Assembly: GCA_030646255.1 (NCBI GenBank)
Contig: JAUSNF010000014.1
Coordinates: forward strand, 1-25,500
Source of the DNA: Candidatus Burarchaeum sp.
Lineage (GTDB): Archaea > Micrarchaeota > Micrarchaeia > Burarchaeales > Burarchaeaceae
Direction of reading: 5' to 3'
Length of the DNA stretch: 25,500 nucleotides
In this document: positions 1 to 25,500 of the stretch, in pieces
How the letters are laid out: each line of letters begins with the position of its first letter
How positions within the stretch are numbered: the first letter of the stretch is position 1
Notes under the pieces: model-generated
Seen by the model: the letters and a program-made list of their open reading frames with translations, nothing else
Databases searched by the model: none
Told to the model about the DNA's origin: nothing
Made by a program: the position numbers and the translations under genes

Positions 1-1
1 G

Positions 2-1165
2 GAGGCCGTGAAGCTGGAGGCGTGGCGCGACTTGTTCCTGCACATAGGCAAAGTTTCAAAAGATAAGAAGACCATCCTGGTTATTGACGAGTTCCAGAGG
101 CTGAAGAAAATTGCGCCAGGTTTCATAACCGAGCTGCAGAACCAGTGGGATTCTGCGCTGAAAAACAATCCCCTGATGATAATACTCGTGGGCTCTTCCA
201 TAGGGATGATGAGGAAAATAGCCATGAGCCCGCACGGCGCGCTTTATGGGAGGAAGACTGCGCAGATGCAGCTGGAGCCGTTCAGGTACGCGGATTTCAG
301 GCAGGTGTTTCCCGGATTGACGGAGGCGGAGAAAGTTGAGTGGTATTCCGTTTTTGGAGGTACGCCGGCCTATCTCGAGCTTGCCCGCAGGCAGCCCACG
401 CTCATGGATGCAATAAAGAAGGTGGTGCTGGAGAAGGAGGCACCGCTCAGGGAAGAGCCGAAGAACCTGCTGGAGTTCGAGCTGGAGGTAATTGCGAGGT
501 ACAACTCCATACTGCAGGCAATAGCCAGGGGCAAGAGGACAATAAGGGAAATGTCCGATGAAACCAAAATCGACCAGACCACGCTTCCGGCCTACCTGAA
601 CAGCCTGCGGAACCTGCTGGGGCTTGTGAGGCGCAAAGACCCCCTTTTCGGCAAGAAGAACCTTGGCAGGTATGCGCTGGCGGACAACTTCTTCAGCTTC
701 TGGTATTCTTTTGTGCTGCCCCATGCGTCCGGAATCGAGATAGGGAACCTAGAGGCGCCCCTCGCGGCCATCCACCGCGACCTGCCGGCCCATGTGGGCC
801 GCTGCGTGGAAGAGGTTGTCAGGGAGCTTTTCATCCTCTACAACGGGCGCGAGATGAAAGGTGTGAAGCTGGACTTTGAAAGGATAGGCGCCTGGTGGGA
901 CCGCAGCGGCAATGAGATAGACCTTGTGATTGACGGCAAGGAGGAGCTGCTACTGGGCGAGATAAAATGGACCAACAAGCCCATGGGCGCTGACATACTG
1001 TACGAACTGGAGAAAAAGGCTGCATTGGTGCCGAAGGCAGGGAAGAGGCAGTTTGTGCTGGTCAGCAGGAGTGGGTTCGAGCCCGCCTGCCTGAAGAGGG
1101 CACAAGAGATGGGGTGCCTCACGCTTGACATAAAGGACATTGAGGGTCTTTTCGACAAGGCATAG
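2..1165 (+). CDS. Archaeal AAA+ ATPase (Arch_ATPase/PF01637-like) with C-terminal DUF234 domain. The reading frame is open to the window edge, so the gene is 5'-truncated and Walker A lies upstream.
   Basis: A Walker-B-like 'ILVIDEFQRL' sits near the N-terminus. The C-terminal half has the DUF234-type region that accompanies archaeal ATPases. The frame is open from nucleotide 2, and the GTG at 8 is only the first in-window start. Confidence 0.55.
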   Translation, partial: EAVKLEAWRDLFLHIGKVSKDKKTILVIDEFQRLKKIAPGFITELQNQWDSALKNNPLMIILVGSSIGMMRKIAMSPHGALYGRKTAQMQLEPFRYADFRQVFPGLTEAEKVEWYSVFGGTPAYLELARRQPTLMDAIKKVVLEKEAPLREEPKNLLEFELEVIARYNSILQAIARGKRTIREMSDETKIDQTTLPAYLNSLRNLLGLVRRKDPLFGKKNLGRYALADNFFSFWYSFVLPHASGIEIGNLEAPLAAIHRDLPAHVGRCVEEVVRELFILYNGREMKGVKLDFERIGAWWDRSGNEIDLVIDGKEELLLGEIKWTNKPMGADILYELEKKAALVPKAGKRQFVLVSRSGFEPACLKRAQEMGCLTLDIKDIEGLFDKA

Positions 1166-1183
1166 GTTTGAGGTTGTGAAAAA

Positions 1184-1885
1184 ATGATTAAGGCCATTCT
1201 TTTTGATTTGGACAATACTTTGCTGGACTTTTCCGGCTTTAAGAGAGGGAGCGCGATTGCAGCTGCCAAGGCCATGAGGAAGGCTGGCGTGAAGGCAAAG
1301 GAGAAGGAGCTGTGCAGGCGCATCTGGGCTGTTTATGATGAGAAGGGCATTGAGTACCAATATACCTTCAGGGATGTGCTTTTGGGCTATGGGTTGGACC
1401 CGCATGCGCACGAGAGGGCTCTGCAGGCTGCAGTGATAGCATATACAAAGAAGAAGTACGCACTGCTGAGGCCCCGGCCCCGCGTCATTTCAACGCTTTC
1501 CTCGCTCAGGCGCAGGTTCAAGCTGGGCATTGTGACTGACGCGCCCAGGGAGAAGGCATGGCAGAGGCTGATACTTTCAGGCCTGGACGGCTTCTTTGAT
1601 GCTGTTGTAACGTATACTGATACCGGGGAGCTGAAGCCCTCTTCTGCGCCGTTCATGCGCGCCTGTGGGCTGCTCAAGATAAAGCCTTCGGAGGCGCTGT
1701 TTGTAGGGGATAACCCTGAACGCGATATTCTGGGCGCGAAGAAGGCGGGAATGCGCACGTGTTTGGCGGCTTACTACGGGAAGTTTGGGTGCGGGGAAGT
1801 GGCGGATTTCACGATTAGGAGGTTTGAAGAGGTGGGGAAAATAAAGGAGAAGGAGGAGAACATCGTCTCCTCCCACCTCGCCTAA
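1184..1885 (+). CDS. HAD-superfamily hydrolase (haloacid dehalogenase-like phosphatase, subfamily IA-like).
   Basis: The N-terminal motif I 'FDLDNTLLDF' has the DxDxT pattern. A later 'VGDNPERDILGAKKAGMRT' matches HAD motif IV (GDxxxD). The start is preceded by GAGGTTGTG, and the gene is 18 nt downstream of the ATPase gene. Confidence 0.75.
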   Translation: MIKAILFDLDNTLLDFSGFKRGSAIAAAKAMRKAGVKAKEKELCRRIWAVYDEKGIEYQYTFRDVLLGYGLDPHAHERALQAAVIAYTKKKYALLRPRPRVISTLSSLRRRFKLGIVTDAPREKAWQRLILSGLDGFFDAVVTYTDTGELKPSSAPFMRACGLLKIKPSEALFVGDNPERDILGAKKAGMRTCLAAYYGKFGCGEVADFTIRRFEEVGKIKEKEENIVSSHLA

Positions 1886-2179
1886 TGGATCAGGCCAGCC
1901 GCCAATCCTAAGACAGCTAGGAAGCCGATCCAGGCGAGAAGATTTTTAATGTCTTCCGTGACCTCACCTCCCCGCATAATTCGCCCGTTCAGGTACCTTT
2001 TTAAAGAGAAGCTGAGTAAGCATATTGCCGATATGTTACTGCCTTCCGAACCGGGCTTGTTTGCGGATTTTTGTCCGAAAGGTTTGACTTCTCCTTATAA
2101 ACTAGACCTATCAAATTACTTCTTAATAAATTTTTTGTTTTGCAATGCAATTGGTTGAACTGCTGGACGGGGCGATTAA

Positions 2180-4927
2180 GTGGCCGAAATCACGAAAGAA
2201 GAAGCCAAACAAAAAGTAGCTGAACTACTTGAGGACTGGCGCCGCGAACATCCACAAGGCCCGCCTAGAACGTTTAATGAGGAGAATACTAAACAGTGGA
2301 TTGACGAACTATTTCACCGACTCGGCTGGAATCTTCGGACAGACTTGTCGAAAGAAGAAAGAAGTGGGAGGCGAAAGCGCGTCGATTACGCCTTCAAGAT
2401 AGAAGGTACTGTTCAGTTTCTGCTAGAGGCCAAGAAACCCAGCGAGAACCTTGATGATCATATCGATCAGGCAGTAGAATATGGCTACCAGAACAGCAAG
2501 AAATGGGTTGTTTTGACTAATTTTGAGGAAATACGGATATACAACTCAGAATACTGGAAGGAGGCAGAACAAACGAGGCGCCTTGTTACGCCGTTGAAGA
2601 TCACAGACTTCCTTACGCGCTTTGACGATCTGTGGCTTCTGAGCAAACCGGCCTTCGAAGAGCGACTAATTGAGAAAATAGCTGCACAGTATGGAAAGGC
2701 AAAGCCAAAGGAGCCGATAACTAAGATATTGTCTGATGATATGGAGAGGTGGAGGAAACTGCTTACGAAAGGCATAAGCGAGCACAGAAATCTTAACAAA
2801 ATACCTTCTGAGCCAGAGCAGGCAGAGGAATACATAGATGAAATGGTGCAGCGCATTCTTGATAGGATTTTGTTCATTCGTGTTGCAGAGGATCGGGGGA
2901 TTGAAGAACCAGTACTGGAGAACGCGCTAAGGAATTGGCAAGTAGACAAAAGCAAACCGCTGTCTGAATATCTGCGCCATGTTTTTAGAAAGATGGACGA
3001 CATTTATAACAGCGGCATTTTCCGAGAGCATGAGTCTGAGAAGCTAACCATAGATAATGAGAGTTACAGGCAAATCATAGATGAAAGTTACAAGAGCCCC
3101 ACTGGCCTGAAATACAATTTTGACGCGATTGATGCAGACATACTTGGATGTGTTTATGAGCAATATCTGAGCATTCTACTCAAAAAGACAGCTAAACGCA
3201 CGTCCTTGAAGGCGAGCAAAGGAAAAAGAAAGGAACAGGGAATCTACTACACGCCCACGTACATTGTAGATTACATAGTCAAAAACGCCCTTGGCGAAAT
3301 GCTGAAAGACAAGAAGCCGGAGGAAGTAGCGAGGCTGAAGGTGCTGGATCCTACTTGTGGCTCTGGTTCGTTTTTGATAAAAGCGTTTGACGAGATTAAG
3401 AGCTACTACAAGAACCAAAAGGGTCAGCAGAAGTTGAATGTGGACTCTCAAATACTTACACAGAATATTTACGGTGTAGATTTGGACTCAAAGGCGGTTG
3501 AAATAGCACGGCTCAATCTGCTTCTGAAGGCAGCTGAAACCAAACATAAATTGCCTGAATTAAACAATAATCTCAAGCAAGGAAATAGTTTTATTGAAAG
3601 TGAAGCTATCGCCGGAGACAAAGCGTTCAAATGGGAAAAACAATTTGCCAGTGTGTTTACAGATGGCCGCTTTGATGTAATTATTGGCAATCCACCCTAT
3701 GTTCACCAAAAAGGCGAGAAAGACGCTCCGAAAATTTCTTATTTGGAACGAGAATACTACCGCCAAAACTACACTTCAGTATATTCAAACGAAGTTAAAA
3801 CTAGAGGTGGGATAAAACTAAACTTGTTTGTGCCATATGTGGAACGAACAATAAGTCTTCTGAAGCCTATGGGTTTTCTCGGTTTCATAGTTCACAAAAA
3901 CGTTCTGAAAGTTGAATCATATAAACTACTTAGAAAATATATACTCGACAACTGCAGCATAGAACAAATAGTGGATTTGGGGGCTGGCGTTTTTTCAGAG
4001 GTAACTGGAGAAACCGTAATAATGATTCTAAAAAAGGAACCGAATTCTTCAAAGAGAAATGGCCACGAAATAAAGATAAGATATGGCCTTACGAATCCTG
4101 CCGATCTTCTTAACAATAAAGGCAAGACGACGCACCTAAAGCAAGAAAATTTTCAGCATTCTGTTGACCATATGTTTGCAATATATGTTGATGAGCGGGT
4201 AGAGTCGTTGAAAAATAAGCTATCAGTTAAATCGAAAAAATTAGACGAAGTAGCTAGAATAGTGTCATTTGGGCTTAACACCAAAGACAATAAAAAATAT
4301 CTTTCATTTGAAAAGTTAAACGGCGCTTACAAGCCCGTTGTGCTTGGCAGAGATGTTGGAAAATACGTCCTTAGAACACGAAACCGATTCGTGCTTTACG
4401 AAAGCAAAGTATTGGATAGAGTTGGAGATTTGGAGGCATTTAATAGCCCAGAAAAACTAATTTTTCAGAGAATAGGTTCTGGACTTATTGGAGTTTATGA
4501 TGACGAAAGATTCTATTGTTTTAACTCCACAAATATGATTCTCCCAAAACAAACTATTTTACAAAATCAAATTAAGCTAAAATATTTGCTAGGAATTTTG
4601 AATTCCAAATTAATGAACTATTACTATCGGGCTGTTTTCTCTACAGAATCAAGCCTTACAGTTAATGTAACGCAAGGATACCTTAGTCAACTACCAATAA
4701 AAATGGTCTCTGAACAAGAACAAGAACCAGTCATAAAGCTGGTTGACAAAATACTCGCCCTTAATCGCCGGCTCTTTGAGATCGGTAGCAAGAAAACAGA
4801 CGAGCGGGCGGAGGTCGAGGCAGAGATACAAAAAAGCGACGCAGAGATAGATGATCTTGTCTACAAACTTTATGGCCTTACGGAAGAAGAAAGGAAAATG
4901 GTTGAAAAGAACACTACTTCGGATTAA
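2180..4927 (+). CDS. Type IIL/IIG restriction-modification fusion enzyme (MmeI/Eco57I-like). It has an N-terminal PD-(D/E)xK nuclease, a gamma-class N6-adenine methyltransferase and a TaqI_C-like target-recognition domain.
   Basis: The 915-aa protein is close to MmeI in length (919 aa). Its N-terminus has D...EAK ('VDYAFK...LLEAKKP'). It has the 'YYTPTYIV' (HYT-like) motif, SAM motif I 'VLDPTCGSGSFL', and catalytic motif IV 'IIGNPPYV'. The C-terminal 'LLGILNSKLMNYYYRAVF' is TaqI_C-like. The gene is visibly AT-richer than the flanking genes. Confidence 0.8.
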   Translation: MAEITKEEAKQKVAELLEDWRREHPQGPPRTFNEENTKQWIDELFHRLGWNLRTDLSKEERSGRRKRVDYAFKIEGTVQFLLEAKKPSENLDDHIDQAVEYGYQNSKKWVVLTNFEEIRIYNSEYWKEAEQTRRLVTPLKITDFLTRFDDLWLLSKPAFEERLIEKIAAQYGKAKPKEPITKILSDDMERWRKLLTKGISEHRNLNKIPSEPEQAEEYIDEMVQRILDRILFIRVAEDRGIEEPVLENALRNWQVDKSKPLSEYLRHVFRKMDDIYNSGIFREHESEKLTIDNESYRQIIDESYKSPTGLKYNFDAIDADILGCVYEQYLSILLKKTAKRTSLKASKGKRKEQGIYYTPTYIVDYIVKNALGEMLKDKKPEEVARLKVLDPTCGSGSFLIKAFDEIKSYYKNQKGQQKLNVDSQILTQNIYGVDLDSKAVEIARLNLLLKAAETKHKLPELNNNLKQGNSFIESEAIAGDKAFKWEKQFASVFTDGRFDVIIGNPPYVHQKGEKDAPKISYLEREYYRQNYTSVYSNEVKTRGGIKLNLFVPYVERTISLLKPMGFLGFIVHKNVLKVESYKLLRKYILDNCSIEQIVDLGAGVFSEVTGETVIMILKKEPNSSKRNGHEIKIRYGLTNPADLLNNKGKTTHLKQENFQHSVDHMFAIYVDERVESLKNKLSVKSKKLDEVARIVSFGLNTKDNKKYLSFEKLNGAYKPVVLGRDVGKYVLRTRNRFVLYESKVLDRVGDLEAFNSPEKLIFQRIGSGLIGVYDDERFYCFNSTNMILPKQTILQNQIKLKYLLGILNSKLMNYYYRAVFSTESSLTVNVTQGYLSQLPIKMVSEQEQEPVIKLVDKILALNRRLFEIGSKKTDERAEVEAEIQKSDAEIDDLVYKLYGLTEEERKMVEKNTTSD

Positions 4928-5765
4928 GAAAGTGCTTTTCGATGTGAATTATTTGTGTTTTCGGAATGACAAGCTCCGTAGGATGAGCCGTCAAGTTGTC
5001 AGGTAATCCTTTCGTAGCATCTACATAAAAAGAGCGTAGAATAATCTCTGTTTTCGTTTCAGTTCTAAGATATCCGATGTACTTTCTGCGAGTAGTTATA
5101 ACCTCATATATGCAGAAGTCGGGAGATAGGAGGAGGGTAATCGCACCGTAATCATAACTAAGTGATACAATTAGTAAGAGTATCGGTGCGCTGAAGAAAA
5201 ATAAAGCCAGAAGTTGTGAGCAGCCATAAAGTGCGCAGTTGTCAGAGAACTTAAGCATAAAAATAAAACAGAAACCTACAAATCCAGAATAGGCAAGAAC
5301 ATTTATGATGAAATAGACTAGTTGATAGAAAAGAACGTTTGGACGCGTATGATTATTCAAGAAGCCAATAATGTCTAAATCAGAAACTTGTTTAAATGCA
5401 GGCAAATCACTGAACTTAGCTTTTAGCTGGCTTTTCATTGATCTCTTGAACTGTTTATCATAAAGAAATCGAAATAGCTGAGCTTGGTTTGTAAATTCCA
5501 AATTACTTTTTTCTTCATACTTAAAGCATACATAATTCTTTGCAGTAAATAGAAGGAGAGTAATGAGACCCAATACACTGACTACCCAAAGAGAATTATA
5601 ATGAGTCTCCAACAAACTAAAAGATAAAAGAAAAATTAAGAACGAGAAAAACAAGGGAACTATCAGAAATGTGAGAACATTCTGACCATATTTCTTTAAA
5701 GCATTGAAACCTTTAGGCGAATATGAAGAAAGACTGTTTAAAAATGCAGATGAAACATCTGGCAT
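4914..5765 (-). CDS. Polytopic membrane protein of unknown function with about 5 to 6 predicted TM helices. It is AT-rich and convergent with the RM gene, overlapping it by 14 bp.
   Basis: Long hydrophobic stretches include 'VLTFLIVPLFFSFLIFLLSFSLL', 'LWVVSVLGLITLLLF', 'VLFYQLVYFIINVLAYSGFVGFCFIFML' and 'LLALFFFSAPILLLIVSL'. Its codon and GC usage matches the neighbouring RM gene, not the GC-rich flanks. Confidence 0.5.
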   Translation of the reverse strand: MPDVSSAFLNSLSSYSPKGFNALKKYGQNVLTFLIVPLFFSFLIFLLSFSLLETHYNSLWVVSVLGLITLLLFTAKNYVCFKYEEKSNLEFTNQAQLFRFLYDKQFKRSMKSQLKAKFSDLPAFKQVSDLDIIGFLNNHTRPNVLFYQLVYFIINVLAYSGFVGFCFIFMLKFSDNCALYGCSQLLALFFFSAPILLLIVSLSYDYGAITLLLSPDFCIYEVITTRRKYIGYLRTETKTEIILRSFYVDATKGLPDNLTAHPTELVIPKTQIIHIEKHFLNPK

Positions 5766-5796
5766 AATTACTTACAACCTCACTCACGTAGTCCCT

Positions 5797-6753
5797 TTAC
5801 ACTCTCCTTTCATTCATCCTTCCCATCCCGGGCCTTCTCGAGAAGCCGGAGTTTCCGCCGGGTCTCGGCGAACCGGTCGGGCCGGACGGGCCGGATGAAC
5901 CGGCGGGGCGGGAGGAAATGGGCGGACGGACTGGAGCGGGCTTGACGGGCGCATCCTGAACGGCCTTGAAGCGAGCTTCGAACTGTTCCTTCAGCTTCGC
6001 GCCTATGGGATTGTGCGTGAAGGCATCGGCCCTGGCGCAGATGACCAGCTTGGTGGACAGCGCACGCGCAATCTTCCCCCGCATGTGCTTGGGCGACATC
6101 GAGATGGAGGCGTGCTGGAATATCAAGCCGTGCTTGGGCGGGTTGGTGCCCTTCTTCAGGTGCTTGAAGAGCGCCTTCTCAGCCCCGAGCACTTGCAGTG
6201 TGGAGGCGGGCATCATGGCCAGCTTGCGCAGAGAGCCTGCGTGCGCTATGAGCTTGGCGGCCAGCTCAGGCCCTGCTAGTAATGAGAGGTTGGGAGCTAT
6301 TTCATTGGCCAGGGAAGCCTGGTATTCCTCGAGCGAGGTGCGGTAGGCATAGAGGTCCTCGAGCTTGTGCGCAAGTTTGGTCATCTCGGCCAGGTCGGCA
6401 GTGCTGAGCTTTGCGCCTATGCTCGTCTTTGCCTTTGACTCCAGCTCCCGCGCCTTCTGCTCCCCTATTATTGGGGCGAGGTCGGATGCCTGTAAATCTT
6501 CACGGTTGATGAGCTGCACCAGCTTGGCAAAGGTGGGGGGCTCGGCTACGCGGAGCTCCGGGAAGTAGACTGCGTACCATTCGGTAAGGGTTTCATAGAG
6601 TAAGTTGGATGCCCTGTTCACCTCGAAGATTGCCTTCACGGTGTGCGAGAGGAGCAGGTCGCGCGCAGCGTGCGCTTCCCTCAGCATTGCCTTGGTCTCT
6701 TCCAGGAAGTCGCGCTTCTTGGCGCGGGGCCTATTCTCCATGCGGTTGTCCAT
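5797..6753 (-). CDS. nop5: Nop5/Nop56/Prp31-family protein (NOSIC plus Nop domain). It is a short form lacking the N-terminal fibrillarin-binding domain, with a Pro/Gly/Ser-rich C-terminal tail.
   Basis: 'LTEWYAVYFPEL' is the NOSIC hallmark and is followed by a Nop-domain core ('LLAGPELAAKLIAHAGSLRKLAMMPASTLQVLGAEKALFKHL'). The protein starts directly at the NOSIC region at about residue 55. A 'TTTAAAA' TATA lies about 27 nt upstream on the minus strand. Confidence 0.75.
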   Translation of the reverse strand: MDNRMENRPRAKKRDFLEETKAMLREAHAARDLLLSHTVKAIFEVNRASNLLYETLTEWYAVYFPELRVAEPPTFAKLVQLINREDLQASDLAPIIGEQKARELESKAKTSIGAKLSTADLAEMTKLAHKLEDLYAYRTSLEEYQASLANEIAPNLSLLAGPELAAKLIAHAGSLRKLAMMPASTLQVLGAEKALFKHLKKGTNPPKHGLIFQHASISMSPKHMRGKIARALSTKLVICARADAFTHNPIGAKLKEQFEARFKAVQDAPVKPAPVRPPISSRPAGSSGPSGPTGSPRPGGNSGFSRRPGMGRMNERRV

Positions 6754-6801
6754 GGACTAGTTTAGGGGGAAGAGGATTTTAAAGGTTTAGAGGGGGCTGG
6801 C

Positions 6802-7209
6802 TTACCTGCGATGATATTTGAACTTCTTGTCATAATCAGGATGCGAGGAGATTTCCAGAATGTTGGCACGTATTTCCCCATCGTCGTTGCCTTTTTCAGT
6901 TGAATATGACATGCGCCATCTGTTGGCTAGTTCAACGTGGAAGAGGTTGGTTGCACCGTATTTGAGTATGTAAGAGACAGGTATTTTGCCCTTGCCAACT
7001 GATTTTCCGTACTGGAAGTCGGCTGCAATGCGGTCGCATTTGTAGTCTACAGATTTCAGGATTGCCCGGTCGAACTTGGAGGTTGCAGCCGTCTCTTTCA
7101 GGTGTCGGTAGGTCTCGGCTGCTTCGGGAGAAAAACGGACTCTTACAAATCTTTCAGGTCCACTCCGTGGAGTTTCATGTATTTTGCCATCTTGGGGTTG
7201 TACATCCAA
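6802..7209 (-). CDS. RelE/YoeB/ParE-superfamily toxin-like ORF. Homology starts near 7146 and no in-frame ATG or GTG is available. Translation may start at the TTG at 7209, overlapping the upstream gene, or the gene may be a pseudogene.
   Basis: The C-terminal 110 aa are 'VRVRFSPEAAETYRHLKE...GKGKIPVSYILKYGATNLFHVELANRWRMSY...'. This matches RelE/YoeB topology, with an 'i.FS..A..dlk.L'-type N-terminus and a GKGK...RiiY-like core. The six-frame ORF 6802..7506 is an artefactual extension with a low-complexity N-terminal half read through another gene. Confidence 0.4.
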   Translation of the reverse strand: MDVQPQDGKIHETPRSGPERFVRVRFSPEAAETYRHLKETAATSKFDRAILKSVDYKCDRIAADFQYGKSVGKGKIPVSYILKYGATNLFHVELANRWRMSYSTEKGNDDGEIRANILEISSHPDYDKKFKYHRR

Positions 7210-7436
7210 GTTATTCCGCGTGAGCCAAAGGCTATCTTGTTGCTTCTGTCCAGGTAGTCGAGTATGACCATCAGCGTGTTGTGGTTCACCTGCTTTGGCA
7301 GGCACCTCTTGAGTTGGGCTACCGTGATGACGCTTTCGTCCATTTTGGTCAGCACCTTCTCCACCATCAGAATCGTGTTCAGCGTGGGCGAGTGCGCCAC
7401 CTCGTATGTCGGAGTTGCAGATGCCAAAGTAATCAC
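7143..7436 (-). CDS. Small hypothetical protein immediately upstream of the RelE-like ORF. It may be its antitoxin or a wHTH regulator.
   Basis: The 97-aa ORF ends with TAA at 7143-7145, one codon from where toxin homology begins in the +1 frame. The listed start is GTG, inside a GGTGA motif. TTG at 7427 or the ATG for 'MVEKVL' at 7367 are alternatives. An AT-rich promoter region with 'TTTATAAAC' lies upstream on the minus strand. Confidence 0.35.
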   Translation of the reverse strand: MITLASATPTYEVAHSPTLNTILMVEKVLTKMDESVITVAQLKRCLPKQVNHNTLMVILDYLDRSNKIAFGSRGITWMYNPKMAKYMKLHGVDLKDL

Positions 7437-7493
7437 CTTTTGATACTAGTTGATAATTAATTGATATAAGTTTATAAACGTATGCATCAGTGT

Positions 7494-7892
7494 TCATTTT
7501 ATGCACCCGGCAACTACATCAAGGAATTCACGGGCTCCTTTTACGAAATAGTCGGCATCCTGCAGGGTGAACATCTGCCTGCCATAGTCTGCGCCGCTCT
7601 TGGCGTGCAGGGCGCGGGAGAGGAGGGAGTGGAAATGCTCATGAGTTTTCTCGAGCTTGCCCTGCCTGAGGAGGTCGAGGAAGAGGAAGGGCATGTCGTC
7701 ATGCCTTGTGGCCTTGCGATTGAGGAAGTGTATTGTGAGCGCATCGTTGGCTCTTATTATTGCGTGTATTGCCTCTGCACAGGCTACTGAAGCTGGCGCG
7801 CCAGTCTTGCAGTGCGAGAGCGCGAGCTCGGCTGTGCTGAGCCATTCGCGCGCCTCGCTTAGGGCTTTTTCCGCAGTGTCGGTTTTGCTCAT
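7494..7892 (-). CDS. HEPN-domain protein, the putative toxin/RNase partner of the adjacent MNT.
   Basis: The protein is 132 aa and all-helical, with an R-x(n)-H motif ('IRANDALTIHF'). It sits directly downstream of a nucleotidyltransferase gene, which is the classic HEPN-MNT arrangement. The ATG start was verified at 7890-7892. Confidence 0.65.
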   Translation of the reverse strand: MSKTDTAEKALSEAREWLSTAELALSHCKTGAPASVACAEAIHAIIRANDALTIHFLNRKATRHDDMPFLFLDLLRQGKLEKTHEHFHSLLSRALHAKSGADYGRQMFTLQDADYFVKGAREFLDVVAGCIK

Positions 7893-7929
7893 CAGAAGAA
7901 TGGCTGAGAATGGGCTTTTAAAGCGTTGC

Positions 7930-7949
7930 AGGGTGGGGAGCGGGTGACT
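7930..7949. repeat. Left copy of a perfect 20-bp inverted repeat (AGGGTGGGGAGCGGGTGACT) flanking the wHTH-MNT gene.
   Basis: The reverse complement, AGTCACCCGCTCCCCACCCT, occurs at 8537-8556. It was checked base by base. Twenty perfect base pairs would not occur by chance in 25 kb. Confidence 0.85.
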
Positions 7950-8487
7950 ATTTGAGCTGCCTGGTTTTCTTGCCTTTCAGGAATGAAAGGAGCTCGGTGC
8001 GGGAGGTGAAGAGAAGGGGCACGAGCTTGAGGCGCGTGCGCTCGTGGAAGGAGAGAATGAGGGGCTCGGGAGAGTAGGTTTTGGGTGCAAGGAAGGCGAG
8101 GTCGATGTCGCTCTCGGGCTTCTCCTCCCCGCGCGCAGTGCTGCCGAAGAGGTGGGCCTCCTTTATTTCTTTCTCGTTTGCAAGGAGGCGCTTGAGCGTT
8201 GGGAGGCTTACTTGGTGGGAGGAAGGAAAGGAGATGAGTTTGTTAAGACGTGAGAAGAGGGGGCTTTTGCGCAGCTCAATGACGCGCGCCCTGCCTATAG
8301 TGCTTACATCTATCAGGCCGGCACGCCGCCAGAGCTCGACTGCACGCCAGGTTGATGCAAAAGGCACTTTCGCAGTGAGCGAGAGCTCGCGTATAGTGAA
8401 TTTGCGGTTCGGGAAGCGGCGCAGGGTCAGGAGGAGCTCCTGGCTGCCCTTGAAGCGCACAAGGTCTACGAGGTTCATATGATCCAC
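7948..8487 (-). CDS. Winged-HTH plus minimal nucleotidyltransferase (MNT) protein, the putative antitoxin/regulator of the HEPN protein.
   Basis: 'HLFGSTARGEEKPESDIDLAFL' is the GS-x(9-13)-DxD NTase motif. The N-terminal 'FTIRELSLTAKVPFASTWRAVELWRRAGLI' is wHTH-like. The start is GTG at 8487 or ATG at 8478. The TAG stop at 7948-7950 lies inside the left 20-bp inverted repeat. Confidence 0.75.
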   Translation of the reverse strand: MDHMNLVDLVRFKGSQELLLTLRRFPNRKFTIRELSLTAKVPFASTWRAVELWRRAGLIDVSTIGRARVIELRKSPLFSRLNKLISFPSSHQVSLPTLKRLLANEKEIKEAHLFGSTARGEEKPESDIDLAFLAPKTYSPEPLILSFHERTRLKLVPLLFTSRTELLSFLKGKKTRQLK

Positions 8488-8520
8488 TTCTGGATAATAT
8501 GATCCAAAGTTGGATAATAT
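8476..8520 (-). promoter_or_regulatory. Operator-like repeat array overlapping the MNT start. It has 2 copies of ATATGATCCA and 2 copies of TGGATAATAT, which together form the imperfect palindrome TGGATAATATGATCCA.
   Basis: ATATGATCCA is at 8477-8486 and 8497-8506. TGGATAATAT is at 8491-8500 and 8511-8520. Read on the minus strand, a TATA-like TTTATATTATCC lies upstream. Confidence 0.5.
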
Positions 8521-8536
8521 AAAGGTTTCGCCTTCA

Positions 8537-8556
8537 AGTCACCCGCTCCCCACCCT
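8537..8556. repeat. Right copy of the perfect 20-bp inverted repeat flanking the wHTH-MNT gene.
   Basis: AGTCACCCGCTCCCCACCCT is the exact reverse complement of 7930-7949. The two copies delimit a 627-bp segment containing only the MNT gene and its 5' region. Confidence 0.85.
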
Positions 8557-8601
8557 CCCAGGGTTTATATGCGCAATTGGCGAGCTTTTGACGGGGATGA
8601 A

Positions 8602-8880
8602 ATGAAAATAACTGCGGAAGTTACGAAGCCGGAATTGGATGCGTTGGAACATTTGTGCATATGCATCCCTTTGTGCGAGAAGCATAAGCAGCTGGATCTA
8701 GATGCGCCGCCGAAGGATTGCAAGAAATGCGCCAAGATTGAGAGAGAATGGTGGGGGCATTCATTTGACCTATGGAGCAAGCTTACGACGGCATATCTGA
8801 GGGCGCTGGGAAAACCGCTGTTATGCCAGGATAAGAAAGGACGTTTATATGTTGCGAGGAGATGGGTGAAGAAGAAATAG
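8602..8880 (+). CDS. Small Cys-rich hypothetical protein, possibly zinc-binding.
   Basis: The ORF 8569..8880 contains 'HLCICIPLCEKHK...DCKKCAK'. The likely true start is the internal ATG at 8602 ('MKITAEV'), about 33 nt after the TATA-like GTTTATAT at 8562-8569. There is no recognisable family signature. Confidence 0.3.
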   Translation: MKITAEVTKPELDALEHLCICIPLCEKHKQLDLDAPPKDCKKCAKIEREWWGHSFDLWSKLTTAYLRALGKPLLCQDKKGRLYVARRWVKKK

Positions 8881-8922
8881 GTATTTATATGTTACCATAT
8901 AAGAAGTGTATAGGTGGTTATA

Positions 8923-9168
8923 ATGACTTATACGACTATTCAAGTGGAGAAGGAAACGCGGGAGAAGCTGGCGGACCTGAAGGAGTACAATAGGGAGACT
9001 TATGATGAGATTATCAGGAGGCTGGTGAAGGTGTTTGAAGTTGTGAGGGATGAAGAAGGGGAGCTGACAGAGGAAACTAGGAAGGCAATTGAGGAGGGGC
9101 TGAGGCAAGCTGATGGAAAGAAAGGCATGACCACAAAGCAGCTCCTGAAGAAACTTGGAGTGGAATGA
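8923..9168 (+). CDS. relB: RelB/CopG-like antitoxin, partner of the downstream RelE.
   Basis: The protein is small and acidic ('TIQVEKETREKLADLKEYNRETYDEIIRRLV'). A GGTGG lies 5 nt upstream of the ATG at 8923, and the listed ORF start at 8914 is an upstream GTG. The stop overlaps the RelE start within ATGA. A TATA 'TATTTATAT' is at 8882-8890. Confidence 0.6.
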   Translation: MTYTTIQVEKETREKLADLKEYNRETYDEIIRRLVKVFEVVRDEEGELTEETRKAIEEGLRQADGKKGMTTKQLLKKLGVE

Positions 9169-9422
9169 TGCCTTATGAACTTCTTTGGATGCCGAAGGCG
9201 CTGGATTCACTTAAGGGGCTAGATAATGAGAATATCAAGGGAATAACGAGAAAACTAGAAGAAGCAAGGGAATTTCCAAGGCATTTCTGTTCGAAGCTGA
9301 CAAACTCGCCGGCCAGCACAGTACGAATTGGAGATTACAGGATTTACGCCAGAGTAAAGGAGGCGGAGAAGATTATCGAAGTCGTGTACGTGGAGCACAG
9401 GAAGAAGGCGTACAAACCATAA
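9165..9422 (+). CDS. relE: RelE/ParE-family toxin.
   Basis: The 85-aa protein has 'YELLWMPKALDSLKGLD' and 'VRIGDYRIYARVKEAEKIIEVVYVEHRKKAY', the canonical RelE beta-sheet core and C-terminus. It overlaps the antitoxin by 4 nt. Confidence 0.8.
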   Translation: MMPYELLWMPKALDSLKGLDNENIKGITRKLEEAREFPRHFCSKLTNSPASTVRIGDYRIYARVKEAEKIIEVVYVEHRKKAYKP

Positions 9423-9480
9423 AAACGGATAAAAAGTGTTGTGGCACTAATTACGGCCTAAGGCGTTGTGAGGTTTTCAA

Positions 9481-10449
9481 ATGTCAAGCTTGAATGTTGT
9501 GGTACTGGGCGAGAAGCCTGAGGCTAGGGCAGCTGCGGCTGCAATGCTGGGCAAGAAGGGCTCGGCTGATGACCTGGCTTTCTATCATACGGCTGTGCAG
9601 GGCAAGATTGTGAGCGCGATTGACCCTGCGGCCTATCCTGCGAAGCTGTCGTGCATGATGCAGGCTCTAAATCTGGCTGACCATGCGCTTGTGCTCGCGG
9701 AGGAAGTTACACCGGTGCTGGGCGAGTGCATTGTGGCCCTGAATTTGATGGGGCTGAAGGCTGTTTTTGTCGGTGAGAATGAGCTGATTGGTAAATTGAT
9801 TGAGAATACGGGGCTGAAGGGCAGCAAGGTTTGCGCGAGCGTGGGCGAGGCAAGGGATTATTTGATGGGTTTGGAGAGCGGTGTGGGTGAGGAAGCAGAT
9901 GCCGCTGAGGCTGTTGCACTAATTGACCACTGCTTTGAAGTGAAGGGCATTGGTACTGTGGCATTGGGAATTGTGAGGCAGGGTGTTGTAAGAGTGCATG
10001 ATAAGATGAGGTCTGTGCCGCTGGGCAAGGAACTAGAGGTGAGAAGTATACAGATGAATGACCAGGATGTGAAGGAGGCTCACGCGGGCGACAGGCTGGG
10101 CATTGCGCTGAAGGGTGTGAAGGCTGAGGAGGTTGGAAGGGGCGAGGTTTTCTGCAAGTCGAATGAGGGTGCTGAGCCTGCTAAAATATTCAAGTGCGAG
10201 GTTGCGGCTGTGAAGTTTGCTAAGGCGCCGCTTGAGACTGGTGCGTACCATTTGAGTGCAGGATTGCAGTTTGAGCCTTGTAAGTTAGACTGCCAGGGTG
10301 CTGTGAAGCCGGGCACTTCTGCGCAGGCTAAGATAGGATGCGAGAGGATTATTGCGCTCGAGAAGAAGGGTAGGATGGTGCTGTGCAATTTGAATGCTAA
10401 GGGCGTGAGAGTTTTGGCAGGTGTGAAGCCTGGCGAAATAGTTGTGTAG
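9481..10449 (+). CDS. EF-Tu/aIF2-gamma-like protein with a degenerate (pseudo-GTPase) G domain and an intact EF-Tu domain II beta-barrel.
   Basis: The C-terminal 'IDHCFEVKGIGTVALGIVRQGVVRVHDKM...EVRSIQMNDQDVKEAHAGDRLGIALKGVKAEEVGRGEVFC' is a typical GTP_EFTU_D2. The N-terminus has only remnants of G1 ('VVVLGEKPEARAAAAAMLGKKGS'), G3 ('IDPAAYP' instead of DxPGH) and G4 ('FVGENEL' instead of NKxD). GAGGT lies 8 nt upstream of the ATG. Confidence 0.55.
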   Translation: MSSLNVVVLGEKPEARAAAAAMLGKKGSADDLAFYHTAVQGKIVSAIDPAAYPAKLSCMMQALNLADHALVLAEEVTPVLGECIVALNLMGLKAVFVGENELIGKLIENTGLKGSKVCASVGEARDYLMGLESGVGEEADAAEAVALIDHCFEVKGIGTVALGIVRQGVVRVHDKMRSVPLGKELEVRSIQMNDQDVKEAHAGDRLGIALKGVKAEEVGRGEVFCKSNEGAEPAKIFKCEVAAVKFAKAPLETGAYHLSAGLQFEPCKLDCQGAVKPGTSAQAKIGCERIIALEKKGRMVLCNLNAKGVRVLAGVKPGEIVV

Positions 10450-10500
10450 GTTTGGTGTGCTGGTTCTGGCGGTGCTGAAGCAGGCGAGATTGTTGTGTGA

Positions 10501-10941
10501 TCAGAATCTGGGCGAGTACGGCACGCGTTCATTTTTCTTCCAGTCGTAATTTTCCAGCTTCGATCCATAGAAGGGGTCTTGTGTGGCTTTGAATGCCAAA
10601 ACATGGGCATGTTCGCGGTCTTCCCTGAGCTTGGCCAATATGCGGGCCTTGAGCTTGGGTATTTCCCGTATGTTGCGCATGGCAATCTTGCGGGTCTGGT
10701 CTTCGTAAGTGGTTACGAGCGAGTGCATCGTCCTTCCCAACTGCTTGTCGCGGGGAGACTTGAGAATCAGTGCATGAACTCGCGTTATCTCGGAGAGCGT
10801 GAATGCGACGTCTGGGCGCGCGGGCTTCACGAAGAGGTCGCGCACGGGGCTGAGGAGCTTGCTGAAGAATACTACAAAGGCCGGGGGCCGAACTTCCGCG
10901 CGGGTAGCGTAAGGAATAGTCATTGTTCTTGCCATACCCAT
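10501..10941 (-). CDS. Conserved hypothetical protein (146 aa), co-transcribed with the upstream flavin reductase across a 9-nt gap.
   Basis: The ORF has protein-like composition and an ATG start. No family motif is recognisable from the sequence alone. Confidence 0.4.
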   Translation of the reverse strand: MGMARTMTIPYATRAEVRPPAFVVFFSKLLSPVRDLFVKPARPDVAFTLSEITRVHALILKSPRDKQLGRTMHSLVTTYEDQTRKIAMRNIREIPKLKARILAKLREDREHAHVLAFKATQDPFYGSKLENYDWKKNERVPYSPRF

Positions 10942-10950
10942 GTGATCGCC

Positions 10951-11520
10951 TCATTGTGTCTTTTTGTATTTCTCTGCAAGGACTTTTGTCTTGTCCATGA
11001 CTTCCTGGGGCGGGCGCGGAAGCTGCTCGCCGAGCTTGAAGTATTTGCCCTCGTGGTAGAGAAGCGCTGAGAGGGTCGGCTCTGCGGAGATTTCGAGAAC
11101 CTCGCCTATGAAAGCGAAGTGGTCGCCGAAGTTTTCGTGCTTGATGAGCTTGCACTCGGCATTCATGGCCACGCCTTTCAGCATGGGTGCGTTGATTTTC
11201 TTCCCGGTGTAGAATTCGCCGCCGAGCTCCTTCAAAAGCGAGATTTTGTCAACCTCTTTGCCTGTGTTGTTGCCCGCTGCACTGCAGAGCGAGGCCTGCG
11301 TGTCTGCGGCTAAATTCAGGCCGAACTCCTTTGACTTGAGTATGTTGTCTGCTGTTGCGTGCGCAGGGTTGATGTTAAGCTGCATAATGCTGGGAGTGTA
11401 GGAGATGTGGCGCGACCATTCGGCGCACATGATGTTCGGGCCCCAAGGTCCGTCGCTCGTTATCAGGCCTAGGGTTGAAGTGAATTTTCTTGTGCGCGCA
11501 TCATCCCAGGCAAGATCCAT
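10951..11520 (-). CDS. Flavin reductase-like protein (FMN-binding split-barrel, PF01613-like).
   Basis: 'STLGLITSDGPWGPNIMCAEWSRHISYTPSIM' matches the Flavin_Reduct signature (G.ITS.DG..N.M.A.W....S..P). A TATA 'TTTTTTAAA' lies about 26 nt upstream of the ATG, suggesting a leaderless transcript. Confidence 0.7.
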   Translation of the reverse strand: MDLAWDDARTRKFTSTLGLITSDGPWGPNIMCAEWSRHISYTPSIMQLNINPAHATADNILKSKEFGLNLAADTQASLCSAAGNNTGKEVDKISLLKELGGEFYTGKKINAPMLKGVAMNAECKLIKHENFGDHFAFIGEVLEISAEPTLSALLYHEGKYFKLGEQLPRPPQEVMDKTKVLAEKYKKTQ

Positions 11521-11539
11521 GCTATGCTATTGGCTGAGG

Positions 11540-11617
11540 GGTTTAAAAAATGAATGGAAAAAAATTGAAAAAAGAAAGAAAAAATAAAGGAAAAGAGCCG
11601 GCGCATTGGTGCGCCGG
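11540..11617 (-). terminator. GC-rich hairpin (CCGGCGCA-ttgg-TGCGCCGG) followed on the minus strand by a long T-rich tract. This is the likely terminator of the beta-propeller gene.
   Basis: The 8-bp stem is at 11598-11605 and 11610-11617. The plus strand is A-rich through 11540-11596, so the minus-strand RNA has oligo-U runs, which are the archaeal termination signal. Confidence 0.5.
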
Positions 11618-11643
11618 GCCGCTCATTGTTCAGCGCTCGCAGT

Positions 11644-13725
11644 TCAACCAGAGGGCGTTGTTGCGCCTGCACTTCCACTTGACCCGCTCCCGGAGCTGCC
11701 TCCTGAGCTAGAGGACTCGGCTGCGGGCATTGGTGGAAGTGTCCCATCTGTCATCATGTCGCCGCCGTAATAGCGGTAGTCATAGCCGCCCTTCAGGTCC
11801 TCGCGCGATATTTCAGAGTAGTCGGCGAATGAGAAGGCCGCGACATCGGTGCTCGTCACCACGTAGAGGTACTCGTCCGCATACACGTTGCGCTGCGCAT
11901 TCTCGTCCAGTATTTTCTTCAGCGCAATGCTGTTGCCGGTCACGCTGAACACATAGTCCTTGCCCCCGATGGGCGCGATTACGAGCTGCTTGCCCGGGTG
12001 GTAGACGAATGCGTGCGGATTGTAGAGCGCATCGCTCCAGTACTCATCGAGCTTGTACGTGTCGAGCTCCTTTGGCTCTGCGGGGTTCGAGATGTCAAAG
12101 AGCGAGAGCTTTATCTTGCCGCTGTCCTGCCCGATGCCCACCAGCTTGCCATCACCCACAGGGTGCAGGTAAGTGGAGAAGCCGGGCACTTTCAGCTCGC
12201 CGGCTATTTTCGGATTGGCCGGGTCTGAGAGGTCCATCACGAAGAGCGGGTCGGTCTGCCTGAAGGTTACGACATAGCCTGTGGCGCCCATGAAGCGCAC
12301 TGCATAGATGCGCTCGCCTTCAGCCATTCCAACTATCATGCCCTTCTTCGTCATGTCGGTGCCTAGCACTACAACGCCGTTCTCGGCGCTGTCCCACCTT
12401 CCATAGGTAACTGCCGCGCGCAGGTCGCCGTTGTACTCATCCAGCGCATACTGGCTGAGCAGGTGGCCTGGCACCTTGCCTGTTGCCTGCATGCTGACCT
12501 GTCCCTGCCCGCTGTAGCTCATCTTGACTATGCCAGTGTACTCGAGCCTCTCGGGGTCTTCGCGTATGTAGGCTGTCAGGCCGTCTGAGAGCTCGTTGGC
12601 AAAGTTGGCTAATTGCTCAGGTGTGAGGGTTGCGAACCATTTCGAAAGCGCGAGAGAGGACTCGACTGCCTTCGCTTCGTCGGAAATGTCGAGGCCGTTC
12701 ACATAAGTGAGGCGCTTGTATATTTCGTTCGGTATGAGGGACTTGCCGCCGGCGAGCAGATAGTTCATGGTTACGGTTGTCTCGGATTTCTGCTCGGGCA
12801 TGCCGACATAGATGTTGTCCTCCGACATGTAGAGCGTTGCGCTGTAGGGGCCGGTGAATGCTTCAGCATCTATAACCTCGCCGGTCTGCGCATTGAGCGA
12901 GATTACCTCGTAGAATACCTGCGAGCTTACGCCCTGCGGTATGTAGATGCTCGTGTATGGAATTTCGACTGGCATGCACTTGGTGCCGCTGCCGCACACT
13001 TCCATCGGCATGGGCTTATAGTATGGCGTCTGCGGGTACTGCTGCATCACGAGGTAGATTATGCCGTCCTTCATGCGCGAGTCAAGGTAGGTGGAGTTGA
13101 GGTTCACGTGCCAGACCTCGTCGCCGTTGGCCTTGCTGAATGCGTCTATCCTGTCATAGGAGATTGCAATTACTGCATCCTTGTATTCATAGAGCCCGTT
13201 CCCGTAGTTGCGCAGCTCGTCAGTCTGGTATCTTTTCATGTCCTCGGGCGGGAAGATATTGAGGAAATTGACAGTCTTGCCGTTGAGCACATAGAGCTTC
13301 TTGCCTGTCGCGCTGTCGAGCTTCACGTTGTCGAGTTCGTCCACGCCCACAACCTGTACATTAGTCTGTGAGTAGTCTGTTGGGCCTGTGGATTGCTTCG
13401 CGCCGTCCGTTATGCCGGCGGCAGTTTGTGCGGGTGCGCCGCTTTCAGTCACTATTCCAAAGTCCATTCCGGTTGTCGTGCGTATTCCACCATTGAACCC
13501 TCCGCCGTAGTAATTGCCTGAGAGCGCGGACTTGAGGAATGCATTCTCAACGTCCTCCTTGCCCTGCGCCTGCTTGAGTGTAAATGAGCCTGTGCCTACT
13601 ATGCTTGGGCCGGTGCCTGGTCCGGTTCCTGGGCCTGTACCCGGGGGAGTAGGAGAAAGACCTGGGCAGCCCGCTATGAGCAGCAAGCTGAATATTAGAG
13701 CAATCATGATCTTCGTGTTGTCCAT
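11644..13725 (-). CDS. Secreted or lipid-anchored beta-propeller-domain protein (COG4880-like) with a signal peptide, a lipobox-like LIAGC and a (PGTG)x3 linker.
   Basis: The true start is the ATG at 13725 ('MDNTKIMIALIFSLLLIAGCPG') with a GGTGG 6 nt upstream. The 1025-aa six-frame ORF continues upstream through the divergent promoter and into the glyS antisense, so it is artefactual. The protein is Tyr/Gly/Thr/Asp-rich and beta-rich, with a Ser/Gly-rich C-terminal tail. Confidence 0.65.
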   Translation of the reverse strand: MDNTKIMIALIFSLLLIAGCPGLSPTPPGTGPGTGPGTGPSIVGTGSFTLKQAQGKEDVENAFLKSALSGNYYGGGFNGGIRTTTGMDFGIVTESGAPAQTAAGITDGAKQSTGPTDYSQTNVQVVGVDELDNVKLDSATGKKLYVLNGKTVNFLNIFPPEDMKRYQTDELRNYGNGLYEYKDAVIAISYDRIDAFSKANGDEVWHVNLNSTYLDSRMKDGIIYLVMQQYPQTPYYKPMPMEVCGSGTKCMPVEIPYTSIYIPQGVSSQVFYEVISLNAQTGEVIDAEAFTGPYSATLYMSEDNIYVGMPEQKSETTVTMNYLLAGGKSLIPNEIYKRLTYVNGLDISDEAKAVESSLALSKWFATLTPEQLANFANELSDGLTAYIREDPERLEYTGIVKMSYSGQGQVSMQATGKVPGHLLSQYALDEYNGDLRAAVTYGRWDSAENGVVVLGTDMTKKGMIVGMAEGERIYAVRFMGATGYVVTFRQTDPLFVMDLSDPANPKIAGELKVPGFSTYLHPVGDGKLVGIGQDSGKIKLSLFDISNPAEPKELDTYKLDEYWSDALYNPHAFVYHPGKQLVIAPIGGKDYVFSVTGNSIALKKILDENAQRNVYADEYLYVVTSTDVAAFSFADYSEISREDLKGGYDYRYYGGDMMTDGTLPPMPAAESSSSGGSSGSGSSGSAGATTPSG

Positions 13726-13879
13726 CAATACCACCTCGGCCTGTGCTAGGCTATTGACCCGAGCTATTAAAAAAGGGTAGGCGATGGTGCGGTGAAAACC
13801 GAAGGATTCGGGGGCGAGGGAAAGCATGCTCGACGAGCTGTGGGCGAGGGCAGACATTCTGCCACGCAGAATGATGTCC

Positions 13880-13900
13880 CTTTCCGCAAAAGGCGGAAAG
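13880..13900. promoter_or_regulatory. Perfect 8-bp inverted repeat CTTTCCGC-aaaag-GCGGAAAG in the divergent intergenic region between the beta-propeller gene and glyS. It is a candidate regulator-binding site.
   Basis: The palindrome can be read directly from the sequence. It lies about 30 nt upstream of the glyS TATA (CTTTTTAATTTAT, 13928-13940). Confidence 0.35.
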
Positions 13901-13971
13901 AGGACGGGCAGGCGCGCACCATGAACGCTTTTTAATTTATGGCGTGAAGTGAAGGCAAACGGGGAATTGAA

Positions 13972-15468
13972 ATGCAGGAAGAACTGATGGAAATCGCACT
14001 GAAAAGGAATTTTATGATGCCCTCTAATGAAATTTATGGGCACACGGCGGGCTTCTATGACTACGGCGTGGTAGGGGCCGCGATGAAGAGGAAGATTGAG
14101 AATGCGTGGCGCGAGCTGTTCCTGTGGCGCGAAGGATTTTACGAGATTGAGAGCGCGAGCGTGCTGCCCGAGAATGTGCTGAAGGCCAGCGGGCATGTTG
14201 ATAACTTTGGCGACCCGATGGTGCAGTGCAGGAAGTGCAGGACCAGAGTAAGAGCGGACAAATTGCTCGAGGATGCGCTGAAGAAGAATGTGGAGGGAAT
14301 GAAGCCTGCGGAAATGGATGCACTTGTAAAGGAGAATGGAGTTAAGTGCGGAAAGTGCGGCGGGCAGTATGGCGAGGTTGTGTGGTTTAATCTTATGTTT
14401 GCTACTACTATAGGGGCGGGCGAGGCTGAGAAAGGATATTTGAGGCCTGAGACTGCGCAGGGTATTTTCACTGGCTTTCCGCGCATCTTCCGGGCGCTCG
14501 GCGCAAAGCTGCCGCTGGGTGTGGGGCAGATTGGCAAGAGTTTCAGGAATGAGATTGCGCCGAGGCAGGCTTTGATGAGGCTGCGCGAGTTCACGCAGAT
14601 GGAGCTTGAGTATTTCTTCAATTCCGCTGATGCAAAACACCCGAGGTTTGATGAGGTGAAGGAAAAGAGCGTGAGGGTTAGGAGTGCGGAGATGCAAAAA
14701 AATAATGAAACGGGTGCGCACGAGTTTAGTTGCAGCGAATTAGTTGAGAAGAAAATTGTGCCGAACGAGATTGTTGCGTACTTCATGTACCGCACCGCGC
14801 AGTTCTATGAGGCCGTTGGTTTGAAGAGGGAGAAGTTCTGGTTCAGGCAGCTTTTGCCTAATGAGATGCCGCACTATTCAAAGGGCAACTTTGACGTCGA
14901 GGTTGAGACTAGTTATGGCGTAATTGAGCTCATGGGGCTAGCTTATCGCACGGATTTTGACCTCGCGGGACACGCTAAGGCGAGCTCGCAGGATTTGAGC
15001 GTGCATGTTGAAGGACAGGGAAGAGTTATGCCGCATGTGGTTGAGCCTTCATTCGGAGTTGACAGGTTATTCTGGGCTATTTTGGAGCAGAGTTATAGGA
15101 AGGGAGGCGGGGCTGAGAAGAGAGACTGGAACTGGTTTGATTTTGCGCCCATAGTTGCGCCATTCGACGCGTGCGTGTTCCCGCTCATGAAAAAGGATGG
15201 GCTGTCTGAAAAGGCCGAGGCTTTGACGCAGGTGTTGAGGCACGAGGGGCTGAGCATTTACTATGATGAGAGTGGGAGTATTGGGAAGAGGTACGCAAGG
15301 GCTGATGAAGTGGGCGTGCCTTACTGCATAACTTTTGACTATGAGAGTGCAGAGAAGGGCACTGTTACGATAAGATATAGGAATGACGGGAGGCAGGAGC
15401 GCGTGCCAATCAAGGGGCTGGGCGAGAGAATTAGAGGTTTGATATTGGACGGTAAGACTAGTTTATAG
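13972..15468 (+). CDS. glyS: Glycyl-tRNA synthetase, archaeal/eukaryotic-type class II (alpha2).
   Basis: Class-II motifs are present ('FRNEIAPRQALMRLREFTQMELEYF' and 'GVDRLFWAILEQSY'). The zinc-knuckle insertion 'CRKCRTRV...KCGKCGG' is typical of archaeal GlyRS. The C-terminal anticodon-binding domain is 'PIVAPFDACVFPLMKKDG...GVPYCITFDYES'. A TATA lies 30 nt upstream. Confidence 0.9.
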   Translation: MQEELMEIALKRNFMMPSNEIYGHTAGFYDYGVVGAAMKRKIENAWRELFLWREGFYEIESASVLPENVLKASGHVDNFGDPMVQCRKCRTRVRADKLLEDALKKNVEGMKPAEMDALVKENGVKCGKCGGQYGEVVWFNLMFATTIGAGEAEKGYLRPETAQGIFTGFPRIFRALGAKLPLGVGQIGKSFRNEIAPRQALMRLREFTQMELEYFFNSADAKHPRFDEVKEKSVRVRSAEMQKNNETGAHEFSCSELVEKKIVPNEIVAYFMYRTAQFYEAVGLKREKFWFRQLLPNEMPHYSKGNFDVEVETSYGVIELMGLAYRTDFDLAGHAKASSQDLSVHVEGQGRVMPHVVEPSFGVDRLFWAILEQSYRKGGGAEKRDWNWFDFAPIVAPFDACVFPLMKKDGLSEKAEALTQVLRHEGLSIYYDESGSIGKRYARADEVGVPYCITFDYESAEKGTVTIRYRNDGRQERVPIKGLGERIRGLILDGKTSL

Positions 15469-15475
15469 GGGTTGG

Positions 15476-15507
15476 GCAAAGGGGGCCGAATGCGGTGCCC
15501 CCTTTGC
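15476..15507 (+). terminator. Perfect 11-bp hairpin GCAAAGGGGGC-(10 nt)-GCCCCCTTTGC immediately after the glyS stop, followed by T-rich sequence.
   Basis: The stem is at 15476-15486 and 15497-15507. It sits inside a 44-bp segment flanked by the direct repeat AAGACTAGTTTATAG (15454-15468 and 15513-15527). Confidence 0.45.
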
Positions 15508-15550
15508 ATGGGAAGACTAGTTTATAGTTTGTGAGGCTGCGGGTGAGAGA

Positions 15551-16018
15551 ATGGCGGGCAAAAAATTATCATCTGTGCGCGATTATTTTGATGCGGTTAA
15601 GTGGCCGTCTTTGGTTACTGTAGTTTTGCTGATGGGCGTAAGCTTGGCGCTTTACCGGGTTGAAAGCCTGATGAAGTACAAGGACCAGGTGAATACTGCG
15701 TTCTGGATTTTCCTTCTGATTGTGCCATTCTATGTGGGCTTCAGGCTGGCTTCGCGCGCAGGGGCAGGGCCCTTGCAGGGTGCGCTTGCGGGTGCGCTTT
15801 TCGGCCTAGTTGCTGGAGGGCTCTATTATGGTTTGATTGCTGTGGGTTCATTTGCCGGCCTGTTCGGAGAGCCTGCAGATATTTCAACTGTTGACTGGTC
15901 TGTGCTCGGCACGTTTTTGGGCAAAGAAGTTGGCAATGGGATTGTGAAGTCTGCTGTGATGGGTGCGCTTGGTTTGCTTGTCGGGCTGTTTGTGAGCAAG
16001 ATGAAGGAAGCTGAGTAG
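15551..16018 (+). CDS. Small Gly/Ala-rich membrane protein, hypothetical.
   Basis: Three to four hydrophobic helices are predicted ('LVTVVLLMGVSLALY', 'AFWIFLLIVPFYVGF', 'GALAGALFGLVAGGLYYGLIAVGSFAGLF', 'AVMGALGLLVGLFV'). A TATA 'TTTATAG' lies about 28 nt upstream. Confidence 0.45.
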   Translation: MAGKKLSSVRDYFDAVKWPSLVTVVLLMGVSLALYRVESLMKYKDQVNTAFWIFLLIVPFYVGFRLASRAGAGPLQGALAGALFGLVAGGLYYGLIAVGSFAGLFGEPADISTVDWSVLGTFLGKEVGNGIVKSAVMGALGLLVGLFVSKMKEAE

Positions 16019-16087
16019 ACTGGTTGCGGGGCTGTGCGAGTGCGGAAAGGAATTCGGCTTAAATACCTGAGGCGCTAAATTAGACAT

Positions 16088-16909
16088 ATGGAAGGCGCAG
16101 TCAATCTCAAATTGACAATGGAGAGCGGACAGCCGCCGCACTTCACTTGGAAGAAGGAGGGCAACAAATATTGGAGGCTTATTGACGGGAAGAGGGTTGA
16201 GATTTGGCAGGCAGGGGACAATGTGAAGGTTACGCCGGGCTATGGCTGGGTTGCGCGCAAGCTGCTGCGCGCCGACGATGATTTGGGCAAGGTTTATGCA
16301 CGGCTTATTGATGATGAGCATCTTGCCGAGGCGGTGAGCAGATATTCGGGCCTGCGGCTCACGAAGAGCGAGGCTTGGGAGACTCTTGTGTGCTATATTT
16401 GCTCGGTAAACAGGAATATTCCGCAGATTAGGAAGGATGTGCAGAAGCTCATGCGCGCGGATGGGTGGATGATGGAGCCTGAGGAGCTTGCAAAGGCAAA
16501 GCTGCCTGCCTCGCTGGGCTTCCGCGCAAAATATTTGAGCGAGACTGCGAGAATGGTGGCTGATGGCGAGGTGCACCTTGGCAGGCTGAGCTATTTGACT
16601 TATGAAGAGGCCAAGGAGCAACTGCTGAGGCTGCCGGGCGTTGGGCCGAAGGTTGCTGACTGCGTGCTCTTGTTTGCCTATGGGCGCGATGAGGCGTTTC
16701 CCGCAGATGTTTGGGTGAAGAGGGCGATGCACAAGCTCTATGGCATAAAGGGCGAGAAGAAGATTGGCGAGTATGCAAGGAAGAAGTGGGGCCTGCACGC
16801 AGGTTATGCACAGCAATATCTTTTCATGTATGCGCGCGAGGCGCTGAATGCGAGGCAGGGGAAAGAGGGGAAGAAAAAGGAAGGGTATGAGGTTGTAAGA
16901 AGGAAGTAG
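16088..16909 (+). CDS. ogg: 8-oxoguanine DNA glycosylase/AP lyase (Ogg1-type, HhH-GPD superfamily).
   Basis: The HhH-GPD motif is 'LPGVGPKVADCVLLFAYGRDEAFPADVWVKRAM', with the catalytic Lys and Asp spaced as in Ogg. The N-terminal 'ESGQPPHFTWKK' is the Ogg N-domain G-Q-x-F-x-W signature. A TATA 'TTAAATA' lies about 30 nt upstream. Confidence 0.8.
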   Translation: MEGAVNLKLTMESGQPPHFTWKKEGNKYWRLIDGKRVEIWQAGDNVKVTPGYGWVARKLLRADDDLGKVYARLIDDEHLAEAVSRYSGLRLTKSEAWETLVCYICSVNRNIPQIRKDVQKLMRADGWMMEPEELAKAKLPASLGFRAKYLSETARMVADGEVHLGRLSYLTYEEAKEQLLRLPGVGPKVADCVLLFAYGRDEAFPADVWVKRAMHKLYGIKGEKKIGEYARKKWGLHAGYAQQYLFMYAREALNARQGKEGKKKEGYEVVRRK

Positions 16910-16945
16910 CACGTGAAGAGAAGGTAGTGGGCCGTAGGTTTCTGA

Positions 16946-19900
16946 TTACATAAATGCTTCCAGGTTGAACTGCTTCTCTTTTTCTTCTTCGGGCCTGAAG
17001 ACTGCGCCGATGCTCTGCTCCAAAAGAAGGATGCGCTGGCTCAGGTATGCTGGCAGGTGATAGCGGGCGATGAGCTTTTTCGAGAGCTCCAGGTATTTGG
17101 ATACGCTGCCCTTGCTTATTGTCAGCAAAAGCTTGCCGCCGCAGCCTTCGCGCGTGCATTTGCCCGAGAGCGGCACGCGCCTGTATTTTGTGTTGCATGC
17201 CACGCACCGGAATTCCTGGCGCGAGAAGCGGCTGAGGTTGCCGTACAAATCTGGCAGGAAGTGCGATGTGATTACGCGGCTCGCGGCATCGGCCGCATCC
17301 ACTGCGCGTATCTTGTCGCACAGGTTGAACTGCGCCTCAACCTTCTCAGCCATGCTGCCTATGAGCACATAGGCTGAGCGGAGCGGGGCATCGTGTATTG
17401 AAGAGGCGTGGTGTGTGAAGTTGAGGTTGTAGAATTGTTCGGGCTTGCCGAGCCTGCTTCTTATCTGCTCCACTTCGACCTCGCCGGGCGACTTGCCGGC
17501 CAGCGCGCCCTGGTAGAAGGAGAGCGGGAAGCCGGAGACGCATTCCATGGCGTGCACTTCATCATCAACTTCCTTTGGATCCAGTATGACTGTGAGAACT
17601 ATGGGCGCATCCATCGTGCCGCCGCGCGAGGCTGGAAGGAAGGAGGGCGAAAAGTTCAGCAAAGCGTCCATCAAAAGCATGCACGAATCTTCGTCTCCAT
17701 CGCAGTTTCTTCGACGTGCGCTTATCAAATATGGGTGCGCGTAGCCCACGTTGGCTTTCGTGAAGCCGATTATGCGCGAGAGCACGCCGCACGAGGTGTG
17801 GGGCGAGAGGCCTACGCCAAGGTGGCCGACCAAATCATTGCGGTCCTTTATGTTGTAGAAGGGCTCGACTCCGTAGACTTTGGAGAGCAGGTCGTCAATG
17901 AACTGGGCAGTGCGCGCAAAGTAGTCGCCTCCGTTCTCGCTCAGCAGCAAGTCCTGGGGCATGAGCTCCAGAAGTTGCGTGTCGCTCGTGAGCGGCTTGC
18001 CCTCGTAATCGTGCGTGTAGCTGAGTTCCTTCAGCTTCTCAACGGGCACGCCGACCTCGCGCGGGGTGAAGTGCGTGAGCACCATGTCGGTCGCATCGAA
18101 CCGCACAGTGCCGTCCTTATAAACTGAAATCTTGTGCTTTGCGCGCAGAATGCCTTTCTCAAGCCGCTCGGGAATTTTAGAGGCGCTCATCATGCCCTTC
18201 ACGCCCTTTAGCTCAGCAGGCTCGAATCCGCAGGTTGCTATTGCCTGCTTGAGCAGCGCCTTCACATCCAAGGGCCTTTCATCAGCGCGCAGGGTTTGCG
18301 CGCCGCAGGAGCATGTTTCGCGCGTGCCCGTCTTGCCGCACTTGGCGCAGACGCGCTCCTCGCTCGTGTCCGAACCACATATCGAGCATTTGATGTAGGG
18401 CGTGAGCTCGTTGCACTTCGGGCACTTGCGGCGCGCGAGCTCGACACTGGGCTTGCGCGCATAATTTGTGTCCTTGTAGATTTTCGAGATGCTGCGCGTC
18501 TTGCCCCCGGCCTCGCCTATCGGGAAGAGCACATGGGGCGCGGGCTTCATCTCGCGCTGCTTTGCCTTTTCGGGCCTGCCCATGCGCGCGCCTATGTAGG
18601 TGGGTGCGTAGGGCATTATTTTGATGCCCGCGAGCGCGTTTATGATGTCGAGCACTGGCAGCTTTTCATCGAATTTCTTGTTGAAATCCTCGAGCGAGAG
18701 CGAGCGGCCCTTCAGCAGGCCCATGCTATGCATGAGCGCGAGCGCATTCTCGGCATCCAGCACAATGTCGCCCACCTGCACCTCGTGCGGAATGCATAGG
18801 TCCTCGAGGACCAATTTGGCCGGCGTGGCCTGCACGCGGAGTTCCTTGAGCGTGAAGAAATCATACTTGAGCTTCCCGCTGCCCGCGAGCCAGTCCGCGA
18901 GCTCGGCCAGCTGCGCGCCCGTTATGTCGTGCCAGCGGAAGGTGTAGGCAGGGTGCAGGGGCACGCCGTGCTTTTCACTTATTTTTATTGCATCCGCGGC
19001 TGTCGGCGTTTTCGAAGGAACTTGCGCGCCCTTTTCCTTGAGCTCGAGCGCCCACCATTCCTCGCACCAGGCGCCAGGCAGGAGGGGTTGGTTGGATTTT
19101 GCGAAATCGCCGTATGCTATCAGTATGTCGCCGAGCGCGATCAGGGACTCGACGTCTTTTTTGACTGCGAGTGCCTCTGCATACGTGCTTATCTTGCGCA
19201 CCGAGCCGTTTGTGAGTTTTACAACCGGGCCGTCAATAGAGTCGCAGGCCGCAGCCACGCAGCCCTTGCCCGGCCGTTCGACTTTCATCTGCGTGCCTAT
19301 TGCAATGAAGTCGTCAAGAAGAGTCATGGTTGCCGGATGAATGGCCTTTCCCGCTATGCCTGTTGTGCGGCACCTTCCGTAGCGCAGCCTGAAGCCGCCT
19401 TTTCTGCCTGGGTAGCATAGGATTGGCCTGCCTGCTGCAACATCGTCCAGGTAGAGGTCCGCGCCGCGGCCCGCGTTCTTGCCTTCGCGCTTGCCCACCT
19501 TCACAATGTCCTCGAGCCAGCCCCAGTCGAGAGCAATTTTCTTTGTGAATTTCAGCACTTTTGCAGCCTTCTGGCACGTCTCGCTTATCACGAGGCACAT
19601 GCCTCCGCGCACGCGGTCCCCTTCCATTCTTTCAAGGCCCTTGTGCACAGATACTTCGAGCCTTTTCTCGGTCGGGTCTCCTGTAATCATGATGGGGCAG
19701 TTGCGCACGATTGTCTCGATTTCAGCATCAGTCGGCATGTACTGCAGCCTGATGGCGCGCGCATCGTAGAGGTTGATTTCCTCGACGTAGCGCTCGACCT
19801 CGCTGTCCGTGGGCCTGAAGTCGCTGATGTTGAACTTGCGCCGCGCAATGTCGCCGATTACCACGCTGAGGGCCGCGACTGTGCCGCCGGCTGAGCGGAT

Positions 19901-20332
19901 GGGGCCGGAGAAGTACATGGCCAAATAGTTGGAGCCGTCGGGATTCTCGCGTATTCTTACCTTCGTAATTCCTTCGGTGGGCGCGACCAGCACGCCTTCT
20001 GTGAGAATTGCAACTGCTGTCCTGATGGCCTGCTCAATGAGCTTCTCAGGCTTGCGCTCTTCCTCAGTCTTCGCATATTTGCCATCGAGCACTTCCTTCG
20101 CAACCTCGTAGGCAATCATTTCGAGAGGCATGTCCTTGTGCACGCGTATGCCCGCTGCCACGCCGGGAGGGCCGACAATTCCCTGCACGCGCTCAGCCAC
20201 GTCCCGCGCAGGCAGGATTTCCACTTCGGCGCTCGGGTCAAGGCCCTTCGTGCGCGCCTTGATGGCCTCTATGTAGGCCTTCTCGAAATTGCGCTGGAGC
20301 GATTCATGGTATGCGGGAATGTCGTTTGGCAT
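16946..20332 (-). CDS. polC: DNA polymerase II (PolD) large catalytic subunit DP2, with no intein.
   Basis: The sequence is collinear with Pyrococcus DP2 from 'MPNDIPAYHESLQRNFEKAYIEAIKARTKGLDPSAEVEI' to the C-terminal Zn finger 'CVACNTKYRRVPLSGKCTREGCGGKL'. The start was reassigned to the ATG at 20332. The ORF-track TTG at 20356 adds 8 non-conserved residues. Confidence 0.92.
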   Translation of the reverse strand: MPNDIPAYHESLQRNFEKAYIEAIKARTKGLDPSAEVEILPARDVAERVQGIVGPPGVAAGIRVHKDMPLEMIAYEVAKEVLDGKYAKTEEERKPEKLIEQAIRTAVAILTEGVLVAPTEGITKVRIRENPDGSNYLAMYFSGPIRSAGGTVAALSVVIGDIARRKFNISDFRPTDSEVERYVEEINLYDARAIRLQYMPTDAEIETIVRNCPIMITGDPTEKRLEVSVHKGLERMEGDRVRGGMCLVISETCQKAAKVLKFTKKIALDWGWLEDIVKVGKREGKNAGRGADLYLDDVAAGRPILCYPGRKGGFRLRYGRCRTTGIAGKAIHPATMTLLDDFIAIGTQMKVERPGKGCVAAACDSIDGPVVKLTNGSVRKISTYAEALAVKKDVESLIALGDILIAYGDFAKSNQPLLPGAWCEEWWALELKEKGAQVPSKTPTAADAIKISEKHGVPLHPAYTFRWHDITGAQLAELADWLAGSGKLKYDFFTLKELRVQATPAKLVLEDLCIPHEVQVGDIVLDAENALALMHSMGLLKGRSLSLEDFNKKFDEKLPVLDIINALAGIKIMPYAPTYIGARMGRPEKAKQREMKPAPHVLFPIGEAGGKTRSISKIYKDTNYARKPSVELARRKCPKCNELTPYIKCSICGSDTSEERVCAKCGKTGTRETCSCGAQTLRADERPLDVKALLKQAIATCGFEPAELKGVKGMMSASKIPERLEKGILRAKHKISVYKDGTVRFDATDMVLTHFTPREVGVPVEKLKELSYTHDYEGKPLTSDTQLLELMPQDLLLSENGGDYFARTAQFIDDLLSKVYGVEPFYNIKDRNDLVGHLGVGLSPHTSCGVLSRIIGFTKANVGYAHPYLISARRRNCDGDEDSCMLLMDALLNFSPSFLPASRGGTMDAPIVLTVILDPKEVDDEVHAMECVSGFPLSFYQGALAGKSPGEVEVEQIRSRLGKPEQFYNLNFTHHASSIHDAPLRSAYVLIGSMAEKVEAQFNLCDKIRAVDAADAASRVITSHFLPDLYGNLSRFSRQEFRCVACNTKYRRVPLSGKCTREGCGGKLLLTISKGSVSKYLELSKKLIARYHLPAYLSQRILLLEQSIGAVFRPEEEKEKQFNLEAFM

Positions 20333-20359
20333 TTTGTTCACCGGTATCAATATCAAAAT

Positions 20360-21877
20360 TCACGAGCCGCCTTCGCGGAAGTTCACGAGCTCAAGGCGCG
20401 CATAGCGCGCGTGGTAGATGGGCAGGATGCACGGGCTCGGAATGTGGCCCTGCTGCCTTTGATAGTCTGTTCGGTCCTGCCATGTGCCTGAGTTGAGCAC
20501 CGCGGTGCCGTGGTAGTTCGTGTAGCCGTTCTTGTGTATGTGGCCCATCACGAGAATGTCGGGCACCTCGCCTATGAGCATGAAGTCTTTTTTCTCCGGC
20601 ACGATAGGATTCTCGCCGTAGATGGGTGAGAGGTTGCGCCGCTTCAGGAGCTCGGCCATGGGCTTCTCGGGCTGTGAATAGCTCATGCCGGGCATCGAGG
20701 CTATTATGGAGTCGAGCGATGTGCCGTGGTAGGAGAGGATGCGGAGCTCCTCGATATTAAGAGTGGAAGGCGAGCTCGTGAAGTGCATGTTGCCGCGTGA
20801 CTCACTGCATATCTGCTTCCGCACTTCATCGCTGAAAAGCGGCTGGGGCTCGGCCCTGCGCACCGCATCATGGTTGCCCGGCGCGACCACCACTTCGATG
20901 TAGTCGGGCACGTCTTCCATGAGCTTTCCGAAGAGCGCGTACTGCTCGTAAATGTCTTTTACTACAAGCTCGCGCTCCTGCGTCGGGTAGATGCCCACGC
21001 CATCCACGATGTCTCCTGAAATTACGATGTACTTAATCTTGCCCGCCAGCTCGCGCTCGCGCTCTGTCTTGCAGTCGCCGTTCAGCCAGCGGAGCATGGA
21101 ACGGAACTGGTCCTCGAGAAAGTGGCGGCTGGCCGCGTGTATGTCGGACATGAATGCGATGGAAAGGTCGCGCTCGGCCATCTTGGGCTCGTGTATCGGA
21201 ACGTCGGGCCAGAGGAGCGAGTCTGCGAAGATGAAGGGCGCTGAGACCGAGCCATCGAAGCCCACTACCTCGTCGAGCACGAGCCCGCCCGCGTCTGCGA
21301 AGAGCGCGCGGTTCGAGTCCCTGTTTGTAACGAGCACTTTTACAGTGCCCGTATCATCCTCAATGTCAATCAGTAAATTTCCATTTTTTGTTATGTGCCT
21401 GTTGTTCACTATGCCCGCCACGCGCACCTTCGAGCCTTTCACCATGCCCATCGCGGATGCGATTGACTGGATTGAGTTCTCGCCCGGCCGGGTGTAAAGG
21501 ATTGAGCGCGTGCGCTTGAACCTGTCGTTGAAATATTCCACGAAGTTGTCGAGCGTGCCTAGCCTGGCCTCGGTGGCGCTGAACTCGTTCTCGTGCTGTA
21601 TGCTGAACTCGGAATCATGCTCGGCTGCCAGGGGCTTGAAGTCAGGGGAGCGGTAGACCTCGGCGGGCATTGGGATTTTGTTTTCTTCCGGCTGCTGCTG
21701 CGCGTATTTTTGCACCAGCTCGCCCGTGATTATGAATGCGTCCTTCTCGCCCTCCACGAGCTTGCGCGCTACGCTCACGCTGTCGTCAAGCTTCTCAAGC
21801 ATCTGCGCCGCATCTGCGCCGAGCCGCATGCCCGCATCGCCGATTATCCGCAGTACCTCTTCGTTTACCAACACTAA
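20360..21877 (-). CDS. polB: DNA polymerase II (PolD) small subunit DP1 (Mre11-like calcineurin phosphoesterase, 3'-5' exonuclease).
   Basis: The phosphoesterase motifs are 'FMSDIHAAS', 'GDIVDGVG' and 'APGNHD'. The N-terminus 'LVNEEVLRIIGDAGMRLGADAAQML' aligns with the Pyrococcus DP1 N-terminus 'MDELVKALERAGYLLTPSAYYLL'. The probable start is therefore the GTG at 21877, preceded by GAGG. The longer ORF to 21982 would contain its own TATA box (TTTAAAT at 21928-21934). Confidence 0.85.
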   Translation of the reverse strand, partial: LVLVNEEVLRIIGDAGMRLGADAAQMLEKLDDSVSVARKLVEGEKDAFIITGELVQKYAQQQPEENKIPMPAEVYRSPDFKPLAAEHDSEFSIQHENEFSATEARLGTLDNFVEYFNDRFKRTRSILYTRPGENSIQSIASAMGMVKGSKVRVAGIVNNRHITKNGNLLIDIEDDTGTVKVLVTNRDSNRALFADAGGLVLDEVVGFDGSVSAPFIFADSLLWPDVPIHEPKMAERDLSIAFMSDIHAASRHFLEDQFRSMLRWLNGDCKTERERELAGKIKYIVISGDIVDGVGIYPTQERELVVKDIYEQYALFGKLMEDVPDYIEVVVAPGNHDAVRRAEPQPLFSDEVRKQICSESRGNMHFTSSPSTLNIEELRILSYHGTSLDSIIASMPGMSYSQPEKPMAELLKRRNLSPIYGENPIVPEKKDFMLIGEVPDILVMGHIHKNGYTNYHGTAVLNSGTWQDRTDYQRQQGHIPSPCILPIYHARYARLELVNFREGGS

Positions 21878-21927
21878 CGCCTCGACCTTGGACTTGCCGC
21901 TACTCCCGGCAAAATTTGGGCCGCAAA

Positions 21928-21934
21928 GATTTAA
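21928..21934 (-). promoter_or_regulatory. TATA box (TTTAAAT on the minus strand) for the DP1-DP2 operon. It lies inside the over-extended DP1 ORF.
   Basis: It is about 50 nt upstream of the reassigned GTG start. This spacing fits a TSS about 25 nt downstream of the TATA plus a leader of about 27 nt carrying a GAGG Shine-Dalgarno. Confidence 0.45.
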
Positions 21935-22006
21935 ACATGTGATTGCTTGCTGCCGTTTGCGCCGTATGCGCTGCGCTAGCATCTGAAAAAATGCACCTCG
22001 CCGGCT

Positions 22007-22261
22007 TCACTCGCCCCTTATCTGCTCGAGCGCGCTCACAATGGTCCATATCTGCGTGCGCGCGTGCATGGGCATGTTGATGTCCTCGCTCACTTCATTG
22101 AGCAGGTAGACTGCCGAACTGGCGCGCACTACGGGCTCGTCCTTGGTCTGCAGCTTTAGCCTGGCATCAGAAACAGCTTTGCGGACGTTCTTCGGAACGC
22201 TCGAGTCCTCGACGAGCATTTCCATAAGTTTTACAATCTGCGCTATTTTTTCCTCGACCAT
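22007..22261 (-). CDS. UPF0147-family small conserved archaeal protein.
   Basis: The 84-aa protein has the pattern 'LVEDSSVPKNVRKAVSDA...LNEVSEDINMPMHARTQIWTIVSALEQI'. This matches the UPF0147 signature (ed.svP.nvR..a......L.....D.N.P...Rt.iw.i.s.LE). It lies 24 nt upstream of the DP1 ORF. Confidence 0.6.
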   Translation of the reverse strand: MVEEKIAQIVKLMEMLVEDSSVPKNVRKAVSDARLKLQTKDEPVVRASSAVYLLNEVSEDINMPMHARTQIWTIVSALEQIRGE

Positions 22262-22325
22262 ATAATCGCCTACAGGTGAAATGCATTGTTGGTGTTAGTG
22301 CATGTGGGGGTTTAAAAGGATTTAA

Positions 22326-22476
22326 CGGGCCCGGCGGGATTGACAGCCTTGCTGGCAAATCTTGTCGGCTTGCCGACAAGGCTTTTGAACCCGCGACCAT
22401 CAGCTTAGAAGGCTTCCGGGATCGAAACTACATTGGTTTCAATCATGCCGCGCTATCCAGGCTGCGCCACGGGCCC
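22326..22476 (-). tRNA. tRNA-Arg (anticodon UCU) gene with two non-canonical introns. One is 32 nt at position 28/29 or 29/30 in the anticodon stem. The other is 44 nt at 58/59 or 59/60 in the T-loop. No CCA is encoded.
   Basis: The minus strand reads as follows. The 5' portion is GGGCCCG-UG-GCGC-AGCCUGGAUA-GCGC-G-GC. Intron 1 follows (22446..22415, with an internal 8-bp hairpin GAUUGAAA/UUUCGAUC). Next comes AGC-CUUCUAA-GCUGA-UGGUC-GCGGG-UUCAA. Intron 2 follows (22384..22341, with hairpin CUUGUCGGC-aa-GCCGACAAG). The 3' portion is AU-CCCGC-CGGGCCC-G. The spliced product is a 75-nt cloverleaf with a perfect 7-bp acceptor stem, a 4-bp D stem with the Arg-typical AGCCUGGAUA loop, a T arm GCGGG-UUCAAAU-CCCGC, and an anticodon loop CUUCUAA with U33/A37. 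A TATA 'TTATTAAAT' lies about 25 nt upstream. Confidence 0.7.
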
Positions 22477-22543
22477 GTGGATAGAATAGGATGAATATGA
22501 TTTAATAACCTCGTTGCTATGGCATATGCAGAGGGGTGGGAGA

Positions 22544-23452
22544 ATGGCATGGGAGATTGGACTTATAGCGGCGCTCGTAGTTCTGGCGGTTCTCGCGCTG
22601 ATGAGCATAAAGATTGTGCGGCCGACCGAGAGGGCGTTGGTTGAGCGGTTTGGAAAGTATCATCGTTTTGCAAATCCGGGCATAAACTTCATCATTCCGC
22701 TCATAGACAGCATAGTTCGGGTTAATGTGACTGAGAGGATGGTGGATGCTGATAGGCAGGAGATTATTACAAAAGATAATTTGAACGCGCTTGTGGACGC
22801 GCAGATTTATTTCCGCGTGAATTCCGACGAGGAGAGCGTGAAGGCCTCGCAGTATAACGTGCAGAATTACGAGTGGCAGATTGTGAACCTTGCGAGGACT
22901 ACGCTGAGGAATATCATAGGCAACCTGACGCTCACTAGGGCGAACAGCGACAGGAATGCGATAAACATGCAGCTGCTTCAGGAGCTGCAGGCGGAAGTGT
23001 CGGGCGTGAACAAGGAAAGGACAGGGCGGGGATGGGGGCTTTCAATAGTCAGGACTGAATTGAAGGAGATTGAGCCGCCCAAGGATGTGCAGCAGACGAT
23101 GAACGAGGTTGTGAAGGCCGAGAACACGCGGATTGCGGCTACCGACCTTGCCACTGCTACCGAGACAAAGGCAGATGGCGAGAGGAGGGCGGCGATCAAG
23201 GTTGCTGAGGGCCGTGCGAAAGGTGTTGAGATAGAGGCTGATGCCAAGGCTAAGGCTATTGAAGCAGTCAATACGGCTGCGCAGAAATATTTCGTTGGCA
23301 ATGCACAGCTGCTGAAAAAGTATGAAGTTTTGCAGGCCAGCCTTGAGCATAATACGAAGTTTGTGATTACTGAGAAGGGCATTTCGCCTGTGATTGTATT
23401 TGGGGATGGCAAGGAAATCATAACGCTGCCGCGCGACATGATGAAGAAGTAG
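22544..23452 (+). CDS. SPFH/band-7 (stomatin/prohibitin-like) membrane protein.
   Basis: An N-terminal TM ('IGLIAALVVLAVLALMSI') is followed by 'VRPTERALVERFGKYHRFANPGINFIIPLIDSIVRVNVTE...ITKDNLNALVDAQIYFRV', which is a canonical SPFH domain, and an Ala/Glu-rich coiled-coil tail. The start was reassigned to the ATG at 22544, directly after the strong RBS GAGGGGTGGGAG. The listed TTG at 22514 is upstream of that RBS. Confidence 0.85.
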   Translation: MAWEIGLIAALVVLAVLALMSIKIVRPTERALVERFGKYHRFANPGINFIIPLIDSIVRVNVTERMVDADRQEIITKDNLNALVDAQIYFRVNSDEESVKASQYNVQNYEWQIVNLARTTLRNIIGNLTLTRANSDRNAINMQLLQELQAEVSGVNKERTGRGWGLSIVRTELKEIEPPKDVQQTMNEVVKAENTRIAATDLATATETKADGERRAAIKVAEGRAKGVEIEADAKAKAIEAVNTAAQKYFVGNAQLLKKYEVLQASLEHNTKFVITEKGISPVIVFGDGKEIITLPRDMMKK

Positions 23453-23501
23453 GCAGGATACTGCGGCTGCCTACGTCGCATGCACAGGCCTAAAGACGCG
23501 C

Positions 23502-23813
23502 CTATTTCGCCAGCTTGTTCAGATCAGTTTGCACTATGTATTGCGCTATGGGAAACAGCACGAAGAACGCAAGGAAGGTCATAAGCCCGGCATTCTCGTC
23601 CTTTTTCACGTACTTGGCATAGCCCTCGCAGTACTTCCACATCCAGTACCAATTGACTATTGGGATTAGAAACAGGATGGTTGTTGGAATTTTGGCGCCC
23701 AGGCGGTTCATCTCATTTTTAGTCTGCCATGCCCAGTAGAGATAATATAGTCCCAGCGTGATAAAGGACAGCAATATTACTATTATAGGCTCTCGTCTCT
23801 TGATGTCGGCCAT
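23502..23813 (-). CDS. Small two-TM membrane protein with a GLYYLYW motif (DUF4234-like).
   Basis: The 103-aa protein has 'IIVILLSFITLGLYYLYWAW' and a second hydrophobic segment 'LMTFLAFFVLFPIAQYIV'. Confidence 0.45.
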   Translation of the reverse strand: MADIKRREPIIVILLSFITLGLYYLYWAWQTKNEMNRLGAKIPTTILFLIPIVNWYWMWKYCEGYAKYVKKDENAGLMTFLAFFVLFPIAQYIVQTDLNKLAK

Positions 23814-23891
23814 TTAGAAACACCTCGTTTTTTAGATAATTACATGCCGGGTTTTTATATATGAGGTTCGACAAACGTAGAACGTGCTTGT

Positions 23892-25493
23892 TTACATCCT
23901 CTCGGGTGCCTCGATGCCGAGCAGGTTCAAGCCGTTGCGCAGGACTAGCTGCGTTGCCTTCACTAGCTTCACGCGCGCCTCCATCATGCGCGGCTCGGCC
24001 TTCAGAACCGGGCAGGCATTGTAGAATCTTGCGAACTGCGCCGAGAGCTCCAGTAAATATTCTGCCATAAGGTGCGGCCTCTGCTCCATGGCGGATTGTA
24101 GCACACGGGAGGGGAAGCGGGCGAGCATGACTGCAAGGTTGCGCTCTTCTGAGTCTGCCAGCAGGCTGATGTCGCCGAAGACTATTTCGCCCGTCTTCTC
24201 GAGTATGCGGCTGCACCGGGCATGTGAATATTGTATGTAGGGTGCGGAATCGCCCTCGAAGTTGAGCGCCTCCTCCCACCTGAATATAATTTTCTTCTCG
24301 GGCGTTGTGCGCAGGAGGCCGAAGCGCACCGCGCCTATGCCCACTGCCTGCGCTATTTTTGTCTTCTCTTCTTCAGCCATGTCCGTGAAGCGCGTGCGTA
24401 TTTCGGTGAGCGCGCGCGCTTCCGCTTCATCTATTACCTCGTCCGCACTATAACCGAGCCAGGAGCCTTCGCGGCCTGAGAATTTCTTGTCGGGCAGGCC
24501 TGCATGCTCATATGAGAGGTGCAAGTAGTTCTTGGCCTGCTCGCTGAAGCCCATGGATTCCATTAGAAGCGAGAGAACCCTTTGCGGGTATTTCTGCTCG
24601 ACGCCTATTACATTGATTGCAACTGCGGCAGAAGGGAGGCGCGTGCTGGTGCCGCGCGGCGAGGAGGTGTAGAGCATTGTGCCATTAGGCTGCTTAAGGA
24701 ATTCCGAGAACTGGAGCTGCGCATCTACAAGGCCGAACTTCCAGAGCGCGAAGGCCAAATCTTTTGCTGCATAGGTGGCTGTGCCGTCGGACCTGAGTAG
24801 CACTTTGTCAGGACTTTCCATCTGCGCGAACTCTTTGCGGTCTGCGAGCTTTGCAACTAAACATCCTGCATTCTTGCCCTCGCTCTCGAATTCGACCGCG
24901 CCGCTTTCCTTCGCCGCATCCATGGTCTTCTCAAGTAAGTGTGCATGCACAAGGTCGCTTTCCCACACTAGTAAATCGTGGTAGATGCCGAGCCTGAATG
25001 CCGTGTCGTATTGTGCAGTAACGCACTGGGAGCAGAGGTTGCGCGCTGTTTTTGGTATGTCTCCTTCGCCCTTTTCCATGAGCTCGACAATCTCGCGCAC
25101 CTGCTTCTCGACTGCAGGGTCCGCAATGAGCTTTGCCACTTCAACGTACTGGCGGCCCAGCCATTGGTCGGCCTTCATGTCCATCTTGTTGCTTAAGTTG
25201 AGGTAGCCCCAGACGCTTTGGGCCACCTGCAGGCCGAGGTCGTCTATATAATCTAGGCGCTTGACGTCGAAGCCTGCGCAAGAAAGTATGCGCGCTACGC
25301 TGTCGCCAAGGACTGCATTGCGCAAATGGCCGATGTGCCAGGGCTTGTTTGGATTGACTGAAGGGAATTCGATGTAAACGACCTTGCCGTTAGCTTCCCG
25401 CGAGCCATAGGCCTTGCCCTGGTCCACGGTTGAGTCGATTGCAAACTTTAGGAACTGCGTGCTGAGCCTGAAGTTTATGTATGGCCCCAGCAC
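23892..25493 (-). CDS. argS: Arginyl-tRNA synthetase (class I), N-terminally truncated by the window edge.
   Basis: The HIGH motif is 'PWHIGHLRNAVLGD' and the KMSKS-equivalent region is present. The C-terminal DALR anticodon-binding domain is 'LAVMLARFPSRVLQSAMEQRPHLMAEYLLELSAQFARFYNACPVL'. The ORF is open to within 7 nt of the window end. Confidence 0.9.
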   Translation of the reverse strand: MLGPYINFRLSTQFLKFAIDSTVDQGKAYGSREANGKVVYIEFPSVNPNKPWHIGHLRNAVLGDSVARILSCAGFDVKRLDYIDDLGLQVAQSVWGYLNLSNKMDMKADQWLGRQYVEVAKLIADPAVEKQVREIVELMEKGEGDIPKTARNLCSQCVTAQYDTAFRLGIYHDLLVWESDLVHAHLLEKTMDAAKESGAVEFESEGKNAGCLVAKLADRKEFAQMESPDKVLLRSDGTATYAAKDLAFALWKFGLVDAQLQFSEFLKQPNGTMLYTSSPRGTSTRLPSAAVAINVIGVEQKYPQRVLSLLMESMGFSEQAKNYLHLSYEHAGLPDKKFSGREGSWLGYSADEVIDEAEARALTEIRTRFTDMAEEEKTKIAQAVGIGAVRFGLLRTTPEKKIIFRWEEALNFEGDSAPYIQYSHARCSRILEKTGEIVFGDISLLADSEERNLAVMLARFPSRVLQSAMEQRPHLMAEYLLELSAQFARFYNACPVLKAEPRMMEARVKLVKATQLVLRNGLNLLGIEAPERM

Positions 25494-25500
25494 CTGGCAG

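Follow-up and report, generated by a model that had tools for sequence, protein, structure and literature searches.

The genes for Nop5 and fibrillarin (flpA) are commonly linked in other archaea. The DNA that follows nop5 in Candidatus Burarchaeum sp. raises the question of whether a foreign island has displaced fibrillarin from this position or whether the region has a different history. The sequence originates from a MAG (Micrarchaeota, DPANN), and the analyzed window is the entire 25.5-kb contig. The original prediction described an AT-rich island with an MmeI-like Type IIL restriction-modification (RM) enzyme and a membrane protein that was inserted into, or replaced part of, the nop5-flpA operon. 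Our analysis indicates that the region is probably the current occupant of a variable accessory slot 3' of nop5 in Burarchaeum-like Micrarchaeota, that this occupant carries a mosaic Type IIG gene and that no insertion into a nop5-flpA operon took place.

Composition and gene content of the region

The proposed AT-rich island (1950-5796) was readily apparent, as its GC content of 0.396 lies below that of all other contig windows of the same size (0.512-0.589, mean 0.548, in 318 of 318 windows of 3847 nt). Windows of 500 nt inside the island range from 0.31 to 0.47. The AT-rich codon usage expected for both island genes was also verified, with GC3 values of 0.42 (RM gene) and 0.335 (membrane ORF, overall GC 0.35) versus 0.60-0.77 in the flanking housekeeping genes. 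The HAD gene on the left has a GC content of 0.546 and a GC3 of 0.68, and nop5 on the right has a GC content of 0.608. The right edge at the nop5 stop codon is very sharp (GC 0.33 to 0.65-0.75 over approximately 100 nt), while the left edge was placed at 1900-2100, within a region whose 100-nt GC drops from 0.53 to 0.34-0.37 at 2051-2150. Sliding-window analysis showed that the island itself is not uniform but stepped, with a GC content of approximately 0.45 at 2180-3590 and 0.36 at 3600-5765.

The gene coordinates given in the original prediction, from the HAD stop codon to nop5, agreed with those in Table 1. A putative promoter of the RM gene is presumably located between the HAD and RM genes, and the short spacer next to nop5 contains GAGGT on the minus strand as a putative Shine-Dalgarno-like motif. 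An integrase-mediated genomic island was considered and rejected. No tRNA gene that could serve as a target was found in the contig, an integrase domain was absent from all scanned contig ORFs and the repeats flanking the island were short and at chance level, none of them being convincing as direct repeats.

Table 1. Coordinates of genes, gene parts and boundaries between the HAD gene and nop5
Feature	Position	Strand	Basis and remarks
HAD-family hydrolase gene	1184..1885	+	Pfam Hydrolase/HAD_2; left flank, host composition, synteny anchor
Intergenic, upstream region of RM gene	1886..2179	.	Left compositional transition
RM gene, 915 aa, intact, Type IIG single-chain, mosaic	2180..4927	+	Pfam, PADLOC, AF2
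Resident RM part: nuclease, linker, SAM-binding MTase part	2180..3589	+	Orthology to P0122 (L003)
Recombination breakpoint, aa ~470-476	3590..3605	+	Alignment switch and GC3 step
Exchanged specificity module: NPPY, remaining MTase core, TRD, C-terminal helices	3599..4927	+	Similarity to P0123
Membrane protein ORF, 283 aa	4914..5765	-	Converges on RM gene, 14-nt overlap
Spacer, 31 nt, right compositional boundary	5766..5796	.	GC 0.33-0.37 to 0.65-0.75
nop5 (aNOP56) without N-terminal fibrillarin-binding domain	5797..6753	-	Pfam Nop only; right flank, host composition

Class and relatives of the RM enzyme

Domain searches supported the claim that the RM gene encodes a complete single-chain enzyme with nuclease, methyltransferase (MTase) and target recognition domain (TRD). 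Pfam detected HSDR_N, a weak MmeI_N match, Eco57I (136 bits), N6_Mtase (103 bits) and TaqI_C (75 bits), and the PADLOC profile REase_MTase_IIG (PDLC03604) matched aa 8-710 with 357 bits. A PD-ExK nuclease (aa 1-160; D69 at nt 2384-2386, E83/K85 at nt 2426-2434) is followed by a helical linker (aa 161-345), MTase motif I LDPTCGSG at aa 389 (nt 3344-3367), motif IV NPPY at aa 504 (nt 3689-3700) and a TaqI_C-type TRD at aa 719-840 (nt 4334-4699). Across 60 homologs, no variation was seen at D69, E83, K85, motif I or NPP. The AF2 model (pLDDT 85.9) yielded full-length Foldseek matches to PglX/BrxX, DrdV and BpuSI; in a PDB sequence search the N-terminal 345 aa gave no significant match. One chain with nuclease and MTase, motif I preceding NPPY, a C-terminal TRD and matches to curated profiles and structures define the protein as an ordinary single-chain Type IIG enzyme, which looks functional and for which enzymatic activity is predicted. 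By analogy with characterized enzymes of like architecture, the N-terminal nuclease would place its cuts some way from an asymmetric site, host DNA would be protected by the gamma-class N6-adenine MTase and both activities would be steered by the single C-terminal TRD. The enzyme family is large and occurs in many contexts and phyla.

The closest architectural counterparts are Type IIG enzymes with an Eco57I-type MTase and a TaqI-type TRD, such as BpuSI (3S1S), which share the order of nuclease, linker, MTase and TRD in one chain of approximately 900 aa; the sequence identity to solved Type IIG examples is only 12-13%. The proposed MmeI-like Type IIL label held for the architecture, since the domain order is the same, a D-x13-ExK motif near residues 70-85 is placed like that of MmeI and the Type IIL enzyme DrdV (7LO5, E 6e-23) is matched along the entire model. 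It did not hold at the level of family profiles. MmeI_N (26.3 bits) and MmeI_hel (20.1 bits) stayed under the Pfam cut-off of 27, and no match to MmeI_TRD or MmeI_C was found in the protein (MmeI domain set PF20464, PF20465, PF20466, PF20467). MmeI_Mtase (PF20473) did exceed the cut-off of 27 with 61 bits, but only over profile positions 16-154 of 259 and with lower scores than Eco57I and N6_Mtase. MmeI itself was neither among the sequence matches nor among the top 50 fold matches. Eco57I has a companion methyltransferase gene. Neither such a companion nor any other MTase was detected in the scanned ORFs of this 25.5-kb contig. As far as the contig goes, the lone enzyme would be compatible with protection by its own methylation of one strand, the mode of the MmeI family.

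Among solved structures, the BREX protein PglX/BrxX ranked first both by sequence and by full-length fold, and the enzyme has an Eco57I-like MTase core in common with it. An identification as PglX was rejected, as the NCBIfam score reached 150 against a cut-off of 500. No other BREX genes (brx/pglZ) were present among the scanned contig ORFs and PglX is not known to carry an N-terminal PD-ExK nuclease.

Two histories within one RM gene

Judged by sequence comparison, the RM gene is a composite of a resident 5' part of 1.4 kb and a recombined 3' part of 1.3 kb. The gene order nop5, convergent RM gene (914 aa) and HAD is also found in one relative, B9_G16 (L003/L004/L011); the HAD product flanking the RM gene of L003 is 53% identical to that of the window. 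Up to aa 460, all 60-aa windows of the protein share 70-88% identity with this syntenic ortholog (P0122), and the N-terminal part is closer to it than to any other homolog (80% versus 68% or less), with a bootstrap support of 100% for the pair. At the nucleotide level, the identity to B9_G16 is 73.2% over 2192-3700 and thus matches the 73.3% measured for nop5. The original prediction of horizontal acquisition was right in that exchange shaped the island, whereas a single recent insertion does not agree with a 5' half that is as diverged from B9_G16 as nop5.

The last stretch of the resident part is a block that hardly varies between homologs (aa 432-470, nt 3473-3589, approximately 117 nt; near-invariant). 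Upstream of the breakpoint the protein resembles P0122, P0125 and P0127, and downstream it resembles P0123, P0124 and P0129, with which it also has the insertion VHQKGEKDAPKISYLEREYY in common. A drop in GC3 coincides with this switch (approximately aa 474), from 0.43-0.60 in the resident part to 0.24-0.37 in the exchanged module. The 3' part retains just 19-40% identity to the syntenic ortholog, versus 57-85% to P0123, which is encoded in an unrelated context (L009; 68% nucleotide identity over 3229-4698). In the tree of the 3' module, the grouping with P0123 has a bootstrap support of 100% and the grouping with P0122 of 0%. Members of the N-part clade display the same pattern among themselves, with pairwise identities of 65-84% in aa 1-460 and just 23-34% in aa 481-860. 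The GC3 step is likewise found in the L003 gene and in the gene of L008, where it falls from 0.65-0.83 to 0.30-0.43 on a 160-kb contig.

These observations suggest a scenario in which the 5' 1.4 kb would have resided in the slot between HAD and nop5 since before the split from the B9_G16 lineage, and in which the 3' 1.3 kb, from NPPY to the TRD, would have been replaced via a homologous crossover in the near-invariant MTase block. We infer both direction and source of the transfer: the incoming allele would have been AT-rich and from a different module group, the nearest module being only 57-85% identical. The swap presumably altered the recognition sequence. For enzymes of the MmeI family it is established that a single TRD sets cleavage and methylation specificity, so that both change in a coordinated manner (PMC2731914). 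Among characterized members of that family, specificity varies mainly by point changes in a similar TRD, whereas here the whole module from NPPY to the TRD was replaced. In both Type I and Type IIG systems, TRDs have been described to move through recombination (PMC3077401). The domain movement (DOMO) of Type I S and Type IIG genes in Helicobacter pylori resembles the present case, with alleles at one locus that combine conserved parts with unrelated recognition modules (PMC3077401, PMC3983042) and are exchanged by recombination at conserved flanks. The present case differs in its DPANN host, in an exchanged unit that spans both the TRD and the NPPY-bearing catalytic half of the MTase, and in incoming modules that are foreign in composition (GC3 approximately 0.3 versus 0.5-0.8) and are exchanged between distant lineages instead of strains.

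Only one relative has the RM gene in this slot in common with the window; it is not found there in Candidatus B. australiense (L002), L006 or L007. In Candidatus B. australiense, an N6_N4 MTase and unknown ORFs directly follow nop5 (GC 0.34-0.43 versus 0.57-0.63), and L007 contains other AT-rich cargo at the same position. The differing AT-rich cargo identifies the slot as a hotspot and leads to the strongest alternative, namely that the window lineage and B9_G16 each took up the whole RM gene at this site on their own, drawing on one pool of AT-rich mobile alleles, with no part of the gene inherited vertically. Besides the unrelated cargo and the missing RM gene in Candidatus B. australiense, the breadth of the enzyme family and an N-part composition that departs from the host's in both genomes speak for such independent acquisitions. 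The GC3 of the resident part (approximately 0.49) is still off the host level of approximately 0.7 despite an apparently long residence, which leaves room for a more recent whole-gene exchange; nop5 itself differs in GC3 by 0.25 between the window genome and B9_G16. We nevertheless regard independent acquisition as unlikely, because the N part is nearest to the syntenic relative with full bootstrap support, it is as diverged at the nucleotide level as nop5, HAD flanks the RM gene in both genomes and no integrase, tRNA or att-like repeats were found.

Membrane protein, Nop5 and the absence of fibrillarin beside nop5

The membrane ORF is co-directional with nop5 and begins 31 nt past its stop codon. 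Its product is predicted by hydropathy to contain four TM-like helices, followed by a C-terminal five-strand beta domain (AF2 model, pLDDT 74.8). The NCBI annotation is shorter (195 aa), yet homologs align from residue ~8-23. Searches against Pfam, NCBIfam and PADLOC gave no match, and the family is very small, with just 8 cluster representatives out of 1.84 billion; 7 of these share 24-28% identity with the protein along its full length. Adjacency and shared composition suggest that the ORF probably arrived with the exchanged 3' module or as later cargo. Membrane effectors are frequent in defense systems. Together with the tight convergent packing, the 14-nt overlap and the common composition, this would allow the membrane protein to work together with the RM enzyme, e.g. 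as an effector or sensor in a two-gene defense system. Such a partnership is very improbable, as the ORF carries no PADLOC, Pfam or PHROG-type signal, is missing beside the syntenic RM gene of L003 and could not be co-transcribed with the convergent RM gene. In the only other recoverable context of the family (L090), no RM gene was present within 10 kb upstream, and fold searches with the membrane protein gave nothing informative. Nothing links the ORF to restriction.

The contig stems from a MAG and the breakpoint is located just past the near-invariant block, where assemblers can mis-join, so that mosaic and island might reflect a chimeric assembly or mis-binning, in which co-occurring strains or organisms were fused where their sequences are conserved. 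We give even less credence to such an artefact. A separate Logan assembly (L001) matches the window at 100% identity in a stretch of 4274 nt that spans the junction of nop5 and the membrane ORF, with the junction between C-module and membrane ORF outside the match; the ORF itself is present in L001, likewise at 100% identity. Both flanks are syntenic with relatives, and the conserved N part, divergent AT-rich C part and GC3 step recur in L003 and L008.

The absence of flpA from the window was correctly predicted, and since the window is a whole contig this says little about the genome. A search with a Pfam-validated probe covered 6 kb on either side of nop5 in 80 Micrarchaeota genomes, and fibrillarin was detected in 0 of 80; PF01269 did not occur in the precomputed annotations of nop5 neighbors either. 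Instead, nop5 is usually followed by genes for a metallophosphoesterase (72 of 80 genomes) and a GNAT acetyltransferase (54 of 80), a linkage that was lost in the whole Burarchaeum-like clade. As in the box C/D RNP operon nop5-flpA, Nop5 comprises coiled-coil and Nop domains and a co-directional gene follows within 31 nt; unlike in that operon, the next gene encodes the membrane protein instead of fibrillarin and Nop5 lacks its N-terminal domain (NTD). The protein matches positions 124-385 of the NCBIfam aNOP56 model (417 positions) and aligns from residue 122 of S. solfataricus Nop5 and residue 126 of P. furiosus Nop5. The fibrillarin-binding NTD is thus missing here and, by protein length, apparently phylum-wide.

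The island did not displace fibrillarin. The atypical composition, the membrane ORF exactly in the co-directional position downstream of nop5 and the linkage known from other archaea made a single recent 3.9-kb insertion into the nop5-flpA operon attractive, but this is the least credible explanation given the Nop5 architecture and neighbors described above, an island that is two-layered in composition and phylogeny, and B9_G16, where an orthologous and syntenic 5' half is part of an enzyme from this family that lies between HAD and nop5, with flpA absent. Such an arrangement in a related genome is what the original prediction itself had named as evidence against it.

We tentatively put forward a linked pair of proposals: that Micrarchaeota have a remodeled Nop5 system, and that the nop5 3' end is a dedicated landing site for AT-rich defense cargo in the Burarchaeum clade. 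The first draws on the missing docking domain, from flpA never being adjacent and from the metallophosphoesterase, usually with GNAT, near nop5 in approximately 90% of genomes. Such a Nop5 could be a fibrillarin-independent (Prp31-like) scaffold or recruit the methyltransferase by another route. At the landing site, a conserved Type IIG N part would time and again receive new specificity modules of foreign origin via one fixed crossover block.

Composition of the AT-rich island and identity of its enzyme

The GC content of the stretch between the HAD gene and nop5 is 0.396, compared with 0.512-0.589 in the 318 other windows of equal size (3847 nt) along the contig, which bears out the AT-rich island of the original prediction; ORF, Pfam and motif checks likewise verified all of its coordinates and motifs. 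A 500-nt profile ranges from 0.31 to 0.47 within the island and is stepped, with a GC content of about 0.45 across 2180-3590 and then about 0.36 up to position 5765. The GC3 values are 0.42 for the 915-aa ORF and 0.335 for the 283-aa ORF, and 0.60-0.77 for the flanking housekeeping genes. The right compositional edge is extremely sharp and falls inside the 31-nt spacer between the start of the membrane ORF (5765) and the nop5 stop (5797), while the left edge corresponds to the intergenic region between the HAD and RM genes. A separate Logan assembly (L001) is 100% identical to window positions 5204-9477 (4274 nt), spanning the junction of nop5 and the membrane ORF, and the upstream gene order (EF-Tu-domain protein, class II aaRS, OGG, PolD DP2/DP1) agrees with that of Ca. 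Burarchaeum australiense.

Features of the island, its surroundings and related loci
Feature	Location	Remarks
AT-rich island	window 1950-5796
HAD gene	window 1184-1885 (+)
RM gene	window 2180-4927 (+)	915 aa
Membrane ORF	window 4914-5765 (-)	283 aa
nop5	window 5797-6753 (-)
N part of RM gene	window 2180-3590; L003:12136-13644; L008:8001-9400
P0123 gene	L009:3126-5907	783 aa
nop5/MPE/GNAT arrangement	L012-L089, e.g. L013:6604-7242, L017:7457-7849; L092:6255-7315
Post-nop5 cargo, window		RM-IIG and membrane ORF
Post-nop5 cargo, B9_G16		RM-IIG alone
Post-nop5 cargo, Ca. B. australiense	L002:11000-14200 (~3.2 kb)	GC 0.34-0.43 vs 0.57-0.63; N6_N4 DNA methyltransferase, 239-aa ORF without known function, two small ORFs
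Post-nop5 cargo, L007		two AT-rich membrane-like ORFs
Post-nop5 cargo, L006		none
ATPase_2/DUF234 gene	window 8-1165 (+)	cut by contig start
ATPase gene of L008	L008:10790-12205
Toxin-antitoxin-type cluster upstream of nop5	window 7494-9430	HEPN 7494-7892, MNT nucleotidyltransferase 7948-8487; DUF7557 8914-9168, ParE 9165-9422
Low-GC stretch upstream of nop5	window 6802-7506 (-)	GC 0.467
Counterpart in Ca. B. australiense	L002:9253-9948

In NCBI, an entry titled 'N-6 DNA methylase [Candidatus Burarchaeum sp.]' matches the 915-aa protein at 100% identity. The protein carries the Pfam domains HSDR_N, Eco57I, N6_Mtase and TaqI_C, with MmeI_N matching weakly alongside HSDR_N, and scores 357 bits against the PADLOC Type IIG model. 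Across 60 aligned homologues, no substitution is seen in the PD-ExK triad (D69/E83/K85), motif I or NPP(Y), and this conservation argues for an active and bifunctional enzyme family. Along its full length, the AlphaFold model (pLDDT 85.9) matched BREX PglX/BrxX, DrdV (Type IIL) and BpuSI (Type IIG); CamA and M.BseCI were matched through the MTase and TRD. A sequence search of the N-terminal 345 aa against solved structures returned only spurious designed-repeat matches. MmeI was absent from the sequence matches and from the top 50 fold matches, and the four domains specific to MmeI (N, helical, TRD and C) were sub-threshold in Pfam or absent. The earlier label of an MmeI-like Type IIL enzyme is therefore retained for the architecture, which resembles that of MmeI and DrdV, but not for family membership, and the protein is a Type IIG single-chain RM enzyme outside the MmeI family. 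Its own family comprises 5967 proteins (E<1e-20) in DPANN archaea, Thermoplasmata and several bacterial phyla. Archaeal genomes carry on average just under one Type IIG system each (PMC10609329), and the RM gene is an ordinary defence gene.

Mosaic history of the RM gene

The island had been proposed to be an insertion rather than an ancestral arrangement. This is contradicted by the related Micrarchaeota MAG B9_G16 (L003/L004/L011; Nop5 76% identical), in which a 914-aa enzyme with the same architecture (P0122) comes after nop5, in convergent orientation, and a HAD gene lies further on. Window positions 2192-3700 share 73.2% nucleotide identity with the B9_G16 RM gene, which is indistinguishable from the value for nop5 (73.3%).

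The shared history does not extend over the whole gene. The RM protein and P0122 are 70-88% identical in each window up to aa 460 and 19-40% identical from aa 481 on, while P0123, an RM homologue with an unrelated gene context in L009, reaches 57-85% identity over aa 441-860. The switch point lies at aa ~470-476 (nt ~3590-3605), directly after a near-invariant block (aa 432-470), and GC3 drops there from 0.43-0.60 to 0.24-0.37. Downstream of the switch, the insertion VHQKGEKDAPKISYLEREYY is common to the window enzyme, P0123, P0124 and P0129 only. Neighbour-joining bootstrap values for the pairing with P0122 were 100% in the N part and 0% in the C part, and the pairing with P0123 in the C part received 100%. 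Six enzymes show the same pattern, with 65-84% mutual identity in aa 1-460 and only 23-34% in aa 481-860, and the GC3 step is found at the same junction in the genes of B9_G16 (L003) and of the 160-kb contig L008 (0.65-0.83 to 0.30-0.43 in the latter). As both the identity pattern and the GC3 step recur, the conserved N part (nuclease, linker and SAM-binding region) would repeatedly take up foreign AT-rich modules, consisting of the catalytic half and the TRD, by crossing over within a single conserved block. Judged from these sequence comparisons, the island has two layers of different history and occupies a variable slot, and its RM gene encodes an ordinary Type IIG enzyme whose specificity module was replaced by recombination. 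In enzymes of such design, one TRD steers both cleavage and protective methylation (PMC2731914), so that a swap of the TRD module can give a new specificity and avoid a lethal mismatch. Domains move in a similar way in the Type I and Type IIG genes of Helicobacter (PMC3077401). Recombination-driven specificity change is well known in bacteria; the present case adds, from a DPANN archaeon, a clean replacement of a specificity module with a resolved breakpoint, and three genomes show its compositional signature.

Despite a divergence equal to that of nop5, the N part has kept its AT-rich composition in both the window and B9_G16, and the same part in L008 has a host-like GC3 (0.65-0.83), i.e. 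amelioration is uneven. P0123, the closest relative of the C module (the 3' half from NPPY to TRD), is without the N-terminal nuclease domain; its gene adjoins a HEPN_AbiV gene and is closely preceded by a separate ORF of 110 aa, and the enzyme may have been split or have decayed, in what would be a defence context. A viral-contig scan with the C module found no relatives.

According to hydropathy and the structure model, the membrane ORF encodes four TM-like segments and, at the C-terminus, a beta domain of five strands. It matched no Pfam, NCBIfam or PADLOC family, and only seven full-length homologues, all distant, were found among 1.84 billion cluster representatives. NCBI annotates a 195-aa hypothetical protein starting at M89. 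Because the distant homologues align from residue ~8-23, the alignments favour the 283-aa form with two extra N-terminal TM helices. The family alignment is too divergent to be used as a search pattern; a word-indexed search yielded only two family members, and a sub-alignment scan of metagenome contigs yielded only one contig, already known. Fold searches were uninformative, and a viral-contig scan with the membrane protein found no relatives. No RM gene lies within 10 kb upstream of the homologue in L090, the single other independent context recovered. Based on its composition, which is that of the C module, and on its adjacency to it, the membrane ORF is tentatively regarded as hitch-hiking cargo without assigned function that probably arrived with this module.

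The nop5 neighbourhood in Micrarchaeota

While the island itself is real and holds a Type IIG enzyme, its proposed entry into a nop5-flpA operon is refuted for the phylum, as no fibrillarin gene is found near nop5, whose regular neighbours are a metallophosphoesterase (MPE) and a GNAT acetyltransferase. The fibrillarin probe, validated by a score of 337 bits against PF01269, found no match within 6 kb of nop5 in any of 80 Micrarchaeota species genomes (80/80), with no fibrillarin-bearing nop5 locus among the loci examined to serve as positive control. One candidate control, from another DPANN genome with a 413-aa Nop5 (P0017), was discarded as it shows the same nop5-Metallophos-GNAT trio. The window contains no flpA, but it is an entire MAG contig of a DPANN archaeon in the phylum Micrarchaeota, and this absence therefore says little about the genome. 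No specific information on fibrillarin in Micrarchaeota or DPANN emerged from the literature searches.

Of the 417 positions of the aNOP56 model, the window Nop5 covers only 124-385, and its alignment to solved Nop5 chains begins at residue 122 for S. solfataricus and at residue 126 for P. furiosus, so that the protein lacks the N-terminal domain. In characterised Nop5 proteins this domain binds fibrillarin. Nearly all Micrarchaeota homologues (L010-L089) are similarly short (255-325 aa). Synteny of nop5 and flpA should thus not be assumed for Micrarchaeota, and the question is raised how box C/D-type RNA methylation works, if at all, with such a Nop5.

The calcineurin-like MPE (~210 aa) directly follows nop5 in 50 of the 80 loci, and 72 loci have it no more than 6 kb away; the GNAT gene (~130 aa) lies within 6 kb in 54. 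This linkage is wholly absent from the Burarchaeum-like clade (window, L002, L003, L006 and L007; Nop5 at least 75% identical). The conserved element lost 3' of nop5 is MPE-GNAT and not flpA, and its loss predates the clade. In this clade, the DNA right after the nop5 stop is AT-rich and its cargo differs by genome, the pattern of a hotspot; in Ca. B. australiense, the slot may house an RM system distinct from that of the window. Contig tRNA and repeat searches and the scanned ORFs revealed no tRNA, integrase or flanking repeat as island boundary, which makes slot turnover by homologous recombination through the conserved flanks more likely than site-specific integration.

Other genes surrounding the island

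The truncated ATPase_2/DUF234 protein at the contig start matches the PADLOC candidate family PDC-S27 (112 bits) and is 68% identical to the L008 ATPase, which is encoded directly downstream of the RM homologue. The association of RM gene and ATPase may be recurrent. Ca. B. australiense has no such toxin-antitoxin-type block in the interval from the EF-Tu-domain gene to nop5, and B9_G16 carries a frameshifted HEPN gene and an MNT remnant at this position. For the low-GC stretch upstream of nop5, gene callers give two small genes (~85-97 and ~89 aa). A Pfam search found no match and did not support a RelE/ParE-like reading; one 233-codon frame shares 68.7% aa identity with its counterpart in Ca. 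B. australiense.

Follow-up and report, generated by a model that had tools for sequence, protein, structure and literature searches.

The nop5 gene and its upstream DNA

The window, by which we mean the whole stretch of 25,500 nucleotides of Candidatus Burarchaeum DNA that was analysed, carries on its minus strand a nop5 gene whose product lacks the N-terminal domain (NTD) that binds fibrillarin in canonical archaeal Nop5. The features of the gene and of the DNA immediately upstream are as follows.

5797..6753, minus strand: NTD-less Nop5 coding sequence, 318 amino acids plus stop codon, ATG start (ORF listing, Pfam Nop, NCBIfam aNOP56)
6298..6729, minus strand: coiled-coil domain with tip insertion, residues ~9–152 (AF2 helices and alignment with S. 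solfataricus Nop5)
5953..6297, minus strand: C-terminal Nop core, residues ~153–267 (invariant motifs, PDB alignment, AF2)
5800..5952, minus strand: disordered, net-basic, P/G/S/R-rich C-terminal tail, residues 268–318 (pLDDT 47–52, composition)
6757..6759, minus strand: in-frame TAG stop, two codons before the ATG (direct sequence reading)
6777..6783, minus strand: TATA-like box, TTTAAAA, within AAACCTTTAAAAT (direct sequence reading)

The TAG codon at 6757..6759 means that the reading frame cannot extend upstream, and a separate ORF on that side of the gene ends at 6802. We translated the window in all six frames and searched it with an NTD HMM derived from 29 canonical Nop5 sequences, which recovers the domain in 46 of 47 canonical loci; it had no match at E ≤ 10. 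An earlier note on this DNA had argued that the NTD is not concealed by a frameshift, and the stop codon, the separate ORF and this negative search agree with it. The same note had called the upstream ORF toxin-like, for which neither Pfam nor NCBIfam gave any support; the ORF is conserved in Ca. Burarchaeum, and in Ca. Burarchaeum australiense the same small gene precedes nop5 and ends ...HPDYDKKFKY. The TATA-like box is centred about 27 nt 5' of the nop5 ATG, and the orthologue in Ca. Burarchaeum australiense has the same element, AAACCTTTATAT, about 30 nt 5' of its own ATG; as a putative promoter it would imply a leaderless or near-leaderless nop5 transcript. Together, the in-frame TAG, the HMM search in six frames and the promoter-like box shared with the orthologue rule out a frameshift, a miscalled start and a hidden NTD.

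The integrity of the gene was also supported by comparison with other assemblies and relatives. Gene calling on a Logan contig from a separate assembly (L001) gave an identical nop5 ORF, and relatives that are 95%, 80% and 70% identical have the same architecture. The Ca. Burarchaeum orthologue, with 80% identity over the core, lies in a syntenic PolD–aaRS–nop5 neighbourhood; measured against it, dN/dS was 0.22 for the core and 0.46 for the tail, and the window nop5 is, by the former value, under purifying selection. The possibility that the short form results from a sequencing frameshift, a miscalled start or recent pseudogenization had as its sole grounds, before checking, the odd length of the gene and the absence of an flpA neighbour. 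Set against these are the stop codon two codons upstream, the promoter-like element common to Burarchaeum, the lack of NTD coding potential in any frame, the agreement of the independent assembly and of the relatives at all three levels of identity, the low dN/dS and the invariance of the functional motifs, so that we leave such an origin with almost no probability: artefact and pseudogene explanations are excluded.

Domain content and predicted structure

The earlier note had described the protein encoded at 5797..6753 as starting without the NTD, and this observation is confirmed. The only Pfam domain reported at E ≤ 0.01 was Nop (PF01798), covering residues 44–263 and profile positions 4–227 of 228 (E = 7.8e-62, 209.1 bits against a gathering score of 25.4), and NOP5NT was not found by Pfam. 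A phmmer search against PDB sequences aligned residues 17–266 with residues 122–375 of S. solfataricus Nop5 and 126–376 of P. furiosus Nop5, with E-values against archaeal Nop5 chains between 1e-57 and 4.7e-61 and identities of 40–45% over 250 residues; about 120 N-terminal residues of the canonical protein are absent. In the same way, positions 124–385 of the 417 in the NCBIfam aNOP56 equivalog NF011121 were matched and positions 1–123 were not, and the resulting score of 297.6 bits falls under the 452-bit cutoff because the NTD is missing. Both alignments therefore indicate that the window protein starts where the canonical coiled coil starts. With archaeal Nop5 (aNOP56; COG1498/arCOG01923; NF011121) it shares the Nop C-terminal domain and a coiled coil that bears the tip insertion; it differs in lacking the fibrillarin-binding NTD of about 120 residues (115–125), in having no flpA downstream, where canonical nop5 genes are followed by one, and in having a P/G/S/R-rich rather than a K/R-rich tail. 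That flpA is missing from the window had been noted before, and a tblastn search of the window with a fibrillarin query gave no match.

Three motifs of the Nop core, GAEKALFKHL, PPKHG-IFQH and RGKIAR, are invariant or nearly so in a 24-member family alignment and are confirmed when the protein is aligned residue by residue with the Nop5 proteins of S. solfataricus and P. furiosus; in solved complexes, L7Ae and the K-turn are bound by these motifs. The sequence WYAVYFPEL occupies residues 59–67. The 52 residues past residue 266 form a tail of 21% proline, 17% glycine, 15% serine, 15% arginine and 2% lysine, so that the P/G/S-rich character reported for it earlier stands, but the contrast then drawn with canonical ‘KKE repeats’ does not, the tails of canonical archaeal Nop5 in our comparison set being basic and K/R/P-rich, with no strict KKE repeats. 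Both the length and the sequence of the tail differ among relatives, and only a terminal G-R-x-N/E-E-R-R-G/V is common to the close ones.

A model of the window Nop5 built with AF2 on a 24-sequence family alignment had a mean pLDDT of 86 and was all-helical over residues 9–267 and disordered over residues 268–318. The helices at 9–28, 31–63, 72–110 and 118–152 were predicted mostly with pLDDT above 90, and values were 88–98 in the C-terminal Nop core and 47–52 in the tail. The best Foldseek matches were 3pla_A, which is S. solfataricus Nop5 in the active C/D RNP, 3nvi_A, described as ‘N-terminal truncated Nop56/58 bound with L7Ae and box C/D RNA’ (target-normalized TM 0.94, rmsd 1.3 Å), and 3icx_A, which is residues 135–380 of S. 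solfataricus Nop5 (TM 0.93; rmsd across the two truncated matches 1.3–1.4 Å). The coiled coil of the model, made up of helices 9–63 and 118–152 with the tip insertion, superposes on those of S. solfataricus and P. furiosus Nop5, and the window protein probably dimerizes through it, as the canonical Nop5 module does. It follows from the Foldseek superposition that the natural protein is equivalent to the ΔNTD constructs made in the laboratory. The domain content is that of 3NVI (P. furiosus Nop56/58 ΔNTD) and 3ICX; however, these are laboratory truncations of full-length genes, whereas the Micrarchaeota truncation is natural, is conserved across the phylum and is accompanied by a disordered tail. 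The truncated Nop5 in 3NVI still assembles with L7Ae and box C/D RNA.

A. fulgidus Nop5 (PDB 1NT2; 258 residues in the crystal) is also naturally shortened, in the opposite direction, with the NTD kept and bound to fibrillarin and the coiled-coil region reduced. Only residues 126–263 of the window protein aligned with it, to chain residues 112–253, which is consistent with a shortened coiled coil.

The nearest architectural counterpart is eukaryotic Prp31 of the U4/U6 snRNP, which likewise consists of a coiled coil and a Nop domain, lacks a fibrillarin-binding N-terminal domain (PMC11213020) and binds a K-turn that already carries an L7Ae-family protein (PDB 2OZB, 3SIU). A Prp31-like paralogue had been among the identities proposed for the window protein. 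The two are, however, only about 25% identical by Foldseek, against 40–44% for archaeal Nop5, and phmmer gave E-values of 7.7e-22 to 2.8e-14 for Prp31 compared with 4.7e-61 for archaeal Nop5, and the C-terminal domain of Prp31 (PF09785) was not found in the window protein by Pfam at E ≤ 0.01. Nop5 appears to be the sole family member of the lineage: only one COG1498 member is listed for Mia14, a complete Micrarchaeota genome, and the short Nop5 therefore looks like the orthologue rather than an extra copy. Judged from sequence, the proposal of a paralogue fails, and the likeness to Prp31 is one of convergent domain loss, confined to architecture and implying no family membership.

Short Nop5 and normal fibrillarin across Micrarchaeota

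The short form is the rule across the sampled phylum, the NTD being absent in every Micrarchaeota genome sampled. Among 5.8 billion proteins, all of the 120 best homologues lack the NTD, with N-terminal overhangs relative to the query of at most 69 residues and usually fewer than 15; the sources named are Micrarchaeota, Anstonellales, Burarchaeum and Parvarchaeota, and some of the proteins are longer because of low-complexity tails. The N-terminal extensions of some Micrarchaeota Nop5 proteins are arginine/glycine-rich, low-complexity sequences and not NTDs. An exhaustive HMMER search of 1.84 billion representatives clustered at 50% identity gave the same picture: of the best 150 hits, about 48 lack the NTD, including every one of the top 16. 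Among the scattered ‘short’ sequences that fall outside the main clade, P0365 is a fragment of a 400-residue protein. In the open-access part of PubMed Central and in bioRxiv full text, we met no account of an archaeal Nop5 that lacks the NTD or of peculiarities of the Micrarchaeota C/D RNP, and one may still be published; the Dombrowski 2020 supplement gave marker statistics only.

When each GTDB species was represented by a single genome, the scan yielded 80 nop5 loci. In the 31 Micrarchaeota-labelled loci, neither an NTD-HMM match in any frame nor a fibrillarin gene was found within ±10 kb, and no fibrillarin was found in the three nop5 neighbourhoods that were read with gene tables. In the 47 loci from other archaea (Bathyarchaeia, Thermococcus, Sulfolobales, Nitrososphaerota and others), flpA lies directly downstream of nop5 in every case and the NTD was detected in 46, the single exception being cut by the end of its contig. 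The linkage of nop5 and flpA is thus broken in 31 of 32 Micrarchaeota-labelled loci. The remaining one, L068, comes from a hydrothermal metagenome and combines an NTD-less Nop5 of 303 residues, with a lysine-rich tail, with an flpA gene for a normal fibrillarin of 228 residues that starts 24 nt after the short nop5. A neighbour-joining tree of the Nop domains was star-like, and leaves undecided whether the NTD was lost independently in L068. A group of Thermoplasmatota also has a Nop5 whose N-terminus is shortened.

With the L068 fibrillarin as seed we found P0230, the fibrillarin of a Bilamarchaeaceae genome, which passes the NCBIfam fibrillarin equivalog; a search with P0230 yielded 118 further fibrillarins of 214–228 residues, 64–78% identical to it, under the names Bilamarchaeaceae, Bilamarchaeum dharawalense, Anstonellales and Micrarchaeota. 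The Micrarchaeota fibrillarins are 49–54% identical to the M. jannaschii protein, and a nine-sequence alignment has 53 invariant columns. Fibrillarin is thus kept at normal length and is strongly conserved in Micrarchaeota. A fusion of fibrillarin to the NTD was ruled out, all 118 of the Micrarchaeota-type fibrillarins having 214–228 residues and methyltransferase Pfam domains only. Both genes were seen on one contig, CAZPPT010000006.1 (91,115 bp), where fibrillarin P0455 and the NTD-less Nop5 of L032 lie about 43 kb apart. By published arCOG tables, Mia14 has one arCOG00078 and one arCOG01923 member, and the DPANN genomes AR17 and AR20 lack both fibrillarin and Nop (PMC5498576, Supplementary Data 4). 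An L7Ae gene lies near nop5 in L005 and L015.

The genes next to flpA vary among Micrarchaeota: in L086 an SBDS gene shares 4 nt with flpA, and the flanking ORFs of L087 and L090 are unrelated. Neither the NTD HMM nor hhalign revealed any likeness to the NTD in the ORFs flanking flpA at these three loci; BLAST gave no similarity between them, no neighbour was conserved, and a tblastn search of the loci with L090_155 was negative.

The earlier note had raised the idea of a degenerating gene, and had itself named, as a finding that would refute it, a short form in all related archaea alongside a normal fibrillarin. This is what was found, in 120 of 120 best homologues and in the 31 Micrarchaeota loci, with a normal fibrillarin in the group and a dN/dS of 0.22 for the gene itself, and degeneration is refuted because the relatives are all of this kind.

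The search for C/D sRNAs, using strict and relaxed box patterns with shuffled sequences as a control, gave no double-guide candidates across the roughly 560 kb of Micrarchaeota sequence; the same scan gave just two in 695 kb from canonical archaea, because of which it is underpowered and cannot discriminate between the readings considered below. Rfam at the gathering threshold gave no match in the window. One candidate was seen at L062, an NTD-less nop5 locus with Micrarchaeota-like aaRS–nop5 synteny. It lies 1.1 kb from nop5 and reads GTGATGA-12 nt-CTGA-9 nt-TGAAGA-12 nt-CTGA, with textbook box spacing and a TATA-like box upstream, and it matches Rfam snoPyro_CD from end to end at 17 bits, below the gathering score. 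We treat this putative sRNA as a lead, not as proof.

Fibrillarin and a possible non-classical tether

In every structural model of a box C/D RNP known to us, archaeal or eukaryotic, fibrillarin is placed on the RNA through the NTD of Nop5, Nop56 or Nop58. In Micrarchaeota the NTD has been removed, while strong selection has preserved what is left of Nop5 together with an ordinary fibrillarin, which makes these archaea a natural test of whether the fibrillarin tether is dispensable, replaceable or bypassed. The best joint explanation, to which we give a probability of about 0.6, is that the window gene is a normal, functional Nop5 (aNOP56, COG1498) orthologue of a Burarchaeales Micrarchaeota archaeon and that its product works together with fibrillarin. 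Cooperation of the two proteins in a single methylation particle, by way of a non-classical tether, is in itself somewhat better than an even chance. It is favoured because both genes are retained together and lost together, because archaeal fibrillarin, which is not known to find targets on its own, is highly conserved here, because nop5 and flpA are adjacent in L068, and because the sRNA candidate of L062 lies so close to nop5. It also corresponds to the ‘lineage-specific minimal C/D RNP’ of the earlier note, which we favour among the three explanations given there, its mechanism being a prediction.

In such a particle, by comparison with the solved structures, the short Nop5 would form a homodimer through its coiled coil and bridge the C/D and C'/D' sites, and its Nop C-terminal domain would clamp the L7Ae–K-turn complex of box C/D-type RNAs (cf. 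3NVI). Fibrillarin might then be held by something besides the classical NTD, whether a different surface of the protein, its disordered tail or an adaptor. To our knowledge, the NTD is the only fibrillarin-binding element in Nop5, Nop56 and Nop58 (1NT2, 2NNW, 3ID5, 3PLA), and this counts against cooperation, as do the separation of nop5 and flpA in all but one of the Micrarchaeota-labelled loci and the absence, in an underpowered scan, of double-guide C/D sRNA candidates from 560 kb. The earlier expectation that the short Nop5 should not recruit fibrillarin rests on this structural knowledge, and two observations challenge it: both genes have been retained, and in L068 the short nop5 and flpA form a pair.

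The same facts can be read in another way, as describing a K-turn RNP scaffold that works independently of fibrillarin. As a functional counterpart of Prp31, the protein would organize or chaperone L7Ae-bound K-turn RNAs, for example in rRNA folding or processing, and fibrillarin would act separately or with another partner. The identity of its architecture with that of Prp31 (PMC11213020), the unlinked genes in nearly all Micrarchaeota loci and the lack of C/D sRNAs in 560 kb, from a scan that was underpowered, all point in this direction, and there are lineage-specific substitutions in fibrillarin, such as the replacement of Arg109 (M. jannaschii numbering) by Gln in 88% of the Micrarchaeota set, a weak lead in that the sets compared are phylogenetically biased. 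Against a scaffold of this kind stand a fibrillarin that is retained and 64–78% conserved across the phylum, DPANN genomes in which the absence of one gene goes with the absence of the other, the adjacent pair in L068 and the plausible C/D sRNA beside the short nop5 in L062, and we consider the scaffold unlikely, although clearly the strongest of the competing explanations. More improbable still is a split gene, in which the NTD would be encoded elsewhere as a separate small protein that binds fibrillarin and joins Nop5 noncovalently. Split genes are common in DPANN archaea, our scan covered about 20 kb per genome, and a very divergent copy could escape the HMM because the NTD is poorly conserved; but no NTD-HMM match at E ≤ 10 was found in about 560 kb of Micrarchaeota DNA, including the ±10 kb around 31 nop5 genes, and the flpA-flanking ORFs of L086, L087 and L090 were negative in both HMM and profile–profile tests.

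A broader, tentative suggestion that we hold to be rather doubtful is that Micrarchaeota show a natural state in which Nop5 no longer holds fibrillarin in the classical manner, either because a new contact has been acquired or because Nop5 has become a methyltransferase-free organizer of K-turn RNPs. The candidate contacts for fibrillarin may be the R/G-rich tails of Nop5, the K/E-rich tail of L7Ae or a new adaptor protein. A methyltransferase-free organizer, if that is what the protein is, would be an archaeal and independently evolved counterpart of the step that yielded Prp31 in eukaryotes.

In its architecture, the short Nop5 is a living example of the change from a Nop5-type to a Prp31-type protein. 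It also has a practical consequence, touching both annotation and the use of marker genes: Nop and fibrillarin serve as single-copy markers of archaeal genome completeness, and the short Nop5 proteins are annotated as ‘hypothetical’ or ‘NOP58 family’ because the NCBI equivalog model misses them.

Low-complexity tails and fibrillarin residues

Many of the Nop5 proteins that lack the fibrillarin-binding N-terminal domain (NTD) carry long repeats (50-190 residues) rich in arginine and glycine, of RGG, GAR or 'DRPRF' type, at either end of the chain. We found such repeats at the N-terminus of the Nop5 homologues P0004, P0102, P0254, P0287, P0297, P0328, P0338 and P0368 and of those encoded at loci L018, L023, L028, L031 and L039, and at the C-terminus of the NTD-less proteins P0017, P0057 and that of locus L066. 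The eukaryotic GAR domain is located on fibrillarin, whereas in the NTD-less family the similar low-complexity module is found on Nop5. L7Ae is also extended, measuring 159-164 residues at two Micrarchaeota loci, L005 (2623-3117, minus strand) and L015, compared with the usual length of approximately 120-125 residues. The additional length is a C-terminal tail of approximately 40 residues rich in Lys, Glu and Pro (for example, ...KKSEEKKEEQKP...KKPKKPKKPKKKED), which could possibly serve as an alternative contact surface. A lysine/glutamate-rich tail is typical of Nop56/58; in the Micrarchaeota lineage, in contrast, it is L7Ae that bears one at these two loci.

In fibrillarin itself, position 109 (M. 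jannaschii numbering), which sits in the motif A-P-R after strand beta-2, is arginine in all 33 canonical sequences but glutamine in 88% of the 118 Micrarchaeota-type sequences, both samples being phylogenetically biased; A157D, E196V and L128H are among several further lineage-specific fixed differences in these same biased samples. In the Bilamarchaeaceae locus L086 (4580-5925), the fibrillarin gene overlaps the stop codon of the gene for SBDS, a ribosome maturation factor, by 4 nt, and this overlap suggests that fibrillarin is co-translated with another protein of ribosome biogenesis. Comparison of the flpA neighbourhoods showed that the overlap is not kept in L087 or L090.

Genes flanking nop5 in the window

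Directly downstream of nop5, between positions 2000 and 5800, the GC content falls to 0.37-0.45, compared with approximately 0.52-0.58 in the rest of the window. Two genes lie in this stretch:

2180-4927, plus strand: type IIG restriction-modification fusion protein of 915 residues, with Eco57I, N6_Mtase, TaqI_C and MmeI domains
4914-5765, minus strand: multi-pass membrane protein of 283 residues

In the gene tables of three other Micrarchaeota nop5 neighbourhoods, genes for a metallophosphoesterase and/or a GNAT acetyltransferase take up the equivalent position. Because of the low GC content and these different occupants, the stretch looks like a horizontally acquired insertion.

Immediately upstream of nop5 lie two small reading frames, with a pair of adjoining genes beyond them:

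ending at 6802, minus strand: second small reading frame, between the 97-residue ORF and nop5
7143-7436, minus strand: small ORF of 97 residues
7494-7892, minus strand: HEPN-domain protein of 132 residues (weak Pfam match)
7948-8487, minus strand: minimal nucleotidyltransferase (MNT) of 179 residues, Polbeta/NTP_transf_2

Both small ORFs are kept at the syntenic Ca. Burarchaeum locus (L002, 9356-9951), where they are called as genes of 85 and 89 residues, and the C-terminus ...HPDYDKKFKY is common to the two loci. The second frame lacks a canonical start codon directly behind the point where the first one terminates, and the independently assembled Logan contig has no gene called for it. The earlier note had described this frame as toxin-like, a label left unsupported, as neither small ORF (6802-7436) has a match in Pfam or NCBIfam. 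HEPN and MNT genes side by side are the usual arrangement of HEPN-MNT toxin-antitoxin systems, and the pair at 7494-8487 appears from its domains to match it, the HEPN assignment being weak (19 bits, below the Pfam cutoff). Genes for a ParE toxin and a DUF7557 protein occur further along on the Logan contig.

NTD reduction, possibly beyond Micrarchaeota, and a candidate C/D box sRNA

In L068 (5244-6866), from a hydrothermal MAG labelled Micrarchaeota, an NTD-less Nop5 of 303 residues with a K-rich tail is encoded 24 nt upstream of flpA, so that the gene pair is still intact. This Nop5 falls among NTD-containing sequences in a crude neighbour-joining tree, and the alternatives for the locus are an early-branching state and an NTD loss that took place independently. 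In addition, the N-terminal region is strongly shortened in P0350, P0366 and P0382, which have merely 45-67 or so Ala/Asp-rich residues ahead of the Nop5 coiled coil. Because one cluster member of this group, P0527, is named Candidatus Thermoplasmatota archaeon, NTD reduction may not be limited to Micrarchaeota.

One further locus, L062, holds a candidate guide RNA 1.1 kb from an NTD-less nop5:

11956-12009, minus strand: candidate C/D box sRNA of the double-guide type, its box spacings exactly 12 nt

The candidate is preceded by a TATA-like box and gives a full-length match to Rfam snoPyro_CD, with a score of 17 bits that falls short of the gathering threshold. Although labelled Marsarchaeota, the MAG has the aaRS-nop5 arrangement of Micrarchaeota.

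Follow-up and report, generated by a model that had tools for sequence, protein, structure and literature searches.

The two 20-bp inverted repeats that bracket the wHTH-MNT antitoxin gene in this stretch of Candidatus Burarchaeum DNA (25,500 nt, here called the window) are probably two independent copies of a lineage-specific promoter-upstream motif of approximately 20 bp, rather than the two ends of a single element. This interpretation draws on the recurrence of the motif, its fixed distance to a TATA box, the orientation of its copies, its conservation in relatives and its gene context. If it is right, the Burarchaeales (Micrarchaeota, uncultured DPANN archaea) place scattered toxin-antitoxin (TA) and defense genes under one upstream element, among them a toxin gene served by a promoter of its own within an antitoxin-toxin module. 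It would also mean that a statistically striking inverted repeat can consist of two outward-facing promoters and need not be a mobile element.

The sequence AGGGTGGGGAGCGGGTGACT is found at 7930-7949 on the forward strand and its exact reverse complement at 8537-8556, together spanning 627 bp. A previous inspection of the DNA, the sequence-only reading, had described perfect 20-bp repeats delimiting a 627-bp unit, with the MNT gene inside, its stop codon in the left repeat and the HEPN gene just outside, and had judged a 20/20 repeat to be beyond chance. Our analysis bore out each of these points. Approximately 2.6e-4 (~0.0003) exact 20-nt inverted pairs are expected by chance in the window, and none of 100 dinucleotide shuffles yielded two matches (0/100). 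Scanning of the 25.5-kb window revealed no further copy of the 20-mer at up to 3 mismatches and no degenerate copy of the motif at up to 5; at up to 6 mismatches, the extra sites were two 6-mismatch ones, both inside coding sequences and neither followed by a TATA box. Similarly, sites outside the two arms scored no higher than 13.1 bits when the window was scanned with a position weight matrix (PWM). The repeat continues imperfectly to 39 nt (7911-7949 / 8537-8575, 82%), and this extension corresponds to the spacer plus a TATA box on the outer side of each arm.

Table 1. Features of the wHTH-MNT/HEPN locus, in window coordinates.
Feature	Position	Strand	Description
HEPN-like toxin gene	7494..7892	-	132 aa; ATG at 7892; 55 nt downstream of the MNT stop codon
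HEPN promoter TATA box	7915..7922	-	TTTAAAAG; 7 nt after the motif, 30 nt before the HEPN ATG
Left arm, motif copy 1	7930..7949	-	Read as AGTCACCCGCTCCCCACCCT; PWM score 28 bits
wHTH-MNT antitoxin gene	7948..8478	-	176 aa from ATG; alternative GTG start at 8487
Two tandem palindromic units	8479..8518 (8479-8498, 8499-8518)	not assigned	ATGATCCA-N4-TGGATAAT
MNT core promoter	8516..8531	-	TATA box CTTTATATT at 8516-8524; A-rich BRE GCGAAAC at 8525-8531
Right arm, motif copy 2	8537..8556	+	Read as AGTCACCCGCTCCCCACCCT
TATA box of the Cys-rich ORF promoter	8564..8571	+	TTTATATG; 7 nt after the motif, 38 nt before the ATG at 8602
Small Cys-rich ORF	8602..8880	+	92 aa; orphan; downstream of the right-arm promoter

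Both window copies of AGTCACCCGCTCCCCACCCT point outward; after a 7-nt spacer comes a TATA box, and the start codon is 30 or 38 nt beyond it (Table 1). The left arm, which contains two CACCC half-sites 11 nt apart and shares 2 nt with the MNT stop codon (TAG, 7948-7950), precedes the HEPN gene, and the geometry of this promoter suggests that the HEPN mRNA is leaderless. The right arm is 7 nt from the TATA box of the divergent Cys-rich ORF versus 12 nt from that of the MNT gene. A pair of tandem palindromes spans the MNT start region and overlaps the MNT TATA box; judging from their position and symmetry, they are likely operators of the wHTH. We searched for homologues of the Cys-rich ORF as a candidate regulator, and none was found beyond a partial orthologue in a relative (L017), which is also preceded by the motif and has the same promoter layout.

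Two candidate structures of the arms were considered and rejected. An RNA stem between them is out by geometry, as the right arm is located upstream of the MNT TATA box and the arms should therefore not be on one transcript. A search of Rfam at a permissive E-value over positions 6700-9600 returned nothing relevant; thus, the arms are explained by no known RNA. For a G-quadruplex or i-motif, four G-runs are present in the right arm and its flank but absent in the left arm and in most variants of the motif, e.g., AGTCACTCGCACCCTACTCT; such a structure is therefore not conserved among the copies.

A 20/20 terminal inverted repeat around a single gene would be consistent with a MITE-like or TIR transposon carrying the antitoxin gene, as the sequence-only reading had proposed. 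That reading had noted no convincing flanking direct repeats, and our check agreed with it: no target-site duplication of 2-9 bp was present at the 20-nt or the 39-nt boundaries, and neither the flanks of the 20-nt arms (GCGTTGC / CCCAGGG) nor those of the 39-nt arms (GCTGAGAA / ATTGGCGA) have a direct repeat in common. Pfam scans of the larger candidate ORFs in the contig detected neither a transposase nor a recombinase gene, and a second copy of the 627-bp unit was not found in genome, metagenome or viral collections. In addition, the arms at other loci occur singly, each with a TATA box directly beyond what would be the end of the element, and orthologous sites that lack MNT (L014 and L017) have kept an arm rather than being empty. 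The transposon explanation is thus largely refuted, and we consider its probability to be very low.

The same repeats, flanking a segment that contains a promoter, would also be expected if a site-specific recombinase flipped the 587-bp interior and thereby switched which promoter reads which gene. One further point in favor is that in the relative L013 just 38 nt separate the two arms, and part of the palindrome region lies in this gap; the gap sequence is near-palindromic, so its orientation relative to the window is uninformative. However, one and the same orientation is seen in the NCBI MAG contig and in a Logan assembly of SRR13727526, which match at 100% identity across 4,274 nt; the contig scans yielded no recombinase or invertase gene, and single arms are common elsewhere. 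Furthermore, no clear benefit would come from inversion, after which the MNT gene would be antisense to both of the outward promoters. An invertible segment is not supported by these results and appears highly improbable.

A search for other copies of the 20-mer revealed that it, or genome-specific variants of it, occurs as single copies at 16 further places in metagenome contigs and in relatives of this Burarchaeum MAG. Exact single copies were present on six metagenome contigs (L003, L004, L006, L008, L009 and L010), where motif, spacer and TATA box precede different genes. The relatives L013, L014 (Ca. Burarchaeum australiense), L015/L016 and L017 contributed 10 more copies or variants, and each of these has a TATA box after it. 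The TATA box starts 7-9 nt after the motif in 18 of 18 instances, and the distance from TATA box to start codon is 29-43 nt in 10 of the 18, in a sample that is biased, as the metagenome matches came from an exact-match search and the relatives' loci were centered on one TA hotspot. A PWM scan of approximately 70 kb of lineage DNA was cleanly bimodal: every site scoring at least 20 bits (n=12) had a TATA box 7-9 nt after the motif (12/12), and the remaining sites, at 14.2 bits or below, were as frequent as in shuffled sequence and none had a TATA box. A scan of viral contigs with the degenerate motif gave no matches, and a scan with the 20-mer of a genome collection, consisting of representatives without the source genome, gave one chance match, in an actinobacterial MAG.

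The consensus, AGTCACYCGCNCCCCACYCT, consists of two CACYC half-sites one helical turn (11 bp) apart. The 20-mer is a direct repeat of CACCC; it is non-palindromic and has no internal dyad. Since the motif ends 7-8 nt before the TATA box, it would occupy approximately -58 to -39, directly upstream of the position of the BRE. In Pyrococcus, the BRE consensus is A-rich, VRAAA (PMC5937170). Among hand-picked promoters, orthologues included, the BRE position (6 nt before the TATA box) contained 1.06 A at motif promoters versus 2.6 A at other lineage promoters (Mann-Whitney p=7e-4 for A; p=5e-6 for G+C, which was higher at motif promoters). This G+C-rich composition suggests that the BRE is weak at motif promoters. 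A motif that is long, non-palindromic and nearly invariant within each genome is unusual for a protein operator, which counts against the reading that we favor; the near-invariance within a genome also fits recent copying or gene conversion.

The genes downstream of the motif are mostly TA or defense genes, including HEPN, HicB (twice), an AbrB/MazE antitoxin and a RelE-like pair. Others are DUF5678 together with a retropepsin-like gene, an N6/N4 DNA methylase and HerA. In about half of the instances (L006, L010, L014+, L015 +2953, and L017 +866 and +1431), there is, approximately 60 nt further downstream, another TATA box that has an operator of its own, and there the motif-TATA unit would be an extra upstream promoter, not the sole one.

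The sequence-only reading had also suggested that the arms are paired binding sites of the wHTH, upstream of its own promoter and of the HEPN promoter, such that the antitoxin would bind both, loop the DNA and coordinate the two promoters. The MNT fold was detected above Pfam cut-offs (PF18765/PF01909), and Foldseek matched the AlphaFold model to the MNT antitoxins 8xeo and 7bxo. The ArsR/HlyU-like winged helix was likewise confident from the AlphaFold model and Foldseek; with the wHTH region alone, Pfam returned no family, and this fold is confirmed by the structure model only. The winged helix speaks for this suggestion, as does the placement of the arms, with just 12 nt separating the right one from the MNT BRE/TATA downstream of it and the left one preceding the TATA box of HEPN. 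Accordingly, one part of the suggestion stood: each arm lies directly upstream of a TATA box, one of them that of the HEPN promoter. The other arm, however, belongs mainly to the promoter of the divergent Cys-rich ORF. Moreover, many promoters that have the motif (L003-L010, L013, L014 and L017) are not close to any MNT gene, and the motif is kept in L015, where the local MNT gene is a remnant.

Sequence comparisons pointed in the same direction. Only 5 MNT homologues were found in 5.8 billion proteins, and in the three distant ones with readable context, the MNT gene overlaps its HEPN gene by 4 nt, with no spacer in which an arm could lie. The window module is not a coupled bicistron of this kind; its 55-nt spacer between MNT and HEPN holds the motif and a TATA box. 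The HEPN assignment itself fell short of the Pfam cut-off (19.2 bits versus 22), yet homologues of this gene come after MNT homologues, one of which, in L012, is followed by a gene 42% identical to it. The two palindromes are preferred as the wHTH site because the motif is a direct repeat and not a dyad, whereas dyads suit an ArsR-like dimer, and because they overlap the MNT TATA box and start, the usual position of an autorepressor. It is therefore improbable that the arms are an operator pair for the antitoxin.

To what extent the motif is inherited in place can be seen in the relatives. Orthologues of the HEPN promoter were identified at L014 +9188, L017 +1431 and L015 +9493. The L015 locus, next to Nop5, retains a remnant of MNT (81% amino acid identity) and a HEPN gene with a frameshift (75% amino acid identity), as well as the motif in diverged form and a TATA box, which indicates from sequence conservation that the order of MNT stop codon, motif, TATA box and HEPN gene is old. 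L014 and L017 retain the orthologous HEPN promoter with its arm, though without MNT or HEPN. In the interval from an EF-Tu-like gene to Nop5, each relative has a different TA set, with a copy of the motif before each cassette; in L018 and L019, this interval is devoid of both TA genes and the motif.

This variability raises the question of whether the motif and TATA box form the 5' end of a unit through which TA and defense cassettes are copied or recombined into new sites, by site-specific recombination, gene conversion or promoter propagation. The window arms would then mark where two cassettes, inserted back to back, have their 5' ends. Several observations are consistent with this idea. 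The HicB cassettes of L015 and L017, which are in different genomic contexts, have homology that begins exactly at base 3 of the motif. The motif directly precedes HerA in L008, while in L006 a two-gene DUF5678/retropepsin cassette lies between them; even near-identical loci differ in cargo on either side of the motif. The presence of the motif before each TA cassette of the hotspot, and its absence along with them from L018 and L019, would also fit, as would the second promoter of half of the cassettes. Finally, the three non-orthologous L017 copies have G11, A14 and G16 in common, which may be a sign of concerted evolution, and which would equally be expected if the sites track one trans factor.

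On the other hand, no integrase, recombinase or transposase was found in the 25.5-kb contig or the examined loci, and the motif has neither an internal dyad nor a partner site. Copies at the HEPN promoter stay in place across genus-level divergence (window, L014, L017 and L015), and the invariable TATA-to-start distance in the 10 instances described above is a need of a working promoter and not of a recombination site. Pairwise alignments of non-orthologous copies extend over 23-37 nt only, and the conserved block of approximately 20-36 nt is below the minimum of 50 nt at 80% or greater identity used for putative mobile promoters (PMC3488235). We consider a cassette boundary to be unlikely overall, though a minority possibility of some weight; it is compatible with a regulatory role of the motif rather than exclusive of it. 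In its more specific form, the 20-mer and TATA box would be a portable 5' end or landing site for integron-like or mobile-promoter cassette shuffling in DPANN archaea, for which we see a slim chance. Such shuffling would account for homology that starts at the motif, for cargo variation on both sides and for concerted changes within one genome, and might involve a sequence-reading factor that co-evolves with the genome-specific variants. If true, TA and defense genes would be installed behind a ready-made, commonly regulated promoter.

Returning to the promoter-upstream motif, we infer promoter activity, protein binding and the direction of regulation from its position and sequence. The left copy would serve a dedicated promoter of the HEPN-like toxin gene, and the right copy the divergent promoter of the Cys-rich ORF, while also lying 12 nt upstream of the MNT core promoter. 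A putative trans-acting factor would bind the motif and control recruitment of TBP and TFB at these promoters with G+C-rich, weak BREs; activation by recruitment is favored by analogy with TFB-RF1. Scattered TA and defense cassettes may thereby come under one common control on top of their own autoregulated promoters, and the MNT protein most likely acts through its wHTH on the two palindromes to repress the promoter of its own gene. To our knowledge, very little is known of how archaeal TA and defense cassettes are co-regulated or wired in. On the present reading, the motif would offer a testable handle on their co-regulation, or on their wiring-in after acquisition, and the reading predicts a regulon and a regulator that should be findable by whole-genome motif scans.

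Modules with the antitoxin gene first and the toxin gene second normally run from a single upstream promoter (review, PMC10643148). The window module resembles canonical HEPN-MNT (type II/VII) operons, such as Shewanella HepT/MntA (PDB 7bxo), in gene order, with the antitoxin gene, of MNT fold, ahead of a HEPN-like gene, and in having putative operators in the antitoxin promoter. It differs in that its genes are uncoupled, in contrast to those of the three distant homologues, and in that a separate motif-bearing promoter precedes the toxin gene within the 55-nt spacer.

Archaea are known to have activators that bind immediately upstream of weak BREs, namely TFB-RF1 (PMC5937170) and EarA (PMC5512572). 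For TFB-RF1/PF1088 of Pyrococcus, EarA of Methanococcus and Ptr2 of Methanocaldococcus, the element is directly upstream of the BRE/TATA, as it is here, recurs at several promoters, accompanies an A-poor BRE and is in a position suited to TFB/TBP recruitment. In contrast, the TFB-RF1 site is a short palindrome, TCTG-N5-CAGA, at two promoters, while the 20-bp direct-repeat motif of the window is found at many promoters, is nearly invariant per genome and is biased toward TA and defense genes. The likeness drawn here is one of position.

Putative mobile promoters, defined as 50-100 nt at 80% or greater identity and proposed as a means by which genes gained recently are wired in (Matus-Garcia et al. 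2012, PMC3488235), likewise place similar upstream sequence before non-homologous genes within and across related genomes. Here, however, only approximately 20 nt, the spacing and the TATA box are in common, and the orthologous copies were inherited in place. As in integron attC/cassette arrays, a short conserved sequence bounds small, variable, TA-rich cassettes at one hotspot. The present loci differ from integrons in having no integrase (IntI) and no attC R''-L''/L'-R' dyad, and their cassettes, found in either orientation, are equipped with promoters of their own.

The 20-mer was present in only two copies in the window when up to three mismatches were allowed, and the two extra sites found at up to six mismatches each carried six, lay within coding sequence and had no downstream TATA box. 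From base composition, approximately 2.6e-4 exact 20-nt inverted pairs would be expected, and the arm pair was absent from every shuffled sequence. The sequence-only reading had described a 20-bp inverted repeat that brackets the wHTH-MNT gene alone, with the HEPN gene just outside, and this description proved accurate. The left arm shares two bases with the TAG stop of MNT (7948-7950). The repeat also extends imperfectly on its outer sides, to a total of 39 nt, because each arm is followed there by the spacer and TATA box that belong to a promoter.

Coordinates of the arms and of neighbouring features in the window
Feature	Position	Strand	Remark
Nop5	5797-6753	-	islet border
RelE-like pair	6802-7436		islet
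HEPN-like ORF	7494-7892	-	Pfam score below threshold
Left arm, AGGGTGGGGAGCGGGTGACT	7930-7949		exact reverse complement is the right arm
wHTH-MNT ORF, 176/179 aa	7948-8478/8487	-	sole ORF between arms
Tandem palindromic units, ATGATCCA-N4-TGGATAAT	8479-8498 and 8499-8518		cover MNT TATA box and start
MNT TATA box, CTTTATATT	8516-8524
MNT BRE, GCGAAAC	8525-8531		A-rich
Right arm	8537-8556		exact reverse complement of AGGGTGGGGAGCGGGTGACT
Cys-rich orphan ORF	8602-8880		islet
DUF7557-ParE pair	8914-9422		islet
EF-Tu-domain GTPase gene	9481-10449	+	islet border

The window is the whole 25,500-nt contig of a MAG assigned to Candidatus Burarchaeum sp., a DPANN/Micrarchaeota archaeon. Both arms lie within an islet of 2.7 kb that is made up of small TA-type genes and bordered by Nop5 and the EF-Tu-domain GTPase gene. 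Pfam detected a minimal nucleotidyltransferase domain in the wHTH-MNT ORF, and its AlphaFold model (pLDDT 83) comprised an N-terminal winged helix (H-H-H-beta hairpin, residues 12-69) and an MNT fold, which Foldseek matched to the MNT antitoxins 8xeo and 7bxo and to ArsR/HlyU-type regulators. The HEPN-like ORF shared 42% identity with the gene downstream of an MNT homologue in another locus (L012). A scan of the contig's larger candidate ORFs revealed no integrase, invertase or transposase, and a Logan assembly of SRR13727526 matched positions 5204-9477 with 100% identity and unchanged orientation. Inversion of the segment between the arms, which had been proposed earlier, is thus unlikely, given that the scanned ORFs include no recombinase and that both assemblies have a single orientation.

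Both arms, read as AGTCACCCGCTCCCCACCCT, face away from the MNT gene, and a TATA box stands beyond each of them after a gap of 7 nt. On the minus strand, the left arm (...CCCT) is followed by the spacer GCAACGC, the TATA box TTTAAAAG and, after 22 nt, the HEPN ATG, a geometry that suggests a leaderless HEPN mRNA. On the plus strand, the right arm (...CCCT) is followed by CCCAGGG, the TATA box TTTATATG and, after 30 nt, the ATG of the Cys-rich ORF at 8602, which is the start in an independent gene call as well. The MNT gene has its own promoter, unlike the motif promoters.

Metagenome contigs were scanned by exact match to the 20-mer, which was found in nine places. Three of these (L002, L005 and L007, the last two identical in sequence) were chance matches with no common context, and the lone genome-collection match (L001) was likewise attributed to chance. 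The other six (L003, L004, L006, L008, L009 and L010) each carried one copy, with a TATA box after a spacer of 7 nt that is rich in G+C. The genes behind them varied and included a 90-aa ORF (orthologous in L004 and L009), DUF5678 with a retropepsin-like ORF, HerA, an AbrB/MazE antitoxin and a truncated ORF. In L009 (~830-885), but not in L004, ~53 nt that could form a hairpin (ggccctctttctcctgctggagaaaggggccc...) are inserted after the motif-TATA, ahead of the start codon of the 90-aa ORF. In 6/6 of these short contigs the motif lay 80-315 nt from a contig end; the repeat may break assemblies, or this may be a mere consequence of short contigs.

Neighbourhoods of relatives, retrieved via Nop5 homologues, added further copies and genome-specific variants, every one followed by a TATA box. 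In L013, whose Nop5 is 95% identical, two copies, one exact and one with 4 mismatches, stand back to back and 38 nt apart, before divergent small genes. L014, from Ca. Burarchaeum australiense, has one variant before an N6/N4 DNA methylase and another before the orthologue of the window RelE-like pair; L015/L016 has one copy, before HicB; and L017 has three, before the Cys-rich ORF orthologue, HicBA and a RelE-like pair. L018 and L019 have neither TA genes beside Nop5 nor a motif copy. In a PWM scan of ~70 kb of lineage DNA, scores were bimodal: 12 sites scored at least 20 bits, of which 12/12 were followed 7-9 nt later by a TATA box, and the remaining sites scored at most 14.2 bits, occurred at shuffle-like frequency and had no TATA box. 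Where the gene directly follows (10 instances), the TATA-to-start-codon distance was 29-43 nt, which by sequence matches the geometry of working archaeal promoters.

It had also been suggested that the arms are looping sites for the wHTH domain. They do lie upstream of promoters, but the motif has no dyad and also stands at promoters that have no connection with this rare protein. The palindromes that cover the TATA box and start of MNT are better suited to the role and are likely the natural candidate wHTH operators. In L013 (561-638), the 38-nt spacer between the two divergent motif copies holds 1.5 units of the same palindrome without an MNT gene, and therefore the palindromes may not be specific to MNT.

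The motif is a direct repeat rather than a dyad, with two CACCC half-sites (consensus CACYC; positions 4-8 and 15-19) 11 nt, or one helical turn, apart, and the TATA box begins 8 nt after it. The 6-nt BRE position at motif promoters was A-poor and G+C-rich, with 1.06 A compared to 2.6 A at 15 comparison promoters from these genomes (p=7e-4 for A, p=5e-6 for G+C; the promoter sets were hand-picked and included orthologues). The Pyrococcus BRE consensus is VRAAA, and TFB-RF1 uses a site immediately upstream of BRE/TATA to activate promoters whose BRE is weak (PMC5937170); EarA acts similarly (PMC5512572). By analogy, a motif at about -58 to -39 with a weak BRE would permit activation of the TFB-RF1/EarA type, which both features fit. 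G11/A14/G16 were common to all three L017 copies and T7 to both L014 copies, and these states were absent from orthologues in other genomes. Such shared derived states within one genome amount to concerted change, which could reflect tracking of one trans factor or copying between sites.

Directly upstream of Nop5 in L015/L016, a C-terminal MNT remnant (81% aa identity) ends in a TAG stop that overlaps a diverged copy of the motif, AGTCATCCGCATCCTGCTCC. A TATA box comes next, and then the HEPN gene, which is frameshifted but has 75% aa identity. This degraded series indicates that the order of MNT stop, motif, TATA box and HEPN predates the split of these lineages and is not a recent insertion. 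The decaying module spans 9417-9932, with the last ~26 MNT codons left and the intergenic motif-TATA still recognisable. L014 and L017 keep the orthologous motif-TATA promoter, and thus the arm, without MNT and HEPN, and show no clean empty site. A MITE carrying the MNT gene was therefore rejected: the repeat flanks have no target-site duplication, no transposase is encoded by the scanned ORFs of the contig, no second unit was found in the genome, metagenome or viral collections, arms occur solo elsewhere, and an arm is kept where MNT is absent.

The hotspot between the GTPase gene and Nop5 has a different TA cargo in each relative: the RelE-like pair, HEPN-MNT, Cys-rich ORF and DUF7557-ParE in the window (6802-9422); a wHTH-like ORF and VapBC in L013 (277-1641); only the RelE-like pair in L014 (9115-10000); flavin reductase, HicBA, a RelE-like pair and a MazE fragment in L017 (150-2365); and none in L018 and L019. 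On the other side of Nop5, window 2000-5800 is a low-GC island (36-45% vs about 55%) encoding a 915-aa MmeI/Eco57I-type restriction-modification enzyme (2180-4927, +); the same position holds a 914-aa MmeI-like gene in L015 and the motif-driven methylase in L014. Both Nop5 flanks look like variable defence islands. The contig start (8-1165) encodes a DNA-binding protein, an archaeal ATPase (PF01637) with a DUF234 domain and an ArsR-type HTH.

The motif-TATA unit might be more than a plain operator, namely a portable promoter or cassette boundary, and we keep this reading alive. The motif is long and near-invariant inside a genome, homology between the HicB cassettes, which are relocated in L015 relative to L017, starts exactly at it, and L006 and L008 carry different cargo on both its sides. 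Moreover, roughly half of the instances are tandem promoters, in which another TATA box, with a palindromic operator of its own, lies ~60 nt downstream. However, no recombinase was found in the scanned ORFs, the shared sequence is too short for a putative mobile promoter (PMC3488235), and the strict TATA-to-start distance is explained no better by a portable promoter than by transcription. Tandem-promoter loci were L014 9188-9300, L017 866-990 and 1431-1571, L015 2953-3060, L006 and L010; the downstream operator belongs to the TA pair, e.g. TATCAATTAATTATCAA at window 7450-7470 and its orthologues.

We found no published description of the motif; Burarchaeum is named in three papers, and a search on Micrarchaeota with promoter terms returned no paper mentioning Micrarchaeota. 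Points of note are that the motif of this DPANN archaeon is biased toward TA/defence cassettes, that the toxin has a promoter dedicated to it, and that genome-specific variants have changed in concert. A shared upstream cis-element that defines a regulon is already known as a kind; this motif is new as an instance. The three distant wHTH-MNT homologues with readable context (43-48% identity) have no such spacer, and each shares a 4-nt overlap with its HEPN gene. The earlier statement that no such arrangement has been described for HEPN-MNT systems can stand if taken more narrowly: a toxin promoter of its own inside such a module is atypical because antitoxin-first modules are normally driven by one shared upstream promoter (PMC10643148).

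Follow-up and report, generated by a model that had tools for sequence, protein, structure and literature searches.

Intron-disrupted tRNA genes are already documented in Micrarchaeota: multi-intron tRNAs, introns at Sprinzl position 59/60 and a broad-specificity ε2 splicing endonuclease have all been published for this phylum (PMC3239211, PMC4033280). Positions 29/30 and 59/60 are among the known non-canonical intron sites, and ARMAN-1 and ARMAN-2 are among the multi-intron lineages (PMC4090602, PMC4033280). Two examples from ARMAN-2 (Candidatus Micrarchaeum acidiphilum; Fujishima et al. 2011, PMC3239211) are pre-tRNA-Cys(GCA), with a 13-nt intron at 59/60, and pre-tRNA-Pro(GGG), which is interrupted twice, at 53/54 and at 59/60. 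The EndA enzyme of ARMAN-2 has also been characterised (PMC3239211). In another part of the archaeal tree, the Thermoproteales (Crenarchaeota) have tRNAs with up to three introns, at sites that include 29/30 and 59/60, as summarised in two of these sources (PMC4090602, PMC4033280).

Here we describe a tRNA-Arg(UCU) gene in a 25,500-nt stretch of DNA, the whole of which is referred to as the window. We put the probability at roughly 90% that this is a functional gene of a Burarchaeum-related member of the Micrarchaeota, with two introns that are spliced enzymatically at relaxed bulge-helix-bulge (BHB) motifs. The gene has in common with the ARMAN-2 genes the phylum, a 59/60 site whose outer helix is the T stem, relaxed BHBs and more than one intron per gene, and in both cases the expected processing enzyme is an ε2 EndA. 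It differs from them in the tRNA concerned (Arg UCU) and in the order, which is Burarchaeales-like. A 13-36-nt intron at 59/60 is common to all tRNA-Arg(TCT) genes of the Micrarchaeum type (L001-L025, among them that of Ca. Micrarchaeum sp. A_DKE), whereas none of these 25 has the anticodon-stem intron found at 29/30 in the window. The central helix H of the 59/60 motif has 2/4 pairs in the window and mostly 4/4 in the Micrarchaeum-type genes.

Multi-intron tRNA genes of Thermoproteales were reportedly described by Sugahara in 2007/2008 and by Fujishima in 2010. These genes resemble that of the window in architecture, in the preferred non-canonical sites, in their relaxed BHBs and in signs that introns are gained, lost or transposed rapidly among close relatives. 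The window differs from them in its DPANN host with PolD genes and in the expected endonuclease, which is of the ε2 and not the (αβ)2 type. A preliminary description of this DNA had presented the multi-intron gene as a marker of lineage and of endonuclease specificity; as such it is confirmatory, such features being already published for Micrarchaeota (PMC3239211, PMC4033280). The gene is a further member of a documented class and not a new type, and our results leave the current picture of archaeal tRNA splicing unchanged.

Standard detectors miss the gene. ARAGORN found no tRNA in the whole raw window, its canonical-intron mode gave nothing useful on either the locus or the window, and Rfam at the gathering threshold gave no match there. 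A permissive Rfam scan of 22280-22520 returned noise only, in the form of chance miRNA-like matches on the hairpin of intron 2. The tRNA 5' and 3' ends that the preliminary description had located 151 nt apart on the minus strand (22476..22326) are present as it said, and its central proposal, a tRNA-Arg(UCU) gene split by two non-canonical introns, is upheld by splicing in silico, by the BHB geometry and by orthologues that lack one or both introns. Deletion of a 32-nt and a 44-nt segment leaves the 75-nt product that it had foreseen, which ARAGORN calls tRNA-Arg(tct) with a normal cloverleaf; such restoration of a canonical cloverleaf when the inserts are removed is characteristic of BHB tRNA introns. 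Neither the unspliced locus nor either singly spliced version received a correct ARAGORN call. The version with only intron 2 removed drew a tRNA-Ser call, which we discarded as spurious. In a loose split-tRNA scan of both window strands (acceptor stem, D arm and T stem, with at most 330 nt between the ends), this locus was the only candidate with a TTCAA T-loop.

The gene occupies 22326..22476 on the minus strand and comprises a 151-nt precursor body with three exons and two introns, without an encoded CCA. Precursor nucleotides are numbered from window position 22476 as nt 1. Read from 22476 towards 22326, the 5' end is GGGCCCG-T-G-GCGC-AGCCTGGATA-GCGC-G-GCA (acceptor 5' strand and D arm), followed by the 32-nt insert, GCCTTCTAAGCTGATGGTCGCGGGTTCAAA, the 44-nt insert and TCCCGCCGGGCCCG; the 3' end of the gene is ATCCCGC-CGGGCCC-G (T-stem 3' strand, acceptor 3' strand and discriminator). 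Exon 1 (22446..22476, minus strand, precursor nt 1-31) contains the acceptor 5' strand, U8, G9, the D arm, G26 and anticodon-stem positions 27-29. Intron 1 (22414..22445, minus strand, 32 nt, precursor nt 32-63) interrupts the anticodon stem at Sprinzl 29/30. Exon 2 (22384..22413, minus strand, precursor nt 64-93) covers positions 30-59, with the anticodon loop CU-UCU-AA, the variable loop, the 5' strand of the T stem and T-loop positions 54-59. Intron 2 (22340..22383, minus strand, 44 nt, precursor nt 94-137) lies in the T-loop at Sprinzl 59/60, and exon 3 (22326..22339, minus strand, precursor nt 138-151) contributes T60, the 3' strands of the T stem and acceptor stem and the discriminator G73. 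The intron lengths and the spliced product agree with the preliminary description; its boundaries do not, as the BHB rule moves both cuts 1 nt downstream (to 22445..22414 and 22383..22340). The 1-nt ambiguity that it had attributed to flanking A residues is real, and the mature sequence is the same either way.

The TCT anticodon (UCU, positions 34-36) lies at 22407..22409 on the minus strand in the ARAGORN cloverleaf. The anticodon loop has 7 nt, with U33 and a purine at 37, as befits a tRNA-Arg(UCU), and is invariant in all 26 distinct mature sequences of the comparative set introduced below. The identity elements recognised by ArgRS are A20 and C35. Both are present in the sequence as predicted determinants of recognition, with A at position 20 in the D-loop AGCCUGGAUA and C35 in the anticodon. 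AGA makes up 33 of the 291 Arg codons in the window's genes, and a tRNA with a UCU anticodon is therefore needed.

A putative archaeal promoter lies at 22501..22516 on the minus strand. It has a TATA-like TTATTAAA at -32..-25 (22508..22501). Just before this comes AACGAGG (22515..22509), which is rich in purines, and the element CAACGAGGTTATTAAA with its TATA at -32..-25 stands at the same distance upstream of the gene in the window, in contig L051 and in the Ca. Burarchaeum contig L146. The 3' trailer TTAAATCCTTTTAAA (22311..22325, minus strand) has an oligo-T run at 22317..22314 that is probably an archaeal termination signal; the TTTTAAA within the trailer could also serve as the TATA box of the downstream UPF0147 gene. 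A T-rich trailer is conserved in L051 and L146.

The splice junctions were placed with the archaeal rule that a 4-bp helix H lies between two 3-nt bulges, each of which is cut after its second nucleotide. The rule was derived from the canonical 37/38 case and checked on the 29 canonical introns of the comparative set, in which helix H is paired at 4/4 positions in 26 and at 3/4 in 3. For intron 1, helix H is GCGG/CCGG (G26-G29 with C58-G61) and is paired at 3/4 positions, the exception being a G26·G61 mismatch. It lies between the bulges CA^U and AA^G. The inner helix h' has 9 bp (22444..22436 with 22428..22420), and a regular outer helix is absent. Minimum-free-energy folding of the whole precursor, and of a local 43-mer, yields this BHB without any constraint. 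For intron 2, the 5-bp T stem serves as the outer helix h. Helix H, UUCA/UGUC (U54-A57 with UGUC), is paired at 2/4 positions and lies between the bulges AA^A and AA^U, and helix h' has 7 bp (22382..22376 with 22352..22346).

Both inserts fold into hairpins, as had been claimed: intron 1 has its 9-bp stem, and the T arm together with intron 2 folds with z = -5.8. The predicted BHB-like motifs are present at both junctions in relaxed form. When the introns were shuffled between unchanged exons, the probability of equal or better BHB geometry was about 2e-5 (intron 1) and 7e-4 (intron 2). The spacing is a correct 3-4-3 at both junctions, whereas neither has the strict hBHBh' form with a fully paired 4-bp H and helices on both sides. 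Accordingly, a strict search that required 4/4 H pairs found neither of them; a relaxed H in fixed register recovered both, and the cuts yield the mature sequence. Both motifs are weaker than those of relatives: H of intron 1 has a G·G mismatch where relatives have G-C or G·U, and H of intron 2 has 2/4 pairs where most relatives have 3 or 4. Inspection by eye also rejected a C/D-box sRNA inside the introns, which are too short and contain no C/D box pair.

The T-loop insert had been likened to a terminator on the plus strand, in which case the insert would be only partly intronic and the hairpin at 22341-22384, with its T-run, would be an intrinsic terminator or another regulatory hairpin. The plus strand does contain a 9-bp inverted repeat CTTGTCGGC/GCCGACAAG followed by GGCTTTTG. 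However, a consensus scan of both strands of 22200-22620 gave 0 terminator-like sites, and no plus-strand gene ends there: the real genes upstream here (UPF0147 and DP1) lie on the minus strand, and so no plus-strand transcript ends at this point. Moreover, the CTTG bases of the hairpin are used by BHB helix h' in the minimum-free-energy fold. Archaeal termination relies on oligo-T and not on bacterial-type hairpins, which we also count against this explanation. We regard it as most improbable and take the whole insert to be an intron of the tRNA gene.

Orthologous genes were collected in two ways. Species-representative genomes scanned with a 28-nt word from exon 2 gave 25 loci, nearly all labelled Ca. 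Micrarchaeota and including the complete genome of Ca. Micrarchaeum sp. A_DKE; the 28-mer is identical in all 25. Exons 1 and 2 are contiguous in 25/25 of them (no 29/30 intron), and 25/25 have an insert in the T-loop. Metagenomes were scanned with a 22-mer from exon 1. Many of the hits were bacterial tRNA-Pro(GGG), and the figures for Arg refer to the matches listed; among these, tRNA-Arg(TCT) genes with an identical exon 1 are either intron-free or have introns at 29/30, 37/38, 59/60 or combinations of these. The comparison with related archaeal tRNA-Arg(TCT) genes, which the preliminary description had suggested, thus covers at least 82 genes with 0, 1 or 2 introns. Each gives exactly 75 nt in a spliced alignment, and 26 of the mature sequences are distinct; because the genes were collected by patterns taken from the exons and were spliced with reference sequences as a guide, the procedure favours 75-nt products. 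Introns in the 82 genes lie at 19/20, 29/30, 37/38, 56/57 and 59/60, and every one of them fits the register of a 4-bp helix and 3-nt bulges.

The introns at 29/30 measure 15-32 nt and occur in at least 15 loci (the window, L051 and 13 more). Among the matches listed, 15/15 have GCGG as the 5' strand of H, CCGC, CCGT or CCGG as its 3' strand, and bulges CA^N and AA^G; in the 13 loci beyond the window and L051, H is GCGG/CCGC or GCGG/CCGT. Introns at 59/60 are 13-53 nt long and were found in more than 35 loci, all of them with the T stem as the outer helix, TTCA as the 5' strand of H and TGAA, TGGA, TGAC, TGTC or similar as its 3' strand. Of the 82 genes examined from the matches listed, those of the window and L051 alone combine introns at 29/30 and 59/60. 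Intron-free orthologues (L033, L062, L040 and others) define the junctions, and among orthologues the site is conserved while intron sequence and length vary, as is typical of BHB introns. The intron-free genes of L033 and L062 differ from the spliced product of the window at 3 nt, and two of these differences make up one compensatory pair of the T stem. Both genes reach 66 bits on the Rfam tRNA model (gathering score 29) and are called Arg(tct) by ARAGORN.

Over the 26 distinct mature sequences, 96% of the cells of the cloverleaf are paired, and 8 cloverleaf pairs have changes on both sides, compared with 0-2 in slid controls. The G27·A43 mismatch in the anticodon stem, for which confirmation had been advised, is real. 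Judged from this alignment, it is a conserved lineage trait and no error, because 27:43 is unpaired in 22 of the 26 mature sequences, those of intron-free genes included. The possibility that two tRNA-like halves lie together by chance, without forming a gene, has in its favour only the failure of the automatic detectors. The shuffle tests, the scan of the whole window, orthologues in more than 80 loci and the identical exons of L051, to which we turn now, all speak against it; the comparative data effectively refute it, and we give it next to no credence.

The sister contig L051 (Ga0209541_10150057, minus strand) is 88% identical to window positions 22013-24179, over 2.2 kb. The 75 exon nucleotides are identical (75/75; exon 1 31/31, exon 3 14/14), whereas the 5' and 3' flanks match at 144/150 and 137/150 positions. 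Intron 1 matches at 30/32 positions, with both changes in the hairpin loop. In L051 the place of intron 2 is taken by an unrelated 53-nt sequence, likewise at 59/60, whose 4-bp helix H (UUCA/UGAA) is fully paired; it lies about 94-146 nt into the tRNA gene (compare window 22340-22383). The two 59/60 introns point to a recent replacement of one by the other. Perfect exons combined with variable introns are, as a sequence pattern, the signature of a functional split gene.

These data also bear on a different explanation, that the locus is a decaying tRNA pseudogene whose two insertions are never removed and whose function is supplied by another copy elsewhere. A pseudogene would fit with the silence of the standard detectors and with the degeneration of both BHB motifs relative to those of relatives, and the window covers only 25.5 kb of a genome in which other copies may exist. 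Decay is difficult to reconcile with exons that remain 75/75 identical to L051 while the flanks have diverged by 4-9% and intron 2 has been replaced outright. Both insertions coincide exactly with recurrent intron sites and keep the correct BHB register, L051 and L146 have retained the promoter-like element as well as the trailer, and the locus fills the same syntenic slot as intact or intron-bearing orthologues. We therefore consider a pseudogene very unlikely and retain the reading of a functional, intron-bearing tRNA-Arg(UCU) gene.

L146 (Ca. Burarchaeum australiense, CABMJK010000014) contains the orthologous tRNA-Arg(TCT) in the same neighbourhood (ArgRS, SPFH, tRNA, UPF0147, DP1, DP2). 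Its mature tRNA is identical to that of the window at 73/75 positions, the difference being one compensatory pair. The 43-nt intron at 59/60 is homologous to intron 2 of the window, with the TTTGCCAGCAAGGCTG core common to both, and has 3/4 pairs in helix H compared with 2/4 in the window. Its inner hairpin, as read from the alignment, is CTTGCTGC/GCAGCAAG where the window has CTTGTCGGC/GCCGACAAG; several paired bases differ, and the hairpin is kept. Unlike the window, L146 has no intron at 29/30 and has instead a 113-nt D-loop intron at 19/20. The gene (L146:2406-2636, with introns of 113 nt at 19/20 and 43 nt at 59/60) was not found by ARAGORN or Rfam.

An invariant 8-mer, TTGCCAGC, lies within intron 2 of the window (22358..22351, minus strand), where it occurs once in the whole window. 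It is present in the 59/60 introns of six genes (the window, L146, L071, L105, L060 and L058), which belong to at least three lineages and have different T stems. In some of these genes it forms the 3' strand of the inner hairpin; in the window and in Burarchaeum little is left of the strand with which it would pair. The invariance could reflect common descent of the intron family or a sequence-specific role.

In all, five close relatives have four different intron sets in one orthologous tRNA-Arg(UCU) gene. By site, the window and L051 have introns at 29/30 and 59/60, Ca. Burarchaeum at 19/20 and 59/60, and L147 and L148, whose DP1 is 69-72% identical, have the canonical 37/38 intron only. 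A further contig, L149, with a DP1 that is 93% identical, ends short of the tRNA. Although the window and L051 are 91-96% identical in their flanks, an unrelated sequence has taken the place of the 59/60 intron; the family to which the 59/60 intron of the window belongs, with its TTGCCAGC core, reaches the more distant lineages L071, L105, L060 and L058. Such rapid turnover across close relatives is compatible with intron mobility, and we tentatively entertain the idea that tRNA introns in this clade of Micrarchaeota are actively mobile or exchangeable, which we regard as possible and not as probable. If it is true, DPANN archaea would be a second independent system, after the Thermoproteales, for the gain, replacement and transposition of BHB introns. 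The fast turnover in one orthologous gene is, to judge from the alignments, the more interesting by-product of this analysis, and the orthologue set documents it at species level in a DPANN lineage.

How the gene would be expressed can be proposed in outline. The TATA element about 25-32 nt upstream would probably direct synthesis of a precursor with the 151-nt body, in which each intron would pair with adjacent exon sequence to form a relaxed BHB motif. The archaeal splicing endonuclease would make its cuts behind the second of the three nucleotides in each bulge. Relaxed motifs at non-canonical positions can be cleaved by enzymes of the (αβ)2 or ε2 type, and a three-unit ε2 EndA is the one expected in this phylum. 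An RNA ligase would then join the three exons into the 75-nt tRNA, and CCA would be added after splicing, as the gene does not encode it. Transcription, the actual cleavage and ligation, and the type of endonuclease in this genome are the parts of this scheme that we infer; the anatomy of the sequence, the BHB geometry, the conservation of the exons and the differing intron sets of orthologues are observed directly. For the archaeal splicing endonuclease of broad specificity, the locus would supply two more natural substrates of the relaxed kind: an intron at 29/30 that recruits D-stem nucleotides into its helix H, and one at 59/60 with two H pairs only.

Homologues of EndA were sought with fragments of the ARMAN-2 enzyme recovered from PDB 4fz2 alignments. 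There were 1415 matches; the best 120 of these 1415 are about 370-405 aa long, with 384-391 aa as the commonest size, and align over the full length of the three-unit query, and the named homologues among the best 120 of 1415 are largely from Micrarchaeota. In the window and the 149 collected loci, tblastn with the ARMAN-2 fragments gave only single-unit EndA-like matches, at unrelated loci, and thus no EndA in the window or in the collected loci of this clade. By analogy with its phylum, we expect this genome to encode a three-unit ε2 EndA.

The genes that adjoin the tRNA are archaeal and encode two PolD subunits (DP1 and DP2), UPF0147, ArgRS and a protein of the SPFH type. Nop5 and a class II aminoacyl-tRNA synthetase are encoded further off. 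The DP1 of the window is 79% identical to that of Ca. Burarchaeum australiense and about 50% identical to those of many Micrarchaeota MAGs. On the strength of these DP1 homologues, the lineage of the window is assigned to the Micrarchaeota (DPANN), close to Ca. Burarchaeum. To our knowledge, Thermoproteales have no PolD. A Thermoproteales or other crenarchaeal host was rejected because PolD genes lie next to the tRNA. Ca. Burarchaeum belongs to the order Burarchaeales (PMC8561730).

The ArgRS gene (23892-25493, minus strand) is separated from the tRNA by about 1.4 kb, as the preliminary description had noted. An apparent interruption of ArgRS near the window end was dismissed, since the gene runs off the window. 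The gene order ArgRS, (SPFH), tRNA-Arg(UCU), UPF0147, DP1, DP2 (window 16946-25500) is conserved in L146, L147, L033, L089 and L144, so that across the clade the tRNA adjoins its cognate synthetase. In several relatives a tRNA-Pro(CGG) is found nearby as well, no more than about 1-2 kb away; the equivalent place in the window would lie past its end at 25500.

Some further features of the window concern its protein-coding genes. The longest ORF of DP1 (20360-21982, minus strand, 540 aa) is probably about 37 aa too long at its N-terminus; DP1 homologues have about 500 aa and cover 93% of the 540-aa ORF. There was no exact-sequence protein match to the DP1 and UPF0147 of the window, in the case of DP1 probably because the longest-ORF start differs from the called start. 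In archaea, fibrillarin often follows Nop5. The 283-aa ORF directly downstream of Nop5 (ORF at 4914-5765, minus strand; Nop5 at 5797-6753) has no Pfam match and is not fibrillarin. The window also contains a stretch of defence or addiction genes, with an MmeI/Eco57I-like fused restriction-modification enzyme of 915 aa at 2180-4927 (plus strand), a nucleotidyltransferase-domain protein and a ParE-family toxin (7948-8487 on the minus strand and 9165-9422 on the plus strand).

In the comparative set, a contig labelled Methanothrix sp. (L002) and five labelled Ca. Marsarchaeota (L003, L006, L014, L015 and L020) contain Micrarchaeum-type tRNA-Arg(TCT) genes. In L002, L014 and L015 the upstream sequence, too, is almost the same as in Ca. 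Micrarchaeum sp. A_DKE. On this evidence, the six contigs seem to be doubtfully labelled or binned.

The failure of the detectors extends to other members of the set: the orthologues of Ca. Burarchaeum and Ca. Micrarchaeum sp. A_DKE are likewise missed by ARAGORN and the Rfam tRNA model, and one orthologue is miscalled. As published, the Ca. Burarchaeum MAG has only 18 tRNAs at an estimated completeness of 96.8%, with introns unmentioned (PMC8561730). Where tRNA counts serve as a quality criterion for MAGs, the tRNA set of Micrarchaeota is probably underestimated, because standard tools such as ARAGORN and Rfam miss genes of this kind. Short non-canonical introns may also lead to wrong isotype calls, besides missed genes. 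The tRNA-Arg(TCT) gene at L095:7401-7493, which has a 17-nt intron at 29/30, is called tRNA-Cys(gca) by ARAGORN, and its Rfam tRNA score falls from 66 to 44 bits with the intron in place.
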